A DNA stretch of 64,000 nucleotides from Anaerolineales bacterium (GTDB taxonomy: Bacteria > Chloroflexota > Anaerolineae > Anaerolineales > UBA6668): positions 52,465 through 116,464 of the forward strand of contig JAHDBW010000001.1 in the NCBI GenBank assembly GCA_020630175.1. Direction: 5' to 3'. Positions within the stretch are counted from its first letter, which is position 1, and every line of letters starts with the position of its first letter. A program made the position numbers and the translations under genes. The notes under the pieces were generated by a model. That model did not search any database and had not been told where the DNA came from. It was given only the letters and a program-made list of their open reading frames with translations. This document shows positions 1 to 64,000 of this stretch, piece after piece.

Positions 1-236
1 CGCTGCTTACAGAAACGGCCATTGTCCCGATTATTTGTGGCCCAGATGAAGCGGCTTATGAAATGGTGCGCTTGTGCCAAGAGCAAGATGTCTTTGCGTT
101 GCCGGTTGTTTCGCCCGCTGTGCCTCCTGGATTGGCGCGCGTGCGTGCGGTTGTAACGGCTACACACACTGTTGAACAAATCAATCAGGCTTTGGCTGTA
201 TTTGAAAAAGCCGGTAAGCAGATGGGTTTGATTTGA
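1..236 (+). CDS. 3' end of a class-II PLP-dependent aminotransferase (KBL / BioF, 2-amino-3-ketobutyrate CoA ligase / 8-amino-7-oxononanoate synthase family); 5' end lies outside the window
   Basis: Reading from nt 3 gives LLTETAIVPIICGPDEAAYEMVRLCQEQDVFALPVVSPAVPPGLARVRAVVTATHTVEQINQALAVFEKAGKQMGLI, with stop at 234-236. The V-x-P-A-V-P-x-G-x-x-R-x-R ... HT tail is typical of this family's C-terminus. Confidence 0.55.
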   Translation, partial: LLTETAIVPIICGPDEAAYEMVRLCQEQDVFALPVVSPAVPPGLARVRAVVTATHTVEQINQALAVFEKAGKQMGLI

Positions 237-323
237 TCCCTAAGGTTTAGCGACAAAACTAAACTAAACAATTCCACTACCAAATCTAAATGTTGGGTTT
301 TACGAGTGGAGGCTACAATGAGG

Positions 324-352
324 GCAGCTCTTTTTAGAAGGGCTGCTTTTTT
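324..352 (+). terminator. Rho-independent terminator after the aminotransferase gene
   Basis: GCAGCTCTT (324-332) pairs with AAGGGCTGC (338-346) with one mismatch and is followed by TTTTTT (347-352). Confidence 0.55.
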
Positions 353-386
353 ATTGCAACGAACGTGCTATGGTAACGAAAAATAA

Positions 387-1586
387 ATGATCCGCATTAC
401 CCTCAAACCCGACCGCGACAAACCGATTCGTAATCGGCACCCTTGGATATTCTCCGGTGCGATTGCAGATATGGAAACCACCCCAGAAGCCGGTGACATT
501 GTTAGCATTCATGCTGCCAATGGAGATTGGCTGGCCTGCGCTGGATATAGCCCTGAATCTCAGATTCGCGCCCGTGTATGGTCATGGGTGCCAGATCAGC
601 ATATCGATGCACGGTTCTTTCGCCGTCAAATCACAAGTTCCTATCAACGCCGCCAAACTTTATATGCGCGTACCAATGCCTATCGGGTTGTAAACGCGGA
701 GGCGGATTTGCTGCCCGGATTGATTGTCGATCGCTATGGCGACTTTGCCGTTGTGCAGTTCCTGACGGCAGGAATTGAGCGCTGGAAGGATGTAATTGCC
801 CAAGCGGTAATGGATATTCTTGAGGTTGAAGGCGTGTATGAACGCTCCGATGTGGATGTGCGCAAGAAAGAAGGGTTGGCGTCTTCTGTTGGCTTGATGT
901 GCGGCGCAATGCCGCCCAAAGAAATTGAAATTTGGGAACGTTTTGCAACGGGGCAGCATTTGCATTACAAGGTCGACGTGTATAACGGGCATAAAACTGG
1001 TTTTTACATGGATCAACGTGACAATCGGGCGGTTGTCAAAGCGCTGGCGGAAGACCGAGTTGTTCTCAATACGTACAGTTACTCTGGGGCGTTTGCGGTT
1101 GCAAGCTATGCCGGTGCGGCTAAGCAAGTGATCAACGTAGATAGTTCTCAGCCCGCCTTAGACCTTGCAGAAAGCGCCATTCAGCATAATTGGTTCCCGG
1201 TTGATAAAGATAATTTTGTTGTTGGCGATGTGCCGACGCTGTTACGCACCTATCGTCGTGAAGAGCGCCAGTTTGACATGATCATTCTGGACCCGCCCAA
1301 GTTTGTACATAACAAAGGGCAGTTAGATCGGGCAACGCGGGCTTATAAAGATATCAATATGCAGGCCATGCATCTTTTGCGGCAGGGCGGCATTTTAGTG
1401 ACGTTTTCTTGCTCTGGCCTGATGAGCGAAGACTTATTTCAAAAGATTTTATTTGGCGCGGCAGTTGACGCGCAAAAAGATATTCAAATTGTGCAGCGCT
1501 TAGGGCAAGCTACAGATCACCCAACGTTGCTGGCATTTCCAGAGAGCCAATACCTGAAGGGCTTTGTGCTCTATGTTTGCAACTAA
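387..1586 (+). CDS. rlmI: SAM-dependent 23S rRNA m5C methyltransferase, RlmI/RlmK-like (PUA + class I MTase)
   Basis: 399-aa ORF. It has an N-terminal PUA-like segment (RNRHPWIFSGAI), a DPPKF motif (IILDPPKF) and a catalytic-type Cys in FSCSG. Confidence 0.75.
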   Translation: MIRITLKPDRDKPIRNRHPWIFSGAIADMETTPEAGDIVSIHAANGDWLACAGYSPESQIRARVWSWVPDQHIDARFFRRQITSSYQRRQTLYARTNAYRVVNAEADLLPGLIVDRYGDFAVVQFLTAGIERWKDVIAQAVMDILEVEGVYERSDVDVRKKEGLASSVGLMCGAMPPKEIEIWERFATGQHLHYKVDVYNGHKTGFYMDQRDNRAVVKALAEDRVVLNTYSYSGAFAVASYAGAAKQVINVDSSQPALDLAESAIQHNWFPVDKDNFVVGDVPTLLRTYRREERQFDMIILDPPKFVHNKGQLDRATRAYKDINMQAMHLLRQGGILVTFSCSGLMSEDLFQKILFGAAVDAQKDIQIVQRLGQATDHPTLLAFPESQYLKGFVLYVCN

Positions 1587-1594
1587 GCGGTGTT

Positions 1595-2584
1595 TTAGGA
1601 GCCTGATCGCACAGCCTGTGCCGTAATGATTACCTCGGTCACCAAGGCTGGGTTGACGGTCAGTACGGCGCTTAGTGGCACGGTTGTGCCGGGTGCAATT
1701 TCTGGTAGTTCTAACAGCCGATAACCCAGCGGTTGGCCAAGCTGATTGAGCGCGACAAGCGCAACGCGCACTTGCGTAGCCGCCGCCAAATCTGGATTGG
1801 TTATTGCACTGGAAACAACGAGTGCGGTTTCTTCTAGGTCTGTTAGTTGGGACGGCGCAATTTCTAACTGTGTATAACGCTCGTTTGCGGTGCCCGCTAG
1901 TACAGCGGACGACAGCACAACATTTACGGCTTCAGCCGCTTGTGGCACGTCAAACACGTACGGTAGCAACTGGCCGGGGAAAACAACATCCAATTCTGGA
2001 TAAGCAAGTTGTGGGTCAAGGCCCGGAACTGCGTATTGCACGCCTAAATTGCTAGCAGGTGCGTCAGTTTGGTTTTCAATAAGACCAATGCAAGGACGGC
2101 GGTCTGTGGCGCTTGTTAAACAGTGCGCTGGGCGCAATGACAGTGCAAGCGGAGTGGGTTCGGCAATGAATATTGGGTCACCAGTCTCATTCGCCAAGGG
2201 AATTGTTAGCGTTTGTCCTACACTAAGAAAGCGTGGGTTTACATCTGAATTCGCAGCAATCAACTGATCTACACCTAAGCCATACTGAATCGCAATGCCT
2301 AGCAGCGTTTCGCCATCGCCAACCGAATGCGATTGGGGCGTTGCTTCAACTGCTGGTGCAGCAGTTGCGGGCGGCAGAATTGTCACGATGCCGGGTGCCA
2401 ATGTTGGCACGCTAGTCGTGGCTGTTGCAGTCATCACTGGCACTGCTGCTGTTGGTAGTACGGCAGGCTGGTCTGATTGGTCGGTTGCACAGGCGCTAAG
2501 CCAAAGCGCACTGAGACTTACGCACAACAGTTGTGTTAGAAGCAAACGGCTTTTGAAAAGAAAGTTCATAAAAAATTCGAGCAA
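1595..2584 (-). CDS. LysM domain lipoprotein
   Basis: 329 aa. It has a signal peptide with lipobox (LSALWLSAC), a Pro/Ala/Thr linker and one LysM motif (GDGETLLGIAIQYGLGVDQLIAANS...VGQTLTIP). Confidence 0.7.
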   Translation of the reverse strand: MLEFFMNFLFKSRLLLTQLLCVSLSALWLSACATDQSDQPAVLPTAAVPVMTATATTSVPTLAPGIVTILPPATAAPAVEATPQSHSVGDGETLLGIAIQYGLGVDQLIAANSDVNPRFLSVGQTLTIPLANETGDPIFIAEPTPLALSLRPAHCLTSATDRRPCIGLIENQTDAPASNLGVQYAVPGLDPQLAYPELDVVFPGQLLPYVFDVPQAAEAVNVVLSSAVLAGTANERYTQLEIAPSQLTDLEETALVVSSAITNPDLAAATQVRVALVALNQLGQPLGYRLLELPEIAPGTTVPLSAVLTVNPALVTEVIITAQAVRSGS

Positions 2585-2647
2585 TTGTTTTTTATCCGCT
2601 TGAATTTTAGAGTAATTATTTAATCACATTTATTTTGCTGTATTCCG

Positions 2648-5600
2648 TTGCATAACGGAGGTAAAACAGCCCTTATTAGCATGAAACGCGCAATCACAAC
2701 GCTAGGATTTCTAGGTGGCATCGGTGCTGTTATCGTACCGCTGTTTGTGATTCTGTGGTCAGACATGGTGATAGAAGAGTGGTGGCTGGCGATTTTGGCG
2801 GCTGGCGTCACGAGTTGGCTGATCGCCCTAAGAGCAGAAACGCGTTTTGGCCGGATTGCCTTAGTTGCGCTAGCTGGAGCGGGAACATCCTTAGTCATCA
2901 ATCCTTGGCTAACGCTGGGTGCGATTTTTGCGGGCATGTTGCTTGGCTATCTGTTGCAATACGCACTACTGACCCAACGTTACCGGTACGCATCCCCGTT
3001 ACCAGACCCCATCGCGTACATTATTTTTGAAATTCTAAAATATGTGGGGCCGCATGTCGTTGGTGTGGGGTCTTATATTGTGCTGCGTGGGCAGCATCCC
3101 ATTGATCTGCTATCCGCAACCGACTTGATTGCTGTGGCTGGTTATGTGCTGACCTTCACGATTACCTTCGCTATTTTTGAACAGTTAGAACGCCAGCTAG
3201 GCGGGTCTGAATCGCTTCCGTTAGATAGCCATTTTGGGCGGTATGTATTCCGCTGGGCATTCTTGCCGGTGGTAAGCGCCGTTGTAATCGCCTCCTTTGT
3301 TGCGCAGTATGGTGAGCTTGGGCATGCAATCGCCTTGGTACTGATGATTGCGGGCACGTTTATGCTCAATCGCAATACGATTGATTATTGGGCGCTGCAA
3401 GGCCATTTTGACCAGCTCGTTTCCCTCAACAATATTAGCCGAGCGCTGCGCACTAGCCTAGAGCTTGATGCGTTGCTAGAGATGATTTATGTGCAAGTGG
3501 CGCACTTGCTCAATGCAAAAAACTTTTATGTTGCCTTATATGACCCTGCTTCAGATCGTGTGACATTCCCGTATGCGGTAAAAAATGGCAACCGAATGCA
3601 ATGGGAGCCACGTTCCTCTGCAACCCGGCTGACAGATCAGGTCATTCGATCTGGCTCGGCGTTGTTGCTAAATGGAAATGTACGCAGCTACTTAGAAGAA
3701 AATGGCATGGATGTGGGCAAGGCTTACCCTGAGGCGTGGATTGGCGTGCCGCTATCTGTGAGTGGCCGCACAATTGGCTGCCTTTCTATTTTTGCGAATA
3801 AACCCGGTGAGCGTCTCGGTGAAACTGCCCCAGAAGTGCTTACAACCATTGCGACCCAAGCGGCAACTGCCGTGGAAAATGCGCAGTTATATGGTGAAAT
3901 GCAGCGGCAAGCCGAACGCATGGGGCGCTTGAATGAAATTTCGACGCTAATGAGCACGAGCCTAAATCCAGAACAAGTGCTGGAAATGGTGTGCGATGGC
4001 GTTTTGCAAGTTGCAAATGCAAGTAAGGTCGCAATTTTCTTGCACTCGCAAAAACGCCAAGAACTATATATGGCGCGTGCCGAAGGCTTGTCTGATGACT
4101 ACATGGCCGAGTCGATTATCTTGCCGCTAAACCAAACTGAACGCGTGCAGCCCTTCCTGACCGGGCAAACGCAGTTGGTAGAAGACCTCGCTGAGATTGA
4201 AATTTCTGACGACTATCGTGAACTGCTCGCGCGAGATGGCGTGCGGGCGATGGCGGAATTGCCGCTGATTGCGCAAGGCTCTTCCATCGGCGTGATGGTG
4301 GCTTACTATGATGCGCCGCATCAATTCTCGCAAATGGATGTGGACTTATTAGAGACGTTCTCATCACAGACCGGGATTGCGGTGGCAAACGCGCGTGATT
4401 ATGTGCGTACCGATCAGGCATTGGCACGCCGTGTTGAACAGCTTCAAGCGCTTGAAACGATTGGCCGTGAAATTGTTTCGACCTTGCACCTTGATAAAGT
4501 TGCTGACACCGTCTTGGTTCGCGCGATGGGTGCTTCGGCTGCAGCTTGTGGCGTTTTGCTCTTGAATAGCGAAGAGTCGGGCACGCTGCGCTTAGTCGCG
4601 CAATATGGCCTGCTGCCAGATGCCGTTGCGCAGTTTGCCCCAAATAACCGCTTACAGGCTGGGTTTGGCATTATTGGCCGCGCCTTCCGGACGGGTGAAT
4701 ACAGCTTAGTTGCCAATCGCACAGACTTTGCTGACCTGACACGTGGGCAGATCAAGAGTGAACTGGCGATCCCGATTACTGCAAAAGGTGAGGTCTATGG
4801 AGTGATTGCGCTGGGTAGCCCGCAACGCAATGGCTTCAATCCAGATGATATTCACTTTGTTTCACAGTTGGCGCTGCAATCTGCGGTAGCGATTGTGAAT
4901 AGTAACTTGTATCAAAGTGCAAATGATCGCTTAGCAGAACAAACTTGGCTATATGAAAGTGGGCGGGCGATTGCCGAGACGTTTAGCAAAACCCAGATCC
5001 TGCGGACAATTTCAGAACGCATTGTTACAGCATTAGATGCAACGGGCTGTGCTATTTATGAATATGATGCGCGCTCCCAAAGCGTGGAAGTTGTCTATCA
5101 GCAAGGCTTGCCAGATGCGATGTTCGCAGACCGTCAAACCTTAGATCTGGTGCAGCAACCGCTCTTGCAGGCGGCAGTAGATCGGCATGAGCCACTCGTA
5201 GAGCAAATACGCTTCCTAAACGGCAATCACGGGCGCAACGGGCAGGTTAATGGAAATGGCAACCGCAACGGTACTGGGGGTAAGTCTGAAACGGCTGCAT
5301 TATTAACATTGCCGTTGGTGTCTTCAGAGCGTGTGACAGGGTTGATTACTGTTGTTGATAAATTACGCGATCGCTTTACAACGCAAGAGCAACAGTTGCT
5401 AATGACCTTAGCTACACAAGCGGCTGTTTCTATTGAAAATGCACGTTTGTTTGAACAAATCCGCGAAGGGCGGGATCAAATGGCGGCGGTTTTGTCTTCC
5501 ACGAGTGAAGGCATCATGATGATTGATATTGACGGCGTGGTAGCGTTGGTAAATCCTGAAATTGAAGCGCTGTGGGGGATAGAAAGTTCACATCTCTCAG

Positions 5601-6592
5601 GTAAGAAGCTTACCGCAATCAACAAGGCTCTGGGCGGCCAGATTGCGCAGAAGTTAGGCTATCCAGAGTCGGATCTGCGTAATATTGTGGGTGATGTGTG
5701 TGCGGCTGCCGGTGAAGACGCGGTAGAGCGGCATACTTACCATATCAACACGCCAACGCCGCGCTTTATTGAAAGAACGGTTTCGCCGGTGCTGGATGTA
5801 AATAACGACTCGCTGGGGTGTTTGTTTGTCTTGCGTGATGTGACAGAAGAAAAGCAGCTTGAACAAGCGCGCGATGATCTTTCTAGCATGATTGTGCATG
5901 ATTTGCGCAGCCCGTTAGCAGGGATTTCTGGCAGCTTACGGTTGCTTGAAGACTACATTCCAGAAGATGGCAAAAGCCCGATTGTTGATCAGGCGTTGAA
6001 TGTTGCCGATCGCTCCTCTAAGCGGTTGTTAGGGTTGGTGGACTCGTTGCTAGACGTTGCTAAGTTGAGTGCTGGTGAAGTAGTACTTGAAGTGGAAGCG
6101 GAAGACCTAAACGGCTTAGTTGAACGCGTTGTACTGGAAATGCAGTCGCAAGCGAATGACTATAATGTTGTGCTGATGTCTGACGTGCGCGATCCGGGCC
6201 CGATTGCGAATATTGACGCGAATAAGATTGAACGCGTGATTATCAACCTGCTTGATAATGCGCTGAAATTTACACCTGAAGAACATTCCATCATTGTCAA
6301 AGTGAGTGATTATGATGAAAGTGACCCAAAGAATGACGAAGTTGTTACGATTAGTGTCTTAGATGAAGGCCCAGGGATCCCAGACGATTATCGTGAGCGC
6401 ATTTTTGACCGTTTCCAACAAGTGGTTGGTAGTAAAGGGCGGCGGCGCGGCACGGGCTTGGGGCTTTCATTTTGTAAGTTGGCAGTTGAAGCACATGATG
6501 GCAAAATATGGGTAGAGAATCGACCTGAAAAAGGTAGTGCGTTCTGCTTTACACTCCCAAAGACAAACGTTGATTTTCTAGATATTGCATAA
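2648..6592 (+). CDS. Membrane-anchored multi-GAF / PAS sensor histidine kinase
   Basis: 1314 aa. It has a polytopic N-terminal region of about 260 aa, four GAF-like modules and a PAS domain (EGIMMIDIDGVVALVNPE). The H-box is VHDLRSPLAGI and the ATPase boxes are NLLDNALKFT, DEGPGIP and GTGLGLSFCK. The start is uncertain: TTG 2648 or ATG 2681. Confidence 0.9.
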   Translation: MHNGGKTALISMKRAITTLGFLGGIGAVIVPLFVILWSDMVIEEWWLAILAAGVTSWLIALRAETRFGRIALVALAGAGTSLVINPWLTLGAIFAGMLLGYLLQYALLTQRYRYASPLPDPIAYIIFEILKYVGPHVVGVGSYIVLRGQHPIDLLSATDLIAVAGYVLTFTITFAIFEQLERQLGGSESLPLDSHFGRYVFRWAFLPVVSAVVIASFVAQYGELGHAIALVLMIAGTFMLNRNTIDYWALQGHFDQLVSLNNISRALRTSLELDALLEMIYVQVAHLLNAKNFYVALYDPASDRVTFPYAVKNGNRMQWEPRSSATRLTDQVIRSGSALLLNGNVRSYLEENGMDVGKAYPEAWIGVPLSVSGRTIGCLSIFANKPGERLGETAPEVLTTIATQAATAVENAQLYGEMQRQAERMGRLNEISTLMSTSLNPEQVLEMVCDGVLQVANASKVAIFLHSQKRQELYMARAEGLSDDYMAESIILPLNQTERVQPFLTGQTQLVEDLAEIEISDDYRELLARDGVRAMAELPLIAQGSSIGVMVAYYDAPHQFSQMDVDLLETFSSQTGIAVANARDYVRTDQALARRVEQLQALETIGREIVSTLHLDKVADTVLVRAMGASAAACGVLLLNSEESGTLRLVAQYGLLPDAVAQFAPNNRLQAGFGIIGRAFRTGEYSLVANRTDFADLTRGQIKSELAIPITAKGEVYGVIALGSPQRNGFNPDDIHFVSQLALQSAVAIVNSNLYQSANDRLAEQTWLYESGRAIAETFSKTQILRTISERIVTALDATGCAIYEYDARSQSVEVVYQQGLPDAMFADRQTLDLVQQPLLQAAVDRHEPLVEQIRFLNGNHGRNGQVNGNGNRNGTGGKSETAALLTLPLVSSERVTGLITVVDKLRDRFTTQEQQLLMTLATQAAVSIENARLFEQIREGRDQMAAVLSSTSEGIMMIDIDGVVALVNPEIEALWGIESSHLSGKKLTAINKALGGQIAQKLGYPESDLRNIVGDVCAAAGEDAVERHTYHINTPTPRFIERTVSPVLDVNNDSLGCLFVLRDVTEEKQLEQARDDLSSMIVHDLRSPLAGISGSLRLLEDYIPEDGKSPIVDQALNVADRSSKRLLGLVDSLLDVAKLSAGEVVLEVEAEDLNGLVERVVLEMQSQANDYNVVLMSDVRDPGPIANIDANKIERVIINLLDNALKFTPEEHSIIVKVSDYDESDPKNDEVVTISVLDEGPGIPDDYRERIFDRFQQVVGSKGRRRGTGLGLSFCKLAVEAHDGKIWVENRPEKGSAFCFTLPKTNVDFLDIA

Positions 6593-6619
6593 ATCATTGG
6601 TACGCTAATCTGTGGTGTT

Positions 6620-7771
6620 TTGATTGGCTTATTGTTTAGGAACAGTCTTATCGCTCATTTCGTTATTTACCGCAAATTTTTAGCCGTTATTCTGCTTGGC
6701 ATCGGAACGATTACGGCCTGCACAACAGCGCCAACCGCAATTCCCACTGAAGTTATTGAAATTGAACCGCTAACAGCAACTGTAGATGCTGCGGAAACGC
6801 CCATCACGTCACTAATCAAAGAGACAAATACACCGCTGCCAGCAACGCCAACACCAACGGTGGGGCCAACTGCAACGCCGTATGTTTTAGAGATTGGCAT
6901 CGCGCCGCATCAGCATTCTAAATTTGCCTTTACCGTGCCAGCAGTTGCGGATTGGGAATTTTTAGACCGACCTTTTGGGATGCAAATGACTGCGCCCGAC
7001 GGTGACGCCGCAATTACAGTTTATTATCAAAATACAAGCACGCCGCTCATTGGGCGTGATTTCTCTCGGTTTGCAAAGACCATGGCCGCTAATCGTTTTG
7101 GTGGGTTGGGTGACTACTCGCTCCGTCAAACGACTGGTTCTTCTACAACGAACGTTGTGTTAGAGCAGATAGTTTCTGTCGGTGCCACTGAGTTTGAAAT
7201 CATTTCAACGTTTACCAAGAACGAGGCGTTGGTGTATGAGGTTGACCTTTGGCGCGCTAAAGATAGCCAGATCACTAGAGAAATGCTAACTGAAATTGCA
7301 GCTGACATTGAATTTGAGGATGCTGTTTTGGCGGCAACCTTTCCCTATGCCGAATTGCGGCAAGCCGAACTTCTTGCCCAACAATCTGTAATTGATGTGC
7401 CGTTGGCGTGGGAACAAATCGGTGCGGATGACGATAAGCTAATCCAGTTTCGGTCGCCCGATTCGGCTGCAGTTGTATTTGCGCTACGGCGTGAATTGCA
7501 AACTGAAGGCGTAACGCGTGAATCGACTGTAGATAACGTGCTCAAAATTCTCCGTGAACTTGTTGGACCAGATATTGTGTTGGTTAGCAATCGGGTGCAG
7601 CCAGACAATAGCCTGCGCGTAGACTTTGCCGCCGATGGTTATGACCTCGAGGGCAGTGTGTATGTCAAAGGCGTTGGCAGTGAAGCGAACCTGCTTGGCT
7701 ACGTGTTAGAAGCGGAGCAGGCCGACTATTATTGGGATGTCATCGACACGGTTATTACCTCTTACCAATGA
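6620..7771 (+). CDS. Hypothetical lipoprotein, 27 nt downstream of the kinase
   Basis: 383-aa ORF with a signal peptide and lipobox (GIGTITAC) and a Thr/Pro linker. I recognised no catalytic motif. The start codon (TTG 6620) is uncertain. Confidence 0.6.
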   Translation: MIGLLFRNSLIAHFVIYRKFLAVILLGIGTITACTTAPTAIPTEVIEIEPLTATVDAAETPITSLIKETNTPLPATPTPTVGPTATPYVLEIGIAPHQHSKFAFTVPAVADWEFLDRPFGMQMTAPDGDAAITVYYQNTSTPLIGRDFSRFAKTMAANRFGGLGDYSLRQTTGSSTTNVVLEQIVSVGATEFEIISTFTKNEALVYEVDLWRAKDSQITREMLTEIAADIEFEDAVLAATFPYAELRQAELLAQQSVIDVPLAWEQIGADDDKLIQFRSPDSAAVVFALRRELQTEGVTRESTVDNVLKILRELVGPDIVLVSNRVQPDNSLRVDFAADGYDLEGSVYVKGVGSEANLLGYVLEAEQADYYWDVIDTVITSYQ

Positions 7772-7781
7772 TTGGTATAAT
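7752..7781 (+). promoter_or_regulatory. Candidate extended -10 promoter for the FmdB-like gene
   Basis: TGgTATAAT at 7773-7781 (TATAAT at 7776-7781), with a weak -35 (TTATTA, 7752-7757). It lies 36 nt upstream of ATG 7817. Confidence 0.35.
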
Positions 7782-7816
7782 TCGGCGTCAGATTGACTAT
7801 GTGGAGAAAGTTTTAA

Positions 7817-8188
7817 ATGCCAGTATATGTTTATCGCTGTAAAAACTGCGAATACGAATTCGAAAAAATTCAAAAATTTAGTGACGACCCAATCAAAGTT
7901 TGTCCAGAATGCTCTGAAGAGCAAGTCAGAAAAGTAATCACCCCGGCCGGTATCATCTTTAAGGGATCAGGCTGGTATATCAACGACAGTAAGTCTAACA
8001 AGAAAAAGGACTCTGGCGGTAGTGGTTCAAAAAAGACCGACACCAAGGTTAACGACGCAACGAAAGATACTAGCCTTTCTAAAGCTGAAGGCAATACATC
8101 AAGCGCAAAATCAGACGCCAAGTCTAGTGGTGAGAGTGCGAAGGCTGCTCCATCAAAATCAACAAAAAGCGCACCTAAAAGCGACTAA
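7817..8188 (+). CDS. FmdB-family zinc-ribbon putative regulatory protein with a Lys/Ser-rich tail
   Basis: 123 aa. The N-terminal CxxC...CxxC ribbon (YRCKNCEYEFE...VCPECS) is the FmdB/CxxC_CxxC_SSSS pattern. Confidence 0.8.
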   Translation: MPVYVYRCKNCEYEFEKIQKFSDDPIKVCPECSEEQVRKVITPAGIIFKGSGWYINDSKSNKKKDSGGSGSKKTDTKVNDATKDTSLSKAEGNTSSAKSDAKSSGESAKAAPSKSTKSAPKSD

Positions 8189-8290
8189 TTCCTAAGCATT
8201 GCGCGTTTTAGCCCTGAATTTAGAGTTGTCCTACCAAGTTTAGGTAGTTTTACGTTTAGATGCCGTTGGAGTGTAGAAAGAATATTGGTA

Positions 8291-8319
8291 AAAGGTGCGG
8301 TTTTTCCGCACCTTTTTTT
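8291..8319 (+). terminator. Rho-independent terminator
   Basis: AAAGGTGCGG (8291-8300) pairs with CCGCACCTTT (8306-8315) around a 5-nt loop. The T-run extends to 8319. Confidence 0.8.
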
Positions 8320-8498
8320 GTTCTAGGCTACACTATGACAAAGGGATAGATCAGGTTACATTTATAGTAATCCGTTGTATATCGCGGCGTGTAAGTTGCA
8401 TCTATTAAGGACAGTGTGAATTTGCAAGGAAAAATTACCTTGCTGCACGTCTTTTGGTGCGCTTAACCGCCAAAATAGAAATGGATAGGGGAAAGAAG

Positions 8499-8987
8499 AT
8501 GGCTGAGTTTTGGGCTGCAAACGGTTTTTTCTTGTGGCTGCTAACAACATTATTAGTTTTGCTTGTGCTGGCGTGGGTGGCTTGGATGCATTTCAACCGC
8601 CAATACGATGAGCGCACTGTAGAACCAAAAGCACCAGAAATTGAACAAGTCGAACGCATGGCAGGGCAGGTTGCGCAGCTACTGTGGAGTACAATGGAGA
8701 TGAAAACCTCTGTTGCACGCTCACTACAAGCTGTTGCAATTAATCGCTATGCCGCATTTACAGACACTGGCGGCGATCAAAGTTTTTCAATTGTTATGAC
8801 TGACGGGCAAGGCAATGGATTGGTTTTAACAAGCCTGCATGGCCGCAACGGATCACGTTTATACGCGAAGCCGCTGTCTGCTTGGGAGTCAGAATACAAC
8901 TTAAGTGATGAGGAATTGCAAGCAATCGACCAAGCTCGTGCTGAGCAAGAAGCAGAATTGGCGGCTGCAACGCAAGACCTCGCGTAA
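8499..8987 (+). CDS. DUF4446-like membrane protein
   Basis: The ORF opens at 8454, but ATG 8499 is preferred. It has one TM helix followed by RYAAFTDTGGDQSFSIVMTD...GLVLTSLHGRNGSRLYAKP, which resembles the conserved DUF4446 core. It ends 21 nt upstream of eno. Confidence 0.65.
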   Translation: MAEFWAANGFFLWLLTTLLVLLVLAWVAWMHFNRQYDERTVEPKAPEIEQVERMAGQVAQLLWSTMEMKTSVARSLQAVAINRYAAFTDTGGDQSFSIVMTDGQGNGLVLTSLHGRNGSRLYAKPLSAWESEYNLSDEELQAIDQARAEQEAELAAATQDLA

Positions 8988-8993
8988 AAATAA

Positions 8994-10292
<1,299 letters not shown>

Positions 10293-10323
10293 AACAGTTT
10301 AGCGCCCCTGAAAATGAAATAAG

Positions 10324-10353
10324 AAAAGGCTCGCATTTCTGCGAGCCTTTTTT
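10324..10353 (+). terminator. Rho-independent terminator after eno
   Basis: AAAAGGCTCGCA (10324-10335) pairs with TGCGAGCCTTTT (10340-10351) around a 4-nt loop and is followed by a T-run. Confidence 0.85.
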
Positions 10354-10435
10354 GTTACGCACTACCAGCGGCGCATCGTGATTTTTTAGAAGCACTCGGA
10401 ATTAGCGCTACTGAAATCGCACAGATCAGAGCATT

Positions 10436-10465
10436 TTCTCAAAAAGGAATTGCGTAACGTATACT
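10436..10465 (+). promoter_or_regulatory. Candidate promoter placing the TSS at or next to the start codon (leaderless-type)
   Basis: TTCTCA (10436-10441), an 18-nt spacer, then TATACT (10460-10465). Only 6 nt (ccgatc) separate the -10 element from ATG 10472. Confidence 0.35.
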
Positions 10466-10471
10466 CCGATC

Positions 10472-11755
10472 ATGATCAACACTATAAAGAAAATTTTTCT
10501 CGCGCTATGTTTTGCTGCGCTTTTGGCGGCTTGTGCTGTTGAAGACTTTGACGACGAGGCTATTGAGCAAGAGGCAGCGGTTGAGACAACGGACTCCAGC
10601 ATTGATGAAGCTCAGTCAGCAGATACTACTGCTGCTAATGCTGTATCTACAACCAAAGACATTGTTGTAAACACAGTGGGGGCAACCTTTGACGCAGATC
10701 AATTGGCAAGCTTTATGGCTGTTGTTGAAGATTCGCGTTTTGATAACGAAATTCCTGGCGTGGCAGTTGCAATTGTCGAGGGCGCGCAAATCGTTCTGGC
10801 TGAAGGGGTTGGCGTGCGCGATATCCGTACCGCCGCGCCTGTGACGCCGCAAACGTTGTTTCACATTGGCTCAACGCACAAGTCCATTACAGCCATGCTA
10901 ATTGCCACGCTTGTAGATGAAGGCGCATTAGGCTGGGACACACCAATTGTAGACATTTATCCCGAGTTTGAACTGTCAGACTCAGCGTCAACAGAAACGG
11001 TGACCGTGCGCCATTTGCTTAGCATGAGCAGTGGAATTGCCGATTATGCAGAAGATGACTTTGATCAAGAAAATGAAAGCGCCGAAGATATTTTTGACCT
11101 CATCGCCGAAACCGACTTGCTTGCTCCGCCTGGTGAGCAGTTTAGCTATAGCAATATTTCGGCATCAGTGGCCGGTTACGTTGGTGTGCTGGCATCTGGC
11201 GGGCAAATGGGGCAACTCTATGTGGGGTACGACCGTTTATTGCAGGAACGCCTATTTGGGCCGATTGGGATGACCTCGGCAACGCTATCTGTTGAAGACG
11301 TCTGGGCTAGCCCTAATTATGCGGTCTCGCATGTGCTTGAAGGTGGCGAAATTGTTGCAGCAGAGTCTTATGACTTTACGGGTGATCCATTGGCACCGTC
11401 CGGCGCAATCAAGGCTAGCGTGTTAGATATGGCACTGTATATGAACACGCAAGTTAGCCAAGGCCTAGCACCAAACGGTAAACGCGTGGTCTCGGCTGAA
11501 AATCTCACTGAAACGTGGCAACCGCAAATTGAAGATGAGGAAAGCGGCGGTTATTACGGCTTAGGATGGGGCCTGAGCACTGATGCTGGTCTTGAATTAG
11601 TTTGGCATGAAGGCAGCTATGATAACTTCACCTCGGTGCTAATGTTCTCGCCGGATGCTGAAATCGGCTTAGTTGTCTTGACCAACTCGGATGAGACCGG
11701 CGATTTTCTAGAAGTTGTCGGTGACGAATTTATTGAGATGTTACTGGATCAGTAA
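10472..11755 (+). CDS. Serine hydrolase, class C beta-lactamase / DD-peptidase fold; lipoprotein
   Basis: 427 aa with a lipoprotein signal (LLAAC) and the SxxK (GSTHK) and YxN (YSN) motifs. Confidence 0.8.
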   Translation: MINTIKKIFLALCFAALLAACAVEDFDDEAIEQEAAVETTDSSIDEAQSADTTAANAVSTTKDIVVNTVGATFDADQLASFMAVVEDSRFDNEIPGVAVAIVEGAQIVLAEGVGVRDIRTAAPVTPQTLFHIGSTHKSITAMLIATLVDEGALGWDTPIVDIYPEFELSDSASTETVTVRHLLSMSSGIADYAEDDFDQENESAEDIFDLIAETDLLAPPGEQFSYSNISASVAGYVGVLASGGQMGQLYVGYDRLLQERLFGPIGMTSATLSVEDVWASPNYAVSHVLEGGEIVAAESYDFTGDPLAPSGAIKASVLDMALYMNTQVSQGLAPNGKRVVSAENLTETWQPQIEDEESGGYYGLGWGLSTDAGLELVWHEGSYDNFTSVLMFSPDAEIGLVVLTNSDETGDFLEVVGDEFIEMLLDQ

Positions 11756-11810
11756 ATCACGCGTTATAGGTCAACGTTACATAATTTGAAATTTACAGAT
11801 GTAAACAAAG

Positions 11811-11841
11811 AGGGCTCGCAACTGGCGGGTCCTTTTTGTTT
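11811..11841 (+). terminator. Rho-independent terminator after the hydrolase gene
   Basis: AGGGCTCGC (11811-11819) pairs with GCGGGTCCT (11825-11833) over 9 bp including two G-U pairs. It is followed by TTTTGTTT. Confidence 0.6.
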
Positions 11842-11860
11842 GGTAGGATTGATTGCTGCA

Positions 11861-12451
11861 ATGACAAATTACGACAAACAATATCAAGACGAAATAAATC
11901 TATTTGGTGCGCCGTATGCTGAATTCGAAGCGTTTGTCCGTGAACATGCGCCCCAAAGTGGAACTGCGCTAGATTTAGGCTGTGGGCAAGGGCGTGATGC
12001 CTTAATGTTGGCAAAACACGGTTATACCGTTACTGGCGTTGATGGATCGCGGGTCGGTATTGACCAAATGTTGGCGGCGGCGCAGTCCCAAAACTTAGCT
12101 GTTACGGGCATTGTCGCTGATTTTTACACGTATCCGCTTGCAGACACTTATGACGCCATCGTGCTGGATTCTATTTTGCATTTTGGCAAGGCCGACAAAT
12201 CAAAAGAGCTAGCGTTGCTAAATGCTGTCGCGCAACAGTTGAATCCCAACGGTTATCTATTTTTATTTGTACATAAGTCGGCACAAAAGGAGCGGGTTCT
12301 GAAGACTTGGCGAACTAGCCTAAGTGACACGCTCAGCATTGTGCATGAAGCGTATGTCGATTATGTCTACAAGGAAAGCGTGTCTGGATTTCAGTCCAAG
12401 TTTCAATACTACATGTTGGTATTGCAGCAGACATCACAAGAACGCGCATAA
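11861..12451 (+). CDS. Class I SAM-dependent methyltransferase (TehB-like)
   Basis: The ORF opens at 11786. ATG 11861 is preferred because the terminator hairpin lies inside the longer version. SAM motif I is LDLGCGQGRD. Confidence 0.8.
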   Translation: MTNYDKQYQDEINLFGAPYAEFEAFVREHAPQSGTALDLGCGQGRDALMLAKHGYTVTGVDGSRVGIDQMLAAAQSQNLAVTGIVADFYTYPLADTYDAIVLDSILHFGKADKSKELALLNAVAQQLNPNGYLFLFVHKSAQKERVLKTWRTSLSDTLSIVHEAYVDYVYKESVSGFQSKFQYYMLVLQQTSQERA

Positions 12452-12473
12452 TACGCGCGTATTTCAATGACTC

Positions 12474-13124
12474 ATGACGAAAGCAAGTATGAAAAAACAC
12501 GAATGGCGTAAACACGAAAAAAGTATCTACCTGCCAAAAGCGAAGCCGGAAGTTATTGATGTGCCTGCCTATCAATACATCACCATCAGCGGGCAGGGCA
12601 ATCCCAATGGCGAAGACTTCCCAAACTACATTGCGGCGCTTTACCCTGTGGCATATGCCATCAAAATGACGTTAAAGAAGTTAGATCCTGCGCCAGCTGG
12701 CTATGTTGACTACACCGTCTATCCATTGGAAGGGATTTGGGATATCACAGATGAAGCAAAAAAGACCTACGATGGCACGCTAAACAAAGATGACTTAGTC
12801 TTTCATCTTATGCTGCGTCAGCCAGATTTTGTAACAGCAGCGTTCTTCGAAGAGATGTTAGCGTTGGCAAAAAAGAAGAAACCGCAGCCGCTGCTTGACC
12901 AAGTCAAGTTTGAAACCATCACCGACGGACCATGCATCCAAATGCTACACGTGGGCCCGTATGATGACGAGCCAGCCACGTTCAAACGAATGGAAGACTT
13001 TGCCGCGAGCCAAGGTCTTATCCGGACGTCCAAGCGCCATCGTGAAATTTACTTGTCTGATTTCAGAAAAGTTGCGCCAGAAAAATTGAAGACAGTGTTG
13101 CGCTTTAAGACCGTTTCAGCCTAA
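12474..13124 (+). CDS. GyrI-like small-molecule-binding domain protein
   Basis: 216 aa. The pattern PEVIDVPAYQYITISGQGNP ... IQMLHVGPYDDEP resembles the GyrI-like/SOUL effector-binding family. Confidence 0.6.
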   Translation: MTKASMKKHEWRKHEKSIYLPKAKPEVIDVPAYQYITISGQGNPNGEDFPNYIAALYPVAYAIKMTLKKLDPAPAGYVDYTVYPLEGIWDITDEAKKTYDGTLNKDDLVFHLMLRQPDFVTAAFFEEMLALAKKKKPQPLLDQVKFETITDGPCIQMLHVGPYDDEPATFKRMEDFAASQGLIRTSKRHREIYLSDFRKVAPEKLKTVLRFKTVSA

Positions 13125-13311
13125 TTCATAATCAATCGAAAAAAGCTCGGCAGGAATGATACAACGCGGAATGAAAACAATAATAAGCGTTTTGTTTATC
13201 AATTTGGTGTCCAATTAATAGCACTAAAACCACCTGAAACGTGCCTAGTTTATTGGAAAATCTACGCGCGGCATTGGCAGTATACAAGTTCAATAAACAA
13301 TCGAGGTCATT

Positions 13312-14415
13312 ATGAAGATTACAGCAATCCATCTTTATCGAGTACCACTCACCAGCCATGAAGCATATTACATGGCTGATGGAAAATCGTGCGATACCGT
13401 AGATAGTATTGTTCTGGAACTTCGCACCGACGCGGGCCTCAGCGGATGGGGCGAAGTGTGCCCAATTCCACATTACTTACCCGCTTATGCTAACGGGGTC
13501 ATTCCTGCAATTCAAGAGCTGGCCCCCATTCTGATTGGTGCCGATGCAGTTGGGCCAGAAGCGCTGCTCGCAAAATGTGAAGCGCACCTTATTGGTCATC
13601 CATACGCAAAATCTGCCTTAGATCTTGCCCTTTGGGATTTGCTAGGCAAAGCAGCTGATTTACCGTTATATCAACTGTTAGGCGGGCGCAGAATGGACGC
13701 CGCACCGCTCTATCATTCGATTACTTGCATTGAACCAGATGCTATGGCAGCGATTGCAACCAAGGCTTATGCGCAAGGCATTCGCCAGTTTCAGGCTAAA
13801 TTAGGCGCTTTTGGCGGTTGGGAAGCGGACGTACAGCGTTTAACAGCAGTGCGTGAAGCTGTTGGGCAGGGGCCGTTGCTTTATGGCGATTGGAACTGTG
13901 GTGCAACAACGTTAGACGCAATTCGCGTAGGGCTAGCCGTGCGGCATTTAGATGTGATGCTAGAGCAACCATGCTCTACATTAGAGGCTTGTGCCCATGT
14001 GCAGCAGACCACCAGCATGGCCATGAAAATTGATGAAAGTGGGCATGATATTGCTTCGCTGCTCAAGGCGCATGCGTTGGGGTGTATGGATGTTGTGGCG
14101 TTGAAGCTTTCAAAGTTTGGTGGTCTCACAGCACTGCGCCAAGCGCGCGATTTATGCACCCAGCTCGGTGTAATGATGGTGATTGAAGACACGTGGGGAT
14201 CAGATATTACAACTGCAGCCCTCTCTCATTTGGCCGTTTCAACCGCGCCAAAATATGTAATGAATGCGTGCGACCTCTCTGGTTATGTTTCACCACATAT
14301 TGCACTAGATGGGCCGCTGCGCGAAAACGCCACGCTAAAGCCGTCCGATCGGCCCGGTTTGGGGATCACAATCAATCGTGATGTAGTGGGTAGTCCAGAA
14401 TGTATCGTGGACTAG
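13312..14415 (+). CDS. Mandelate racemase / muconate lactonizing enzyme family protein (enolase superfamily)
   Basis: 367 aa. The N-terminal capping domain starts MKITAIHLYRVPL. The barrel carries acidic ligands in the DWNCG, LEQPC and IDESGHD contexts. Substrate is unknown. Confidence 0.8.
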   Translation: MKITAIHLYRVPLTSHEAYYMADGKSCDTVDSIVLELRTDAGLSGWGEVCPIPHYLPAYANGVIPAIQELAPILIGADAVGPEALLAKCEAHLIGHPYAKSALDLALWDLLGKAADLPLYQLLGGRRMDAAPLYHSITCIEPDAMAAIATKAYAQGIRQFQAKLGAFGGWEADVQRLTAVREAVGQGPLLYGDWNCGATTLDAIRVGLAVRHLDVMLEQPCSTLEACAHVQQTTSMAMKIDESGHDIASLLKAHALGCMDVVALKLSKFGGLTALRQARDLCTQLGVMMVIEDTWGSDITTAALSHLAVSTAPKYVMNACDLSGYVSPHIALDGPLRENATLKPSDRPGLGITINRDVVGSPECIVD

Positions 14416-14430
14416 CCGTCATAAACGGCA

Positions 14431-15327
14431 TTGCATCGAATGGGTATTTCCCAATTACACGCAAATGAAATCGTCGCAACACCAGACCTTGTGCGGCGGT
14501 TGCTTGCGGAACAGTTTCCTAAATGGGCTGCATTACCGTTACGCGCCGTTGCTTCAGTCGGCACAGATAATGTTCTCTATCGATTAGGCGACGCGTTCAC
14601 CGTGCGATTGCCGCGTATTCAGTGGGCAACTAGACAAATCAATAAAGAATTTCTTTGGTTGCCCAAACTCGCGCCGGTATTGCCGTTGGGTGTTCCTATC
14701 CCAATGGCGCGGGGCAAACCCACAACTGAGTACCCATGGGAGTGGGGCGTTTATGCTTGGGTAGAGGGGCAAGATGCGACTGTTGCGCCGGTACACGCAT
14801 TAGCGCAAGCGGCCCAGGACTTGGCCGCTTTTATCTTGACGCTGCAACAGCAGCCTGTCGGGTTGGACGCACCCGCTGGGCGCGGACTAGATCTATTCGT
14901 GCGCGATCAACTGGTGCGCGAGGCGCTGCAATCTCTTGACGCAACGCTAGACACATCGCGCGCGTTAGCACTGTGGGAAATGGCCTTGCATAGCCCGCCG
15001 TGGGCAGCACAACCTGTTTGGGGCCATGGCGATTTGATTGCACCTAATTTACTCATAAAGGATGGTGTATTGACCAACGTTTTAGACTTCGGGTCATTAG
15101 GCGTGGGCGATCCTGCCTGTGATTTGGTGGCTGCGTGGAGTTTTCTAGATGCAGAAACGCGCCCGATTTTTCGAGCTGCGTTAGCAGTTGATGAGGCAAC
15201 GTGGTTGCGCGGGATGGGCTGGGCGCTTTCGCAAGCGCTGCTGATTGTACCGTACTATCGCCACACGAATCCTGGCCTAGTTGCGGTTGCCAATCGCATG
15301 ATTGCAGAGGTTCTGGCCGAATTTTAG
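14431..15327 (+). CDS. Aminoglycoside/choline-kinase-fold phosphotransferase (APH family)
   Basis: 298 aa with the Brenner motif GHGDLIAPNLL and a DFG motif (VLDFGSLGVGDPACD). The start is TTG 14431 or ATG 14440. Confidence 0.8.
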   Translation: MHRMGISQLHANEIVATPDLVRRLLAEQFPKWAALPLRAVASVGTDNVLYRLGDAFTVRLPRIQWATRQINKEFLWLPKLAPVLPLGVPIPMARGKPTTEYPWEWGVYAWVEGQDATVAPVHALAQAAQDLAAFILTLQQQPVGLDAPAGRGLDLFVRDQLVREALQSLDATLDTSRALALWEMALHSPPWAAQPVWGHGDLIAPNLLIKDGVLTNVLDFGSLGVGDPACDLVAAWSFLDAETRPIFRAALAVDEATWLRGMGWALSQALLIVPYYRHTNPGLVAVANRMIAEVLAEF

Positions 15328-15345
15328 CAGGGCGATTATGTAAGG

Positions 15346-15924
15346 TTAGGCGTCGCTGTTATTTGCCGCTGGTGTTTCTTGCGTGTCATCTGCCAAAATG
15401 CTCGGCACTGCTGTGGATGACAATATAGAAGCTTCGGTGCTGTCTGTTGGCGCTTCACTATGACCACGACCGGGGGCTGGCGTGCTACAGCGTGGGCAAA
15501 CATGCCACGTGAGATCCAGCGGATATTGACACTGCACACACTCTTTTTTGAGGATGGTCATACAATGCGGACAAAGGTGCCAGTCATCTTTGGTGGGGCG
15601 GCTACAGCCGGGGCAACTGTTGCGCACTTCAATCTGTTGCAGTAACGCTTCTTCTTCTAATGCGCGTTCGTAGGCCTCGCTGAGCGTTTCCCGTGGGCGC
15701 AAGATCAAATAAATCAGCAGCGCTGGAATATTCAAAATCGCCACAAGCAATGCAGCCAAGATGGCGGCGAGTACATCGCGCGAGCGCGTCCGCATGTCTT
15801 TGAATGTCCAAATGACAAGCGCTAGCCACAGTGCAGCTAAAAACGCCCCCAGACACGAAAGTGCATACAACGCGTATTGCGTAACAGCTTCAAGATTTAC
15901 AAAATCACCCAGTTCAATTGGCAT
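15346..15924 (-). CDS. Membrane protein with a PLDc_N-like N-terminus and a double zinc ribbon
   Basis: 192 aa. Two TM helices are followed by CPGCS..CPHC and CVQC..CPRC ribbons. Confidence 0.65.
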   Translation of the reverse strand: MPIELGDFVNLEAVTQYALYALSCLGAFLAALWLALVIWTFKDMRTRSRDVLAAILAALLVAILNIPALLIYLILRPRETLSEAYERALEEEALLQQIEVRNSCPGCSRPTKDDWHLCPHCMTILKKECVQCQYPLDLTWHVCPRCSTPAPGRGHSEAPTDSTEASILSSTAVPSILADDTQETPAANNSDA

Positions 15925-16010
15925 AAAACAAATTATACAGCTTCTCAGATTCGAACAAAGCTATAACCTTACATTGCCCGAATTTAGGAGGGCAGTGCGT
16001 TAAAGGCTGC

Positions 16011-16712
16011 ATGACAAACGCATCACATCGAATCTCAGATATGGAAGCCGAAGACCGTCCCCGTGAACGGTTGCTCTCAGTTGGCGCAAAGAGCCTTTCC
16101 AACGCCGAATTACTTGCCATCCTCTTGCGCGTTGGGCTCAAAGGAGAAAGTGCGCTTCAAATGGCGCAGCGTATTTTGACGCAAGTAGGCGGACTGGCAG
16201 GCCTAAGTCGATCCGATGCGGATGTCCTATGTGAGAACAAAGGCGTGGGGGCGGCAAAAGCTGCCCAATTGCTGGCCGCAATTGAGCTTGGCTACCGCGT
16301 GGCGCGTGCTGATCTGGGCACACGCCCGCAAATCTCATCTCCGCATGATGCAGCGTTATACCTGCGGTCTTATATGACCGGCTTAGAGCAAGAGTGCGTC
16401 TGGGTGCTATTGTTGGACACTAAGAACAGAATCATTGAAACGGTTGAGGTGTATCAGGGGGCACTCAACAGCGCCTCGATCCGGTCTTGCGAGCTCTGGC
16501 GGACGGCAACCCGGCGCAATGCGGCGGCGATTATTGTGGCGCACAACCATCCCAGCGGTGACCCAACGCCTTCGCCAGAAGATGTTTCAGTGACGCGGCG
16601 TCTAGTGGAATCTGGCAAAATTTTAGATATCCCCGTCTTAGATCATCTTGTTATCGGGCACAATCGGCACGTCTCACTCAAGGAGCGCGGCCTTGGATTT
16701 GGCGCGGCTTAG
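16011..16712 (+). CDS. radC: RadC-family JAB/MPN domain protein
   Basis: 233 aa with a helix-hairpin-helix-like N-terminus and the JAMM motif HNHPSGDPTPSPED. Confidence 0.85.
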   Translation: MTNASHRISDMEAEDRPRERLLSVGAKSLSNAELLAILLRVGLKGESALQMAQRILTQVGGLAGLSRSDADVLCENKGVGAAKAAQLLAAIELGYRVARADLGTRPQISSPHDAALYLRSYMTGLEQECVWVLLLDTKNRIIETVEVYQGALNSASIRSCELWRTATRRNAAAIIVAHNHPSGDPTPSPEDVSVTRRLVESGKILDIPVLDHLVIGHNRHVSLKERGLGFGAA

Positions 16713-16769
16713 CTTACAAAGCGCCGAATAGTTGCCACCACAGAGATAATCGTCTATATTCAATTTAAT

Positions 16770-18425
16770 ATGGCCGAAAATCATATCCTCCTACTTCCAA
16801 AAACAAATTACTTCCGCTGGATTCAAGCGGCGCGTGATTATGCATTCCGCTTCCGCGTGCGCATTACGCACGATCCGGAGACAGCGGGCAAGTTCCAATA
16901 TCCCGGGCAGACTATTACGGTCGTCAATATTGCCGGTGGATTTGGGCGTGACGTGCAACCGTGGTTTCTGGAACACTATCCAGACGCGAAGCTAGATGTT
17001 GTCGATGCGACTAGTCCAGAGGAATTGCGCGAGAAGCTTGCGGCGCGGATTCGTAACAATGATCCGTTTGGTAAGCAAGAGCTGCCGTTCCGATTGCGCT
17101 GGCCAACCGATTACGCCTTGGTTACGCAGCAATTTGGCGTCAATGCCGACTACTATCGGCGTTGGGGGTTGCCCGGCCATGAAGGGCTAGATATTCGCGC
17201 ACCAGAAGGGGCAAATGTCTATGCGGCTGCTGATGGAACGGTTTATGCCGTGCATGATGGCAGTAATGATCATCCTTATGGTATTCATGTCCGAATTCGG
17301 CATGTAGATGGCTACAAGACCGTTTACGCGCACTTAAAAAGCGCGAATGTAAACAAAGATCAACAAGTTACGCGTGGCCAGATCATTGCCGCCGCCGATT
17401 CTACGGGCAATTCCACCGCGTCACACTTGCACTTCTCGCTCAAAAAAGAAGGCGCCTCTGCGGCTGGGATGACGTTGTATCCGTATGATGTCATTGATCC
17501 AACGCCATATTTAGATCCGCCAGATCCGGGTACTGTCATTACAGATCCAGATGATGGTGGTGACCCTGTTCCCGTGCCTATTACGTATGATTGGCCATAT
17601 GGGCGCTGTTTAGTAGGTGTACATGGCCGGGCTGATGGGCCGCTTGGCGAGCGTGATTACCAACCGTTGAAGACAGCGCGGATTGAAGCCTTGAAGCTGC
17701 TATCGAATGCGCCAGCTAAAGATATCGACCGCGTTCGTTCAGACAATCCGCAGATTTTTCTTATGACGCGGCTCTTTACGAATTTTGGCGATGCGGTGAT
17801 CTCGGCTTCTGATTTTATTAACCGCGTAGAGCAAGGTGCCCGCGCCCACTATGCGCGTGGCATTCGGCATTTTGAGATCCACAATGAGCCAAACTTGCGG
17901 ATTGAAGGTTGGCAAAATATCTGGCAAAACGGACGCGATTTTGGCATGTGGCTATTGCAAGTGCGTGACCATTTACGTGCTAGCATGCCAGAGGCAAAAT
18001 TCGGGTTTCCCGGTATGTCTCCAGGCAACGTCTTAATTGGGCATCGTACGCCGATGTGGCCGTTTCTAAGCGAGGCTGACTTTGCAATCAACGAATGCGA
18101 TTGGATTGGCGTGCATGCGTATTGGCTGAGTGAGAACTCGCTAAAAAGCCAAAGCGGTGGCCAAATCTATAAGGAATATCGCAGGCGTTATCCGCATAAA
18201 TTGCTGATGATTACAGAATTCTCCAATCCATCGGACCGGGTTTCACCAACCACCAAAGGTCATCAATACGTGGAGTATTACCGCACCTTGCAGCACGAGC
18301 CAGGGCTAGGGGCTGCGTTTAGCTTTGTATTGTCCTCGTCTGCTTTCTTCAATCACGAAGTGTGGCGCGGTGAAGACGGTGGGATGAACGACATCCCGCA
18401 TATTGTTGGTGCCCGCAATTTCTAG
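16770..18425 (+). CDS. M23 metallopeptidase fused to a clan GH-A-like glycosidase domain; no signal peptide
   Basis: 551 aa. The M23 motifs are HEGLD and STGNSTASHLHF. The C-terminal ~270 aa carry the acid/base and nucleophile strands FEIHNEPN and MITEFSN, typical of TIM-barrel clan A glycosidases. Confidence 0.8.
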   Translation: MAENHILLLPKTNYFRWIQAARDYAFRFRVRITHDPETAGKFQYPGQTITVVNIAGGFGRDVQPWFLEHYPDAKLDVVDATSPEELREKLAARIRNNDPFGKQELPFRLRWPTDYALVTQQFGVNADYYRRWGLPGHEGLDIRAPEGANVYAAADGTVYAVHDGSNDHPYGIHVRIRHVDGYKTVYAHLKSANVNKDQQVTRGQIIAAADSTGNSTASHLHFSLKKEGASAAGMTLYPYDVIDPTPYLDPPDPGTVITDPDDGGDPVPVPITYDWPYGRCLVGVHGRADGPLGERDYQPLKTARIEALKLLSNAPAKDIDRVRSDNPQIFLMTRLFTNFGDAVISASDFINRVEQGARAHYARGIRHFEIHNEPNLRIEGWQNIWQNGRDFGMWLLQVRDHLRASMPEAKFGFPGMSPGNVLIGHRTPMWPFLSEADFAINECDWIGVHAYWLSENSLKSQSGGQIYKEYRRRYPHKLLMITEFSNPSDRVSPTTKGHQYVEYYRTLQHEPGLGAAFSFVLSSSAFFNHEVWRGEDGGMNDIPHIVGARNF

Positions 18426-18490
18426 CTGTTAGCTGTATTGTCGCTAGTGGCGAAAATGTAACGGGTCATCGCTAGACCGCTATTGTTATG

Positions 18491-18535
18491 AAAAACAAAA
18501 AGGCCGCTGAACACATCTGTTCAGCGGCCTTTTGC
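18491..18535. terminator. Bidirectional rho-independent terminator between convergent genes
   Basis: GGCCGCTGAACA (18502-18513) pairs with TGTTCAGCGGCC (18518-18529) around a 4-nt loop. It has an A-run on the left and a T-run on the right. Confidence 0.85.
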
Positions 18536-18557
18536 TTTGCAGGCTGAAGTTCTTTTT

Positions 18558-19814
18558 TTATTCTTCGACAACCAATTCGATTGCGGTGGCATAACTTTCA
18601 AAGCTGTGGCCTTCGGCATAGATTGAGATCGACTCGATGCTGGCCGGAGGCGTGCCATTGAGCGTGAGCTGTTCCACGAGATTTTGCGAGTCGTAAAAAT
18701 GCCAGACACCATTGTTGATGGCGTCATGCTGCCCGCTAGGGGGCGGACAAGTCACACAGTGAGTGGGATAGGTGTTACTCGAATCTTGTAGGTAATAAAA
18801 TCCATGCACCCAGCTTTGTTGGTTGCCAAGTCCATCTACATACTCAATACGCACCATGAGCGGGCACTCAGACCCACGAATGCCGCAATTGCGCAGATCT
18901 TGGAACGCCAACCAAACGGCTAAGGTCAACTTTAGGCTGGAATAATCTCGAATATCACGATTCAATTCTTGCGTAATGCCGGTTTGCGCCCAGCCCGCAC
19001 CGCGGCGGTTAAACTGAATAGCGGGTAAGCCGTCCTGTTTTGACACAACAATAGCGCCATCAGACTGATCAACATCATCGCGGTTTTTATAAACAGACCA
19101 GCCTTCAACGATACTCTCGCTGAAATCGCCATTGCGGAGCAGGTTGCGTTCACTGCGCAAAATCCCTTCAGGCTTAGAGCCTTGTTGCACAACGGTGCGT
19201 TCACTTGTGTCTAGCTCTAAGGACGTGCCACTCGCGTAGACTAGGGCCTCGCCGTTGGCGACAAGCACATCAGTAATGCCATTACGGACTTCAATCGAGT
19301 AGCTACCAGATTCACGCAGCGTGATATTTGCATCGGGTGTTTCAATATCGATAATTGTTGTCGGGTCCGATTCCGCTATGGTAATCCGCATCCGGCCGCG
19401 AGTGACAACAATGTCGATATAGTTTGTGCTTTGGCTTAGGGCAAACCGTGGCGTGCGCGAACGGCGAATTTGGGCATCAGTATCACTGTAAAGCTGAAAA
19501 GTACTTAGTAACTCATCTTGGCGCGGCTCTCTGATGGAAAGGGCGGCCTGCGAATTTTCTTCAACTTGGATGTCGATGCCTTCTTCGAACTGTTCTTCAT
19601 CATTGCCAATTGCAACCGGCAACACGCTATCCGCTTGCTTAACCAGAACGCGGCCAGAAGTCAGCGCAATCGTAGATTTATTGTTACGAGTGCTTTGCTG
19701 AATAAACCGCCATCCTAAAAATGGAGTTGCCGCGCAAATCGCGAGCGTAATCACGGCAGAAGCAACGATTACCGTCCAAGCGCGCCGGTGTGGGTCAGTC
19801 CAAAGATCAAGCAT
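18558..19814 (-). CDS. Membrane-anchored protein with a FecR-like beta region and a CBM4/9-like C-terminal domain
   Basis: 418 aa with one N-terminal TM helix (WTVIVASAVITLAICAATPFLGW). The C-terminal module begins NLLRNGDFSESIVEGW, the typical opening of CBM4/9-type sandwiches. Confidence 0.55.
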   Translation of the reverse strand: MLDLWTDPHRRAWTVIVASAVITLAICAATPFLGWRFIQQSTRNNKSTIALTSGRVLVKQADSVLPVAIGNDEEQFEEGIDIQVEENSQAALSIREPRQDELLSTFQLYSDTDAQIRRSRTPRFALSQSTNYIDIVVTRGRMRITIAESDPTTIIDIETPDANITLRESGSYSIEVRNGITDVLVANGEALVYASGTSLELDTSERTVVQQGSKPEGILRSERNLLRNGDFSESIVEGWSVYKNRDDVDQSDGAIVVSKQDGLPAIQFNRRGAGWAQTGITQELNRDIRDYSSLKLTLAVWLAFQDLRNCGIRGSECPLMVRIEYVDGLGNQQSWVHGFYYLQDSSNTYPTHCVTCPPPSGQHDAINNGVWHFYDSQNLVEQLTLNGTPPASIESISIYAEGHSFESYATAIELVVEE

Positions 19815-19817
19815 GGG

Positions 19818-20786
19818 TTAGAGTTGGAACACATCCCCAGACCCATTGCCGAGGTCTATCATGGCTAAGGCGTCTTCGATCATATCGTCAAAGTAATCTT
19901 CATCTTCGTGAACGGCTTGGAATTCCAATAATTTACGGCGCGCTGTCGTGCCGCCAATTTCTCCAACAGCCCAGATTGTACTTTCTAAGACGTCAACTTC
20001 GTCGTCAAATAGCAATTCGCTGAGTTCTTCTAACAAGGCGTCTTCAGCAAACATCCCCGCCGCGATGGCAGCATTTTTGCGAACCAAGGGTGACGTATGT
20101 TCAAAGCTTTCTTCGACGTAATCTTGCCAACGTTCAAAATCGTAGCTGCGGCCCATGGCTAAGACGGCGGCGGCTTGCAGTGAAACCGTGCGGCTGACTG
20201 CATTTTCACGGATCAATTCTTCAACCTCGGTCGAGCTGATTGGGCCAAGTGAGGCAACAGCAGCGCTCCGCACGTCTTCGCTTTCATCCGTGTTACAGGC
20301 TTCTACTAAGCTGGTCTCAATGAGGTCAAGATGCGCATCTGATAAGCGCCCATCTTCCACCAGTTCTAGAAACGTAAATAGCTTTGTGGCGGCAGCGCTA
20401 CGCGTGTGCGGGTGGCTATCGTTATTGAGTGCGGCCACTAAGCCACGAATACAGCGACTGTCCTCATTGGTAACGAGGATATCGATGGCGTGTTTGCGGC
20501 CTATACCATTTTCGGTTTTCAAAGAAAAAATGGCGATTTCCTCATAGCTGAGGTGTAAGTTCTCAAGTGACAGCGCCGCCATTTGCGCCAAAAGGTCAGC
20601 TTTGATGGCAGTGGACAGCGTTTTCCAAATCGCTTTGAGCTCCGCCAAGGCATCGCCCCAAATTGAAGATAACGCTTCAAGTTGAGCGGTGGTTAACGAG
20701 GCTGGCGCTGTGCGCAGGGCAGTGAGGCCTAGCTGTGGATCAGGTAATTCAATTTCAGATGGATTGATATCAAGAATGTCAGTCAT
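19818..20786 (-). CDS. HEAT-repeat protein
   Basis: 322 aa, acidic, with repeated HEAT/PBS-lyase-like units (HPHTRSAAATKL, DVRSAAVASLG, SPLVRKNAAIAAG). Its stop is 3 nt from the downstream gene's start. Confidence 0.65.
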   Translation of the reverse strand: MTDILDINPSEIELPDPQLGLTALRTAPASLTTAQLEALSSIWGDALAELKAIWKTLSTAIKADLLAQMAALSLENLHLSYEEIAIFSLKTENGIGRKHAIDILVTNEDSRCIRGLVAALNNDSHPHTRSAAATKLFTFLELVEDGRLSDAHLDLIETSLVEACNTDESEDVRSAAVASLGPISSTEVEELIRENAVSRTVSLQAAAVLAMGRSYDFERWQDYVEESFEHTSPLVRKNAAIAAGMFAEDALLEELSELLFDDEVDVLESTIWAVGEIGGTTARRKLLEFQAVHEDEDYFDDMIEDALAMIDLGNGSGDVFQL

Positions 20787-20825
20787 ATCGGGCGTTATTT
20801 TAGTCCAAAAAGAAAAGAGGAGTCA

Positions 20826-20851
20826 TAAAAAAAGGCGACCCAAAGGTCACC
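20826..20851 (-). terminator. Rho-independent terminator (minus strand), about 180 nt downstream of the rseP stop
   Basis: The minus strand reads GGTGACC-TTTG-GGTCGCC followed by TTTTTTT. The stem is 7 bp including one G-U pair. Confidence 0.6.
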
Positions 20852-21030
20852 CGTTCGTAAACACAAATTATAAAGTAAATGTAACGATACAAGTCTAATG
20901 AAACAAAATCTCCCAGACAATTGCACTAAACGGCTGTGGGCCGCATGTGGCAACGTTCTGGGAGTGTTGAGCGTGAATGGTTACAGGTGCACAACACTAG
21001 GATTGTGCAAGAGTTTAGCGCTGTTGTGCG

Positions 21031-22359
21031 TTAGATAATCGGGTTGACAATGTCATTGACGACAAGCACAACCATCAATAGTAAGAGTAAGGCCATGCCC
21101 ATTGCGTGTACAAAGCCTTCGCGTTCGGCTGGGATGCGTTTGCCGCGAATTGCTTCAATAATCACAAACATAATCCGTCCGCCATCTAGCGCGGGCAGGG
21201 GCAGCAAGTTAGCAATGGCCAGCGCGACGCTAATAAACCCAGCCAACTGTAGCATTGGGAAAACTGAGCCAACAGCAACGGAGTCTTCTACAACAACGCG
21301 GTTGATGTCGTAAATCCCTTTGATGCTGACCAAGCGAGCTTCTTCAGGCTGCAATTGATCACGGATTAGGCGTACTGGGATCATCAATGTTTCCCGGACT
21401 TGGAAGCCAACATCACGGAAACTTTGGGTAAATGCTTGCCCAAATGGAATGTTTGACTGTACAAAATCAACATAGTTCCGACCGAGGACAATGCCTGTTG
21501 GACCCTGATTTTCTGGCCATTCAGTCCGAGGGGTTACCTCAAGCGTTTGTACTTGCCCCTGACGCATAATGTCTAAGGCAATTGGTTCGCCAAGGCTTGC
21601 TTGGGTCGCATCAATCATGTCTTGCACAGTGTTGATTGGCGCGCCATTTGCAGCAAGGAGCATGTCGTTTTCTTGCAAACCGGCTTCTGCTGCGGGGCCT
21701 GTTTCTTCAACCATGCGGATCATGACGTCGTAAATAGGCTCGGCGAGTAAAGTTGCGCCGATATAGTTAGCGCTGCCATCAGTATCAGCAATCGGGCTAA
21801 TTGAAATATCAACAACCTCGTCACCGCGGCCAAGCACTAAGTCTACAGATTGGCCAACATTATCAGCCAGGATTTGATTTAGTTGGAAGTCAGCATTGAT
21901 TGCTGTGCCATTTGCACTGCTAACAATGTCGCCTTGCTGTAGGCCTGCATCGGCTGCAATGGAGCCAGCTGCGACTTCAGCGACGCTTACGGTTGAAATT
22001 GGCACAGGTTCGCCGATCACATACATTGCAGTGAATAGCACAATGGCCAGTAAGAAGTTCATAAATGACCCTGCCGCAAGCACAATAATGCGCGCGCGCT
22101 TTGACGCAGCGGCCAGACCACCTTCAACGGCGAAGTCATCTTCGCCAGCGGGGCGCACAAAGCCCCCAATTGGCAGCCAGTTGAGCGTGAACTCAGTGCC
22201 ACGCCAGTGGCCTAAGGTCACCATTTTGGGCGGAATACCAACGCCAAATTCCTTAACATGAACGCCAACAGAAAGCGCTGCCACGTAGTGACCAAGTTCG
22301 TGAACAATAATCAGAATGCCGAATACAACAACAAACGATAGGATAGACAATAAAGACAT
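21031..22359 (-). CDS. rseP: RIP metalloprotease RseP (site-2 protease, M50)
   Basis: 442 aa with HELGHY in TM1, PDZ-like central domains and the NLLPLPALDGG motif. Confidence 0.9.
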   Translation of the reverse strand: MSLLSILSFVVVFGILIIVHELGHYVAALSVGVHVKEFGVGIPPKMVTLGHWRGTEFTLNWLPIGGFVRPAGEDDFAVEGGLAAASKRARIIVLAAGSFMNFLLAIVLFTAMYVIGEPVPISTVSVAEVAAGSIAADAGLQQGDIVSSANGTAINADFQLNQILADNVGQSVDLVLGRGDEVVDISISPIADTDGSANYIGATLLAEPIYDVMIRMVEETGPAAEAGLQENDMLLAANGAPINTVQDMIDATQASLGEPIALDIMRQGQVQTLEVTPRTEWPENQGPTGIVLGRNYVDFVQSNIPFGQAFTQSFRDVGFQVRETLMIPVRLIRDQLQPEEARLVSIKGIYDINRVVVEDSVAVGSVFPMLQLAGFISVALAIANLLPLPALDGGRIMFVIIEAIRGKRIPAEREGFVHAMGMALLLLLMVVLVVNDIVNPII

Positions 22360-22744
22360 AGAGTTTTAGAAATACCTCGATTTGATTATAGCGAGATCAG
22401 CTACCGGAGCACAACGGTACTCACCAAAATCTAAGCCTAATTCGAGTGATTTTAGAGAATATGTTGAGATTTTGCGATTTTTGGTGCATTGTGCACAACT
22501 CAAAATCAAGTCTGGTGTAATGTTATGCGAAACGTTGGAATACTCTCGCAAAAACACCCTGTTATTTGTGCAGTTTGCACATTGGGTTGTTTTGACACAA
22601 ACGCCTTGTCATACTATATTTGGTGAACATAAACGTTATATATATTTTTTTGATGGGTTGCTGTAAAAGAAAGTGGTTTGTAATCATCCACGCAGCAACC
22701 AATTTGTGAGAAATATACAATTTGACGGTTGATTTATACATTCT

Positions 22745-24379
22745 ATGCCTGATTCTTCAGTAAAAATCCCACTCTCTGACTTAGTTCGCCTTGCACTGCC
22801 TTCGGGCTCTGGTTATTTAGTTGGCGAAGCCCATCGTTCCCGTTTGGTAAATTGGACGGTAAGCGTCGGTGTGCCATTGCGCCGCGAAGAATTGATGCAA
22901 GAGGGAGATTTTGTCATTGTTGCTGTGCGGTCTGATGACCCAGACTGGGAAGCAGCAATCAAAGAATTTATTGGCTTGAACGTTGCGGCAATCGCCAGTA
23001 ATCAGCCAATCCCGCAGAGTGCTTTGCAAATTGCGAACAAGGCTGGGTTGCCGGTTGTAGGTCTGCCCGCTGGTAGTGACCTGCGCGATGCCCATCGGTT
23101 TGCATTGACTACACTGCTAAAACGTGAAGCGCAAATTGCCCAACGTACGAACGATATTTCGCGTCAACTCTTCCGTTTAGCGGCTGAAGATGTTGACCTC
23201 GACATGATCGCCACAGAGATTGCAAAGATCACTGGGCGGGGCGTTATTTTGCAAGACAAGCGCCTACGTGTGATGGTTGATAAGCCTCTGCGCGACATTG
23301 ATGAACGCGACTGGCAAAGTGTCACTAAACGGATTACAGATCCCAAACTACTGCCAGATGGTTGGACAGACCGCCGTTTTGCGGCCAAAAATCGCGGACG
23401 CGTTGAAGAGCAAGGTATTGCCGAAAAATATCAACGCTTAGTCACGCCGATTGTGGTCAAACATTTGGCGCGTGGTTATCTTTCTTTTATTGCTGGGGCA
23501 AATGAGATTGACACGTTAGACACCATGCTAATTGAGCAGGGTGCTGCCGCGTATGCAATGGCGATGTCTAAGGCAAAGGCTGTTAGCGATACGACAAAAC
23601 GGCTGCGCGGTGATTTTATCGACGCGGTTTTAGCTGGGTCGATTCCATCGGCAGAACTTGAACGCTGGGCCGGTCGGTTGGGGCATCATATTGATAGCCC
23701 GCATGCTGTTGTTGTGTTTTCTTGGGGTGAAACCAAGTCTGGGGCACCACCGTCGCAGCGGCGGCTAGAAACAATTGTGAATAGTGAAATTGGCTTGGGT
23801 CGCTTATCTGCCTTGGTGCGGAACTCTCAAGACGAAGTGGCAGCGTTTATCACGCTAGATGAACGGCTCTCAATTGGAAGCACCCGTGGCTTGGCTGAAA
23901 GCGTCTTTGAGCTAGCAGCCCAAGATTATCCGCGAACGCGCATTTATTGCGGTATTGGACGCCCAGCGCGTAACGTACACGAGTGGCCAACCTCTCATCG
24001 CGAAGCCACGCAAGCAATGGGCACCGCGCGGCGGCTTGATGAAAATCGGCCGTTGTATTTTGGCGACTTGAGCGTGCACCGCCTGTTGTTCCAATTGCAA
24101 GGCTATGAAGAGCTAGAGCAGTTCTGCAACGAAACGATTGGACCATTGTTGGAATATGACACAAAGCACAACAGCACGCTTGTTAAAACATTGTCTGTTT
24201 ACTTTGAGCATCTTGGTAACCTCACCCAAACGGCAGAAGCGTTATACATCCACCGCAATACCCTGCAATATCGGATGGAGCGGATTGGCGAAATTGCCGG
24301 TCTGGACTTAGATAACCCGGAAACGCGGCTTGCAGTTCAGTTGGCGTTGAAAGCATATAAACTCCTGCCAGAATATTGA
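22745..24379 (+). CDS. PucR/CdaR-family transcriptional regulator
   Basis: 544 aa with a C-terminal PucR-type HTH (LTQTAEALYIHRNTLQYRMERIGEIAG). Confidence 0.8.
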   Translation: MPDSSVKIPLSDLVRLALPSGSGYLVGEAHRSRLVNWTVSVGVPLRREELMQEGDFVIVAVRSDDPDWEAAIKEFIGLNVAAIASNQPIPQSALQIANKAGLPVVGLPAGSDLRDAHRFALTTLLKREAQIAQRTNDISRQLFRLAAEDVDLDMIATEIAKITGRGVILQDKRLRVMVDKPLRDIDERDWQSVTKRITDPKLLPDGWTDRRFAAKNRGRVEEQGIAEKYQRLVTPIVVKHLARGYLSFIAGANEIDTLDTMLIEQGAAAYAMAMSKAKAVSDTTKRLRGDFIDAVLAGSIPSAELERWAGRLGHHIDSPHAVVVFSWGETKSGAPPSQRRLETIVNSEIGLGRLSALVRNSQDEVAAFITLDERLSIGSTRGLAESVFELAAQDYPRTRIYCGIGRPARNVHEWPTSHREATQAMGTARRLDENRPLYFGDLSVHRLLFQLQGYEELEQFCNETIGPLLEYDTKHNSTLVKTLSVYFEHLGNLTQTAEALYIHRNTLQYRMERIGEIAGLDLDNPETRLAVQLALKAYKLLPEY

Positions 24380-24411
24380 TTTTTTGCTAGGTAATGTTTG
24401 AAAATATACAA

Positions 24412-24438
24412 GCGTCAGCAAATAGCTGGCGCTTTTTT
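24412..24438 (+). terminator. Terminator-like hairpin between pucR and proB
   Basis: GCGTCAGC (24412-24419) pairs with GCTGGCGC (24425-24432), including one G-U pair, and is followed by TTTTTT. It lies only 14 nt before the proB ATG. Confidence 0.55.
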
Positions 24439-24452
24439 GTTACAGTAGGCGT

Positions 24453-25565
24453 ATGACAGAGCTTCTCTATAAACGGATTGTTGTCAAACTGGGCACAAGT
24501 ACCTTAACTGATGGCACCATCAGGCTTGCGCCGCATCGGATTATTGAACTCGTGCGGCAAATGGCGCATTTATTAGATAACGGCGCAGAAGTGTTGCTTG
24601 TGTCTTCTGGGGCGCAGGCGGTTGGGTCTGAAGTGCTCAGCTTTCCAGATATTCCAAAAGAATTGCCGCGTAAGCAAATGCTTTCGGCTGTTGGGCAGCC
24701 AAGGTTGATGGCACTCTATGAGCAACTATTCACGCTTTATGGCAAAAACGTTGCCCAGATTTTGCTTACGCGGCAAGACATTTCACGGCGCTCTGGATTT
24801 CTGAACTCGCGCAGTACGGTGTTGGCATTGCTTAATCATGCTGTTGTGCCAATTGTGAATGAGAATGACACCGTAGCCACCGAAGAAATTCGCGTTGGTG
24901 ATAATGACAATCTCTCGGCTCAGGTTGCAGCGCTGATTGGGGCTGACTTACTGCTGATGCTTACCGATCAAGACGGTGTTTTTACCGCCGATCCGCGCAC
25001 CAATCCGCAGGCTGAACTGGTGCCAGTCGTCGATACGGCTGAAATCCCCGCCGCGCTTTGGAATGCAGCTGGTACGGGCGGGTTGCTAGGCACAGGCGGG
25101 ATGGCAACCAAGTTACAGGCGGCTGACCTAGCGCGCCGCTCTGGTGTCACCACGATTATTGCTAGTGGGCGGGTTGATAATGTGATTCAACGCGTTGCCT
25201 TTGGCGAAGTGATGGGGACGCGCTTTACGCCCGTTGTGTCTTATTTAGAAAGCCGCAAGCGCTATATTCTTGCCGGTTGGGACAAAAAGTCTAGCTTGAC
25301 GATTGATGCGGGAGCGGCACACGCCTTACAAAAGGGCGGTAGCTTATTACCCGTTGGCATTCGCGCGGTCGCTGGCGCGTTTGAGCGTGGTGATACCGTT
25401 GTCGTGTATGATCAAAATCAGCACGAGATTGGCCGCGGACTAGTGAATTACAATCGCAGTGAGCTACTAAAAATATTAGGACAAAATTCAACAGAAATTG
25501 AAACAATATTAGGATATGCGTATGGCGACGAAGCGATCCATCGTGATTATCTGATTTTGAAATAA
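24453..25565 (+). CDS. proB: Glutamate 5-kinase with C-terminal PUA domain
   Basis: 370 aa with the motifs VVKLGTS, VSSGA and NENDT, plus a PUA tail. Confidence 0.95.
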   Translation: MTELLYKRIVVKLGTSTLTDGTIRLAPHRIIELVRQMAHLLDNGAEVLLVSSGAQAVGSEVLSFPDIPKELPRKQMLSAVGQPRLMALYEQLFTLYGKNVAQILLTRQDISRRSGFLNSRSTVLALLNHAVVPIVNENDTVATEEIRVGDNDNLSAQVAALIGADLLLMLTDQDGVFTADPRTNPQAELVPVVDTAEIPAALWNAAGTGGLLGTGGMATKLQAADLARRSGVTTIIASGRVDNVIQRVAFGEVMGTRFTPVVSYLESRKRYILAGWDKKSSLTIDAGAAHALQKGGSLLPVGIRAVAGAFERGDTVVVYDQNQHEIGRGLVNYNRSELLKILGQNSTEIETILGYAYGDEAIHRDYLILK

Positions 25566-25575
25566 GGGAAATAGA

Positions 25576-26835
25576 ATGGTCGATTTGATTTCAATGGGGC
25601 AACGCTCAAAAGCGGCAGCCCGAATAATGGCAGTTGCTTCAAACGCGCAGAAAGTTGCTGCACTAGACGCTTTAATCGCAGGGTTGCAGTCCAATGAAGC
25701 CGCAATTCTGGCTGAAAACGCAGTTGATGTGGCTGCTGCAAAAGCAAACAATACAAGTGAAGCCTTGGTGGAACGCCTAACATTGTTCCCTGCACGGTTA
25801 GCCGGTATTGCAAATGATGTGCGCACAGTTGCCGCGTTGCCTGACCCTATCGGGACAACCTTTGACGAGAAGACACTGCCCAACGGGTTAGAAATTTGCC
25901 GCCAACGGGTACCTTTAGGCACAATGGGCGTTATTTATGAATCGCGCCCCAATGTCACAATTGATATTGCTGCACTTGCAATTAAGACAGGTAATACCGC
26001 TATTTTGCGCGGCGGCAGTGACAATTTGCGCTCTAATCAGGCCCTGATGAAGGTAGTGCACGCGGCGTTAGAAACTGCTGGGCTGCCCGCCGATACGGTC
26101 CTACTAATTGAAGATACTGACCGCAAATATGTTGGCGAGATGCTCACATTGCATGAGTACATCGACATTATCATCCCGCGTGGTGGGCACAGGCTGCATG
26201 CGTTTTGCCGTGAAAACAGCACCATTCCGGTGATCACTGGCGGCATTGGAATTTGCCACGCTTATGTTGATACGACCGCAGATCTTGACGCGGCAATTCC
26301 CGTGCTTATCAATGGCAAAACACAGCGTCCATCGGTTTGTAACACGCTAGACACAGTTCTTGTGAATAAGGCGATTGCGGCTGAATTCTTGCCTAAGGTT
26401 ATTTCTGAACTAGGTGCGTTAGGGGTTGTGTTCAAAGCTGAGCCGCGCGCACTCGCGAGTTTAGACACTGTGCCTGATTCGGTTAGCGCTGCTGGCCCAG
26501 ACGATTTTTCTACGGAATGGATGGCGCTAATTCTCGGTCTAAAAGTTGTTGACGACCTAGACGAAGCCATTGCCCATATCAATGAAAATAGTATGGGGCA
26601 CTCTGATGCGATTCTTTCTGCTACGCCAGAAAACATTGAGAAATTTGTGAACAACGTTGATTCATCGGCGGTGATGGTCAATGCTAGCACGCGCTTCAAT
26701 GATGGGGCGCAGTTGGGGCTAGGCGCTGAGGTTGCCGTTAGCACGCAGCGTTTACATGCCCGTGGCCCAATGGGGCTGCCAGAACTGACCACCTATAAAT
26801 GGGTTGTCCGTGGTGATTACACAACCCGCGCCTAA
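25576..26835 (+). CDS. proA: Glutamate-5-semialdehyde dehydrogenase
   Basis: 419 aa with GVIYESRPNVT and the catalytic Cys context PSVCNTLDT. It starts 10 nt after proB. Confidence 0.95.
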   Translation: MVDLISMGQRSKAAARIMAVASNAQKVAALDALIAGLQSNEAAILAENAVDVAAAKANNTSEALVERLTLFPARLAGIANDVRTVAALPDPIGTTFDEKTLPNGLEICRQRVPLGTMGVIYESRPNVTIDIAALAIKTGNTAILRGGSDNLRSNQALMKVVHAALETAGLPADTVLLIEDTDRKYVGEMLTLHEYIDIIIPRGGHRLHAFCRENSTIPVITGGIGICHAYVDTTADLDAAIPVLINGKTQRPSVCNTLDTVLVNKAIAAEFLPKVISELGALGVVFKAEPRALASLDTVPDSVSAAGPDDFSTEWMALILGLKVVDDLDEAIAHINENSMGHSDAILSATPENIEKFVNNVDSSAVMVNASTRFNDGAQLGLGAEVAVSTQRLHARGPMGLPELTTYKWVVRGDYTTRA

Positions 26836-26861
26836 TTATCGCAACATCAAGCCAGTCTTAA

Positions 26862-26899
26862 ATAAAAGAGCCGCTACAGCGCTGTAGCGGCTCTTTTTT
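26862..26899. terminator. Bidirectional terminator between proA and the purA-like gene
   Basis: A near-perfect palindrome, GAGCCGCTACAGC/GCTGTAGCGGCTC, is flanked by an A-run and a T-run. Confidence 0.85.
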
Positions 26900-26920
26900 A
26901 TTGCATTGCAAGTTTGGAAA

Positions 26921-27943
26921 CTAAGGGCGTGGAACGTCCTTGATATCAATGATGTGATCAAAGAGCTTGCCAGTTTCAATAATGGTGACAGGCACGCCAG
27001 TTTCTTTTTCTACGGTCTTGATGAGGTCCCACACTTTTGGTGTGATTTGATCAACGGTGACTGCATTGGCACATTCAGGATCGTAGTGATCAATAAAGGT
27101 CATTGCAATTTCGGTTGGGCCGTTGAGCATACAAGAGTAGCGCAGCATGTCGTAAGGAATGCTTTCGGCTTTACGGCGCAAGCGACCGCTAACTACACCG
27201 TATTCATCGATGCCGCGTTTTTTGATTTCTTCAGGATCAATTTCGCCTGGCAATGGTCCTTCGCCAACCCGTGAAGGGACAGCTTTCACGATTAGGCAGC
27301 AACCATCAATCAGTTGCCAGTTTAGGCCAACGTCATCAGCGGCTGCAGCTGCTGTACAGTTGTCTGAGGTTACAAACGGATAGTCTGGCGAAAGAGCCAA
27401 AGAGAGGTAAGTGCCCTGTGAACACTCAACAATCACTAAGCCTTCTTTTGCTGCATCGTTGACCATTTGGGCAACGTCGCCAGCATAAGGTTTGAGTGAG
27501 TCGATATCACGCGCTTGCTTTGCTTTCCGCAAGACAAAATCAACCCGTGCTGCACCAGAGCCACTTTTGGTTGACCCAACGGTGTCTGCTAAGTGTGCGC
27601 TATTGGTTTCGCGTTCGCGATGTTCTGGCAAAATGACAGGACAGCGATAGTCCACGGTAATGCGGTCTGAAACGCCATAGCGTTCAACTTCATCTGCAAA
27701 GATTTCTGGATCGACAGCAACGCCAGATCCAATCACAATTTTTGTGCCAGGGTTCATAAACCCGAGTGGTAATTGACGGGTCTTGATCAATTCTCCATCA
27801 CTCATATAAATGCTGTGACCAGCGTTTGTACCGATCCCGGCACGTGCACACACTAGAGCATTGTCGCGTTTTGACATCCAAGCTGCGATTTTGCCTTTCC
27901 CTGAGTCACCCCAGAATGCATCAATGACGATTACTGCGCCCAT
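26921..27943 (-). CDS. purA: Adenylosuccinate synthetase, short archaeal-type form
   Basis: 340 aa. The P-loop is GDSGKGK (WGDSGKGKIAAW), followed by GTNAGHS and the TKSGSGAA context. Length and segment pattern match the ~340-aa archaeal PurA class rather than ~430-aa bacterial PurA. Confidence 0.7.
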   Translation of the reverse strand: MGAVIVIDAFWGDSGKGKIAAWMSKRDNALVCARAGIGTNAGHSIYMSDGELIKTRQLPLGFMNPGTKIVIGSGVAVDPEIFADEVERYGVSDRITVDYRCPVILPEHRERETNSAHLADTVGSTKSGSGAARVDFVLRKAKQARDIDSLKPYAGDVAQMVNDAAKEGLVIVECSQGTYLSLALSPDYPFVTSDNCTAAAAADDVGLNWQLIDGCCLIVKAVPSRVGEGPLPGEIDPEEIKKRGIDEYGVVSGRLRRKAESIPYDMLRYSCMLNGPTEIAMTFIDHYDPECANAVTVDQITPKVWDLIKTVEKETGVPVTIIETGKLFDHIIDIKDVPRP

Positions 27944-28035
27944 TTTCTTTTTCCTTTTTGAAAAAAATGTTTATCGAACGCTACAAAGCGTTACGTTATT
28001 TCACTTACTCTGATTTGTTGCTATCAACTTAGGTT

Positions 28036-28069
28036 ACAAACAAAACCCGGCCAATTGTAGACCGGGTTT
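28036..28069 (-). terminator. Terminator-like hairpin (minus strand) after the LysM/zinc-ribbon gene
   Basis: The minus strand reads AAACCCGG-tctacaattgg-CCGGGTTT followed by TGTTTG. The U-tract is interrupted. Confidence 0.45.
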
Positions 28070-28101
28070 GTGTGCATTATTTTGTTCGGACTGCCTAAAG
28101 A

Positions 28102-29415
28102 TTAGCCTTCGCCTTCGGCAGCAGGTGGATCGGTTGGCTCTGGCGCTACCCCGATGCCTGTCCAAGTAAAGATGCGATCTTCACTTGTCACGCCGGCTGG
28201 CTCATAAAGCGGTTGGCCGCTTTCATCCTCACCCACTTGGCGCACAACCACGACTGTCCATTGGTATGCATGTGGTGCGGCTTCAATTGGCTTCATGTCT
28301 ACATTCAGAATGTGCCGATTAGATTGCGTAATCTCTTCGACAATTTTACCTTCTGGATCGGTCACATCTTGTACGGTAACTCGGTAGAATTCGTTGGGCG
28401 CTAAAATGCCAACGGACGCCCACTCTAAGTTTACCGTTTGTTCCACAGCGGAGATTGCCGTGCCATTTGCTGGACTGAGCAATTCAGGTGCAGCTTTTGG
28501 TGGCAGCGGCGTATCAGTTGGCGTCGGCCCTGCGGTTGGGATTGGTGCGTCTAACGGAATGCGTAAACTTTCACCAGATGCAATCGCATAATCTGGCCCC
28601 GGCTTGCCGTTGACGTCAGCTAGCGTGCCAAAATCAACCCCATAGAACGTTGCAATGCTAGATAGGCTCTCACCGGCTCCAACAATATGGGTTGGACGAG
28701 CAACTTGGGTCAATTCGCCTGCTGCAACTGTATTCGTCGCTGTAGGTTGTGGCGTAGCAGTTGGTTGCGGTACAAGCACTTCTTGGCTTTGGAACAGAAT
28801 ACAATCCGCCCCAAATCCGTTAGCCTGCCGAATACTTTCGACCGAGACGCCATAAATCCCAGCTAAGCTACTACATGTTTCCCCAGCGGCCACGGTGTGC
28901 TTCAAGGGTGGCAAAGGTGTTACGGTAGCCGTAGCCGTAAACGTTGCTGTTGGCACAGACGTGAGCGTCGGTAATGGGGTGCGGGTTAGCGTCACAGTTG
29001 GCGTGGCGTCCACGAACATGTCACTGCGTACGGTATAGAGTGTCAGTCCCACACCAAGCACCATAAATAACAGGATGCTTGCCAAAAAGACCGGCATTGG
29101 AATTGAAACTTGATTGCGGTTGCGCTTGGTTGCTTTGGTGCGGCCAGTTGTTGAGGCGCGCAATCCTTGCGTTGTCTCAGGGCGCGGCGGTGCAGCTGTG
29201 GGTTGCGTAAAGCCTGGACTTTGCGTTGAGCCAACAGTTTGCCGATCTTGCGGGCGGCTTTCGGTTGGCATCACCCCAGTTGTTGATGATAATTGCGACT
29301 TTTTCTCCTTAAGAGAGGTGCCGCAAACAATACATTTTGTTGTTGCTGCGCCAACACGTACGCCACAAGCGGGGCAATAACGTGGAGCGGAAGATTCGTT
29401 TTTTCTGGCTACCAT
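28102..29415 (-). CDS. Zinc-ribbon / TM / double-LysM envelope protein
   Basis: 437 aa. It has an N-terminal ribbon (CPACG...CIVCG), one TM helix and two LysM motifs (HTVAAGETCSSLAGIYGVSVESI and HIVGAGESLSSIATFYGVDFGTL). Confidence 0.75.
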   Translation of the reverse strand: MVARKNESSAPRYCPACGVRVGAATTKCIVCGTSLKEKKSQLSSTTGVMPTESRPQDRQTVGSTQSPGFTQPTAAPPRPETTQGLRASTTGRTKATKRNRNQVSIPMPVFLASILLFMVLGVGLTLYTVRSDMFVDATPTVTLTRTPLPTLTSVPTATFTATATVTPLPPLKHTVAAGETCSSLAGIYGVSVESIRQANGFGADCILFQSQEVLVPQPTATPQPTATNTVAAGELTQVARPTHIVGAGESLSSIATFYGVDFGTLADVNGKPGPDYAIASGESLRIPLDAPIPTAGPTPTDTPLPPKAAPELLSPANGTAISAVEQTVNLEWASVGILAPNEFYRVTVQDVTDPEGKIVEEITQSNRHILNVDMKPIEAAPHAYQWTVVVVRQVGEDESGQPLYEPAGVTSEDRIFTWTGIGVAPEPTDPPAAEGEG

Positions 29416-29421
29416 GTAAAT

Positions 29422-30000
29422 TTATGCGGTTGCAAGTGAGCCGTCTAACCCTAGTTCAGGGGCGGCTGCTTGCATAGCTTCAATAACGTTACCAACGTGT
29501 TCCCAAAGTTCAATACCGAGCTCAGCTGCGCCGATTTCGACGTCTTGCCGATCAACACCAGCAGCAAAGGCTTTGGTTTTCCATTTCTTTTTTACAGATT
29601 TGACCTTCAAATCCATAATCGACTTGCTAGGTCTTACTAGCACAGCAGCGGTGATGAGGCCGGTAATTTCATCGCAAGCAAAAAGTGCTTTTTTCATATC
29701 CGTATCCCGTGGGACACCGGTATGTGGGGCATGACTCAACACGCAGTCAATCATGTCTTCTGAAACGCCGCGATCCCGCAAGATTGCTGCGCCGGCTTGA
29801 GGGTGTAGTTCTAAAGTTGGGTGAATTTCCCAATCAAAGTCATGAAGTAAGCCAGCTAGACCCCATTGGTCTACATCGCCACCATACTTTGGCGCATACC
29901 AACGCATGGCTGCTTCTACAGATAACATATGCTTGCGTAGACTGTCACTTTGAACATGTTCACAGACAATGTCCCAAGCGGTTTTGCGGTTAATAGTCAT
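29422..30000 (-). CDS. HD-superfamily phosphohydrolase
   Basis: 192 aa with an HD motif in GLLHDFDWE. Its stop is 6 nt from the downstream LysM gene's start. Confidence 0.7.
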   Translation of the reverse strand: MTINRKTAWDIVCEHVQSDSLRKHMLSVEAAMRWYAPKYGGDVDQWGLAGLLHDFDWEIHPTLELHPQAGAAILRDRGVSEDMIDCVLSHAPHTGVPRDTDMKKALFACDEITGLITAAVLVRPSKSIMDLKVKSVKKKWKTKAFAAGVDRQDVEIGAAELGIELWEHVGNVIEAMQAAAPELGLDGSLATA

Positions 30001-30129
30001 AGTTGTTGTTTTATTTTGTTTTAAAACTTAATATTGAAAAACACGCAGCATTCTACCACTGAGTACGTGCAACCTTTACACTCTGTGGACGTATAGTCAG
30101 GTGAGTACATTAGCAATCGGGAGATCGTA

Positions 30130-30498
30130 GTGATGAATTTTATACTTAGAACATGTATTACAGCAGTCGCCATTGGGATGGCCTTTTATGTGGTGCCGGG
30201 CTTCAGAATTGAAAGCAATGTTTGGGAAACAATTGCAGTGTTGGCAATCATCATGGGATTGGTCAATGCGACGGTCAAGCCAATTCTCAAATTTCTGACA
30301 TGTCCGTTGATTTTGTTGACGCTAGGCTTTGGGGTGTTGATTATCAACACGCTGATGTTTATGTTGTCGGCAAATATCGCAGACTTCTTTGGTTACAGCG
30401 TAACTGTATCAGGATTTGCGGCAGCGTTCATGGCAGCGTTAGTGGTTAGCATTGTAAACGTTGTGCTGATCCGCCTAATTGAAGACAAAGAAGACTAA
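30130..30498 (+). CDS. Small 4-TM membrane protein, DUF360 / holin family IV-like
   Basis: 122 aa with four hydrophobic helices. The start (FILRTCITAVAIGMAFYVVPG) is typical of the family. Confidence 0.55.
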   Translation: MMNFILRTCITAVAIGMAFYVVPGFRIESNVWETIAVLAIIMGLVNATVKPILKFLTCPLILLTLGFGVLIINTLMFMLSANIADFFGYSVTVSGFAAAFMAALVVSIVNVVLIRLIEDKED

Positions 30499-30513
30499 CG
30501 CAAAAATGGCAGC

Positions 30514-30538
30514 AACGCGCAACCATTGGTTGCGCGTT
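30514..30538. terminator. Palindromic hairpin between convergent genes
   Basis: AACGCGCAACC (30514-30524) pairs with GGTTGCGCGTT (30528-30538). The flanking U-tracts are weak. Confidence 0.5.
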
Positions 30539-30541
30539 GTC

Positions 30542-31732
30542 TTAGCTGTTTGATTTAGATTTGCGTGAGGGCAATAGCGGCGCTGTTTCCTCAATTTTTG
30601 CGATGATGGGGCGCGTTTGCGTTTCAGTTGCCGTGTCAAAGCCAACGATGCGAGGGTGGGCATAGCGCCAAAGCACAGCTAAAGAGGCCATGACCGGGAC
30701 AATGACGAGTGCGCCGAGAATTCCAAATGTTGCCAGCGCGCCAAAAACGCCAACAATCACAAGCGCTGGATGTAGATTTAGCGTATACCCCAAAATTTGC
30801 GGGCGTAGCCAAATATTTTCGATGTTTTGAATGAAAATAATGATGCTAGCCACAACAATTGCAAACCAGAAGTTTGAGATTGGCAAAATAGTAGACCCAG
30901 CAAAGTAAGCGATTACGGTTGCAATAACCCCCGCAACGGTTGGCCCAAGCGAAGGCACAAGATCTAGCACGCCCGCAATAATGCCGATAATTAGCGCACC
31001 GGGCAGGCCCACAGCGGCTGTCAGTACGCCGGTGAGCACCCCAATTAAGGCGGCCAACATTGTTTGGCCCCGTAAGAAACGTCCCCAAACAAGATCAATT
31101 TGATCAATCAACATTTTTACATCGTCACGCACTTCGGTTGGGAAGATGCTAATTGCCCAGAGGCGAACCCGCGGCCCGTCTCTCAGCAAGTAAAAAGTGG
31201 TGATTAACGCAATCAAGATCCACGCGACATTTGTGCTGACCCCAGCAATAATTTCGATGGCGCTTACAGCGCTATTGGTTGCGAACGTGGTTGCCGACTG
31301 CACCAGATCATCAGGATGATAAGGAATAGTAAAAGATTGACCGGCAAATTCAATTGGCTCTGAGGTGAGCCGTTCTAGCTGACCGGGAATTTGTTCTACG
31401 TAATAGCGTAAGTTTGTGGTCTGCCGGGCAATGGTGGGCGTTGCGATGGCGGGCAGGGCAAACAGCGTGCTAATAAAAATTAGGTAGACAATGCCAACAG
31501 CCCAATCACGATTTAATGGTGTGATTTTGCGCAGTCCAACTACAGCCGGATTCAAGATATAAGCCAGTAAGGCGGAAATCAGGATCGCACCAAATAGTTG
31601 GCGAGCGGCCAAAATAATCCATAAGGCCGTTGCTAGTGCGGCTAAAACGACTAAATAGCTCGTTGTCCGCGACCACATGGCTGGGACAGAGGGCGTTTCA
31701 GCTGACGATGGTGTTTGAAGTTCGTTTGTCAT
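30542..31732 (-). CDS. AI-2E family transporter (PerM/UPF0118)
   Basis: 396 aa and polytopic. The conserved C-terminal half reads GLPGALIIGIIAGVLDLVPSLGP. Confidence 0.85.
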   Translation of the reverse strand: MTNELQTPSSAETPSVPAMWSRTTSYLVVLAALATALWIILAARQLFGAILISALLAYILNPAVVGLRKITPLNRDWAVGIVYLIFISTLFALPAIATPTIARQTTNLRYYVEQIPGQLERLTSEPIEFAGQSFTIPYHPDDLVQSATTFATNSAVSAIEIIAGVSTNVAWILIALITTFYLLRDGPRVRLWAISIFPTEVRDDVKMLIDQIDLVWGRFLRGQTMLAALIGVLTGVLTAAVGLPGALIIGIIAGVLDLVPSLGPTVAGVIATVIAYFAGSTILPISNFWFAIVVASIIIFIQNIENIWLRPQILGYTLNLHPALVIVGVFGALATFGILGALVIVPVMASLAVLWRYAHPRIVGFDTATETQTRPIIAKIEETAPLLPSRKSKSNS

Positions 31733-31866
31733 TCCGGAATATAGACGTTTTGAACGTGTACTTGGTAACTAATGGCGTGTTGTGTCAGTTTTGAATTGAC
31801 AACAAATGCCTGCGCTGCCTCAAATTAGAGGCGTAAATTTTTAGTTAGTTTTATTACTCAATTCTT

Positions 31867-32469
31867 ATGCTGTCGCACTTACCAGAACCCGAAGCGTTGA
31901 TTTTAGTTGCTGTGTTACCCAATCCGCGTGATTTGCAAATTGCAAGAACGCTAGGCTGGTATCGATTACGCGCAAACAAAGCGCCAAAGGTCATCAATGT
32001 TGACTATATCGCATTTTACCTAACTGCGAAATTTGCGGCTAAAAAGTGGCAGATTTGTCACTTTGCAAAAGTTACTGGGCATGAACTGGTAACACGCCAA
32101 GATTTAATCCGTAATGAAGCTGATCATCCGCGCGCCAGTGACCGTTATTTCAAGTTGCAACTGGGCGCTATTCAGATGCTAGACGCGCCAATATTAGCGA
32201 CAACTTGGCGGCGCATCACGTTTCTATACACCACGGGCGCACACTTCGTGAGTGCCGCAACAATAAAGGACTTGGTTGTGGTTGGACAAGAGCGTGATCT
32301 ACTCTGGACAGCCCTCAAGGAGCGGAAAGCGCATTTTGATGCCGCTGAAACCACCACGCCACAAGATCAGCCAATTGATATGGATCTTAGCCTGCTTTTG
32401 GCCCTGCAAAGCTTAGGGCGCTTAGATGAGGCGACCTTAGCGTCATTTACTAAGCCGTTCAACGACTAA
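31867..32469 (+). CDS. Hypothetical protein
   Basis: 200-aa ORF with no motif I can assign. Its last 27 nt overlap the convergent glycosidase gene. Confidence 0.5.
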   Translation: MLSHLPEPEALILVAVLPNPRDLQIARTLGWYRLRANKAPKVINVDYIAFYLTAKFAAKKWQICHFAKVTGHELVTRQDLIRNEADHPRASDRYFKLQLGAIQMLDAPILATTWRRITFLYTTGAHFVSAATIKDLVVVGQERDLLWTALKERKAHFDAAETTTPQDQPIDMDLSLLLALQSLGRLDEATLASFTKPFND

Positions 32470-33813
32470 GTACGGATCGCCACCCACAATACAATGCCCG
32501 TTAGGGCCTAAGCATTCTGCCCCCGGTAACGGAATTTCATAATGGCGCGTTGCCGGAATTTCAATTTGAACCCCACGTCCCAAGCGGTCGTACACCATCA
32601 CGGTTTCAACGCCGGGTGTGATTGGCATCGTAAGCCAAACATCCGCCGCAGTTCTGGCCCAGACCACGCGTGTTACTAAATCGCCACGGTGCAATGTGAC
32701 GATCTGAGTGGTCTCATTGGTGTAATGTTCAATTTCTTCTGTCCCAGCGTAATGTTCGGTAATTGCTTTTAGCGCCTGCGCCACGGGCCGCAGACTGTCA
32801 TCGGGGCGTTGTAGTCCATACGAATCCCCCGCGTGTTGCGGGCCGAAATCTTTTAGCTTATAGGCGGCAATGCGTTCTGTGCCGCTTGCCAAAGCCAGCG
32901 CATAAGATTGCACTAAAAACGACGCTTGCTGATGCATTGTGATGCGGTGCAGGGCGTTGTCCCATGGCGCAACGGGATCATCATAAGGTGGCGCATTGGT
33001 TTCATTGAGCCAAATTGGTTTGTCTAGCCCGTAGCTTTCAAAAACTGTTTGTTGTTCGCTAAGAATGGTGTGCACGGTTTCAGTATCAAAATAGATGTGA
33101 AAGGTGGCAACATCAAAGTAGTAATCGTTTTCGGCGGCGGTGGGGTCTTGTTGCGCAACGGTCAAGAACCGGCCTAAGTAAGGATCGCGCTCATAAACGA
33201 TGTCGTGCCAATAGGTTAGCGCTCCCAGATGGATCTGCGCTTCAGGGTCAATGGCTTTTGCGGCCTGATGGGCAACCTTGACCATTTGATAATAGTCCTC
33301 AACTGACCCAATCAATTGCACGCCCGGATGATCTGGGGCGATATCTGGCTCGTTCCAAATGATCCAGTGCTTCACATCTGCGCTGTTTTCTTGCACCATG
33401 CGAGTGACAAACTGTCCCCAGTGGTTGTCTGGGTGGCTGTAAGGCAAATAGAGGCCTTCTGGCACGCCATTGTGCGGATGTTGTTCATTTGCCCATGGCG
33501 GCGTACCAATCAGTAGCATCGCGATTTCTCGGCGTCCGGCAATGGATGTTTCAACCCAATCTTCTTCATCAGCGGTGACCACCCAATCCTCGGGTCCATC
33601 TGGCTGTCGATTGTCCCAGCGGACAATAATACGATCCCAGCCGACGCCTAGCTCTGTGGCAAGCGTGGGGGAGAAGTAGCTTCCAATTGCGCCAAACCGA
33701 GGGTCTGGGGCAGGGGTGGCTTGCGAACTGAGCGTGCTAGGGAATGCAAGTGCAAACCCGAAGACACAAAGGCAGGCCAAGGCTTTAGAAAAACGCTGAA
33801 AGGTCAGATACAT
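32443..33813 (-). CDS. Secreted glycoside hydrolase, clan GH-A TIM-barrel type
   Basis: The ORF extends to 33912. ATG 33813 is preferred because it gives the signal peptide MYLTFQRFSKALACLCVFGFALAFP. The catalytic strands are WIIWNEPD and IWLNETN. Confidence 0.65.
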   Translation of the reverse strand: MYLTFQRFSKALACLCVFGFALAFPSTLSSQATPAPDPRFGAIGSYFSPTLATELGVGWDRIIVRWDNRQPDGPEDWVVTADEEDWVETSIAGRREIAMLLIGTPPWANEQHPHNGVPEGLYLPYSHPDNHWGQFVTRMVQENSADVKHWIIWNEPDIAPDHPGVQLIGSVEDYYQMVKVAHQAAKAIDPEAQIHLGALTYWHDIVYERDPYLGRFLTVAQQDPTAAENDYYFDVATFHIYFDTETVHTILSEQQTVFESYGLDKPIWLNETNAPPYDDPVAPWDNALHRITMHQQASFLVQSYALALASGTERIAAYKLKDFGPQHAGDSYGLQRPDDSLRPVAQALKAITEHYAGTEEIEHYTNETTQIVTLHRGDLVTRVVWARTAADVWLTMPITPGVETVMVYDRLGRGVQIEIPATRHYEIPLPGAECLGPNGHCIVGGDPYLVVERLSK

Positions 33814-33892
33814 AGCGCGCAAATTATATACTGCAAATGTCTGGCATGAATAAGTACCGAAAACCGCCAGATGTTCGTATAATCTCAAGGCA

Positions 33893-34618
33893 ATGGCAAA
33901 AAATAAATTCAAACCCTATGATGCTGTTTTCGTATTTGGCTATGGTCTTAAAGACGATGGGACATTGTCTGATTACAGCAAACTCAATGCGCTGGCGGCT
34001 GGGCATTCATTTGCAATTGGGCGTGCGCATACGTTGATTCTCAGCGGTGGCACGCATGGGCATTCAAATGCTAAAGCAACCGCGCTCCAAATGAAGGCAT
34101 ATCTCAAACGCCGGTTTGGCTTTCGGGATGACATCTTCTTGATTGATTCAACTGCTGATAGCACGCTAGATAGCTTTATTTATTTGGCAAATTTGTTGGA
34201 TCGGCATCCCGCGCAATTGCGGCTAGCGTATATCGCGCTTACTGCCCATATGGCATATGTACGCGAGATGGCGTTATTGTTTGACCTCGCGCATGAAGAA
34301 AACCCAACTGAAGATTTGATTGCAGGCCGGTCTTTACGACATCGGGTGCTGCTTGAAGCGATGTTTACGGCAGACAATCCAGACCACGTTGCGTTGAAGG
34401 CACAAATGGCAAAGGAACTCAACTGGGTTCGCTCAGAGCCAGATTATTGGGTGCCCACGCTAACAGGCTTAGAAGATCGCTTTAGATTGGCAGGCGTGCT
34501 CAAACGGGGTGCGGGCATTGCAAATTATCTGCAAGCGCATGATATCAATCCACACAAAATGAATGACCGCAAAATTCGCAAACAACTGTCAAAACTGACG
34601 CGCAACATACCGGAGTAA
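33893..34618 (+). CDS. DUF218/YdcF-like protein (weak call)
   Basis: 241 aa. The VFVFGYG ... LILSGG pattern resembles the YdcF/ElyC fold. Confidence 0.4.
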   Translation: MAKNKFKPYDAVFVFGYGLKDDGTLSDYSKLNALAAGHSFAIGRAHTLILSGGTHGHSNAKATALQMKAYLKRRFGFRDDIFLIDSTADSTLDSFIYLANLLDRHPAQLRLAYIALTAHMAYVREMALLFDLAHEENPTEDLIAGRSLRHRVLLEAMFTADNPDHVALKAQMAKELNWVRSEPDYWVPTLTGLEDRFRLAGVLKRGAGIANYLQAHDINPHKMNDRKIRKQLSKLTRNIPE

Positions 34619-34622
34619 CCGT

Positions 34623-35105
34623 ATGACAAAAAATCAACAGCCAAATTCAAAGAATTGTTTTGTTTGCGGCTTGGAAAACCCTGTCGGTCTCAAACTTGTC
34701 TTTTACGATAATGGCGAAGATTTAGTGTGGTGTAACTACACGTTCCCTAAACATTTTGAAGGCTACCCCGGTGTAGGACATGGTGGCATTGTGGCAACCA
34801 TTCTTGATGAAACTGTGGGGCGGGTCGCAATGATTAAGAACCCAGAGAACTTCATGATGACAGTTAAGATTGAGGTCAAGTATCGTAACCCGGTGCCATT
34901 AGAGACAGACTTGCATGTGACCGGTGAGATGATCAAACATCGTGGCCGCTTAGCGCAGGCAAAATCTTACATTCGCGTGGCAGGAACCGACACAATTCTG
35001 GCAGAAGCGGCGGCAACACTAGCAACAGTGCCAACCGAAACAATTGCCGGTGGTGCAAATGCTGAGGAATTAGGCTGGAAAGTCTACGACAATGTTGGAA
35101 GTTGA
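34623..35105 (+). CDS. PaaI-family hotdog-fold thioesterase
   Basis: 160 aa with CFVCGLENPVGLKL and GHGGIVATILDETVG. Confidence 0.75.
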   Translation: MTKNQQPNSKNCFVCGLENPVGLKLVFYDNGEDLVWCNYTFPKHFEGYPGVGHGGIVATILDETVGRVAMIKNPENFMMTVKIEVKYRNPVPLETDLHVTGEMIKHRGRLAQAKSYIRVAGTDTILAEAAATLATVPTETIAGGANAEELGWKVYDNVGS

Positions 35106-35760
35106 GGCCAAATTTGTGCTTCCGCCAGGCTTTGATCTGGCACGCATTACAACATTATCTGCGGTTGCAGGATTCCCACTTTCACCGATACAGATTGTTA
35201 ATGTCCATGACACGTATCTAGAAACGGTCAATAAAGACGTGGAAGCCTTGGGCTATGTGACCCGCTTACGAATTGTAGACGGGACCACGCGCTTGATTAC
35301 GGTGAAGTCACGTGCGTCAAGCGGTGGGGCAGTGTCTATGCGCGAAGAACATGAGTTTGCGATTCAAACTGATTATCAACCGCAGGCCTGGCCTGACACG
35401 CTGGATGTTAAATCTAAGTTTGTTGATCAATTGCAACAGCGGCCGTTACAGCCCTATTTTGAAATTCGCCAACGCCGCGAACAACGACTATTGATAGAGC
35501 AAGATGCACCCGTTGCTGAGCTAACATTAGATTATGTGCAAGTTTGGTGTGAAAATACGCACCTAGAGGGATTTTCCGTACTAGAAATAGAGCTGATTGA
35601 TGCATCAGCAATGGCTATAATGGATGCAATTCTAGTATTCATGCGGTCAGAATTTAGCTTAGAAAGTGTAGCTGTGGCAAAATTGGCGCGTGCTGAAGCT
35701 GCAGTGATCGAATGGAAAAAAAACTCGATTTTGAGATTTGCCTACAAAGTGATTAAATAA
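35092..35760 (+). CDS. CYTH-domain (triphosphate tunnel metalloenzyme) protein
   Basis: 222 aa. It has the ExExK signature at the N-terminus (MLEVEAKF), followed by TRLRI, EHEF and LEIEL strands. It overlaps the thioesterase gene by 14 nt. Confidence 0.75.
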   Translation: MLEVEAKFVLPPGFDLARITTLSAVAGFPLSPIQIVNVHDTYLETVNKDVEALGYVTRLRIVDGTTRLITVKSRASSGGAVSMREEHEFAIQTDYQPQAWPDTLDVKSKFVDQLQQRPLQPYFEIRQRREQRLLIEQDAPVAELTLDYVQVWCENTHLEGFSVLEIELIDASAMAIMDAILVFMRSEFSLESVAVAKLARAEAAVIEWKKNSILRFAYKVIK

Positions 35761-35764
35761 GGGC

Positions 35765-36154
35765 ATGTCCCTACAAACCGAAGGTAAACAAACCGTCATC
35801 GTTGTTGATGACGAAGCTGAAACCGCAGCAATGCTTGGCACAATGTTGCAAGTTAGCGGGTATGATGTATTACGCGCACACTCGCCTGCGAAGGCAATGT
35901 CGCTAATTCAACATCATAATCCGGATCTTGTTTTATTAGATATTATGATGCCGGGCGTATCTGGTTTAGAATTGTGTCGGTATTTACGGCGCGATCCGCG
36001 ATATAGGGAGTTACCAGTGGTAATTATCTCTGCAAAATCGCAACCAGAAGACATTCGTGAAGGCATGAATGCCGGCGCTACAGCGTATCTGACAAAACCT
36101 GTGGCGATGAAAACGCTAATTCAAACGATTGGCACATCGCTGGAGAATAACTAG
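35765..36154 (+). CDS. Single-domain response regulator (receiver only)
   Basis: 129 aa with an acidic pocket (VVDDE), the phospho-acceptor context LVLLDIMMPG, and later SAK and KP motifs. Confidence 0.9.
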   Translation: MSLQTEGKQTVIVVDDEAETAAMLGTMLQVSGYDVLRAHSPAKAMSLIQHHNPDLVLLDIMMPGVSGLELCRYLRRDPRYRELPVVIISAKSQPEDIREGMNAGATAYLTKPVAMKTLIQTIGTSLENN

Positions 36155-36175
36155 TCGGATAGAAATTAGGAGAAT

Positions 36176-36529
36176 ATTGTTCTGGATCCTTTAGATCTTT
36201 CACATAAAACCATCGAACTAATCGAAGAAAAGCTGGGTGAAAACATCCTGCTGCTTGATGTTCAAGGTGTTTCATCGGTTGCAGACTACTTTGTCATTGC
36301 AACTTGTCAGACAGACCGCCAACTAAAATCTATGGCGCGTGATCTTTCTGACCTTGTTGATACAAAACGAGGCCAGTTGTTACGTGGTTTAGATAAACAA
36401 GCCGACAGCGGGTGGGTGCTACTAGACTTTGAAGATGTCTTAGTACACTTATTCTCTGCCGACCAGCGTGATTATTACAATCTTGAAGAACTGTGGGAAG
36501 AAGGCAAAGTTGTCTTGAAACTACAGTAG
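36176..36529 (+). CDS. rsfS: Ribosome silencing factor RsfS, with a non-canonical start
   Basis: The frame is open from 36170 and encodes NILLLDVQGVSSVADYFVIATCQTDRQLKSMARDL...DFEDVLVHLF...YNLEELW. There is no ATG/GTG/TTG before ATG 36332. The candidates are ATT 36176 and CTG 36182, after AGGAG at 36168-36172. Confidence 0.7.
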   Translation: MVLDPLDLSHKTIELIEEKLGENILLLDVQGVSSVADYFVIATCQTDRQLKSMARDLSDLVDTKRGQLLRGLDKQADSGWVLLDFEDVLVHLFSADQRDYYNLEELWEEGKVVLKLQ

Positions 36530-36553
36530 GCATTGTAAATTGCAATCTTAAAC

Positions 36554-36584
36554 AAAAAGAGCGATCGCAACGATCGCTCTTTTT
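36554..36584. terminator. Bidirectional rho-independent terminator (rsfS / ndk)
   Basis: AAAAAGAGCGATCG-caa-CGATCGCTCTTTTT forms a perfect 14-bp stem including the A and T runs. Confidence 0.9.
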
Positions 36585-36607
36585 ATTTAAGTCTAAGTTG
36601 AAAAGGT

Positions 36608-37060
36608 CTAGCCTTCGTATACCCAGCTTTCGCCAACGCGTTCCCAGCTAACGATTTCGTCAGCAGCGAACCATAGGCCAACTTCTGCAACACCATTTTC
36701 TGGTGAGTCAGATGCGTGGATCAGGTTACGGCCGATATCGATACCGAAGTCACCACGAATGCTACCTGGGGCAGCTTGGGTTGGATTGGTAGCCCCAACG
36801 CTTTGGCGTACGGCTTCAATCACTTTGTTGCCTTCCCATGCCATCAAAACGACAGGGCCAGAGGTGATGTATTCGATCAGCGCTGGGTAAAAAGGACGTT
36901 CTTTGTGAACAGCATAGTGTTGTTCTGCCATGTCTTGTGAAACTTGTACAAATTTCATGCCGATCATGCGAATGCCACGGCGTTCCAAGCGTGAGATGAT
37001 TTCTCCCATCAAGCCGCGGGCAACGCCGTCTGGCTTAATGATGACTAATGTCTTTTCCAA
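36608..37060 (-). CDS. ndk: Nucleoside diphosphate kinase
   Basis: 150 aa with [10 protein letters not shown] and NLIHASDS (catalytic His). The start is TTG, preceded by GGAGA. Confidence 0.95.
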
Positions 37061-37143
37061 GAGATTGGTCTCCTATAAGTATTTTTTGTTTGAAATTGAA
37101 AAGAATAACCACATTTGCAGCTATTCAGAATGCGCCATCAAGC

Positions 37144-40100
37144 CTAAAAACGAGATAGCGCAGATTTATATGCATCTAATGCCTGTTGCAACTGATCGTT
37201 GCGCATGTACGCATCGCCAAGCAATTGCATCCACAGTGGGGTAGCTTTATCGCTTTTACCAATATCTTCAAGGTGCGAAACAACAGTGTCTAAATTCTTG
37301 CCAGATTTTACCAACTTCTGGAAAACATCGTAAGCCCGATCATTTTCGCCTTTTTCAAACAGCCCATGGGCATGCTCAATCAGGTTGATGCTGGTAGACG
37401 CTTTTGGTTTTGAGACTTTTACCTGACGTTTGGCGGCCATTTCTGCCCGAATTGCGGCAATGTTTGGGCCTGAAGACGGTGCAGGTGGCTCTGGGATTGG
37501 GATTTGTTTTGGTTCAACAGCAGTTGGTGCTGGCGTTTCCACAACTGGTGTCTCAATCACTGGCGCTGAAGTTTCAATCACTGTGTCTTCAACAACCGCC
37601 TCGACAATCACCTCAGGTAAGTCTTCACTTGGGGCGTCTTCAACAATTTTTTCAACTTTATCGTCGATTGGTGTTAGTCCAGCGTCTTTGCTGGCAGGTG
37701 GCATAGAGATACCAGACCCAAGTGCCCCCAATGGTGCCATACTAATCCCATGTGGCTCTGGTTTGCTATCTAATTCTGGTTCACTTTCAGCGACGATTGG
37801 CTCAGCTGGCAATGGTTTTGTATCAACTTTTGCCCAACCACTTGGTTCCGGATCTTTTTCAACTGGCGCCGGTTTAGCGGCTTGCGTATTCAAATCAAGC
37901 GCCGCTTCTTTAGACGTGTCTAAGTCACCAATAGAATTATCTGCAATAGGCGTTAGCCCGTTTTGCGGTTGTTCTAAGTTCTTTAGCCATTCGGGAACAT
38001 TTTCTGCCCGTGGCAAGTCGATGGCGTCTTCCGCTGGGTCTGTTTTTGCAGGCTCAGGGTCAGGCTGAATGCTGTCTAGCCATGCTTCAGTTTCTTCTAC
38101 AAGTTCATCGGTAGAAGAGACTGGGCTCGTGTCTTCTACATTGGCATTTGTTGCTGTATCAACTGGCTCGGCTTGCGTCGCTTCTTGGAAAATCGTGTTG
38201 ATATCATCTTCGCTTAGCGTTGACGGATTTTCTACCGTTGGCTCACCAAGAATGTCATGCAACCAGCTTGGGTTTTCATCCAAGATTTGTGCTGCAACTT
38301 CTGCCGTGTCGCCTTGACTTTCTTCTGGGCTAATAAATGCTTCCAGTTGATCTAAACCGAGCGGTTCGTCAGTCAGCGGTAAGTCTTGCTGCGGCGCGAC
38401 GGCATCCAAGGTTGGTAGCTCTACTGCGTCATTGACCGAGTCGATCAATTCACTAAGTAGGGGTAGCTCAGCGTCTTCTTCGGCATCAATGCTAGGCACT
38501 TCAACGTCTGGAATAACTGGGGCGCTTTCCAAAGTGGGCAGCGCGTCGGCAACTGCTGGAAGATCCATCTCGGCGGTCGCCTCTGGCACGATCGCGTCTA
38601 AGGTTGGCAATTCAATTTCCGGCGTGATGTCTTCAATACGCTCAGGAATGGATGTTTCTATTGGCGCATCTAAAGTTGGCAATTCGACTTTTTCTTCAGC
38701 GTTATCCAATAGGGCACCTAAATCTGGCAGATCTGCTTCCTCTTCCGTGCCGGCTGTCACTGGGACTGGGGGCGGGAACACCATATCTGCATCAATCTCA
38801 GGCATTGAAATTTCAGGTGCGATTGTTTCTTCAACAATCTCTTCGACCTGCATCGGAAGTTCGTCAGTGACAGGTGTGATGACAGTCTCTGCAATCGCTT
38901 CAATCGGTGGCAGTTCAGCCACTTCACTCTTAGCCGCCTCAGAGATATCTTGGGTGCCTTCTTTTAGCACTGCCATCATATCCAACATGTCCATGTCTTG
39001 TGAATCAGACATGGCATCATCATTCCCAGCAATACTATCAGTCGTCGCAATGGCGCTTTCTTCAATGGCAGGGATGGCAGGTGTTGGTTCTGGTGTTGCA
39101 GCCACAGCATCGACTGCTGGTGTGGCTGCTGTGCCGCCCGCTTCAGCTTGCATTGCTTGATGCAGCCAATCTGGGACATCTAAAGGCTTATCACCAGCGT
39201 CTGCAAACGGATCTTCTTCCGGTTTGCGGAGCCAGTCTGGACTTGTATCTTCAATATTGCTGGTGGCCTTCAGCGTTGGCATTGTGCTGTCTGCTGCTGG
39301 CGTTTGGCGTACCGTTTCGGCGGGCTCAGGCAGCCAGTCTGGCATTTCTGGCACTTCAAATTGTGCAGACCCGGTATCAGCAACAGCGTCAATGGCGGCC
39401 AGAATATCTTCGTCGGGTGTCTCTTCAGCGGTCTTGCTTTTGAGGATTGGCTCAATGCTGGCGCCGTCTTCTTTACTAGGAATGCCAAAGGGGGCTAACC
39501 AGTCTGGTAGTTCACCTTTTTCAAGTTCTTCAACGTTCCCTTCAGTCGCATTAGCGTTGGCCACGATGGCATCTACTGCGGCTTGTGTCATTTCTGGCGC
39601 AGGCGGTTGTTCCACAACTGGCTCTGGATCAGGCGTGATCGGGTCAAGGATGCTTTCTAGAATTGAAGGTGCTTCTGCGTCTTGGATGGCACCAAGCGAT
39701 TCGAGTTCAGGAGCAGCTTCAACGTCTGGCATCAGTGGCTCTGTGTTGGAGACGGGTGGCTGCGTCAGTTCAGCTAAAGGATCGATTGGCGTTTCTGCTG
39801 GTGCAGATTTGGCATTGATCGCTTTTAGCCAATCTGGCAAGTCATCATCAGTCGTTGACTCCATACTGCTAACGCTGTTGTCGTCTTCGGTGAGATTGAA
39901 AATATTTTCCAATGCGGCTTCGTCTGGCTGTAACAATGCGTTGTCTGCGTCGGTTACAGCTTGCTCCGCGTCATTGTCATTTCCTAACCCAAAGATGGAC
40001 GATAAAGCGCCAGTATCCATTGTGGGTGGCTTGCCATCATTGAGCCAGTCCGGAAGACCTTGCTCATCATCATTATCGTTTGGTTGAAAAATAGAATCGT

Positions 40101-41163
40101 TACCAGTCATAGTGTCTACTTCCGTATCGGGGGCTGTTTCGGTTGGACTATCTTTTGTTTCAACCGCTTGGTCTGCCTCTGCCGGAACCGCATCTAATGC
40201 AGGGCTCAGCACCTCGATATCAATTGGTACCATGGGCTGCGTATCACCAAGTGTTTCCGTTGGAGCAACGGCTTCAAACTCAGCATTTGCAGTATGTTGT
40301 TCTTCAATATTGGCAATTTCTTCGGCAACTGTCAACTCTTCATCAATTTGAGGTAGGGCGACTTGTGTTGTTGCAGCGGCAATTGCTAATTTCTCGACCT
40401 CGATTTTGATCGGCGCAACGTAATGCGTTGCGTCTAGTTCAGCGAGATCGGTGACGTGTTCGTAATAAGGGTCTAACTCTTTTAAAGCGAGATGATGCGG
40501 CCGTGAGCGCTCATAAACACCGGCCTCTTGCCAGATGCTCGCCAGCATATGGTGGGCAGGGCGGCAATTCGGCAAGCTTTTGAGCAATGCATCGCAGGTT
40601 TCCGTTGCAGCTTCTGTTTTGTCGCTCTTCCATTGCGCTTCCGCAAGAATGAGTTTCAGGTCAGCGCGTTCGGGTTGTTCACCAAGTGCCACTTGGCTTT
40701 CTGCAATCGCCTGATCAAACAAGTCGCCGTTTAGATATAAGCGGCACAATGCGCCGCGCGTTAATAGAATGCGTTCTGGCGCAGTCCCGTCTCGTTTTTC
40801 GTACAGGGCGGAAAGTTGACGGCGCACCGTATTGTTGCTTGGTTCGCTCTCAAACGCGCGCTCTGCGTGCCAGATCGCGTCGGTAATGTCATTCCGTTGT
40901 TCCAATACTGTGGCTAAGCCAATATGGGCGGCCTCATCTGCTGGCTCGGCAGACAACACCCGTTGGAACATTTCTTTGGCGCTAGCAAGATCTTCAATTG
41001 CTAAAAATGCATGCCCCATTGCACGGTAGACGGCAATATTCTTTGGATACAGCTCAACCAAATGCCGCAAGTGGGCAATTGCTTGGTTGGTGGCACCGGT
41101 GCTAATTAGAGTATCAATCTCAGTAAGATAATCTCGGAAGGCAATTTTGGACATTTTACGCAA
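37144..41163 (-). CDS. Giant TPR protein with a ~1000-aa acidic low-complexity core
   Basis: 1339 aa. TPR-like helices occupy aa 1-240 and 1255-1339. Between them lies a Glu/Asp/Pro/Ala/Thr-rich region. There is no signal peptide or TM helix. Confidence 0.8.
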   Translation of the reverse strand: MRKMSKIAFRDYLTEIDTLISTGATNQAIAHLRHLVELYPKNIAVYRAMGHAFLAIEDLASAKEMFQRVLSAEPADEAAHIGLATVLEQRNDITDAIWHAERAFESEPSNNTVRRQLSALYEKRDGTAPERILLTRGALCRLYLNGDLFDQAIAESQVALGEQPERADLKLILAEAQWKSDKTEAATETCDALLKSLPNCRPAHHMLASIWQEAGVYERSRPHHLALKELDPYYEHVTDLAELDATHYVAPIKIEVEKLAIAAATTQVALPQIDEELTVAEEIANIEEQHTANAEFEAVAPTETLGDTQPMVPIDIEVLSPALDAVPAEADQAVETKDSPTETAPDTEVDTMTGNDSIFQPNDNDDEQGLPDWLNDGKPPTMDTGALSSIFGLGNDNDAEQAVTDADNALLQPDEAALENIFNLTEDDNSVSSMESTTDDDLPDWLKAINAKSAPAETPIDPLAELTQPPVSNTEPLMPDVEAAPELESLGAIQDAEAPSILESILDPITPDPEPVVEQPPAPEMTQAAVDAIVANANATEGNVEELEKGELPDWLAPFGIPSKEDGASIEPILKSKTAEETPDEDILAAIDAVADTGSAQFEVPEMPDWLPEPAETVRQTPAADSTMPTLKATSNIEDTSPDWLRKPEEDPFADAGDKPLDVPDWLHQAMQAEAGGTAATPAVDAVAATPEPTPAIPAIEESAIATTDSIAGNDDAMSDSQDMDMLDMMAVLKEGTQDISEAAKSEVAELPPIEAIAETVITPVTDELPMQVEEIVEETIAPEISMPEIDADMVFPPPVPVTAGTEEEADLPDLGALLDNAEEKVELPTLDAPIETSIPERIEDITPEIELPTLDAIVPEATAEMDLPAVADALPTLESAPVIPDVEVPSIDAEEDAELPLLSELIDSVNDAVELPTLDAVAPQQDLPLTDEPLGLDQLEAFISPEESQGDTAEVAAQILDENPSWLHDILGEPTVENPSTLSEDDINTIFQEATQAEPVDTATNANVEDTSPVSSTDELVEETEAWLDSIQPDPEPAKTDPAEDAIDLPRAENVPEWLKNLEQPQNGLTPIADNSIGDLDTSKEAALDLNTQAAKPAPVEKDPEPSGWAKVDTKPLPAEPIVAESEPELDSKPEPHGISMAPLGALGSGISMPPASKDAGLTPIDDKVEKIVEDAPSEDLPEVIVEAVVEDTVIETSAPVIETPVVETPAPTAVEPKQIPIPEPPAPSSGPNIAAIRAEMAAKRQVKVSKPKASTSINLIEHAHGLFEKGENDRAYDVFQKLVKSGKNLDTVVSHLEDIGKSDKATPLWMQLLGDAYMRNDQLQQALDAYKSALSRF
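37984..40053 (-). repeat. Array of nine short [P/A]-[D/E/S]-W-L peptide motifs encoded within the TPR gene
   Basis: PDWL occurs at aa 371, 443, 553, 608, 642 and 664. Variants are PSWL at 965, EAWL at 1026 and PEWL at 1057. The first and last were verified on the DNA (40042-40053 and 37984-37995). Confidence 0.85.
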
Positions 41164-41208
41164 ATACTAGTGAACTTAAAGCGCTAAACAATACTACGAC
41201 TTAGTATA

Positions 41209-42231
41209 CTATAGGCCTTGGATCTGACCTATTCTGGCCAGTACTTTAGCGATGGAAGGCGTGTGCATTGTTGGCGGTGCCTCATCAGTTTGTAACGATT
41301 GCCCTAAAACGCCGGCAATTGTTGCTGCAACACCATTCCCCAGTCCCACTAAGTCATAACCGCCTTCTAGCACAAATGCTAAACGGCCTTCACATACCTC
41401 AGCTGCTAACTGTGTAAGCGCAGCGCCAAGCCATTGAAAGCCAGCTGCAGTGTAATTCAGGCTAGCTAATGGGTCTCGGAAATGGCCGTCATATCCAGCA
41501 GAGATCAAGATAAAGTCTGGCTCAAATCTGGTGATGGCAGGCTTTACAAGTTGCTCATAGGCCTGCTGCAACCCAGCATCATCTGTGTGGGCAGGCACTG
41601 GAATATTCAGCGTTGTGCCTTGACCGCGGCCCGCACCAGTCTCTTGAATAGTGCCAGACCCCGGATAGATGCCGTCTTGGTGCATTGAGATAAACAGCAC
41701 CGAGTCATTCGCATAGAAAATATCTTGCGTGCCGTTGCCGTGATGCACATCAAAATCAAAAATGGCCACGCGCTTATAGCCTAGCTTTTGGGCATGGCAA
41801 GCTGCAACAGCAACGTTATTGACTAAACAAAATCCCATTGCCTGATCTGGTGGGGCGTGATGCCCCGGTGGACGTGCAATTGAAAAGCCAACGCTGCCCG
41901 CATGTTCTGCAACATACTCTACGATTGCAAGTGCCGCGCCACAAGCGTCCAATGCAAGGTTGTAGGACTCTTTTGTGATGTAAGTGGGGGCATGATCTAG
42001 GTGACCGGGAGCCTTTTCCATCACGGCTTTTAGCGCATCAAGATAGTCTGGCATGTGCGCGCGAGTGATTTGCTTCACGAGCGCTGGCGCATAAGGCAGC
42101 TTTGTGAGTTGCTCAGTTAGCCCGTAGGCTTGCAATGCGCCCACAATGGCCGTTACGCGCTGATTGTTTTCAGGATGTGTCTCCTCGTTATGTGCTAACG
42201 ATTCAACAACAGAATAAACCACAGATGTCAT
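41209..42231 (-). CDS. Histone deacetylase-family (class II HDAC / AcuC-like) deacetylase
   Basis: The ORF extends to 42270. ATG 42231 is preferred because the hppA terminator abuts the longer form. Motifs are PPGHHAPPDQAMGFCLVNN and DFDVHHGNGTQ. Confidence 0.85.
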   Translation of the reverse strand: MTSVVYSVVESLAHNEETHPENNQRVTAIVGALQAYGLTEQLTKLPYAPALVKQITRAHMPDYLDALKAVMEKAPGHLDHAPTYITKESYNLALDACGAALAIVEYVAEHAGSVGFSIARPPGHHAPPDQAMGFCLVNNVAVAACHAQKLGYKRVAIFDFDVHHGNGTQDIFYANDSVLFISMHQDGIYPGSGTIQETGAGRGQGTTLNIPVPAHTDDAGLQQAYEQLVKPAITRFEPDFILISAGYDGHFRDPLASLNYTAAGFQWLGAALTQLAAEVCEGRLAFVLEGGYDLVGLGNGVAATIAGVLGQSLQTDEAPPTMHTPSIAKVLARIGQIQGL

Positions 42232-42264
42232 AAGTTTGATTGTAAACGGTTTGCGTATTTTCAC

Positions 42265-42301
42265 AAACAAAAAAGGGCTTTCGTTTGCACGAAAACCCTT
42301 T
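42265..42301 (-). terminator. Rho-independent terminator of hppA (minus strand)
   Basis: The minus strand reads AAAGGGTTTTCG-tgcaaa-CGAAAGCCCTTT followed by TTTGTTTG. Confidence 0.75.
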
Positions 42302-42335
42302 TTGTTTTGTTTTTTAGCGTTTGTTCTGTCTAGTT

Positions 42336-44543
42336 TTAGAAGAACATGCTGATAAGGCCGAAGCCACCAGAGGTTGCGGCAACAACACCTGCGAACACCA
42401 CTGAAACCATGCTCATCAACTTGATCAAGATGTTGAGTGATGGGCCACTGGTATCTTTGAAGGGGTCACCGACGGTGTCACCAACAACGGTCGCTTTGTG
42501 GGTTTCTGAACCCTTACCACCGTGTGCGCCAGCTTCAACGTATTTTTTAGCGTTGTCCCAGGCACCACCGGCGTTTGACATCATAACTGCCATTACGAAA
42601 CCAGTTGAAAGACCACCAGCCAAGAGGCCGATAACACCCGCAACACCGAAAATGATCCCGACTGCAATTGGAATTACAATCGCGAGAACTGCTGGTGCAG
42701 TCATTTCTTTTTGGGCAGCTAGGGTTGAAATTTCAACACAGCGTTTGTAGTCTGGCTTTTGTGAGCCATCCATAATGCCAGGGTATTCGCGGAATTGACG
42801 GCGAACTTCTTGTACCATCGCGCCAGCAGCACGACCAACAGCTTCCATTGTCATTGCTGAGAAGAAGAATACTGCCATTGCGCCTAAGAACAAACCGATC
42901 AGGGTAGATGGGTTCATCAGAGTCACGTTGTAGTGTGACATGAAGTCCTCGATGGTTGCGGTTGCAGCGCTAACGCCGTTTACAAGTGCGTCGCCACCAA
43001 GTGAGTCGCGAATTTGTTCAATGTATGCAGCGATCAGGGCTAGTGCGGTAAGTGCAGCACTACCGATTGCAAAGCCTTTACCGGTTGCAGCGGTGGTGTT
43101 ACCGACTGAGTCGAGTTGGTCGGTGCGTTCGCGAACTTCTGGTGGCAGACCAGCCATTTCAGCGTTACCACCAGCGTTGTCTGCAATTGGGCCGTATGCA
43201 TCAGTCGCGAGTGTAATGCCCAAAGTTGAGAGCATTGCCACTGCGGCTAAACCAACACCGTAGAGACCGAAGAGTGTGTTAGCACTCCCGCCTGAGATGT
43301 AGAAGCTGACTGCGATACCGATCACAACGGTAACCACAGGGATCCACGTTGAGCGCATCCCAACTGCCAACCCTTGAATAATTACGGTAGCAGCGCCACT
43401 TTCACCTTGCGCGGTAATTGATCGTGTTGGTGCATATTCAGCAGAGGTGTAGCGTTCGGTTGCTTTACCAATCGTAATCCCAACCAAAATGCCGGTTACA
43501 ACGCTAATCCAGAGCGCTGTTGGGCCTTCAATAAGATTGAATGCCCGAATGATGAAGAATGAAACAACTGCAACACCGGCTGCAGAAGCGTTGATCCCGC
43601 GATCAAGCGCGCCCATCAATTCGTGTGCTGTTGCATCTTCTTTGGTTTGAACCAAGAAGGTGCCCAGTACAGAAATGATTGCACCAGCGCCAGCGATTGC
43701 CATTGGTAATGACAAGTATTGCATTTGTGCAGGAACGCTTGCAGCAATGTCTGGGGCGGTGGTGGCGATTGCAGCAACACCGAGTGAAGCCGTTGCCAAA
43801 ATTGAACCCATATATGATTCATAGAGATCAGCACCCATACCAGCTACGTCACCAACGTTGTCACCAACGTTGTCTGCAATGGTTGCTGGGTTGCGGGGAT
43901 CGTCTTCTGGAATACCAGCTTCAACTTTACCAACGAGGTCAGCGCCAACATCAGCTGCTTTGGTGAAGATACCCCCACCGACGCGTGCGAACAATGCTTG
44001 GGTTGATGCACCAAACGCGCCACCTAGCAAAATCGCCATGATGTTTGTCAAGCTCAATGATTGATCTACTAAGAACAAAATCAAGAAGATGACAGATACG
44101 TTGATCAATGCAAACCCAACCACTGAAAGACCCATAACAGCACCAGCGCGGAAGGCAACTTGGAGGCCATCGTTGAGGCTTGTGCGGGCTGCAGCGGCAG
44201 TACGTGCGCTAGCATTGGTTGCTGTTTTCATCCCAATGTAACCGGTTAGGGTACTAAATACACCACCAACCAAGAACACAAATGGAACGTACATGCTTTG
44301 TAGTCCAGTTAGGGCCAGGACTAGAAAGACTACGAACAGACCAACAAAAACCATTGCAACAATGCGGTATTGGCTAGCGAGGTAAGCCATGGCTCCCTCA
44401 CGAACTGCCTGCGCAATCTCTTTCATTTGGTCGGTGCCTTCGTCGTTCGACATAACCGAACGGTAGAATAGGAAGGCGGAGATTAGGGCGACAGCCGCCC
44501 CGATCGGTGCCAGCCACCAAAGTGCTGGTAAGTTACTTAACAT
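42336..44543 (-). CDS. hppA: Membrane-bound H+/Na+-translocating pyrophosphatase
   Basis: 735 aa and polytopic, with the motifs FTKAADVGADLVGKVE, DNVGDNVGD and GDTVGDPFKDT. Confidence 0.95.
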   Translation of the reverse strand: MLSNLPALWWLAPIGAAVALISAFLFYRSVMSNDEGTDQMKEIAQAVREGAMAYLASQYRIVAMVFVGLFVVFLVLALTGLQSMYVPFVFLVGGVFSTLTGYIGMKTATNASARTAAAARTSLNDGLQVAFRAGAVMGLSVVGFALINVSVIFLILFLVDQSLSLTNIMAILLGGAFGASTQALFARVGGGIFTKAADVGADLVGKVEAGIPEDDPRNPATIADNVGDNVGDVAGMGADLYESYMGSILATASLGVAAIATTAPDIAASVPAQMQYLSLPMAIAGAGAIISVLGTFLVQTKEDATAHELMGALDRGINASAAGVAVVSFFIIRAFNLIEGPTALWISVVTGILVGITIGKATERYTSAEYAPTRSITAQGESGAATVIIQGLAVGMRSTWIPVVTVVIGIAVSFYISGGSANTLFGLYGVGLAAVAMLSTLGITLATDAYGPIADNAGGNAEMAGLPPEVRERTDQLDSVGNTTAATGKGFAIGSAALTALALIAAYIEQIRDSLGGDALVNGVSAATATIEDFMSHYNVTLMNPSTLIGLFLGAMAVFFFSAMTMEAVGRAAGAMVQEVRRQFREYPGIMDGSQKPDYKRCVEISTLAAQKEMTAPAVLAIVIPIAVGIIFGVAGVIGLLAGGLSTGFVMAVMMSNAGGAWDNAKKYVEAGAHGGKGSETHKATVVGDTVGDPFKDTSGPSLNILIKLMSMVSVVFAGVVAATSGGFGLISMFF

Positions 44544-44766
44544 AAACCGAATCCTCTTTCTCTTTTTTTAAAGAATTTTTATTTAGTTGAAAGAATCGAA
44601 AAATTCTTTCAGCTTGCTTTAATGTTATTTCGGGCGGAATTGTAGTGGGCAGGGTAGCATGTGTCAACGTTTGAATGATGCAGCGCTATGTCCGTAGGCA
44701 ACAATGTAATGTCTGGCTTAGACGATTGTAAATTTCCGTATCAATTACCTAGAGTGCAACGCGACT

Positions 44767-45678
44767 TTGATTACAGCCAATAACTTATTAAAAACATTTG
44801 GAAGCCGAAACGCAGTTAATGGCGTGTCGTTTGCTTTAAATAAAGGCGAAGTTGTGGGATTGCTTGGGCCTAACGGCGCCGGCAAAACAACAATTATGCG
44901 GTTGCTAACCGGTTATTTACAGCCAGACGGCGGATCTATCACCATCGATGGTGCGCAAATTGAACCACAATCGCATGCGTTTAAGCAGCGAATCGGATAC
45001 CTGCCAGAAACAGTGCCACTTTATGAAGATTTGTCTGTTAATCAGTATTTGGTCTATTTTGCCAAGCTCTACGCATTAGAAAATCGTAATACTAAGATCA
45101 CACAAGCACTCCATGTAGTAGATTTATTAGATCGCCAAGAATCGCTAGTGGGAAACTTATCAAAAGGGATGCGCCAACGTTTGGGATTAGCGCGGGCCAT
45201 CCTGCATGATCCCGATATTCTCTTGCTGGATGAACCCACAATTGGGCTGGATCCGGCGCAAGTGGTTGATATTCGGGCGCTAATTCAAAAGCTAGGGCAA
45301 ACAAAGACCGTGTTATTTTCCACCCACATTTTGGCGGAAGCACAAGAGACCTGTGATCGATTGATTATTTTACGTGAAGGCGCAGTTGTGGCGGAAGGTG
45401 ATGTGGCGACATTAGCCGCCAAGCTAGTGCCGCAAACGGCAGTTGATGTGCAAGTGCAAGACAGCACCGGCTTTGAAACGTTTGTCACGAGCCGTGCCTG
45501 GTGCCAATCAGTAAGCCAGACTGCGGCAGCGCGGTTTGTCTTGTATTTAGAGCCAGCCGTTAGCAAGAGCGATATTTTGGCAGAGATCGTCGGGCAGGGC
45601 TTTGCGGTTGATGCGTTTACTGCGCTTGAAAACAACTTGGAAGATATTTATCTAGACTTGCTCACACAGAGCAGCTAA
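44767..45678 (+). CDS. ABC transporter ATP-binding protein (GldA-like, ABC-2 subfamily)
   Basis: 303 aa with Walker A (GPNGAGKTT), signature (LSKGMRQR) and Walker B (LLLDEPTIGLD). The start is TTG. Confidence 0.9.
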   Translation: MITANNLLKTFGSRNAVNGVSFALNKGEVVGLLGPNGAGKTTIMRLLTGYLQPDGGSITIDGAQIEPQSHAFKQRIGYLPETVPLYEDLSVNQYLVYFAKLYALENRNTKITQALHVVDLLDRQESLVGNLSKGMRQRLGLARAILHDPDILLLDEPTIGLDPAQVVDIRALIQKLGQTKTVLFSTHILAEAQETCDRLIILREGAVVAEGDVATLAAKLVPQTAVDVQVQDSTGFETFVTSRAWCQSVSQTAAARFVLYLEPAVSKSDILAEIVGQGFAVDAFTALENNLEDIYLDLLTQSS

Positions 45679-45685
45679 TTCAAAT

Positions 45686-46411
45686 ATGCGCGTCTTTACA
45701 ATTGCGTGGCGTGAATTTCGCCAATACTTTACCGGTGTCGGGGGCTATATCTTTGTCCTTTTATATATGGTGATTCTGGGGTTGATCTTTATTTCCTCTG
45801 TTCAGCCGGGACAACCATTGCAAACGGGCGTGATCAACAGTGCGTTTCTAACCTTGGCTTTGTTTACCGCACCGTTTATGACCATGCGCACATTTGCCGG
45901 TGAACGTCAGCGCGGCACGTTAGAACTGCTACAGCTAACGCCAGTCACGCATTGGCAGCTTGTGATTGGCAAATGGCTGGGCGTGTTTGGATTGGCGCTT
46001 GTGATTGTGCTGACTGCACTTTGGTTGCCGATTAGCGCGTTGTTATTTGCCAATTTAGACCTTGGGTCTATTTATGCGGTGTTTTTTGGCGCGCTCTGTG
46101 TTTTTGCCGCAACGTTGGCGATTGGCATTTTCTCTTCAGTTGTTGCCAAAACGGTATTGGCTTCAGTGGCAATTTCTAGCGTGATCACGCTCACGCTTTG
46201 GGTGATTGGGCTAGCCGCCGCAACGCTGGAGTTAGGCTTGATTGGCTTACCAGAATCCGTCACAACAGTCATTCGCTATTCAGATCTCAGCAGTCACTTT
46301 CGCGATAGCTTCGCGCAAGGCGTAATTGATAGCAGCGATTTGATCTATTTTGCCTCGCTAACGATTGGGTTCTTGTCCATTGCGACCGCAAGCTTGCAGC
46401 GGCAACGTTAG
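45686..46411 (+). CDS. ABC-2 type permease (GldF-like)
   Basis: 241 aa with six hydrophobic helices. The start (FTIAWREFRQYF) is typical of the family. Confidence 0.7.
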   Translation: MRVFTIAWREFRQYFTGVGGYIFVLLYMVILGLIFISSVQPGQPLQTGVINSAFLTLALFTAPFMTMRTFAGERQRGTLELLQLTPVTHWQLVIGKWLGVFGLALVIVLTALWLPISALLFANLDLGSIYAVFFGALCVFAATLAIGIFSSVVAKTVLASVAISSVITLTLWVIGLAAATLELGLIGLPESVTTVIRYSDLSSHFRDSFAQGVIDSSDLIYFASLTIGFLSIATASLQRQR

Positions 46412-46418
46412 CGCACTT

Positions 46419-47735
46419 ATGTTTAGATCTGCTCTCCGAACAACGCTTATTCTAATTTTGCTGATTAGCATCAACATTATTGGGTTTCATCCGCGTTACC
46501 GTATCCGCTTAGATGTTTCTGCCAACGGCAGCAATACCCTAGCACCCGAATCGCTGGCTGTCGTGCAAGACTTGCCGCCAAATGTATCTGCAATCGGCTT
46601 TTATACCAATGCCAGTGGGGGGCGTCGGCAGCGTGCTGAAGAGTTGCTCAATCAATATCGGCTAGCAAGCAATGGCGCATTTGATTATCAATTGGTAGAT
46701 CCCGATGTAAATCCAACTCTAGCCCGTGAGTATGCCGTGGTTGAAGATGCCACGCTCTTGATTTTGAATGGCGATACGCGCGTCCGGGTTCGCTTACTTA
46801 CTGAAGGTGAGCTAACCAACGCCATGTTTAATGCGCTCAATCCGCGTACGCGCCAGCTTTACTTTGTAACAGGCCACGGCGAAAACAATATTGCAGATGG
46901 TACGGAGATCGGACTGTCTACACTGAATGCCCGTCTCAATCAGCGCGGCATTCAAACGGCGGATCTCAACCTGCTAACGGGCGGGGTGCCTGCGGATGCG
47001 AATTTGGTGGTGATTGCAGGTGCCGTCTCTGAATTCTCTGCTGCTGAGATCGCCGCAGTTGATACGTACTTAGCGCAAGGGGGCAAGTTGCTGTTACTAA
47101 GCGACTCGCCTGAAACCGCAGATCCGCAGCGGCTTGAGACGTACATTAGCGAAGCGTGGGGGCTGACGCTTCAGCCAGACTTAGTGTCAGACTTCTCTTA
47201 CTCTGTGTTGGGGAGTCCGGTAAATCCGCTCATCTGGAACTATGCGCCGCATCCAATTTCAGAAGGATTGTTAGACTTGTCGATCTTTTTACGCACTGCG
47301 CGGTCTATCCAATTAGCAGACAGTGCAGACGTTACAACCAGCAGCTTGGCAGAAACCAGCAATGCTGCCAGCGCAATCGCTGTTGATGGTTTGATCGCAG
47401 AAAAAGAAGCGCTCACGGGCCTGACTATTGTTGGCGTGGCGGAAAATATTGCCTCTGATGGGGTGGTATTAGCGATTGGCGATGTGGATTTTGTCTCCAA
47501 TGCGGTGTTGCAGCAATTCCCAAATAATGCCTTGCTGTTTGAAAACTCTGCAAACTGGCTGATTGGTGATTTGAATGCAATTCAATTAACGCCCCGCGCT
47601 GCGGTTGACAACAGCCATCAAATCATTACACTGACAGATCAGGTGCGTTTTATTGCGATTGTTTGGGTGTTACCAATGTTGCTTGTGATTGGGGTTGGGT
47701 TATCTGTGCGGGTTAGCCGCCGGGCGCGTAAATAA
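46419..47735 (+). CDS. GldG-family ABC accessory protein
   Basis: The ORF opens at 46365, but ATG 46419 is preferred. It has N- and C-terminal TM anchors. RLDVSANGSNTLAPES...YQLVDPDVNP matches the GldG pattern. Confidence 0.7.
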   Translation: MFRSALRTTLILILLISINIIGFHPRYRIRLDVSANGSNTLAPESLAVVQDLPPNVSAIGFYTNASGGRRQRAEELLNQYRLASNGAFDYQLVDPDVNPTLAREYAVVEDATLLILNGDTRVRVRLLTEGELTNAMFNALNPRTRQLYFVTGHGENNIADGTEIGLSTLNARLNQRGIQTADLNLLTGGVPADANLVVIAGAVSEFSAAEIAAVDTYLAQGGKLLLLSDSPETADPQRLETYISEAWGLTLQPDLVSDFSYSVLGSPVNPLIWNYAPHPISEGLLDLSIFLRTARSIQLADSADVTTSSLAETSNAASAIAVDGLIAEKEALTGLTIVGVAENIASDGVVLAIGDVDFVSNAVLQQFPNNALLFENSANWLIGDLNAIQLTPRAAVDNSHQIITLTDQVRFIAIVWVLPMLLVIGVGLSVRVSRRARK

Positions 47736-47736
47736 G

Positions 47737-48246
47737 ATGCGTAAATCAGACTGGCTATTGGCCGCTGCTACCCTGATTGCGGTGCTCTGTGCGGTGCTGG
47801 TTCTGCGAGATGATCCGACAAAACGGATTGTTGAGCCAACAACGTTGCAGCCGTTATTCAGCCCAACGCAGCAAATGCAAGCGGACCGGATTGTGATCTC
47901 TGCCCCAGATGAAGAGTTGGCGTGGGCGTATCTTCGCAGTGAGACTGGGGTTTGGATTGGTGAAGGTGTGACCAACGAGCAGTTGGCACAGTCCATTAAT
48001 ATAGCCGTGGTGAGCTTGTTGTCGGCCGCTTATGGTGATGCTCTCGGCGTGCTGCAAAATGACGCGGCAGTATTTGGTCTGACGCCAGCGCAATTAGAGA
48101 TTACACTTTATCAAGGTACTGTCCAGCTTGCGCAAATTCGCGTTGGCAACCAAACTTCAGTACAGGGCGGCCATTATATTGTGGCGCCAAATGGCTCCGA
48201 TATCGTGATCGCAACAATTACACAACTAGATGTGTTGCTTCGTTAG
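47737..48246 (+). CDS. DUF4340-like membrane-anchored protein
   Basis: The ORF opens at 47689. ATG 47737 lies 1 nt after the GldG stop. It has one TM helix. The call rests mainly on the conserved position after GldG. Confidence 0.5.
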   Translation: MRKSDWLLAAATLIAVLCAVLVLRDDPTKRIVEPTTLQPLFSPTQQMQADRIVISAPDEELAWAYLRSETGVWIGEGVTNEQLAQSINIAVVSLLSAAYGDALGVLQNDAAVFGLTPAQLEITLYQGTVQLAQIRVGNQTSVQGGHYIVAPNGSDIVIATITQLDVLLR

Positions 48247-48275
48247 CAAGTCGTTTTTCAAAAAACATCGAATAA

Positions 48276-48305
48276 TTGGCAATATTGTGCGGAGTCGGGT
48301 ATAGT
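48276..48305 (+). promoter_or_regulatory. Candidate sigma70-type promoter upstream of sigA
   Basis: TTGGCA (48276-48281), an 18-nt spacer, then TATAGT (48300-48305). Confidence 0.4.
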
Positions 48306-48471
48306 CTGACCCGTTTTCATGATCAATTAATAACGTATTGCATCTATTAAATGCTACACTAGATAAACAACGAGGGTTGCATTTACACCCTGTTTTGTTG
48401 TTTACTTTACTAAGCATTACCAACGGTTAATCACAATAAAGCGATTGGCGTTCGGCAAATTGCTCTTTTTT

Positions 48472-49824
48472 ATGGCAAGTAACAAAAGCTCAAAAAAATC
48501 AAAATCAAATAAACCTGCAGAAGAACTCGCACCTGTTGTGCCGGTTGCTGCTCCAGTCGTGGATGCCGCTGCAACGCCGGCTGATGTCGATAATGACATC
48601 GAGGCGGAAATTCAAGAAGGCATTCTTTCGTCTGAAGAGAATCCGCGCATTGAACAGCTGATTGAGTTAGGGAAGCAGCAAGGTGCCATCACTTATGATG
48701 ACATCCTTAAAGTGTTCCCAGAAGCTGAACAAGATATTCAGCAACTCGATGAAGCGAATGCGGCCTTGCTTGAGGCTGGGATTGATGTTGTCGATAAATT
48801 GGCAGCAGAACCCGTAGACGAAGATGAACTAGAAGATGAAAAACCTAGTCGTCGCCGTCGCACAAGTAAAACATCTAACACGATTGGCAACAATGCGCTG
48901 CCAAACGTTGATGTTGATGACACGATCGGTCTCTACTTAAAAGAGATCGGGAAAGTGCCATTGCTGACTGCTGAAGAAGAAGTCTGGCTTGCGAAGCGCA
49001 TGGAAAAAATGGTGCAAGCTCAAGAAACCCTTGATGAGGGTGGGCGGATTGCGCCAGACGATCGTCGCCAGCTAAGTGCTGACATTGACGATGGCATGGA
49101 TGCGCGTGAACACCTCGTGACAGCAAACTCGCGTTTGGTCATTAGTGTTGCTAAAAAATACATCGGGCGGGGTGTGCCATTCTTGGATCTTATTCAAGAA
49201 GGGAACATTGGCCTGTTGCGTGCTGCTAAGAAATTTGACTATCACCGTGGTCACAAGTTTAGTACCTACGCCACTTGGTGGATTCGCCAAGCAGTAACGC
49301 GTGCTATTGCAGATCAAGGCCGGACCATTCGTGTGCCGGTGCACATGGGTGACCAAATCAATAAACTCTTGCGCGTGTCGCATGCACTAACGCAGGCGCT
49401 TGGGCGGGATCCAACAACTGAAGAAATCGCAGCTGAACTTGAGGTTACGCCTAAGAAAGTTGAAGATATGATCCAAATCGCACGGCGTCCACTTTCGTTG
49501 GAAATGCCAACCGATGATGAAGAGGATTCAACGCTTGGTGACTTTATTGAAGATGAAGACAGCCCAGCACCAGCAGAGCAAGCAACCAAAAACTTACTGC
49601 GCGAACAGTTGCAGGAAGTTTTGTCTGAGTTGCCGCCGCGCGAAGTTCGCATTTTGCAACTACGTTACGGGCTGTTGGACGGTGAGTCTTACACGCTAGA
49701 AGAAGTTGGTAAAAAGATGGGTGTGACGCGGGAACGTGTGCGCCAGATCGAAGCACAAGCGCTTAGCCGCTTACGCCATCCAACGCATCGCAAGAAGTTG
49801 CAAGACTATCTCAAAGCAATTTAG
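48472..49824 (+). CDS. sigA: Primary RNA polymerase sigma factor (RpoD/SigA)
   Basis: It has an acidic N-terminal region. Region 2 reads [27 protein letters not shown] and region 4 reads [20 protein letters not shown]. The start is ATG 48472 or TTG 48445. Confidence 0.95.
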
Positions 49825-49852
49825 TCCATACGATTGCTGTATTGAACTCAAT

Positions 49853-49883
49853 AAAAAGGCGTCTTGGGTAAGACGCCTTTTTA
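49853..49883 (+). terminator. Rho-independent terminator after sigA
   Basis: GGCGTCTT (49858-49865) pairs with AAGACGCC (49870-49877) around a gggt loop and is followed by TTTTT. Confidence 0.85.
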
Positions 49884-49903
49884 TTTACCGCTAAGCTTCA
49901 AAC

Positions 49904-50845
49904 ATGATCTTGGTTACCGGCGCCACTGGTTTTGTTGGCCGCCAACTTATTCCACGCCTTGTTGAAAACGGGGAAGACGTCCGCGCACTAATTCGGCCTT
50001 CAAAAAAGGAGCCGAACTTGCCGCGTGGTTTGCCGTTGCAGGTGGCCGTGTCTGGGTTGGTTGGCTTCCGCGAAATTCGGGCTGCGCTTGTAGGTGTCGA
50101 TACGATTGTGCACTTAGCCAGTGCTGAAAAGTCTGGTGATCCTAAACAACTCAAAGCTGTAGATTATGAAGGCACGCGGCGCTTGTTAGAAGCCGCCGAA
50201 GAAGTTGGGATACGACGCTTTGTCTATATTTCCCATCTAGGTGCGAATTCTGCCTCGGCATTTCCGTTGTATCGCATCAAGGGCCAGATTGAAGAGTTGA
50301 TCTTGCAAAGCAGGGTGCCTTATACAATTATCAAAAGTAGTTTGTTGCATGGCCCTGAAGATCGCTTCACGACATTACTAGCCGCTTTGGCGCACGTCTC
50401 ACCCGGCGTATTCTTTTTGCCAGGCGATGGGCAAATCCGTTTGCAGCCATTATGGGTTGACGACCTTGTCACCTGTATTGAGTGGAGTTTGGATGATCCC
50501 GGCCTGACGCGCCAAGTGTTATCTGTGGGTGGGCCGGAATTCCTGAGCCTGCAAAACATTGCTGAGCTTGTAATGGCACAAAGTGGCCGTCGGCGGCGCA
50601 TCACGCCGATGCCGGTTCCGTATGTGCGCTTTCTAACCAAGATGTTTCGGCGGCGATACAAAGAGACGGCGCTTTCTTCGCTTTGGTTAGATCACTTTGC
50701 CGTAAATCGGGCGTGTGAATTGCACAGTGTAATGCGCTACTTTGGGTTACGCCCAGCCCGGTTTGAACAGTCTTTGCAATTGCCAAGCAAAGTCGGGTTG
50801 TTCCGCGATTGGCGTTATTTATCGCGTGGAACCCCAATCAACTAA
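49904..50845 (+). CDS. NAD(P)H-binding SDR / NmrA-like (NDUFA9-like) oxidoreductase
   Basis: 313 aa with a Rossmann start, MILVTGATGFVG. Confidence 0.75.
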   Translation: MILVTGATGFVGRQLIPRLVENGEDVRALIRPSKKEPNLPRGLPLQVAVSGLVGFREIRAALVGVDTIVHLASAEKSGDPKQLKAVDYEGTRRLLEAAEEVGIRRFVYISHLGANSASAFPLYRIKGQIEELILQSRVPYTIIKSSLLHGPEDRFTTLLAALAHVSPGVFFLPGDGQIRLQPLWVDDLVTCIEWSLDDPGLTRQVLSVGGPEFLSLQNIAELVMAQSGRRRRITPMPVPYVRFLTKMFRRRYKETALSSLWLDHFAVNRACELHSVMRYFGLRPARFEQSLQLPSKVGLFRDWRYLSRGTPIN

Positions 50846-50872
50846 CGTTTGAAAATAGTTTTTACAAATCCA

Positions 50873-50901
50873 TTGACCTATTTAGGTCTTTTTGATAAGA
50901 T
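50873..50901 (+). promoter_or_regulatory. Candidate sigma70-type promoter for rpoB
   Basis: TTGACC (50873-50878), a 17-nt spacer, then an extended -10, TGaTAAGAT (50893-50901). It lies about 100 nt upstream of ATG 51001. Confidence 0.55.
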
Positions 50902-51000
50902 CATCAATTGCGCGTGCCTGTACAAATTAGGTGCGTGTTTGCAGTTAAGGTGTGTGATAACACATCTTGGTTTTCACCCATTCCAAGGAGAATTCTATAA

Positions 51001-54000
51001 ATGACATCAGCCAAGGGTCTCAAGTCGTATGCTCGTTCGACAACAAAATTTAGCCTTCCCACGCTGATTCAAATTCAACTCGAATCATTTGAGTGGTTCA
51101 GAACCGAAGGGTTATTTGAACTGTTCAACGAGATCTCACCAATTACATCCTTCAATGAAGGGATGAAGCTTTACTTCCCTGGTCGTTCAGAGGAAGCAAA
51201 AGAGTGGGATCTTTCGTATTGGTTTGAAGATCCAAAATACGGCGTAGACGAATGTCTTGACCGTGATTTGACATACTCAGCTCCACTGTACTCAAAGGTA
51301 TTGTTGACCGGTGATGACGTGCCAGAACCTGTTGTGTCAGACATCTTCTTGGGTGACTTCCCAGTCATGACGCCAAAGGGGACGTTCATTGTGAACGGCA
51401 CCGAGCGTGTTGTGGTATCTCAGCTTATTCGCTCTCCGGGTGTTTACTTTGAAGCTGAAGAAGATCGCACAACTGGCCGTATGCAAGCTGCAGCGAAACT
51501 TATTCCAGATCGCGGCGCTTGGATGGAATTTGAAACACGTAAAAACGATCACGTTGCAGTGAAATTCAACCGCAAACGTACCGTTCCAGTTTCAATTCTG
51601 TTGCGCGCACTTGCTGCTGTATCTGACGGATTAGAAGAAAGCCCAATCCTTGAAGGGACTGATGAAGAAATCTTGGCGCTCTTTACCGATGTCGATACCG
51701 ACGTCGATCGCCAGTACATCGTGTCTTCAATGCGCCAAGAGCCGGTTTGGGAACTAGGCAAACGCACCATTGCTGAAGAAGCACTGATTGAATTTTACAA
51801 GCGCATGCGGCCTGGCGATCCAGCCACGTTGGATAACGCGCGTGAATACATGCAGCAGCAACTCTTTGATCAACGTCGTTACGACCTTGAAAGAGTGGGG
51901 CGTTACAAGCTGAACCAAAAGCTTGACCTGCACGATGTTGTTCCATTGACGCATCGCAACGTTAGCAAGCATGACATTATTGCGCTCGTCAAACGCATGA
52001 TCAACATCAACAACGGTGTTGAATTTGCAGACGATATCGATCACCTTGGTAATCGCCGCGTCAAGACTGTTGGTGAGCTTATTCAAAACAAATTGCGTGT
52101 TGGCTTGCGCCGCACGGAACGCGTGATCCGCGAACGGATGTCAATCCGTGATCAAGAAAACATCTCACCGGTGAGCTTGATCAACATTCGCCCAGTTGTT
52201 GCTGCTGTACGTGAGTTCTTTGGCTCAAGTCAGTTGTCACAATTTATGGATCAAACCAATCCGCTAGCAGAATTGCGGCACAAGCGTACCGTCTCTGCGT
52301 TGGGTCCGGGTGGTCTGCGCCGTGAACGTGCAGGCTTTGATGTGCGTGATGTTCACCACTCTCACTACGGCCGCATCTGCCCGATTGAAACGCCTGAAGG
52401 TCCAAACATTGGTCTGATTGGTCGTTTGGCAGGCTATGCAAAGGTCAATGAGTTTGGCTTTATTGAAACGCCATACCGCAAAGTTATCAAAGAACTCTCA
52501 GCAACCAGCGACGACCTAGTCGGCCGCCGGGCTTGGGATGATATTGAAGATAAAGACGGTAATGAAATCGCTGAACGCGGTGACATGATTACCGCTGAAT
52601 TGGCAGAGCAAATTGCGAAGCTTGGCAAAAAGACCATGATTCCAATTGCACCATTCGCATCTTCAGAAACGCTGTATCTTTCAGCTGACGTTGAAGATCG
52701 CTATGTGATTGCGCAAGGGAACACGCCACTCAACAAGCTTGATGAGTTTGTGCGCCCTCGTGTGTCATGCCGTTCTTCATCTAAGTTTATTTTTGCTAGC
52801 ACAACAGATGTTGACTACATGGATGTGGCACCGCGCCAAATTGTAGGGATTTCTGCTTCGCTTATTCCATTCCTAGAACATGACGATGCTAACCGCGCGT
52901 TGATGGGATCTAACATGCAGGCGCAAGCTGTGCCACTGTTGCGCCCAGAAGTGCCAATCGTCTCAACTGGGATGGAGCACTACGCAGCCCGCGACTCAGG
53001 TCAGGTTGTGATTGCGCAAAATGACGGCGAAGTTGTAAGTGTGACTGGTAAGGACGTGCTTCTGCAAGAAGGCGACGATCGCCAAGTCTATCGCTTGCGC
53101 AAGTTCCAACGCTCTAACCAAAGCACCTGTATTGACCAACGCCCGATTGTGGCAAAGGGTCAACGTGTGAAGAAGGGCGATATCATCGCTGACTCTTCAT
53201 CTACGGATGGTGGTCACTTGGCGCTGGGTCAAAACGTGTTGGTTGCTTACCTTTCATGGGAAGGTGGTAACTATGAAGATGCTATTTTGATCTCAGAACG
53301 CTTGGTTCGCAACGACAAGTTCACCTCAATCCATATTGAAAAGCACGAAGTCGAAGCACGTGACACCAAGTTGGGTCCAGAAGAAATTACATACGACATT
53401 CCAAATGTCGGTGAAGACGCGCTGAAAGATCTTGATGAAAACGGGATTGTTCGTATCGGTGCGGATGTGGGTCCAAACGACATTCTTGTCGGGAAGATCA
53501 CGCCAAAGGGTGAAAAAGAATTGTCACCGGAAGAAAAGTTGCTACGCGCAATTTTCGGTGAAAAAGCCCGTGAAGTAAAAGACTCATCCTTGCGCTTGCC
53601 GCATGGTGAAAAGGGTAAGGTTGTGGACGTGCGTGTCTTTACGCGTGATGAACACAGCGACTTGTCTGCTGGTGTTGACAAGATGGTGCGCGTTTCTGTT
53701 GCGCAACGTCGGAAGTTGACCGCAGGGGACAAGATGGCAGGGCGCCACGGTAACAAAGGTGTTATCTCTAAAGTTGTGCCAATTGCTGATATGCCTTACT
53801 TAGAAGACGGTACCCCGATTGACATTATCCTCAATCCACTGGGTGTGCCGGGTCGGATGAATATTGGTCAAATCTTGGAAACTCACTTGGGTTGGTCAGC
53901 TGACCGCCTAGGGTTCCGTGCAGTTGTGCCAGTGTTTGACAGTGCGAATGAGCATGAAGTTGAAGCTGAATTGGCCCGTGCTTGGTTGATTGACCGCGCT

Positions 54001-54903
54001 TGGGATGAAGCGCAAAACCGCGCTTGGGATTGGTTGAAAGAACAAGATTATGATCCAGAAATGCTAGAAGATGATGTCGATGCGACATTACTCTATCTAG
54101 AAGCATGGATCGGGTCACAGTTTGATATCGATCGCTTGATGACTGACATCAACTATGCGCGTCGCGCAGTGCTGGCCGTTTGGGCTGGCGAGCATGGCTA
54201 TACTGCTGATGAAGTGTTGACCTTTGAAGAAGGTGTTGCTGATGGCTTCACTATTGAAGAAGTAGACGCTAACGCAGTAGACCTGTGTCTGAAAGTTTGG
54301 GCTGCCGACAATGGTGGTGAAGTTCCAAGTGGTATGAAGGGCGATGCGCTACGCGAGTTTGCAACTTCAGTCATGATGAAAACTGAAGCGCCAATGCCAA
54401 CCCTTGGCAAAATGACACTCACTGACGGGATGACCGGTGAAGCGTATGATCAACCAGTAACGGTTGGGTACACGCACATGCTGAAACTCTCTCACCTTAT
54501 TGAAGATAAGGCGCACGCACGCTCAACAGGTCCTTACTCGCTGGTAACGCAGCAACCGCTTGGTGGTAAGGCGCAGTTTGGTGGGCAACGCTTCGGTGAA
54601 ATGGAAGTGTGGGCACTTGAAGCGTACGGCGCTGCACACATCTTGCAAGAAATGCTGACGGTCAAGTCAGATGATGTGCAAGGGCGTGTCAAGACCTACG
54701 AATCAATTGTAAAAGGCGAGCCGATCGAATCACCTGGTATTCCAGCGTCGTTCCGCGTGCTCGTGAAAGAACTTCAAAGTCTAGGCCTTGCTGTAGAAGC
54801 AACAACTGACGGCGGCGAAGTAATCAAGTTTGGTAAAGATGACGAGCGTAGCCGTGCACCACGAATGGGTGGGATGGGGCTATTAGACCTTGGTCGTCGC
54901 TAA
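51001..54903 (+). CDS. rpoB: DNA-directed RNA polymerase subunit beta
   Basis: 1300 aa with the motifs [37 protein letters not shown]-like [17 protein letters not shown] and [33 protein letters not shown] lies upstream of the ATG. Confidence 0.98.
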
Positions 54904-54915
54904 TTACCGAATGTG

Positions 54916-54944
54916 TTGACAGTGCATTAGCGCTGTGTTAATAT
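54916..54944 (+). promoter_or_regulatory. Near-consensus sigma70-type promoter in the rpoB-rpsL spacer
   Basis: TTGACA (54916-54921), a 17-nt spacer, then TAATAT (54939-54944). Confidence 0.6.
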
Positions 54945-55024
54945 AGGTCTTCGTCGATAACTCGCAAGCCGCTCGGTGGGCAAACGCTTACTGAGGCCGG
55001 AACAATAAATAGTAAATAGGCATT

Positions 55025-55070
55025 CGGGGTCACCGTACTGGTAATAATTTGTACGGTGACCCCGTTTGTT
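55025..55070 (+). terminator. Strong hairpin with a short U-tract: rpoB terminator and/or rpsL leader attenuator
   Basis: CGGGGTCACCGTAC (55025-55038) pairs perfectly with GTACGGTGACCCCG (55051-55064) around a 12-nt loop and is followed by TTTGTT. Confidence 0.6.
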
Positions 55071-55116
55071 GCGAAAATCTAGGCAAGAGCAAATCAAGAA
55101 AAGCTAAAAATATACT

Positions 55117-55536
55117 ATGCCGACTATCAATCAACTCGTCAGAAAAGGCCGCAAGTCTAAGACTAAAAAGAGTACTGCGCCTGCTCTGCAATACACATAT
55201 AACGCAAATAAACAACGCCGTGTCCGTCAGCCGAAAGGCGCTCCACAAAAACGTGGGGTATGTACGGTTGTGCGGACCCAAACACCTAAGAAGCCTAACT
55301 CGGCGCTGCGCAAAGTTGCGCGTGTGCGTTTGACAAACGGCTTGGAAGTATCTGCCTACATTGGCGGTGAGGGTCACACCTTGCAAGAGCACAGTGTTGT
55401 GTTGGTGCGTGGTGGGCGTGTAAAGGACTTGCCTGGTGTGCGCTATCACATCGTTCGTGGGACATTAGATACCACGGGTGTAGATGCACGTCGTCAAGGT
55501 CGTTCTAAATACGGCAGCAAAAAGCCTAAAGGATAA
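55117..55536 (+). CDS. rpsL: 30S ribosomal protein S12
   Basis: 139 aa with [28 protein letters not shown] and [14 protein letters not shown]. Confidence 0.98.
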
Positions 55537-55568
55537 ATTGCGAGTTAATCCTCTCGCGGAGAACTAAT

Positions 55569-56039
55569 ATGGCACGTCGATTTAAGCCAGACAGACGTCC
55601 GGTAGCACCGGATCCAAAATACAAGAGCACCACAATTTCAATGTTCGTTAACCGAATGATGATTAGTGGGAAGAAAAGCACTGCGCAACGTGTTATTTAT
55701 AACGCGTTCGATTTGATCGAGCAACGCGCAGGCAAGCCAGGCATTGAAGTAATGGCTGATGCATTGAAGACTGTAGCGCCAGCAGTTGAGGTTAAGCCTC
55801 GCCGTGTTGGTGGTGCAACTTATCAGGTGCCAATCGAAGTTGCTGCTGATCGCCGCGAAGCCCTCGCTATGCGTTGGATTATTGCTGCAGCACGCAGCCG
55901 CAGTGGTCGTTCAATGGCTGAAAAGTTGGCCAATGAATTGATGGACGCAGCCAATGGGACTGGTTCAGCAATCCGCCGCAAAGAAGAAACGCACAAGATG
56001 GCAGAAAGCAACCGTGCTTTCAGTCACTACCGTTTCTAG
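55569..56039 (+). CDS. rpsG: 30S ribosomal protein S7
   Basis: 156 aa with PDPKYKS, GKKSTAQRVIY and VKPRRVGGATYQVP. Confidence 0.98.
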   Translation: MARRFKPDRRPVAPDPKYKSTTISMFVNRMMISGKKSTAQRVIYNAFDLIEQRAGKPGIEVMADALKTVAPAVEVKPRRVGGATYQVPIEVAADRREALAMRWIIAAARSRSGRSMAEKLANELMDAANGTGSAIRRKEETHKMAESNRAFSHYRF

Positions 56040-56086
56040 ACGTCGTATAAAAACAAAAATCACCTGATTAATATCTGGTAGAAAAA

Positions 56087-58165
56087 ATGTCTAACGCGAA
56101 AACAAAAATGAACAAGGTGCGCAACATTGGGATTATTGCCCATGTTGACGCAGGTAAAACGACAACCAGTGAGCGTATTCTGTATTACACAGGTAAAACG
56201 CATCGCATCGGTAGTGTTGATGATGGCACGACCGTAACAGACTGGATGGACCAAGAGCGCGAACGTGGTATCACGATTGTGTCTGCTGCGATTACAGCTG
56301 AGTGGGACGGCCACGTTATCAATATTATTGATACGCCGGGTCACATTGACTTTACTGCTGAAGTACAACGCTGTTTGCGTGTTCTTGATGGCGGTATTGT
56401 TGTGTTTGACGCTGTACAAGGTGTTGAACCGCAATCAGAAACTGTCTGGCGTCAATCAGATGGCTACAAAGTTCCTCGGATCTGTTTCATCAACAAGATG
56501 GACCGGGTAGGGGCGGACTTTGACCGCGCTGTACAAATGATTGCAGATCGCTTGGGTGCTAACCCAGTGAAAATGCAGCTGCCAATGGGCGCTGAAGATC
56601 TGTTTGCTGGTGTTGTTGACTTGCTGACTATGCAAGCAATCACTTGGCAAGACAAACTCGGTGCGCAACGTGAGTACAGTGACATTCCAGCTGAATTGAT
56701 GGAAGCTGCACAAGCCGCACGTTCAGAAATGATTGAAAAGATTTCTGAAACCGATGACGACTTGATGGAAATGTACCTCGAAGGTGAAGAGCCAACGCTA
56801 GAGCAACTGAAGGTTGCATTGCGTAAGGCTTGTATCGCTAACGATATCAATCCAGTTTTCTGTGGTACTGCGCTAAAGAACAAAGGTGTTCAGCCAGTTC
56901 TTGATGCAGTCATCGACTACTTGCCTTCTCCACTAGACGTTCCTGCTGTAAAAGGAACAATCCCACGCACTGAAGATGAAATCGAACGTAAGCCGAGTGA
57001 CAATGAGCCACTAGCTGCGCTTGCATTCAAGCTTGTGACTGATCCATACATGGGTAAGTTGACATACTTCCGCGTGTACTCTGGTGTGATTGAACAAGGT
57101 ACTCGTATTGAAAATACCTCTAAGGGTAAGAAAGAACGGGTAGGGCGCTTGATCCGCATGTATGCTGACCGCCGTGAAGAAGTGAAGAGCGTTGGTGCAG
57201 GCGATATCGCTGCTGTACTTGGCTTCAAGCACACCTTCACCGGTGATACGCTGTCAGACTCAGACAATCAAATTGTCTTGGAAAGCATCGACTTCCCAGA
57301 ACCAGTAATTTCAATTTCTGTTGAGCCAAAAAGCTCAAGCGACTTGGACAAGATGGGTGAAGCTCTGCACAAGCTTGCAGAAGAAGATCCTACATTCAAA
57401 GTTGAATCTGATGAATCAGGTCAAACCATTATTTCAGGGATGGGTGAACTTCACCTTGAAATTCTTGTTGACCGCATGATGCGTGAATTCAATGTGCAAG
57501 CAAACATCGGTACACCACGCGTGTCTTACCGTGAAGCGATGACAAAGGCTGTTGAAAAAGTAGACTTGCGCTACAAGAAACAATCTGGTGGTCGCGGTCA
57601 GTTTGCGCACGTTACATTGAGCATGGAGCCAGGTGAACCAGGTACAGGCATCACGTTTGAAAACAAGATTGTCGGTGGTTCAATTCCTCGTGAATTTATT
57701 CCATCAGTAGAATCTGGTGCGCGTGCTGCTGCAGAATCTGGCGTTTTGGCTGGGTATCCAGTAACTGACGTCGCGATTGTTCTTTATGATGGCTCATACC
57801 ATGATGTTGACTCAAGCCAAATGGCATTTGAGTTGGCTGGGTCAATGGCTTTCAAAGACGGTTTCAAACGCGGTAAGCCAGTTTTGCAAGAACCAATGAT
57901 GAAGCTTGATGTCACGATCCCAGAAGAATATTTGGGTGACATTATGGGTGACTTGAGCTCACGCCGTGGCAATATTGCGGGGATGACCCAAATGGGTAAC
58001 GCGCAAGTTGTTCAGGCGATTGCACCTCTTTCTGAGATGTTCGGTTACTCAAGTGACTTGCGCTCTCGGACACAAGGTCGCGGTGTGTTTACCATGGAAT
58101 TTGACTCATACGGTGAAGTTCCACGCAACATTGCTGACGAAATCTTGAAAGGTAGCAATAGCTAG
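56087..58165 (+). CDS. fusA: Elongation factor G
   Basis: 692 aa with [29 protein letters not shown] and NKMDR. Confidence 0.98.
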
Positions 58166-58195
58166 GCGTTTCTGCGCTTCTTAGGGTAAAGAATC

Positions 58196-59395
58196 ATGGC
58201 AAAAGAAACATTCGACAGAAGTAAGCCGCATGTAAACATCGGCACAATGGGTCACGTCGATCACGGTAAGACCACATTGACCGCTGCGATTACAAAATTC
58301 CTTTCAATTGAACCGGGCTGTTCAGCAAACTTCCAAGCATTTGATCAAATTGACAATGCGCCAGAAGAACGCGCGCGTGGGATCACGATTGCTATTTCTC
58401 ACGTTGAGTATGAAACAGCTGATCGTCACTATGCTCACGTCGATATGCCGGGTCACCGCGACTACATCAAGAATATGATTTCTGGTGCTGCGCAAATTGA
58501 CGGTGCAATCCTAGTGGTTAGCGCTCCAGACGGCCCAATGCCGCAAACGCGTGAACACGTGTTGTTGGCACGCCAAGTTGAAGTTCCTTACATTGTTGTC
58601 TTCATGAACAAAGTAGACATGATGGACGACGAAGAACTCCTTGAGCTAGTCGAAATGGAACTGCGCGAACTGCTAGACAGCTACGATTTCCCTGGCGATG
58701 ATACGCCAGTGGTAATGGGGTCTGCATTGAAGGCGCTAGAAGCAGATGATCCTAGTGACGCTGCTTATGCACCAATTCGTGAATTGATGGCGCAAGTTGA
58801 TGCGTACATTCCGACGCCGGAACGTGACATCGATAAGCCATTCATGATGCCAGTTGAAGATGTGTTCAGCATCAAAGGTCGCGGTACAGTTGTAACCGGT
58901 CGGATCGAACGTGGCATTATCAAAGTTGGCGAAGAAATTGCGATTATTGGTCTGAAAGACACAACGAAGACCACAGTTACCGGTGTTGAAATGTTCCACA
59001 AAAGCTTAGACCAAGGTCAAGCTGGTGACAACGCAGGTATCTTGCTTCGCGGGACCAAACGTGAAGAAATTCAACGCGGACAAGTGTTGGCAAAGCCTGA
59101 CAGCATCACGCCACACACAAAGTTCGTTGCTGAAGTATATATTTTGACCAAAGATGAAGGCGGACGTCATAAAGCCTTCTTCAAAGGATATCGCCCGCAG
59201 TTCTACATCCGTACATTGGATGTGACTGGTGCGATTGAGTTGCCGGATGGTGTTGACATGGTCATGCCTGGTGACAACGTTGAGATGACTGTTGAATTGA
59301 TCGCTCCAGTAGCGCTCGAACAAGGGTCTAAATTCGCTATCCGTGAAGGCGGTCTAACCGTCGGCGCAGGTATTATCACCAAGATTTTGGCATAA
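58196..59395 (+). CDS. tuf: Elongation factor Tu
   Basis: 399 aa with [17 protein letters not shown], and the domain 2/3 motifs [13 protein letters not shown] and [13 protein letters not shown]. Confidence 0.98.
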
Positions 59396-59399
59396 AAGC

Positions 59400-59708
59400 A
59401 TGGCTAAGCAAAAAATTCGCATCCGACTCAAAGCTTACGATCACCGCGTGTTGGATCAATCCGCACGCCGTATTGTCAGTACCGCAGAACGCACAGGCGC
59501 TAAAGTTGTAGGTCCGGTTCCACTGCCGACCAAACTAGAACGCTATACCGTTCGCCGCAGTACATTTATTGACAAAGACTCTCACGAACACTTTGAAATC
59601 CGTACCCACAAACGTTTGATCGATGTTGTGGATCCGGACTCAAAAACAATTGACACCCTCATGCGGTTAAATCTGCCTGCAGGTGTTGATATTGAAATCA
59701 AACTCTAG
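59400..59708 (+). CDS. rpsJ: 30S ribosomal protein S10
   Basis: 102 aa with [15 protein letters not shown] and PLPT. It starts 4 nt after tuf. Confidence 0.98.
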
Positions 59709-59789
59709 GAAAGGCGGCTGTGGCATTCAATTTGTATTGAGTGTCTTACTGCGCCAGCCAATGGTTTAGCACTAAGCTGGAGATACTAA

Positions 59790-60419
59790 ATGAAAAATCT
59801 TTTAGGAAAAAAACTAGGGATGACTCAACTCTTTGACGAAGATGGCGTTGTTACGCCAGTCACCGTCATTGAAGCTGGTCCTTGCTTTGTCTCACAAATC
59901 AAAAATAAAGACAAAGATGGTTATCAAGCTGTTCAACTCGCATATGACGAGACAAAAGAACAACGGTTAACCGCAGGCCAGAAGGGTCACCTAAAACGCG
60001 CGGAACTAGGCAACATGCGTTACCTACGTGAATTCCGTGTGAATGGCGACGTATCAGTCGCTGAAGGCGATGCCTTGAATGCTGATGTTTTCGAAGTTGG
60101 CGATTTTGTCGACGTCGTAGGCGTAAGTAAAGGTAAAGGCTTCCAGGGTGGGATGAAACGCCACGGTTTTAGCGGCGCTCAAATCACTCACGGTCAGTCA
60201 GATCGCGCACGTGCACCAGGTTCAATTGGTCAGTGTGCAACCCCAGGTCGCGTACTTAAAGGCACTCGTATGTCTGGGCGCATGGGCACCGATCGCGTGA
60301 CTGTTCAGAACTTGCGCATTATGCTGGCAGATGCCGAGCGCAACTTAATCGCTGTGAAAGGTAGCATTCCAGGAGCAAAAGGCTCTTTGATTGTGATCAA
60401 GGAAGCAGTAAAAAAGTAA
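59790..60419 (+). CDS. rplC: 50S ribosomal protein L3
   Basis: 209 aa with LLGKKLGMTQLF and KGKGFQGGMKRHGF. Confidence 0.97.
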   Translation: MKNLLGKKLGMTQLFDEDGVVTPVTVIEAGPCFVSQIKNKDKDGYQAVQLAYDETKEQRLTAGQKGHLKRAELGNMRYLREFRVNGDVSVAEGDALNADVFEVGDFVDVVGVSKGKGFQGGMKRHGFSGAQITHGQSDRARAPGSIGQCATPGRVLKGTRMSGRMGTDRVTVQNLRIMLADAERNLIAVKGSIPGAKGSLIVIKEAVKK

Positions 60420-60446
60420 TCTGGCAGTAATGCTGAGAGTGCAAAA

Positions 60447-61073
60447 ATGAAAGTTGACGTAAAAAATAGTAAAGGTGCAACAGTCGATCAAGTCGACTTG
60501 CCAGAAGATATCTTCGATGCACCGATAAATAAAGATTTGATGCACCAAGCGCTGCTTCGCCAATTGGCAAACGCACGTTTAGGGACGCATAAAACAAAAT
60601 CACGTGGTGAAGTTCGCGGTGGTGGTGCAAAGCCATGGCGCCAAAAGGGCACAGGTCGTGCTCGTGCTGGTAGCCGCCGTTCACCAATCTTTGCGAAGGG
60701 TGGTAAGGTGCATACCCCACGCCCACGCAGTTATAACCAAGACATGCCACGCAAAATGCGCCGCGCAGCTCTACGTTCTGCATTGACCGTAAAAGCTGGT
60801 GACATCATCGTGCTAGACGCTTCAAGTGTTGATAGCCCGAAGACAAAGTCTGCGGTTGAAATGTTGGCAGCATTGGGTGCTAATAACGGGAAGACGTTGG
60901 TCCTAACCGATAACAGCAACGAAAATTTGAAAAAATCAGTGAGCAACTTGGAAAAAGCCAATTACTTGCACGCTGGTTACCTAAACATCCGTGATCTGCT
61001 CAACAGCGATCAAATCGTGATGTCACTGGATGCTTTGAATGTGATCCAGTCTTATCTGGGGTTGGAGGCTTAA
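60447..61073 (+). CDS. rplD: 50S ribosomal protein L4
   Basis: 208 aa with [21 protein letters not shown]. Confidence 0.97.
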
Positions 61074-61074
61074 C

Positions 61075-61377
61075 ATGTTGACAGTATATGACGTGCTCCG
61101 TAGGCCGCTAATTACGGAAAAGGCTAACTTTCAAAACGGTAAATTCAATCAATATGCATTCGTTGTTGATGTGCGCGCTAACAAGACGCAAATCAAAGAA
61201 GCATTGAAAGAATTGTTCGGCGTGGATGCTGTCAAAGTAACCACTAGCCGCATGCCTGCGAAAACAACACGTTCACGTGCAAGCCGCAAGACAGTTGTGC
61301 GCAAGCCAGAATATAAGAAGGCGTTGGTTTGGTTGGCTGAAGGCCAAACAATTGCTGAATTTGAAGGGGTGAAGTAA
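61075..61377 (+). CDS. rplW: 50S ribosomal protein L23
   Basis: 100 aa with [12 protein letters not shown] and [15 protein letters not shown]. Confidence 0.96.
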
Positions 61378-62213
61378 TGCCTATTAAAGTTTATAAGCCA
61401 ACTTCACCTGGCCGCCGTAACATGTCAGGGTATACCTTTGAAGAAATTACAACTTCAAAGCCGTTGAAAAGCCTGCTCGTTTCAAAAGGCAATCGCGCTG
61501 GTCGTAACCACCAAGGTCGCATTACGGTGCGCCATCGCGGTGGTGGCTCACGCCGACACTATCGGATTATTGACTTCAAACGCAACAAGTTTGACGTTCC
61601 AGCAAAGGTCGCGACGATTGAATACGATCCAAATCGCACCTGCCGCATCGCTTTGCTGCATTATGCAGACGGCGAAAAGCGCTACATCATCGCACCAGTT
61701 GGTTTGAAAGTTGGTGATGTTGTAGAAGCTGGCAAGAGTGTTGAAGTTCGCCCTGGTAATACATTGCCATTGGCTAACATTCCACTCGGTACGCAAATTC
61801 ACAACATTGAAATGCAACCAGGGAAGGGCGGTCAGATTGCTCGCTCAGCTGGCGTTGCAGCGCAATTGGTTGCAAAAGAAGGCGATTACGCACAAGTTCG
61901 CTTGCCATCTGGCGAGGTTCGCTTAATCCTCATGCGCTGTCTGGCCACTATTGGTTCAGTTGGCAACATGGAACATCAAAACATCAAGCTTGGTAAAGCA
62001 GGTCGCAAGCGCCACATGGGTATTCGCCCTACGGTTCGCGGGTCTGCGATGAACCCGAACGATCACCCACATGGTGGTGGTGAAGGTCGCCAAGGTGTTG
62101 GTATGAAGCATCCAAAAACCCCATGGGGTCGCAGTGCTCTCGGTACCAAAACACGTCGCAACAAGACGTCCGACAAGTACATCGTGCGCGGTCGCGGTAA
62201 GAAGCGTCGGTAG
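61377..62213 (+). CDS. rplB: 50S ribosomal protein L2
   Basis: 278 aa with KPTSPGRR and [17 protein letters not shown]. It has a TAATG overlap with rplW. Confidence 0.98.
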
Positions 62214-62223
62214 GAGATAAACG

Positions 62224-62496
62224 ATGAGTAGATCACTAAAGAAAGGTCCGTTCGTCCAACCCAAGCTTCTTGCGAAGATTGAAAAGATGAACGAAAAGGG
62301 CGAAAAGCGCGCGATCCGCACTTGGAGCCGCTCCAGCACTGTCTTTCCACAGATGGTTGGTCACACGATTGGCGTCCACGATGGCCGCCGTCACGTTCCA
62401 ATCTATATTACGGAAAACATGGTTGGACACAAGTTGGGCGAATTCGCACCAACACGCACCTACCGCGGTCATGATGGCCGTTCAAAGGTACGCTAG
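62224..62496 (+). CDS. rpsS: 30S ribosomal protein S19
   Basis: 90 aa with SRSLKKGPF and [24 protein letters not shown]. Confidence 0.98.
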
Positions 62497-62507
62497 AGGA
62501 TAATCAG

Positions 62508-62879
62508 ATGGAAGAACAAACTCTGGTAAAAGCCTCAGCGAACCGCCTGCATGGTTCAGTACAAAAAGTGCGCTTGGTTATTGATCAAGTTCGCGGTCGC
62601 TCTGCGATTGAAGCGCTTACAATGCTTGACTTCATGCCTCAAGATTCTGCTAAAGACGTTGCAAAACTTTTGCGCTCTGCAATTGCAAACGCTGAAGAAA
62701 ACAACGATTTAGATGCTGAAGATCTGTATGTACATACAATCTTCGCTAATGAAGGCCCAACCAAATTAGGCAAACGCTTCAAATTTGGTGCTCGTGGTCG
62801 CGTAAAGCCAATCCGTCGCCGCATGTCTCATGTTTCGGTGATGTTAGCGTCATACGACGACTTGGAACGAGGTAACTAA
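62508..62879 (+). CDS. rplV: 50S ribosomal protein L22
   Basis: 123 aa with KVRLVIDQVRGRS and the L22 beta-hairpin segment. Confidence 0.95.
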   Translation: MEEQTLVKASANRLHGSVQKVRLVIDQVRGRSAIEALTMLDFMPQDSAKDVAKLLRSAIANAEENNDLDAEDLYVHTIFANEGPTKLGKRFKFGARGRVKPIRRRMSHVSVMLASYDDLERGN

Positions 62880-63545
62880 ATGGGTCGTAAAGTACATCCG
62901 ATAGGATTTCGTCTGAAGATTGTGAAGGACTGGGAAGCCCGCTGGTTTGCAGAAGGCACCAAGTACACTGATCAACTTCATGAAGATTTCGCAATTCGTA
63001 AGACGGTTTTTGATGTAAACCCACGGGCATCAATTTCTAAAGTAGAAATTGAACGTTTCCCGAACTTGGTGCACATCACAATTCACACTGCAAAGCCTGG
63101 CATCGTTATCGGTCGCCGTGGTGCGCAAGTAAAAGAATTGCGGAGCCGTTTGGAAAAATTATGCGGTACGCCAATCAAGGTCGATGTTGAAGAAATCGAA
63201 AACCCTGATACAGCTGCAAAATTGGTCGCCGACAACGTCGCTGGTCAATTAGAACGCCGCATTGGTCACAACCGGGCAATGAAACGCGCTATCCAACAAT
63301 CCATGCGTAATGGTGCTAAAGGCATCAAGATTATGGTTGCTGGGCGTTTGAACGGTTCTGACATGGGTCGTCGTGAATGGATGCGTGACGGGCGGGTGCC
63401 TCTGCAAACGCTTCGTGCTGACATTGACTACGCTCATTCTGAAGCAACCACAACCTATGGCAAAATTGGCGTCAAGGTTTGGATTTATCGCGGTGATGTC
63501 TTAACAGACGAGCCAGCCGCAACTGACGTTTACGTCAGCGAGTAA
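62880..63545 (+). CDS. rpsC: 30S ribosomal protein S3
   Basis: 221 aa with MGRKVHPIGFRL, GIVIGRRG (KH domain) and GRLNGSDMGRREW. Confidence 0.98.
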   Translation: MGRKVHPIGFRLKIVKDWEARWFAEGTKYTDQLHEDFAIRKTVFDVNPRASISKVEIERFPNLVHITIHTAKPGIVIGRRGAQVKELRSRLEKLCGTPIKVDVEEIENPDTAAKLVADNVAGQLERRIGHNRAMKRAIQQSMRNGAKGIKIMVAGRLNGSDMGRREWMRDGRVPLQTLRADIDYAHSEATTTYGKIGVKVWIYRGDVLTDEPAATDVYVSE

Positions 63546-63586
63546 AGCTTCGCTTTGCTTGTTATATTGTTGAGAGGTAAGCTGTT

Positions 63587-64000
63587 ATGTTGATGCCAAA
63601 ACGCGTCAAGTATCGTAAACAACAGCGTGGCCGGATGCGCGGTAAAGCGCTTCGCGGTTCCCAAATCAACTTTGGTGATTTCGCTATTCAAGCAACGTCA
63701 CCGGGTTGGGTTACGGCTCGTCAAATTGAAGCTGCGCGTCGTGCACTCGTTCGCTATATGAAGCGCCGCGGTAAAGTGTACATTCGCATTTTCCCTGACA
63801 AGCCAGTAACAAAACGCGCTGCTGAAACCCGTATGGGTAAAGGTAAGGGGTCTGTAGATCGATGGGTAGCTGTCGTAAAACCAGGCCGCATTTTGATGGA
63901 AATTTCTGGTGTGCCAGAAGATATTGCTCGTGAAGGCATGCGCCTTGCGATGCATAAGTTCCCAGTAAAAACGCAATTCCGCTCTCGCTTTGAGTTCGGG
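63587..64000 (+). CDS. rplP: 50S ribosomal protein L16, 3'-truncated by the window edge
   Basis: The frame starts at ATG 63587 and reads [21 protein letters not shown]...RMGKGKG. There is no stop before the window ends. It is absent from the ORF track for that reason. Confidence 0.95.

What the first reader, a model, noticed from the sequence alone, without database searches (positions are those of the whole stretch)
37144..41163. 1339-aa TPR protein whose ~1000-aa acidic core carries nine P-D-W-L-type motifs and ELPTLDA repeats
**What the sequence shows.**
- TPR-like helical ends (aa 1-240 and 1255-1339) bracket a Glu/Asp/Pro/Ala/Thr-rich core with no TM helix or signal peptide.
- The core contains six exact PDWL motifs, each preceded by an acidic or hydrophobic residue: GLPDWL 369-374, DLPDWL 441-446, ELPDWL 551-556, EMPDWL 606-611, TSPDWL 640-645 and DVPDWL 662-667.
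- Three variants follow: NPSWL at 964-968, EAWL at 1026-1029 and VPEWL at 1056-1060.
- There are three copies of (V/I)ELPTLDA (aa 826-833, 850-857 and 914-921; nt 38374-38733).

**Why it stands out.** Sharp, evenly dispersed Trp-containing motifs in an otherwise low-complexity acidic chain look like short linear docking motifs rather than compositional noise. TPR domains are classic peptide-motif receptors. A self-associating or scaffold function, or multivalent recruitment of a partner, is therefore conceivable. I know of no characterised function for this architecture. It is the most unusual protein in the window.
Basis: partly seen in the sequence, partly recalled or inferred. Interest (0 to 1): 0.55.

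Follow-up and report, generated by a model that had tools for sequence, protein, structure and literature searches.

The report
Conserved tryptophan-motif scaffold protein of Anaerolineae
This gene encodes a real protein, conserved across a whole class of filamentous bacteria, whose long acidic floppy middle carries many copies of a tiny tryptophan-containing "docking tag" that also occurs in membrane-anchored proteins of the same bacteria, so an undescribed protein-recruitment system probably exists whose binding partner is still unknown.

Summary
**Observation.** Confirmed. The ORF lies on the minus strand (37144-41163). It carries six exact PDWL motifs plus PSWL, EAWL and PEWL, and three ELPTLDA copies, all at the stated residues. 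Shuffling predicts 0.012 PDWL; six are observed.

**Family.**
- It is an intact, conserved gene of Anaerolineae-type Chloroflexota, with at least 555 species-representative genomes.
- The architecture is fixed: an N-terminal TPR domain (AF2 pLDDT 95), a variable polyanionic disordered core, and a C-terminal ~90-aa TPR-like domain.
- ndk lies directly downstream in 61 of 62 loci.

**Motif.**
- The family-wide consensus is [DE][DE]-Φ-P-[DE]-W-[LM]-x-x-Φ, with 4-31 W-L sites per protein.
- PDWL is 372-fold over composition.
- Motif columns are 77% identical among close orthologues, against 29% for the linkers.
- There are no DNA repeats, and synonymous codons differ between copies.

**New finding.** The same array is a reusable module.
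- Of the 150 best array-bearing proteins in 1.84 billion representatives, only 34 have this N-TPR.
- About 85-89 are zinc-ribbon and/or C-terminal-TM membrane proteins, encoded in a separate conserved operon.
- 17 are ndk-linked forms that lack the N-TPR.

**Best reading.** A multivalent short-linear-motif scaffold.
- The reader protein is unidentified.
- Binding to the protein's own TPR domains is neither shown nor needed in cis.
- No literature on the motif was found.

**Scores.** Interest 0.64; new variant of a known kind.

The parts
37144..41163 (-). Whole ORF (1339 codons from TTG; probable true start ATG at 41154 gives 1336 aa; stop codon 37144-37146)
   Evidence: (P0001 100% identical, 1336 aa)
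40390..41154 (-). N-terminal TPR domain (aa 4-258): 13 helices plus a small beta-pair between residues 3-5 and 252-254. It is the most conserved part of the family, with an invariant patch W95-H96-x-E98-R99 ... R121-D-G ... T132-R133.
   Evidence: Pfam TPR_14/TPR_19 above cutoff; alignment A1 mean column identity 65%; AF2 pLDDT 95.4, pTM 0.90; only generic TPR matches by Foldseek and PDB profile
37423..40389 (-). Polyanionic, probably disordered core (aa 259-1247; D+E 228, K+R 33; pI about 4) that carries the motif array and other short conserved islands
   Evidence: low pLDDT of the equivalent region in homologue P0087; the region does not align outside the closest orthologues
40042..40053 (-). 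PDWL motif 1 (aa 371-374, GLPDWLN)
39826..39837 (-). PDWL motif 2 (aa 443-446, DDLPDWLK); identical in both close orthologues
39496..39507 (-). PDWL motif 3 (aa 553-556, GELPDWLAPFG); LP[DE]WLAPFG conserved in orthologues
39331..39342 (-). PDWL motif 4 (aa 608-611, FEVPEMPDWLPEP); identical in orthologues
39229..39240 (-). PDWL motif 5 (aa 642-645, EDTSPDWLRKPEEDPF); identical in orthologues
39163..39174 (-). PDWL motif 6 (aa 664-667, LDVPDWLHQAMQA); identical in orthologues
38260..38271 (-). Variant motif PSWL (aa 965-968, NPSWLHDILGEPTVE); conserved in orthologues
38077..38088 (-). Variant motif EAWL (aa 1026-1029, LVEETEAWLDSI). It matches the family island 'AxAWLESLAA', which AF2 models as a confident helix in P0087.
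37984..37995 (-). Variant motif PEWL (aa 1057-1060, NVPEWLKNL); P[EQ]WLKNL in orthologues
38401..38685 (-). Three (V/I)ELPTLDA copies (aa 827-833, 851-857, 915-921) in the Trp-free middle of the core. They are lineage-specific: only the third is partly kept in orthologues (LPTLSE / LPTMSE).
37147..37422 (-). C-terminal ~90-aa TPR-like domain (aa 1248-1339; the only non-acidic part, pI about 8.2), preceded by the basic island KRQVKVSKPK. It is found at the extreme C-terminus of all 120 listed homologues.
   Evidence: (five helices, pLDDT >95 in P0087)
36608..37060 (-). ndk (nucleoside-diphosphate kinase), 83 bp downstream on the same strand. This is the conserved gene partner of the family.
   Evidence: NCBIfam NF001908, 200 bits against cutoff 155; ndk directly downstream in 61 of 62 loci, gap 33-349 bp;
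37103..37126 (-). Weak terminator-like hairpin (10-bp stem, 3 G-C pairs, T-run) in the spacer between the gene and ndk; significance unclear
   Evidence: 9 sites found against 6.8 +/- 3.0 expected in shuffles, so not above chance

Best explanation
**What it is.** The ORF encodes a genuine cytoplasmic scaffold protein that is conserved across Anaerolineae-type Chloroflexota. Two small folded TPR modules flank about 1000 residues of polyanionic disordered chain:
- an N-terminal domain of about 6.5 repeats;
- a C-terminal domain of about 2.5 repeats.

**The motif.** The disordered chain displays an array of one short linear motif. It has 9 copies here and 4-31 in relatives, with a median spacing of 36 residues. 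The consensus is [DE]-[DE]-Φ-P-[DE]-W-[LM]-x-x-Φ.

**Proposed mechanism.**
- Each copy folds into a one- to two-turn amphipathic helix, capped by Pro-Asp. Trp, Leu and the +4 hydrophobic residue lie on one face.
- That face inserts into a pocket on a separate 'reader' protein.
- Many weak copies on one flexible acidic chain give avidity. The protein therefore concentrates or cross-links many reader molecules.
- The TPR ends tether the array to other components.
- The same reader would also be recruited to the membrane by Zn-ribbon / PDWL-array / TM proteins of the same bacteria.

**Shown.**
- The motif is real and non-random.
- It is under purifying selection, maintained at the amino-acid level, and conserved class-wide.
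- It is reused in at least three architectures.
- The gene is intact and tightly syntenic with ndk.

**Inferred.**
- The binding function, the helix-on-binding model and the multivalency.

**Unknown.**
For: **Non-random, selected motif**
- Chance expectation is 0.012 PDWL against 6 observed.
- All 120 listed homologues carry W-L and P[DE]WL sites.
- The logo around 2,818 core Trp residues is -5/-4 acidic, -3 aliphatic, P 61%, D/E 59%, W, L 63%, +4 L 31%. Median spacing is 36 aa.
- PDWL is 372x over composition family-wide.
- In the orthologue trio, motif columns are 77% identical, the linkers 29% and the folded ends 70% (p = 3.5e-13).
- There is no DNA tandem repeat, and the copies use different synonymous codons.

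**Fixed architecture, real gene**
- The C-terminal domain sits at the C-terminus of all 120 homologues.
- The N-TPR has AF2 pLDDT 95.4.
- At least 555 relatives occur among GTDB species representatives.
- 57 of 62 complete loci have uninterrupted ORFs.
- ndk lies directly downstream in 61 of 62 loci.

**Modularity**
- A 31-column motif profile finds 884 array-bearing proteins in 1.84e9 representatives.
- Of the top 150: 34 have the N-TPR, 17 have only the C-domain, 57 have a Zn-ribbon plus a C-terminal TM, and 28 have a C-terminal TM only. The logos are indistinguishable between classes.
- The Zn-ribbon class sits in its own conserved operon in 3 of 3 loci.

**Specificity and structure**
- In about 1.4 Mb of flanking DNA, no other ORF carries the extended motif.
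- AF2 on a full-length homologue gives 4-6-residue helices that start at the Asp of each PDWL.
Against: - No reader has been identified, and no binding was tested.
- AF2 does not dock canonical PDWL sites confidently onto either TPR domain. The 10-residue-block mean pLDDT over those sites is about 40-57. The tool returns no coordinates or PAE, so contacts could not be inspected.
- The window protein has relatively few copies (9, against a family median of about 14), and its array is interrupted by a 300-aa Trp-free stretch.
- A multi-copy conserved motif could instead act through motif-motif ('sticker') contacts or membrane contact, with no folded reader.
- Expression was not examined.
- The near-universal ndk linkage is not explained by this model.
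Confidence: 0.5

Rival explanations
1. **Self-recognition.** The family's own TPR modules (the N-TPR and/or the basic C-terminal domain) are the readers of PDWL. The protein would then form head-to-tail networks or gels. It would also bridge to the membrane-anchored Zn-ribbon/PDWL proteins.
For: - The TPR ends and the motifs are the two conserved features of the protein.
- The N-TPR is unusually conserved for a TPR (65% mean column identity) and has many invariant Arg, His, Trp and Tyr residues.
- The C-domain is the only basic part of a polyanion (pI 8.2). It accompanies the array in two architectures.
- From my own knowledge: TPR grooves do bind acidic Trp motifs, for example kinesin light chain with 'W-acidic' cargo motifs.
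- Four non-canonical islands reach block-mean pLDDT 72-84 in the full-length AF2 model, which could reflect packing on a domain.
Against: - At least 85 of the top 150 array proteins have neither TPR domain.
- An ndk-linked positional orthologue lacks the N-TPR.
- Canonical PDWL sites are not docked with confidence by AF2.
- The N-TPR is net acidic overall (pI 5.3).
Confidence: 0.2
2. **FtsZ-tail mimicry.** The motif copies the conserved C-terminal peptide of FtsZ (D-I-P-x-F-L-R). The array would then engage FtsZ-tail-binding division proteins (FtsA, SepF, MinC-like). It would act as a division-site scaffold or a competitor of FtsZ. ndk alongside would supply GTP.
For: - The positional match is -4 acidic, -3 aliphatic, -2 Pro, 0 aromatic, +1 Leu, and +2 often K or R.
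- The E. coli tail is DIPAFLR and the B. subtilis tail is DIPTFLR (strings found in PMC6657595 and PMC4117426).
- Many homologues hold a single island IPDFLRxAGW or IPDFMRAAGW. It reaches block-mean pLDDT 77 in AF2.
- The membrane-anchored Zn-ribbon version sits in an operon with an actin-fold (PF13941) protein.
Against: - Position +2 is not reliably basic: E 17%, S 15%, K 13%, R 11%.
- No FtsZ, FtsA or SepF gene is in the window or in any fetched locus.
- The FtsZ tail of these organisms could not be retrieved, so the key comparison was not made.
- The pattern is also that of a generic Pro-capped amphipathic helix.
Confidence: 0.1
3. **Reader-less function.** The protein would act as a polyanionic entropic chain, cation buffer or condensate scaffold. 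The Trp-Leu sites would be 'stickers' that contact each other, or the membrane interface, rather than a folded partner.
For: - The net charge is extreme, about -195 over 989 residues.
- The layout resembles stickers and spacers, with a median spacing of 36 aa and variable copy number and length.
- Neighbouring genes are often Mg-dependent phosphoryl-transfer enzymes: ndk in 61 of 62 loci, and H+-PPase within 10 kb in 45 of 86 loci.
Against: - Simple stickers would not need six to eight constrained positions (acidic-acidic-Φ-P-D-W-L-x-x-Φ). Nor would they need to stay identical across three unrelated architectures.
- Acidic flanks argue against binding to anionic membranes.
Confidence: 0.12
4. 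**NDK scaffold.** The array or the TPR ends would bind the oligomeric nucleoside-diphosphate kinase encoded immediately downstream, to localise or concentrate NTP regeneration.
For: - The gene pair is almost invariant: 61 of 62 loci.
- It is also kept in the architecture that lacks the N-TPR.
Against: - The Zn-ribbon/PDWL class is not next to ndk.
- The window's NDK is an ordinary 150-aa enzyme.
- There is no direct evidence of interaction.
Confidence: 0.06
5. **Artefact.** The motifs would be chance products of biased composition, or the ORF would be a decaying or non-coding stretch.
For: - Low-complexity acidic composition.
- Long antisense ORFs overlap the gene.
Against: - The shuffle test gives 0.012 PDWL against 6 observed.
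- The motif, both end domains and the synteny are conserved across hundreds of species.
- ORFs are intact in 57 of 62 loci.
Confidence: 0.01

Closest known systems
Zn-ribbon / PDWL-array / TM proteins of Anaerolineae (uncharacterised; e.g. P0132, P0124, P0201)
   Same: - They carry the identical motif logo and a similar copy number (median 13-14) in a cytoplasmic acidic chain.
- They come from the same bacterial class.
   Different: - They have no TPR domains. Instead they have an N-terminal single or double zinc ribbon (PF13240/PF12773), then a TM helix, a ~190-aa domain and a C-terminal TM helix.
- They are encoded in a different conserved operon (DUF6754, two polytopic membrane proteins, a PF13941 actin-fold protein) and are not next to ndk.
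PEX5 (eukaryotic peroxisomal import receptor)
   Same: - It works alike in outline: a TPR domain plus a long disordered region with several Trp-based motifs (WxxxF/Y) used for multivalent docking (my own knowledge).
- PEX5 TPR structures are among the Foldseek hits (TM about 0.38).
   Different: - Eukaryotic, with a different motif and the opposite domain order.
- The fold match is generic TPR only, so there is no family relationship.
Kinesin light chain TPR with 'W-acidic' cargo motifs
   Same: - An acidic-flanked Trp motif read by a TPR groove (my own knowledge). This is the precedent for the self-recognition rival.
   Different: - The motif is [LM]-x-W-[DE], usually in one or two copies.
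- No evidence here that a TPR reads PDWL.
FtsZ conserved C-terminal peptide (DIPAFLR / DIPTFLR)
   Same: - It shares the acidic-aliphatic-Pro-x-aromatic-Leu pattern.
- The subfamily island IPDFLR is nearly the same string.
   Different: - A single copy at the end of a tubulin homologue, followed by basic residues.
- Here there are arrays of 4-31 sites, Trp instead of Phe, and a variable +2 position.
FimV / HubP polar hub proteins
   Same: - Very large, highly acidic, repeat-bearing proteins with a terminal TPR-like module that recruit several partners (my own knowledge).
   Different: - FimV/HubP have a LysM domain, a TM segment and a FimV C-terminal domain.
- None of these was detected here.
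GW182/TNRC6 and epsin/Eps15-type Trp or DPW/DPF motif arrays (eukaryotes)
   Same: - Many weak Trp-containing motifs on a disordered chain give avidity for pockets on a folded partner (my own knowledge).
   Different: - Eukaryotic, with different motifs and partners.
- I know of no bacterial counterpart that has been described.

Membership tests
TPR repeat superfamily (Pfam clan) | Sequence match to TPR repeat models above the curated cutoff | tested here: met
   TPR_14 59.9 bits (cutoff 23.5), TPR_19 59.3 (25), TPR_16 41.1 (32.7) and TPR_2 36.4 (27)
TPR repeat superfamily (Pfam clan) | Helix-turn-helix repeat superhelix fold | tested here: met
   The AF2 model has 13 helices, pLDDT 95.4. Foldseek probability is 1.00 to consensus TPR, OGT and PilF.
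This family: N-TPR / PDWL array / C-domain proteins of Anaerolineae (unnamed) | Family-specific N-terminal TPR domain with the invariant IWHxERAF and RDGxxPxxxxLTRGAL patches | tested here: met
   Alignment A1: the window sequence is 36-73% identical to members and all invariant residues are present
This family: N-TPR / PDWL array / C-domain proteins of Anaerolineae (unnamed) | Conserved ~90-aa C-terminal domain at the extreme C-terminus | tested here: met
   BLASTP of the window's last 95 aa hits all 120 homologues at their C-terminus
This family: N-TPR / PDWL array / C-domain proteins of Anaerolineae (unnamed) | ndk immediately downstream on the same strand | tested here: met
   The window gap is 83 bp. 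61 of 62 loci show the same arrangement.
PrsT (XrtA/PEP-CTERM TPR lipoprotein, TIGR02917) | Score above the curated equivalog cutoff | tested here: not met
   67.1 bits against cutoff 312.2; no lipoprotein signal
MamA (magnetosome TPR protein, NF040959) | Score above the curated cutoff | tested here: not met
   49.9 bits against cutoff 200
PilW/PilF type IV pilus TPR lipoprotein (TIGR02521) | Score above the curated cutoff; lipoprotein signal peptide | tested here: not met
   32.8 bits against 154; no hydrophobic N-terminus; Foldseek TM only 0.37
FimV/HubP polar hub | LysM domain, TM helix and FimV C-terminal domain | tested here: not met
   No such hits at the listing thresholds used (Pfam E<=1, NCBIfam E<=0.001). 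The maximum 19-residue hydropathy is 1.29.
FtsZ-tail-like ligands of FtsA/SepF/ZipA | Binding of the peptide to an FtsZ-tail-binding protein of the same organism; similarity to that organism's own FtsZ tail | not testable with these tools
   No ftsZ, ftsA or sepF in the window or loci. Only pattern similarity is shown.
Short linear motif (SLiM) array in a disordered region | Motif positions conserved while the flanking sequence drifts | tested here: met
   77% against 29% column identity, p = 3.5e-13; family logo
Short linear motif (SLiM) array in a disordered region | Independent recurrence of the motif in unrelated protein contexts | tested here: met
   Three architectures share the same logo
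Short linear motif (SLiM) array in a disordered region | A demonstrated binding partner | not testable with these tools
   No multimer prediction or experiment was available. The single-chain AF2 model is inconclusive.

The most novel reading that the evidence does not exclude
PDWL arrays may be the ligand half of a previously unrecognised bacterial motif-reader system, specific to Anaerolineae-type Chloroflexota.
- One conserved cytoplasmic reader would be gathered by a soluble, ndk-linked TPR scaffold (this gene). Candidates are a cytoskeletal or division protein, or the family's own TPR module.
- The same reader would be gathered at the membrane by a Zn-ribbon/TM protein that belongs to an operon with an actin-fold ATPase.
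- This would be a prokaryotic counterpart of eukaryotic multivalent Trp-motif hubs such as PEX5, GW182 and the endocytic adaptors. It might organise septa or cell-cell architecture in these multicellular filaments.
Probability: 0.35. Interest if true: 0.8.

Novelty: new variant of a known kind. Interest (0 to 1): 0.64.

Why it matters
- **A rare kind of bacterial protein.** Bacterial proteomes are thought to be poor in long disordered regions and in eukaryote-style arrays of short linear motifs. This is a class-wide conserved bacterial protein in which about three quarters of the chain is a polyanionic disordered region. Selection on that region acts on a 7-10-residue Trp motif repeated up to about 30 times.
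- **A wider interaction code.** The same motif array also occurs on membrane-anchored zinc-ribbon proteins. That points to a dedicated interaction code in Anaerolineae, a group of abundant but poorly studied filamentous bacteria found in wastewater, sediments and soils.
  - Function for two large uncharacterised families, which together number at least 884 cluster representatives.
  - An explanation for the near-invariant linkage to ndk.
  - A tractable bacterial model for avidity-based scaffolding or condensate formation.

Tried and rejected
1. **Search with the acidic core alone** (aa ~345-690; the search for homologous proteins). It returned nothing, because the word-index candidates were swamped. 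One capped search was wasted.
None was found. No route was left to fetch an Anaerolineae FtsZ, so the FtsZ-tail idea stays untested.
3. **Exact-sequence look-up of P0001**. It is not on record, so the window's own contig could not be extended.
4. **Specific structural or sequence relatives of the N-TPR** (Foldseek against PDB; PDB profile; NCBIfam). Only generic TPR matches came back. PrsT, MamA and PilW membership were rejected on score cutoffs.
5. **DNA-level repeats or gene conversion as the source of the motifs**. Rejected. One repeat finder failed on strand syntax.
6. **Other motif-bearing proteins in 1.3-1.4 Mb of syntenic flanks**. None was found apart from fragments of the same gene.
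7. **Literature string searches** for PDWL, LPDWLR, IPDWLK, AWLESLA and 'DWL motif', plus a SLiM/TPR/bacteria term search. Nothing relevant was found.
8. **'The N-TPR is a basic receptor domain.'** Not supported by net charge (pI 5.3), although many invariant Arg and His residues exist.
9. **Names or taxa for the Zn-ribbon class** through the listing of cluster members. None was given. Taxon assignment rests on four named relatives.
10. **Model coordinates and PAE.** The tool does not expose them, so docking in the full-length AF2 model could not be inspected.

Full report
**1.

The ORF is on the minus strand, window 37144-41163. It has 1339 codons from a TTG start. The public copy, P0001, is 100% identical and starts at the ATG three codons in, giving 1336 aa.

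- six exact PDWL (W at aa 373, 445, 555, 610, 644, 666);
- NPSWL 964-968, EAWL 1026-1029 and VPEWL 1056-1060;
- three ELPTLDA copies at 827, 851 and 915.

In 20,000 shuffles of the protein the mean PDWL count is 0.012 and the maximum is 1; six are observed. Nine of the ten Trp residues in the core are followed by Leu. Pfam sees only TPR repeats, at about aa 13-210 and 1313-1337. There is no TM-grade hydrophobic segment. The core (aa 259-1247) has 228 Asp+Glu against 33 Lys+Arg.

There are two corrections. First, the motifs are not evenly spread. They form two clusters separated by a 300-residue Trp-free stretch, and that stretch contains the ELPTLDA copies.

**2. It is a real, intact, class-wide gene with a fixed architecture**

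A protein search returned 860 hits, capped at the 8000 candidates scored. They are 750-1800 aa 'tetratricopeptide repeat proteins' from Anaerolineae/Chloroflexi MAGs. Only two (47-49% identity) align end to end. The others align over the N-terminal ~240 aa at 37-46% identity.

All 120 listed homologues also carry the window's last ~90 residues at their extreme C-terminus. The family architecture is therefore an N-terminal TPR domain, a variable acidic core and a C-terminal small domain.

- The N-domain alignment (A1) has 65% mean column identity, with invariant patches IWHxERAF and RDGxxPxxxxLTRGAL.
- AF2 folds the N-domain at pLDDT 95.4 into 13 helices. Residues 3-5 and 252-254 form a small beta-pair.
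- Foldseek and a PDB profile search give only generic TPR matches, with TM about 0.4: consensus TPR, OGT, PilF, APC subunits and PEX5.
- NCBIfam gives only far-sub-threshold hits: PrsT 67 against 312 bits, MamA 50 against 200, PilW 33 against 154.

The 80 best carry these labels:
- Anaerolineales/Anaerolineaceae, Thermoflexales and Promineifilaceae;
- generic Chloroflexi/Chloroflexota/Chloroflexia MAG labels;
- two 'Ca. Aquidulcis' MAGs;
- one evidently mis-binned 'Methanosarcinales' contig.

Of 62 loci that contain both ends of the gene, 57 have an uninterrupted ORF of 711-1672 aa. Of the five exceptions, three are Microflora Danica (MFD) MAGs and two are co-assembly contigs, so sequencing or assembly error is the likely cause. 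The pseudogene scenario is excluded.

**3. Synteny**

ndk lies directly downstream on the same strand in 61 of 62 complete loci, with a gap of 33-349 bp. The window's gap is 83 bp. The same arrangement was seen independently in five look-ups of distant homologues. An H+-pyrophosphatase gene lies within 10 kb upstream in 45 of 86 loci, and in the window at 42336-44543. The spacer before ndk contains a weak hairpin with a T-run. Such sites are no more frequent here than in shuffled sequence, so co-transcription is likely but not shown.

**4. The motif is a selected short linear motif**

- Every one of the 120 homologues has W-L sites (4-31) and P[DE]WL (1-19).
- The logo around 2,818 core Trp residues is: -5/-4 Glu/Asp, -3 Leu/Ala/Ile/Val, -2 Pro 61%, -1 Asp 43% or Glu 16%, W, +1 Leu 63% (Met 8%), +3 Gly/Ser/Glu, +4 Leu 31%. 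Median spacing is 36 residues.
- PDWL is 372-fold more frequent in the cores than composition predicts.
- In the alignment of the window protein with its two close orthologues, the six columns at each Trp site are 77% identical. The rest of the core is 29% identical and the folded ends are 70% (Fisher p = 3.5e-13).
- TRF finds no repeat in the gene. The nine copies use different synonymous codons: CCG/CCA/CCC, GAC/GAT, and CTC/CTA/TTA/CTG/TTG. The repetition is therefore maintained at the amino-acid level and does not come from recent duplication.
- The ELPTLDA copies are lineage-specific. Only the third is partly kept in the orthologues.

**5. The array is a reusable module (the main new result)**

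A 31-column profile of 117 motif instances (A2) was searched against 1.84 billion cluster representatives. It finds 884 proteins at E<=1e-3 and 334 at E<=1e-10.

The best 150 were classified with local profiles of the N-TPR and the C-domain, a zinc-ribbon regex and C-terminal hydropathy:

| Class | Count |
|---|---|
| Family N-TPR | 34 |
| C-domain only | 17 |
| N-terminal zinc ribbon plus C-terminal TM helix | 57 |
| C-terminal TM only (many N-truncated) | 28 |
| Zinc ribbon only | 4 |
| Fragments | 10 |

The logos of all classes are indistinguishable, and the median copy number is 13-14 in each.

The zinc-ribbon class was read in full for P0132 and P0124. Its order of parts is:
- a single or double zinc ribbon (PF13240/PF12773);
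- 20-25 copies of [LT]PDWL[SA][GS]LG;
- a TM helix;
- a ~190-aa domain;
- a final TM helix with a basic tail.

Its C-terminal part finds relatives named Anaerolineales/Anaerolineae. In three of three loci it lies in a conserved, tightly packed operon: DUF6754, a polytopic membrane protein, the array protein, a second polytopic membrane protein, and a 583-708-aa PF13941 'MutL' actin-fold protein.

The one C-domain-only protein looked up (P0139, which lacks the N-TPR) is again followed directly by ndk. It is therefore a positional orthologue without the N-TPR.

In about 1.3-1.4 Mb of flanking DNA, and in the whole window, no other ORF carries even one copy of the extended motif.

**6. Structure of the motif**

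A full-length AF2 model was built for a 776-aa homologue (P0087, with a 54-sequence alignment). Both TPR ends have pLDDT >95 and the core has pLDDT below 50. Each canonical PDWL forms a 4-6-residue helix that begins at the Asp. Examples are H286-289, 351-355, 384-387, 561-564, 594-597 and 614-619. The 10-residue-block mean pLDDT over these sites is only about 40-57.

Four non-canonical islands score higher, by 10-residue block mean:
- IPDFMRAAGW, 77;
- AWLENLAARQGARQDELL, 84;
- PEWVQQA, 72;
- SAWLRSLEE, 74.

The tool returns no coordinates, so I cannot tell whether these islands pack on a TPR domain.

The pattern P-D-W-L-x-x-Φ fits a Pro-Asp-capped amphipathic turn with Trp, Leu and the +4 residue on one face. 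This is inference.

**7. Mechanism**

The best-supported reading is a multivalent short-linear-motif scaffold. Many weak copies of one docking motif sit on a flexible polyanionic chain, are tethered by TPR modules, and recruit or cross-link a shared cytoplasmic reader. The same reader would be recruited to the membrane by the zinc-ribbon proteins.

- Selection on the motif, its modular reuse and its specificity are shown.

The C-domain is the only basic part and accompanies the array in two architectures. However, most array proteins lack both TPR domains in cis, and AF2 does not dock canonical sites.
- **(b) An FtsZ-tail-binding division protein.** The motif matches D-I-P-x-F-L-R at five positions, and many homologues contain the literal island IPDFLR. 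However, +2 is not reliably basic, and I could not obtain an Anaerolineae FtsZ.
- **(c) NDK**, because of the near-invariant gene pair.

A reader-less 'sticker' or polyanion function remains possible. It fits poorly with eight constrained positions kept identical in three architectures.

**8. Comparison with known systems**

The protein works most like eukaryotic Trp-motif hubs. These comparisons rest on my own knowledge:
- PEX5, which has a TPR domain plus WxxxF/Y motifs in a disordered region;
- kinesin light chain TPR with W-acidic motifs;
- GW182;
- DPW/DPF endocytic adaptors.

In overall build it resembles acidic bacterial hubs such as FimV/HubP. It is not a member of any of these families. 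Only the TPR superfamily tests are met. PrsT, MamA, PilW and FimV features were tested and not met.

No paper in the searchable library mentions the motif strings.

**9. Verdict**

- The motif array is conserved across hundreds of species, is tied to ndk, and is shared with a separate membrane system.
- Function and partner remain unknown.
- I rate it a new variant of a known kind (a TPR scaffold with a short-linear-motif array), with interest 0.64.
- I give a 0.35 chance that it marks a previously unrecognised bacterial motif-reader system.

Noticed in passing
L088:8384-17799; L087:6734-15892; L090:6121-14810: The Zn-ribbon / PDWL-array / TM protein sits in a conserved, tightly packed operon in 3 of 3 loci. 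Gene order: small protein, DUF6754, polytopic membrane protein of about 201-220 aa, array protein, polytopic membrane protein of about 222-229 aa, then a PF13941 'MutL' actin-fold protein (583-708 aa). Two of the loci add a ~350-aa protein; in L088 that protein has a weak RnfC_N/biotinyl-like barrel hit. This is an uncharacterised membrane system. The small first protein of L088 begins 'MDSSRAYWPAWLDSL', a single PDWL-like site.
   Followed up: partly
L089:4598-7793: P0139 carries the PDWL array (EDDLPDWLRDVEE type) and a C-domain-like end but has no N-terminal TPR domain. It is still followed directly by ndk, so it looks like a positional orthologue in which the N-TPR is absent. The lineage is unknown (a JGI metagenome contig).
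   Followed up: partly
Homologues P0087 aa 308-318, P0092 aa 313-323; consensus of alignment A3: Many family members have one island IPDF[LM]RxAGW, almost the FtsZ C-terminal peptide DIPxFLR. They also have one island EQDDAxAWLESLAAKHGAKPEELVTDP. AF2 gives both islands the highest confidence within the disordered core (block-mean pLDDT 77 and 84). The window protein keeps only the AWLDSI equivalent (aa 1027-1032).
   Followed up: partly
L029 (JAIWHF010000127.1, 7.2 kb, coverage 0.48): A contig filed under a 'Methanosarcinales archaeon' MAG encodes a full family member (N-TPR match 44% identical, 11 W-L sites). This is almost certainly a Chloroflexota contig mis-binned into an archaeal MAG.
   Followed up: no
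L013, L014, L017, L045, L067 (also L025, L030, L078): The family gene is split by frame breaks in several MAGs, many of them from the Microflora Danica (MFD) set. The breaks fall in the repetitive acidic core and look like assembly or sequencing indels rather than decay.
   Followed up: partly
window 44767-47735 (+): Three adjacent genes: an ABC ATPase (PF00005), an ABC-2 permease (PF12679) and a protein with ABC_transp_aux/DUF4350/DUF7088 domains. This is a GldA/GldF/GldG-like arrangement of the kind linked to gliding-associated ABC transporters.
   Followed up: no
window 42270-42303 (-): A strong terminator-like hairpin (15-bp stem followed by a T-run) lies just downstream of the H+-pyrophosphatase gene. 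It overlaps the listed TTG start of the histone-deacetylase-family gene (41209-42270), so that gene's true start may be further in.
   Followed up: no
window 37430-38068, 38432-39160, 39224-40087 (+): Long antisense ORFs (212-287 aa, rich in Ser, Gly and Ala) overlap the gene on the opposite strand. They are most likely mechanical by-products of the GAN/GCN-rich coding strand, not genes.
   Followed up: no
window 35092-36154 (+) and loci L001, L003-L005: On the far side of ndk from this gene, the window has a CYTH-domain protein and a stand-alone response-regulator receiver. Relatives instead often have LigT/2',5'-RNA-ligase and RsfS there, and L001 also has a receiver. Only ndk is strictly conserved next to the gene.
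   Followed up: partly
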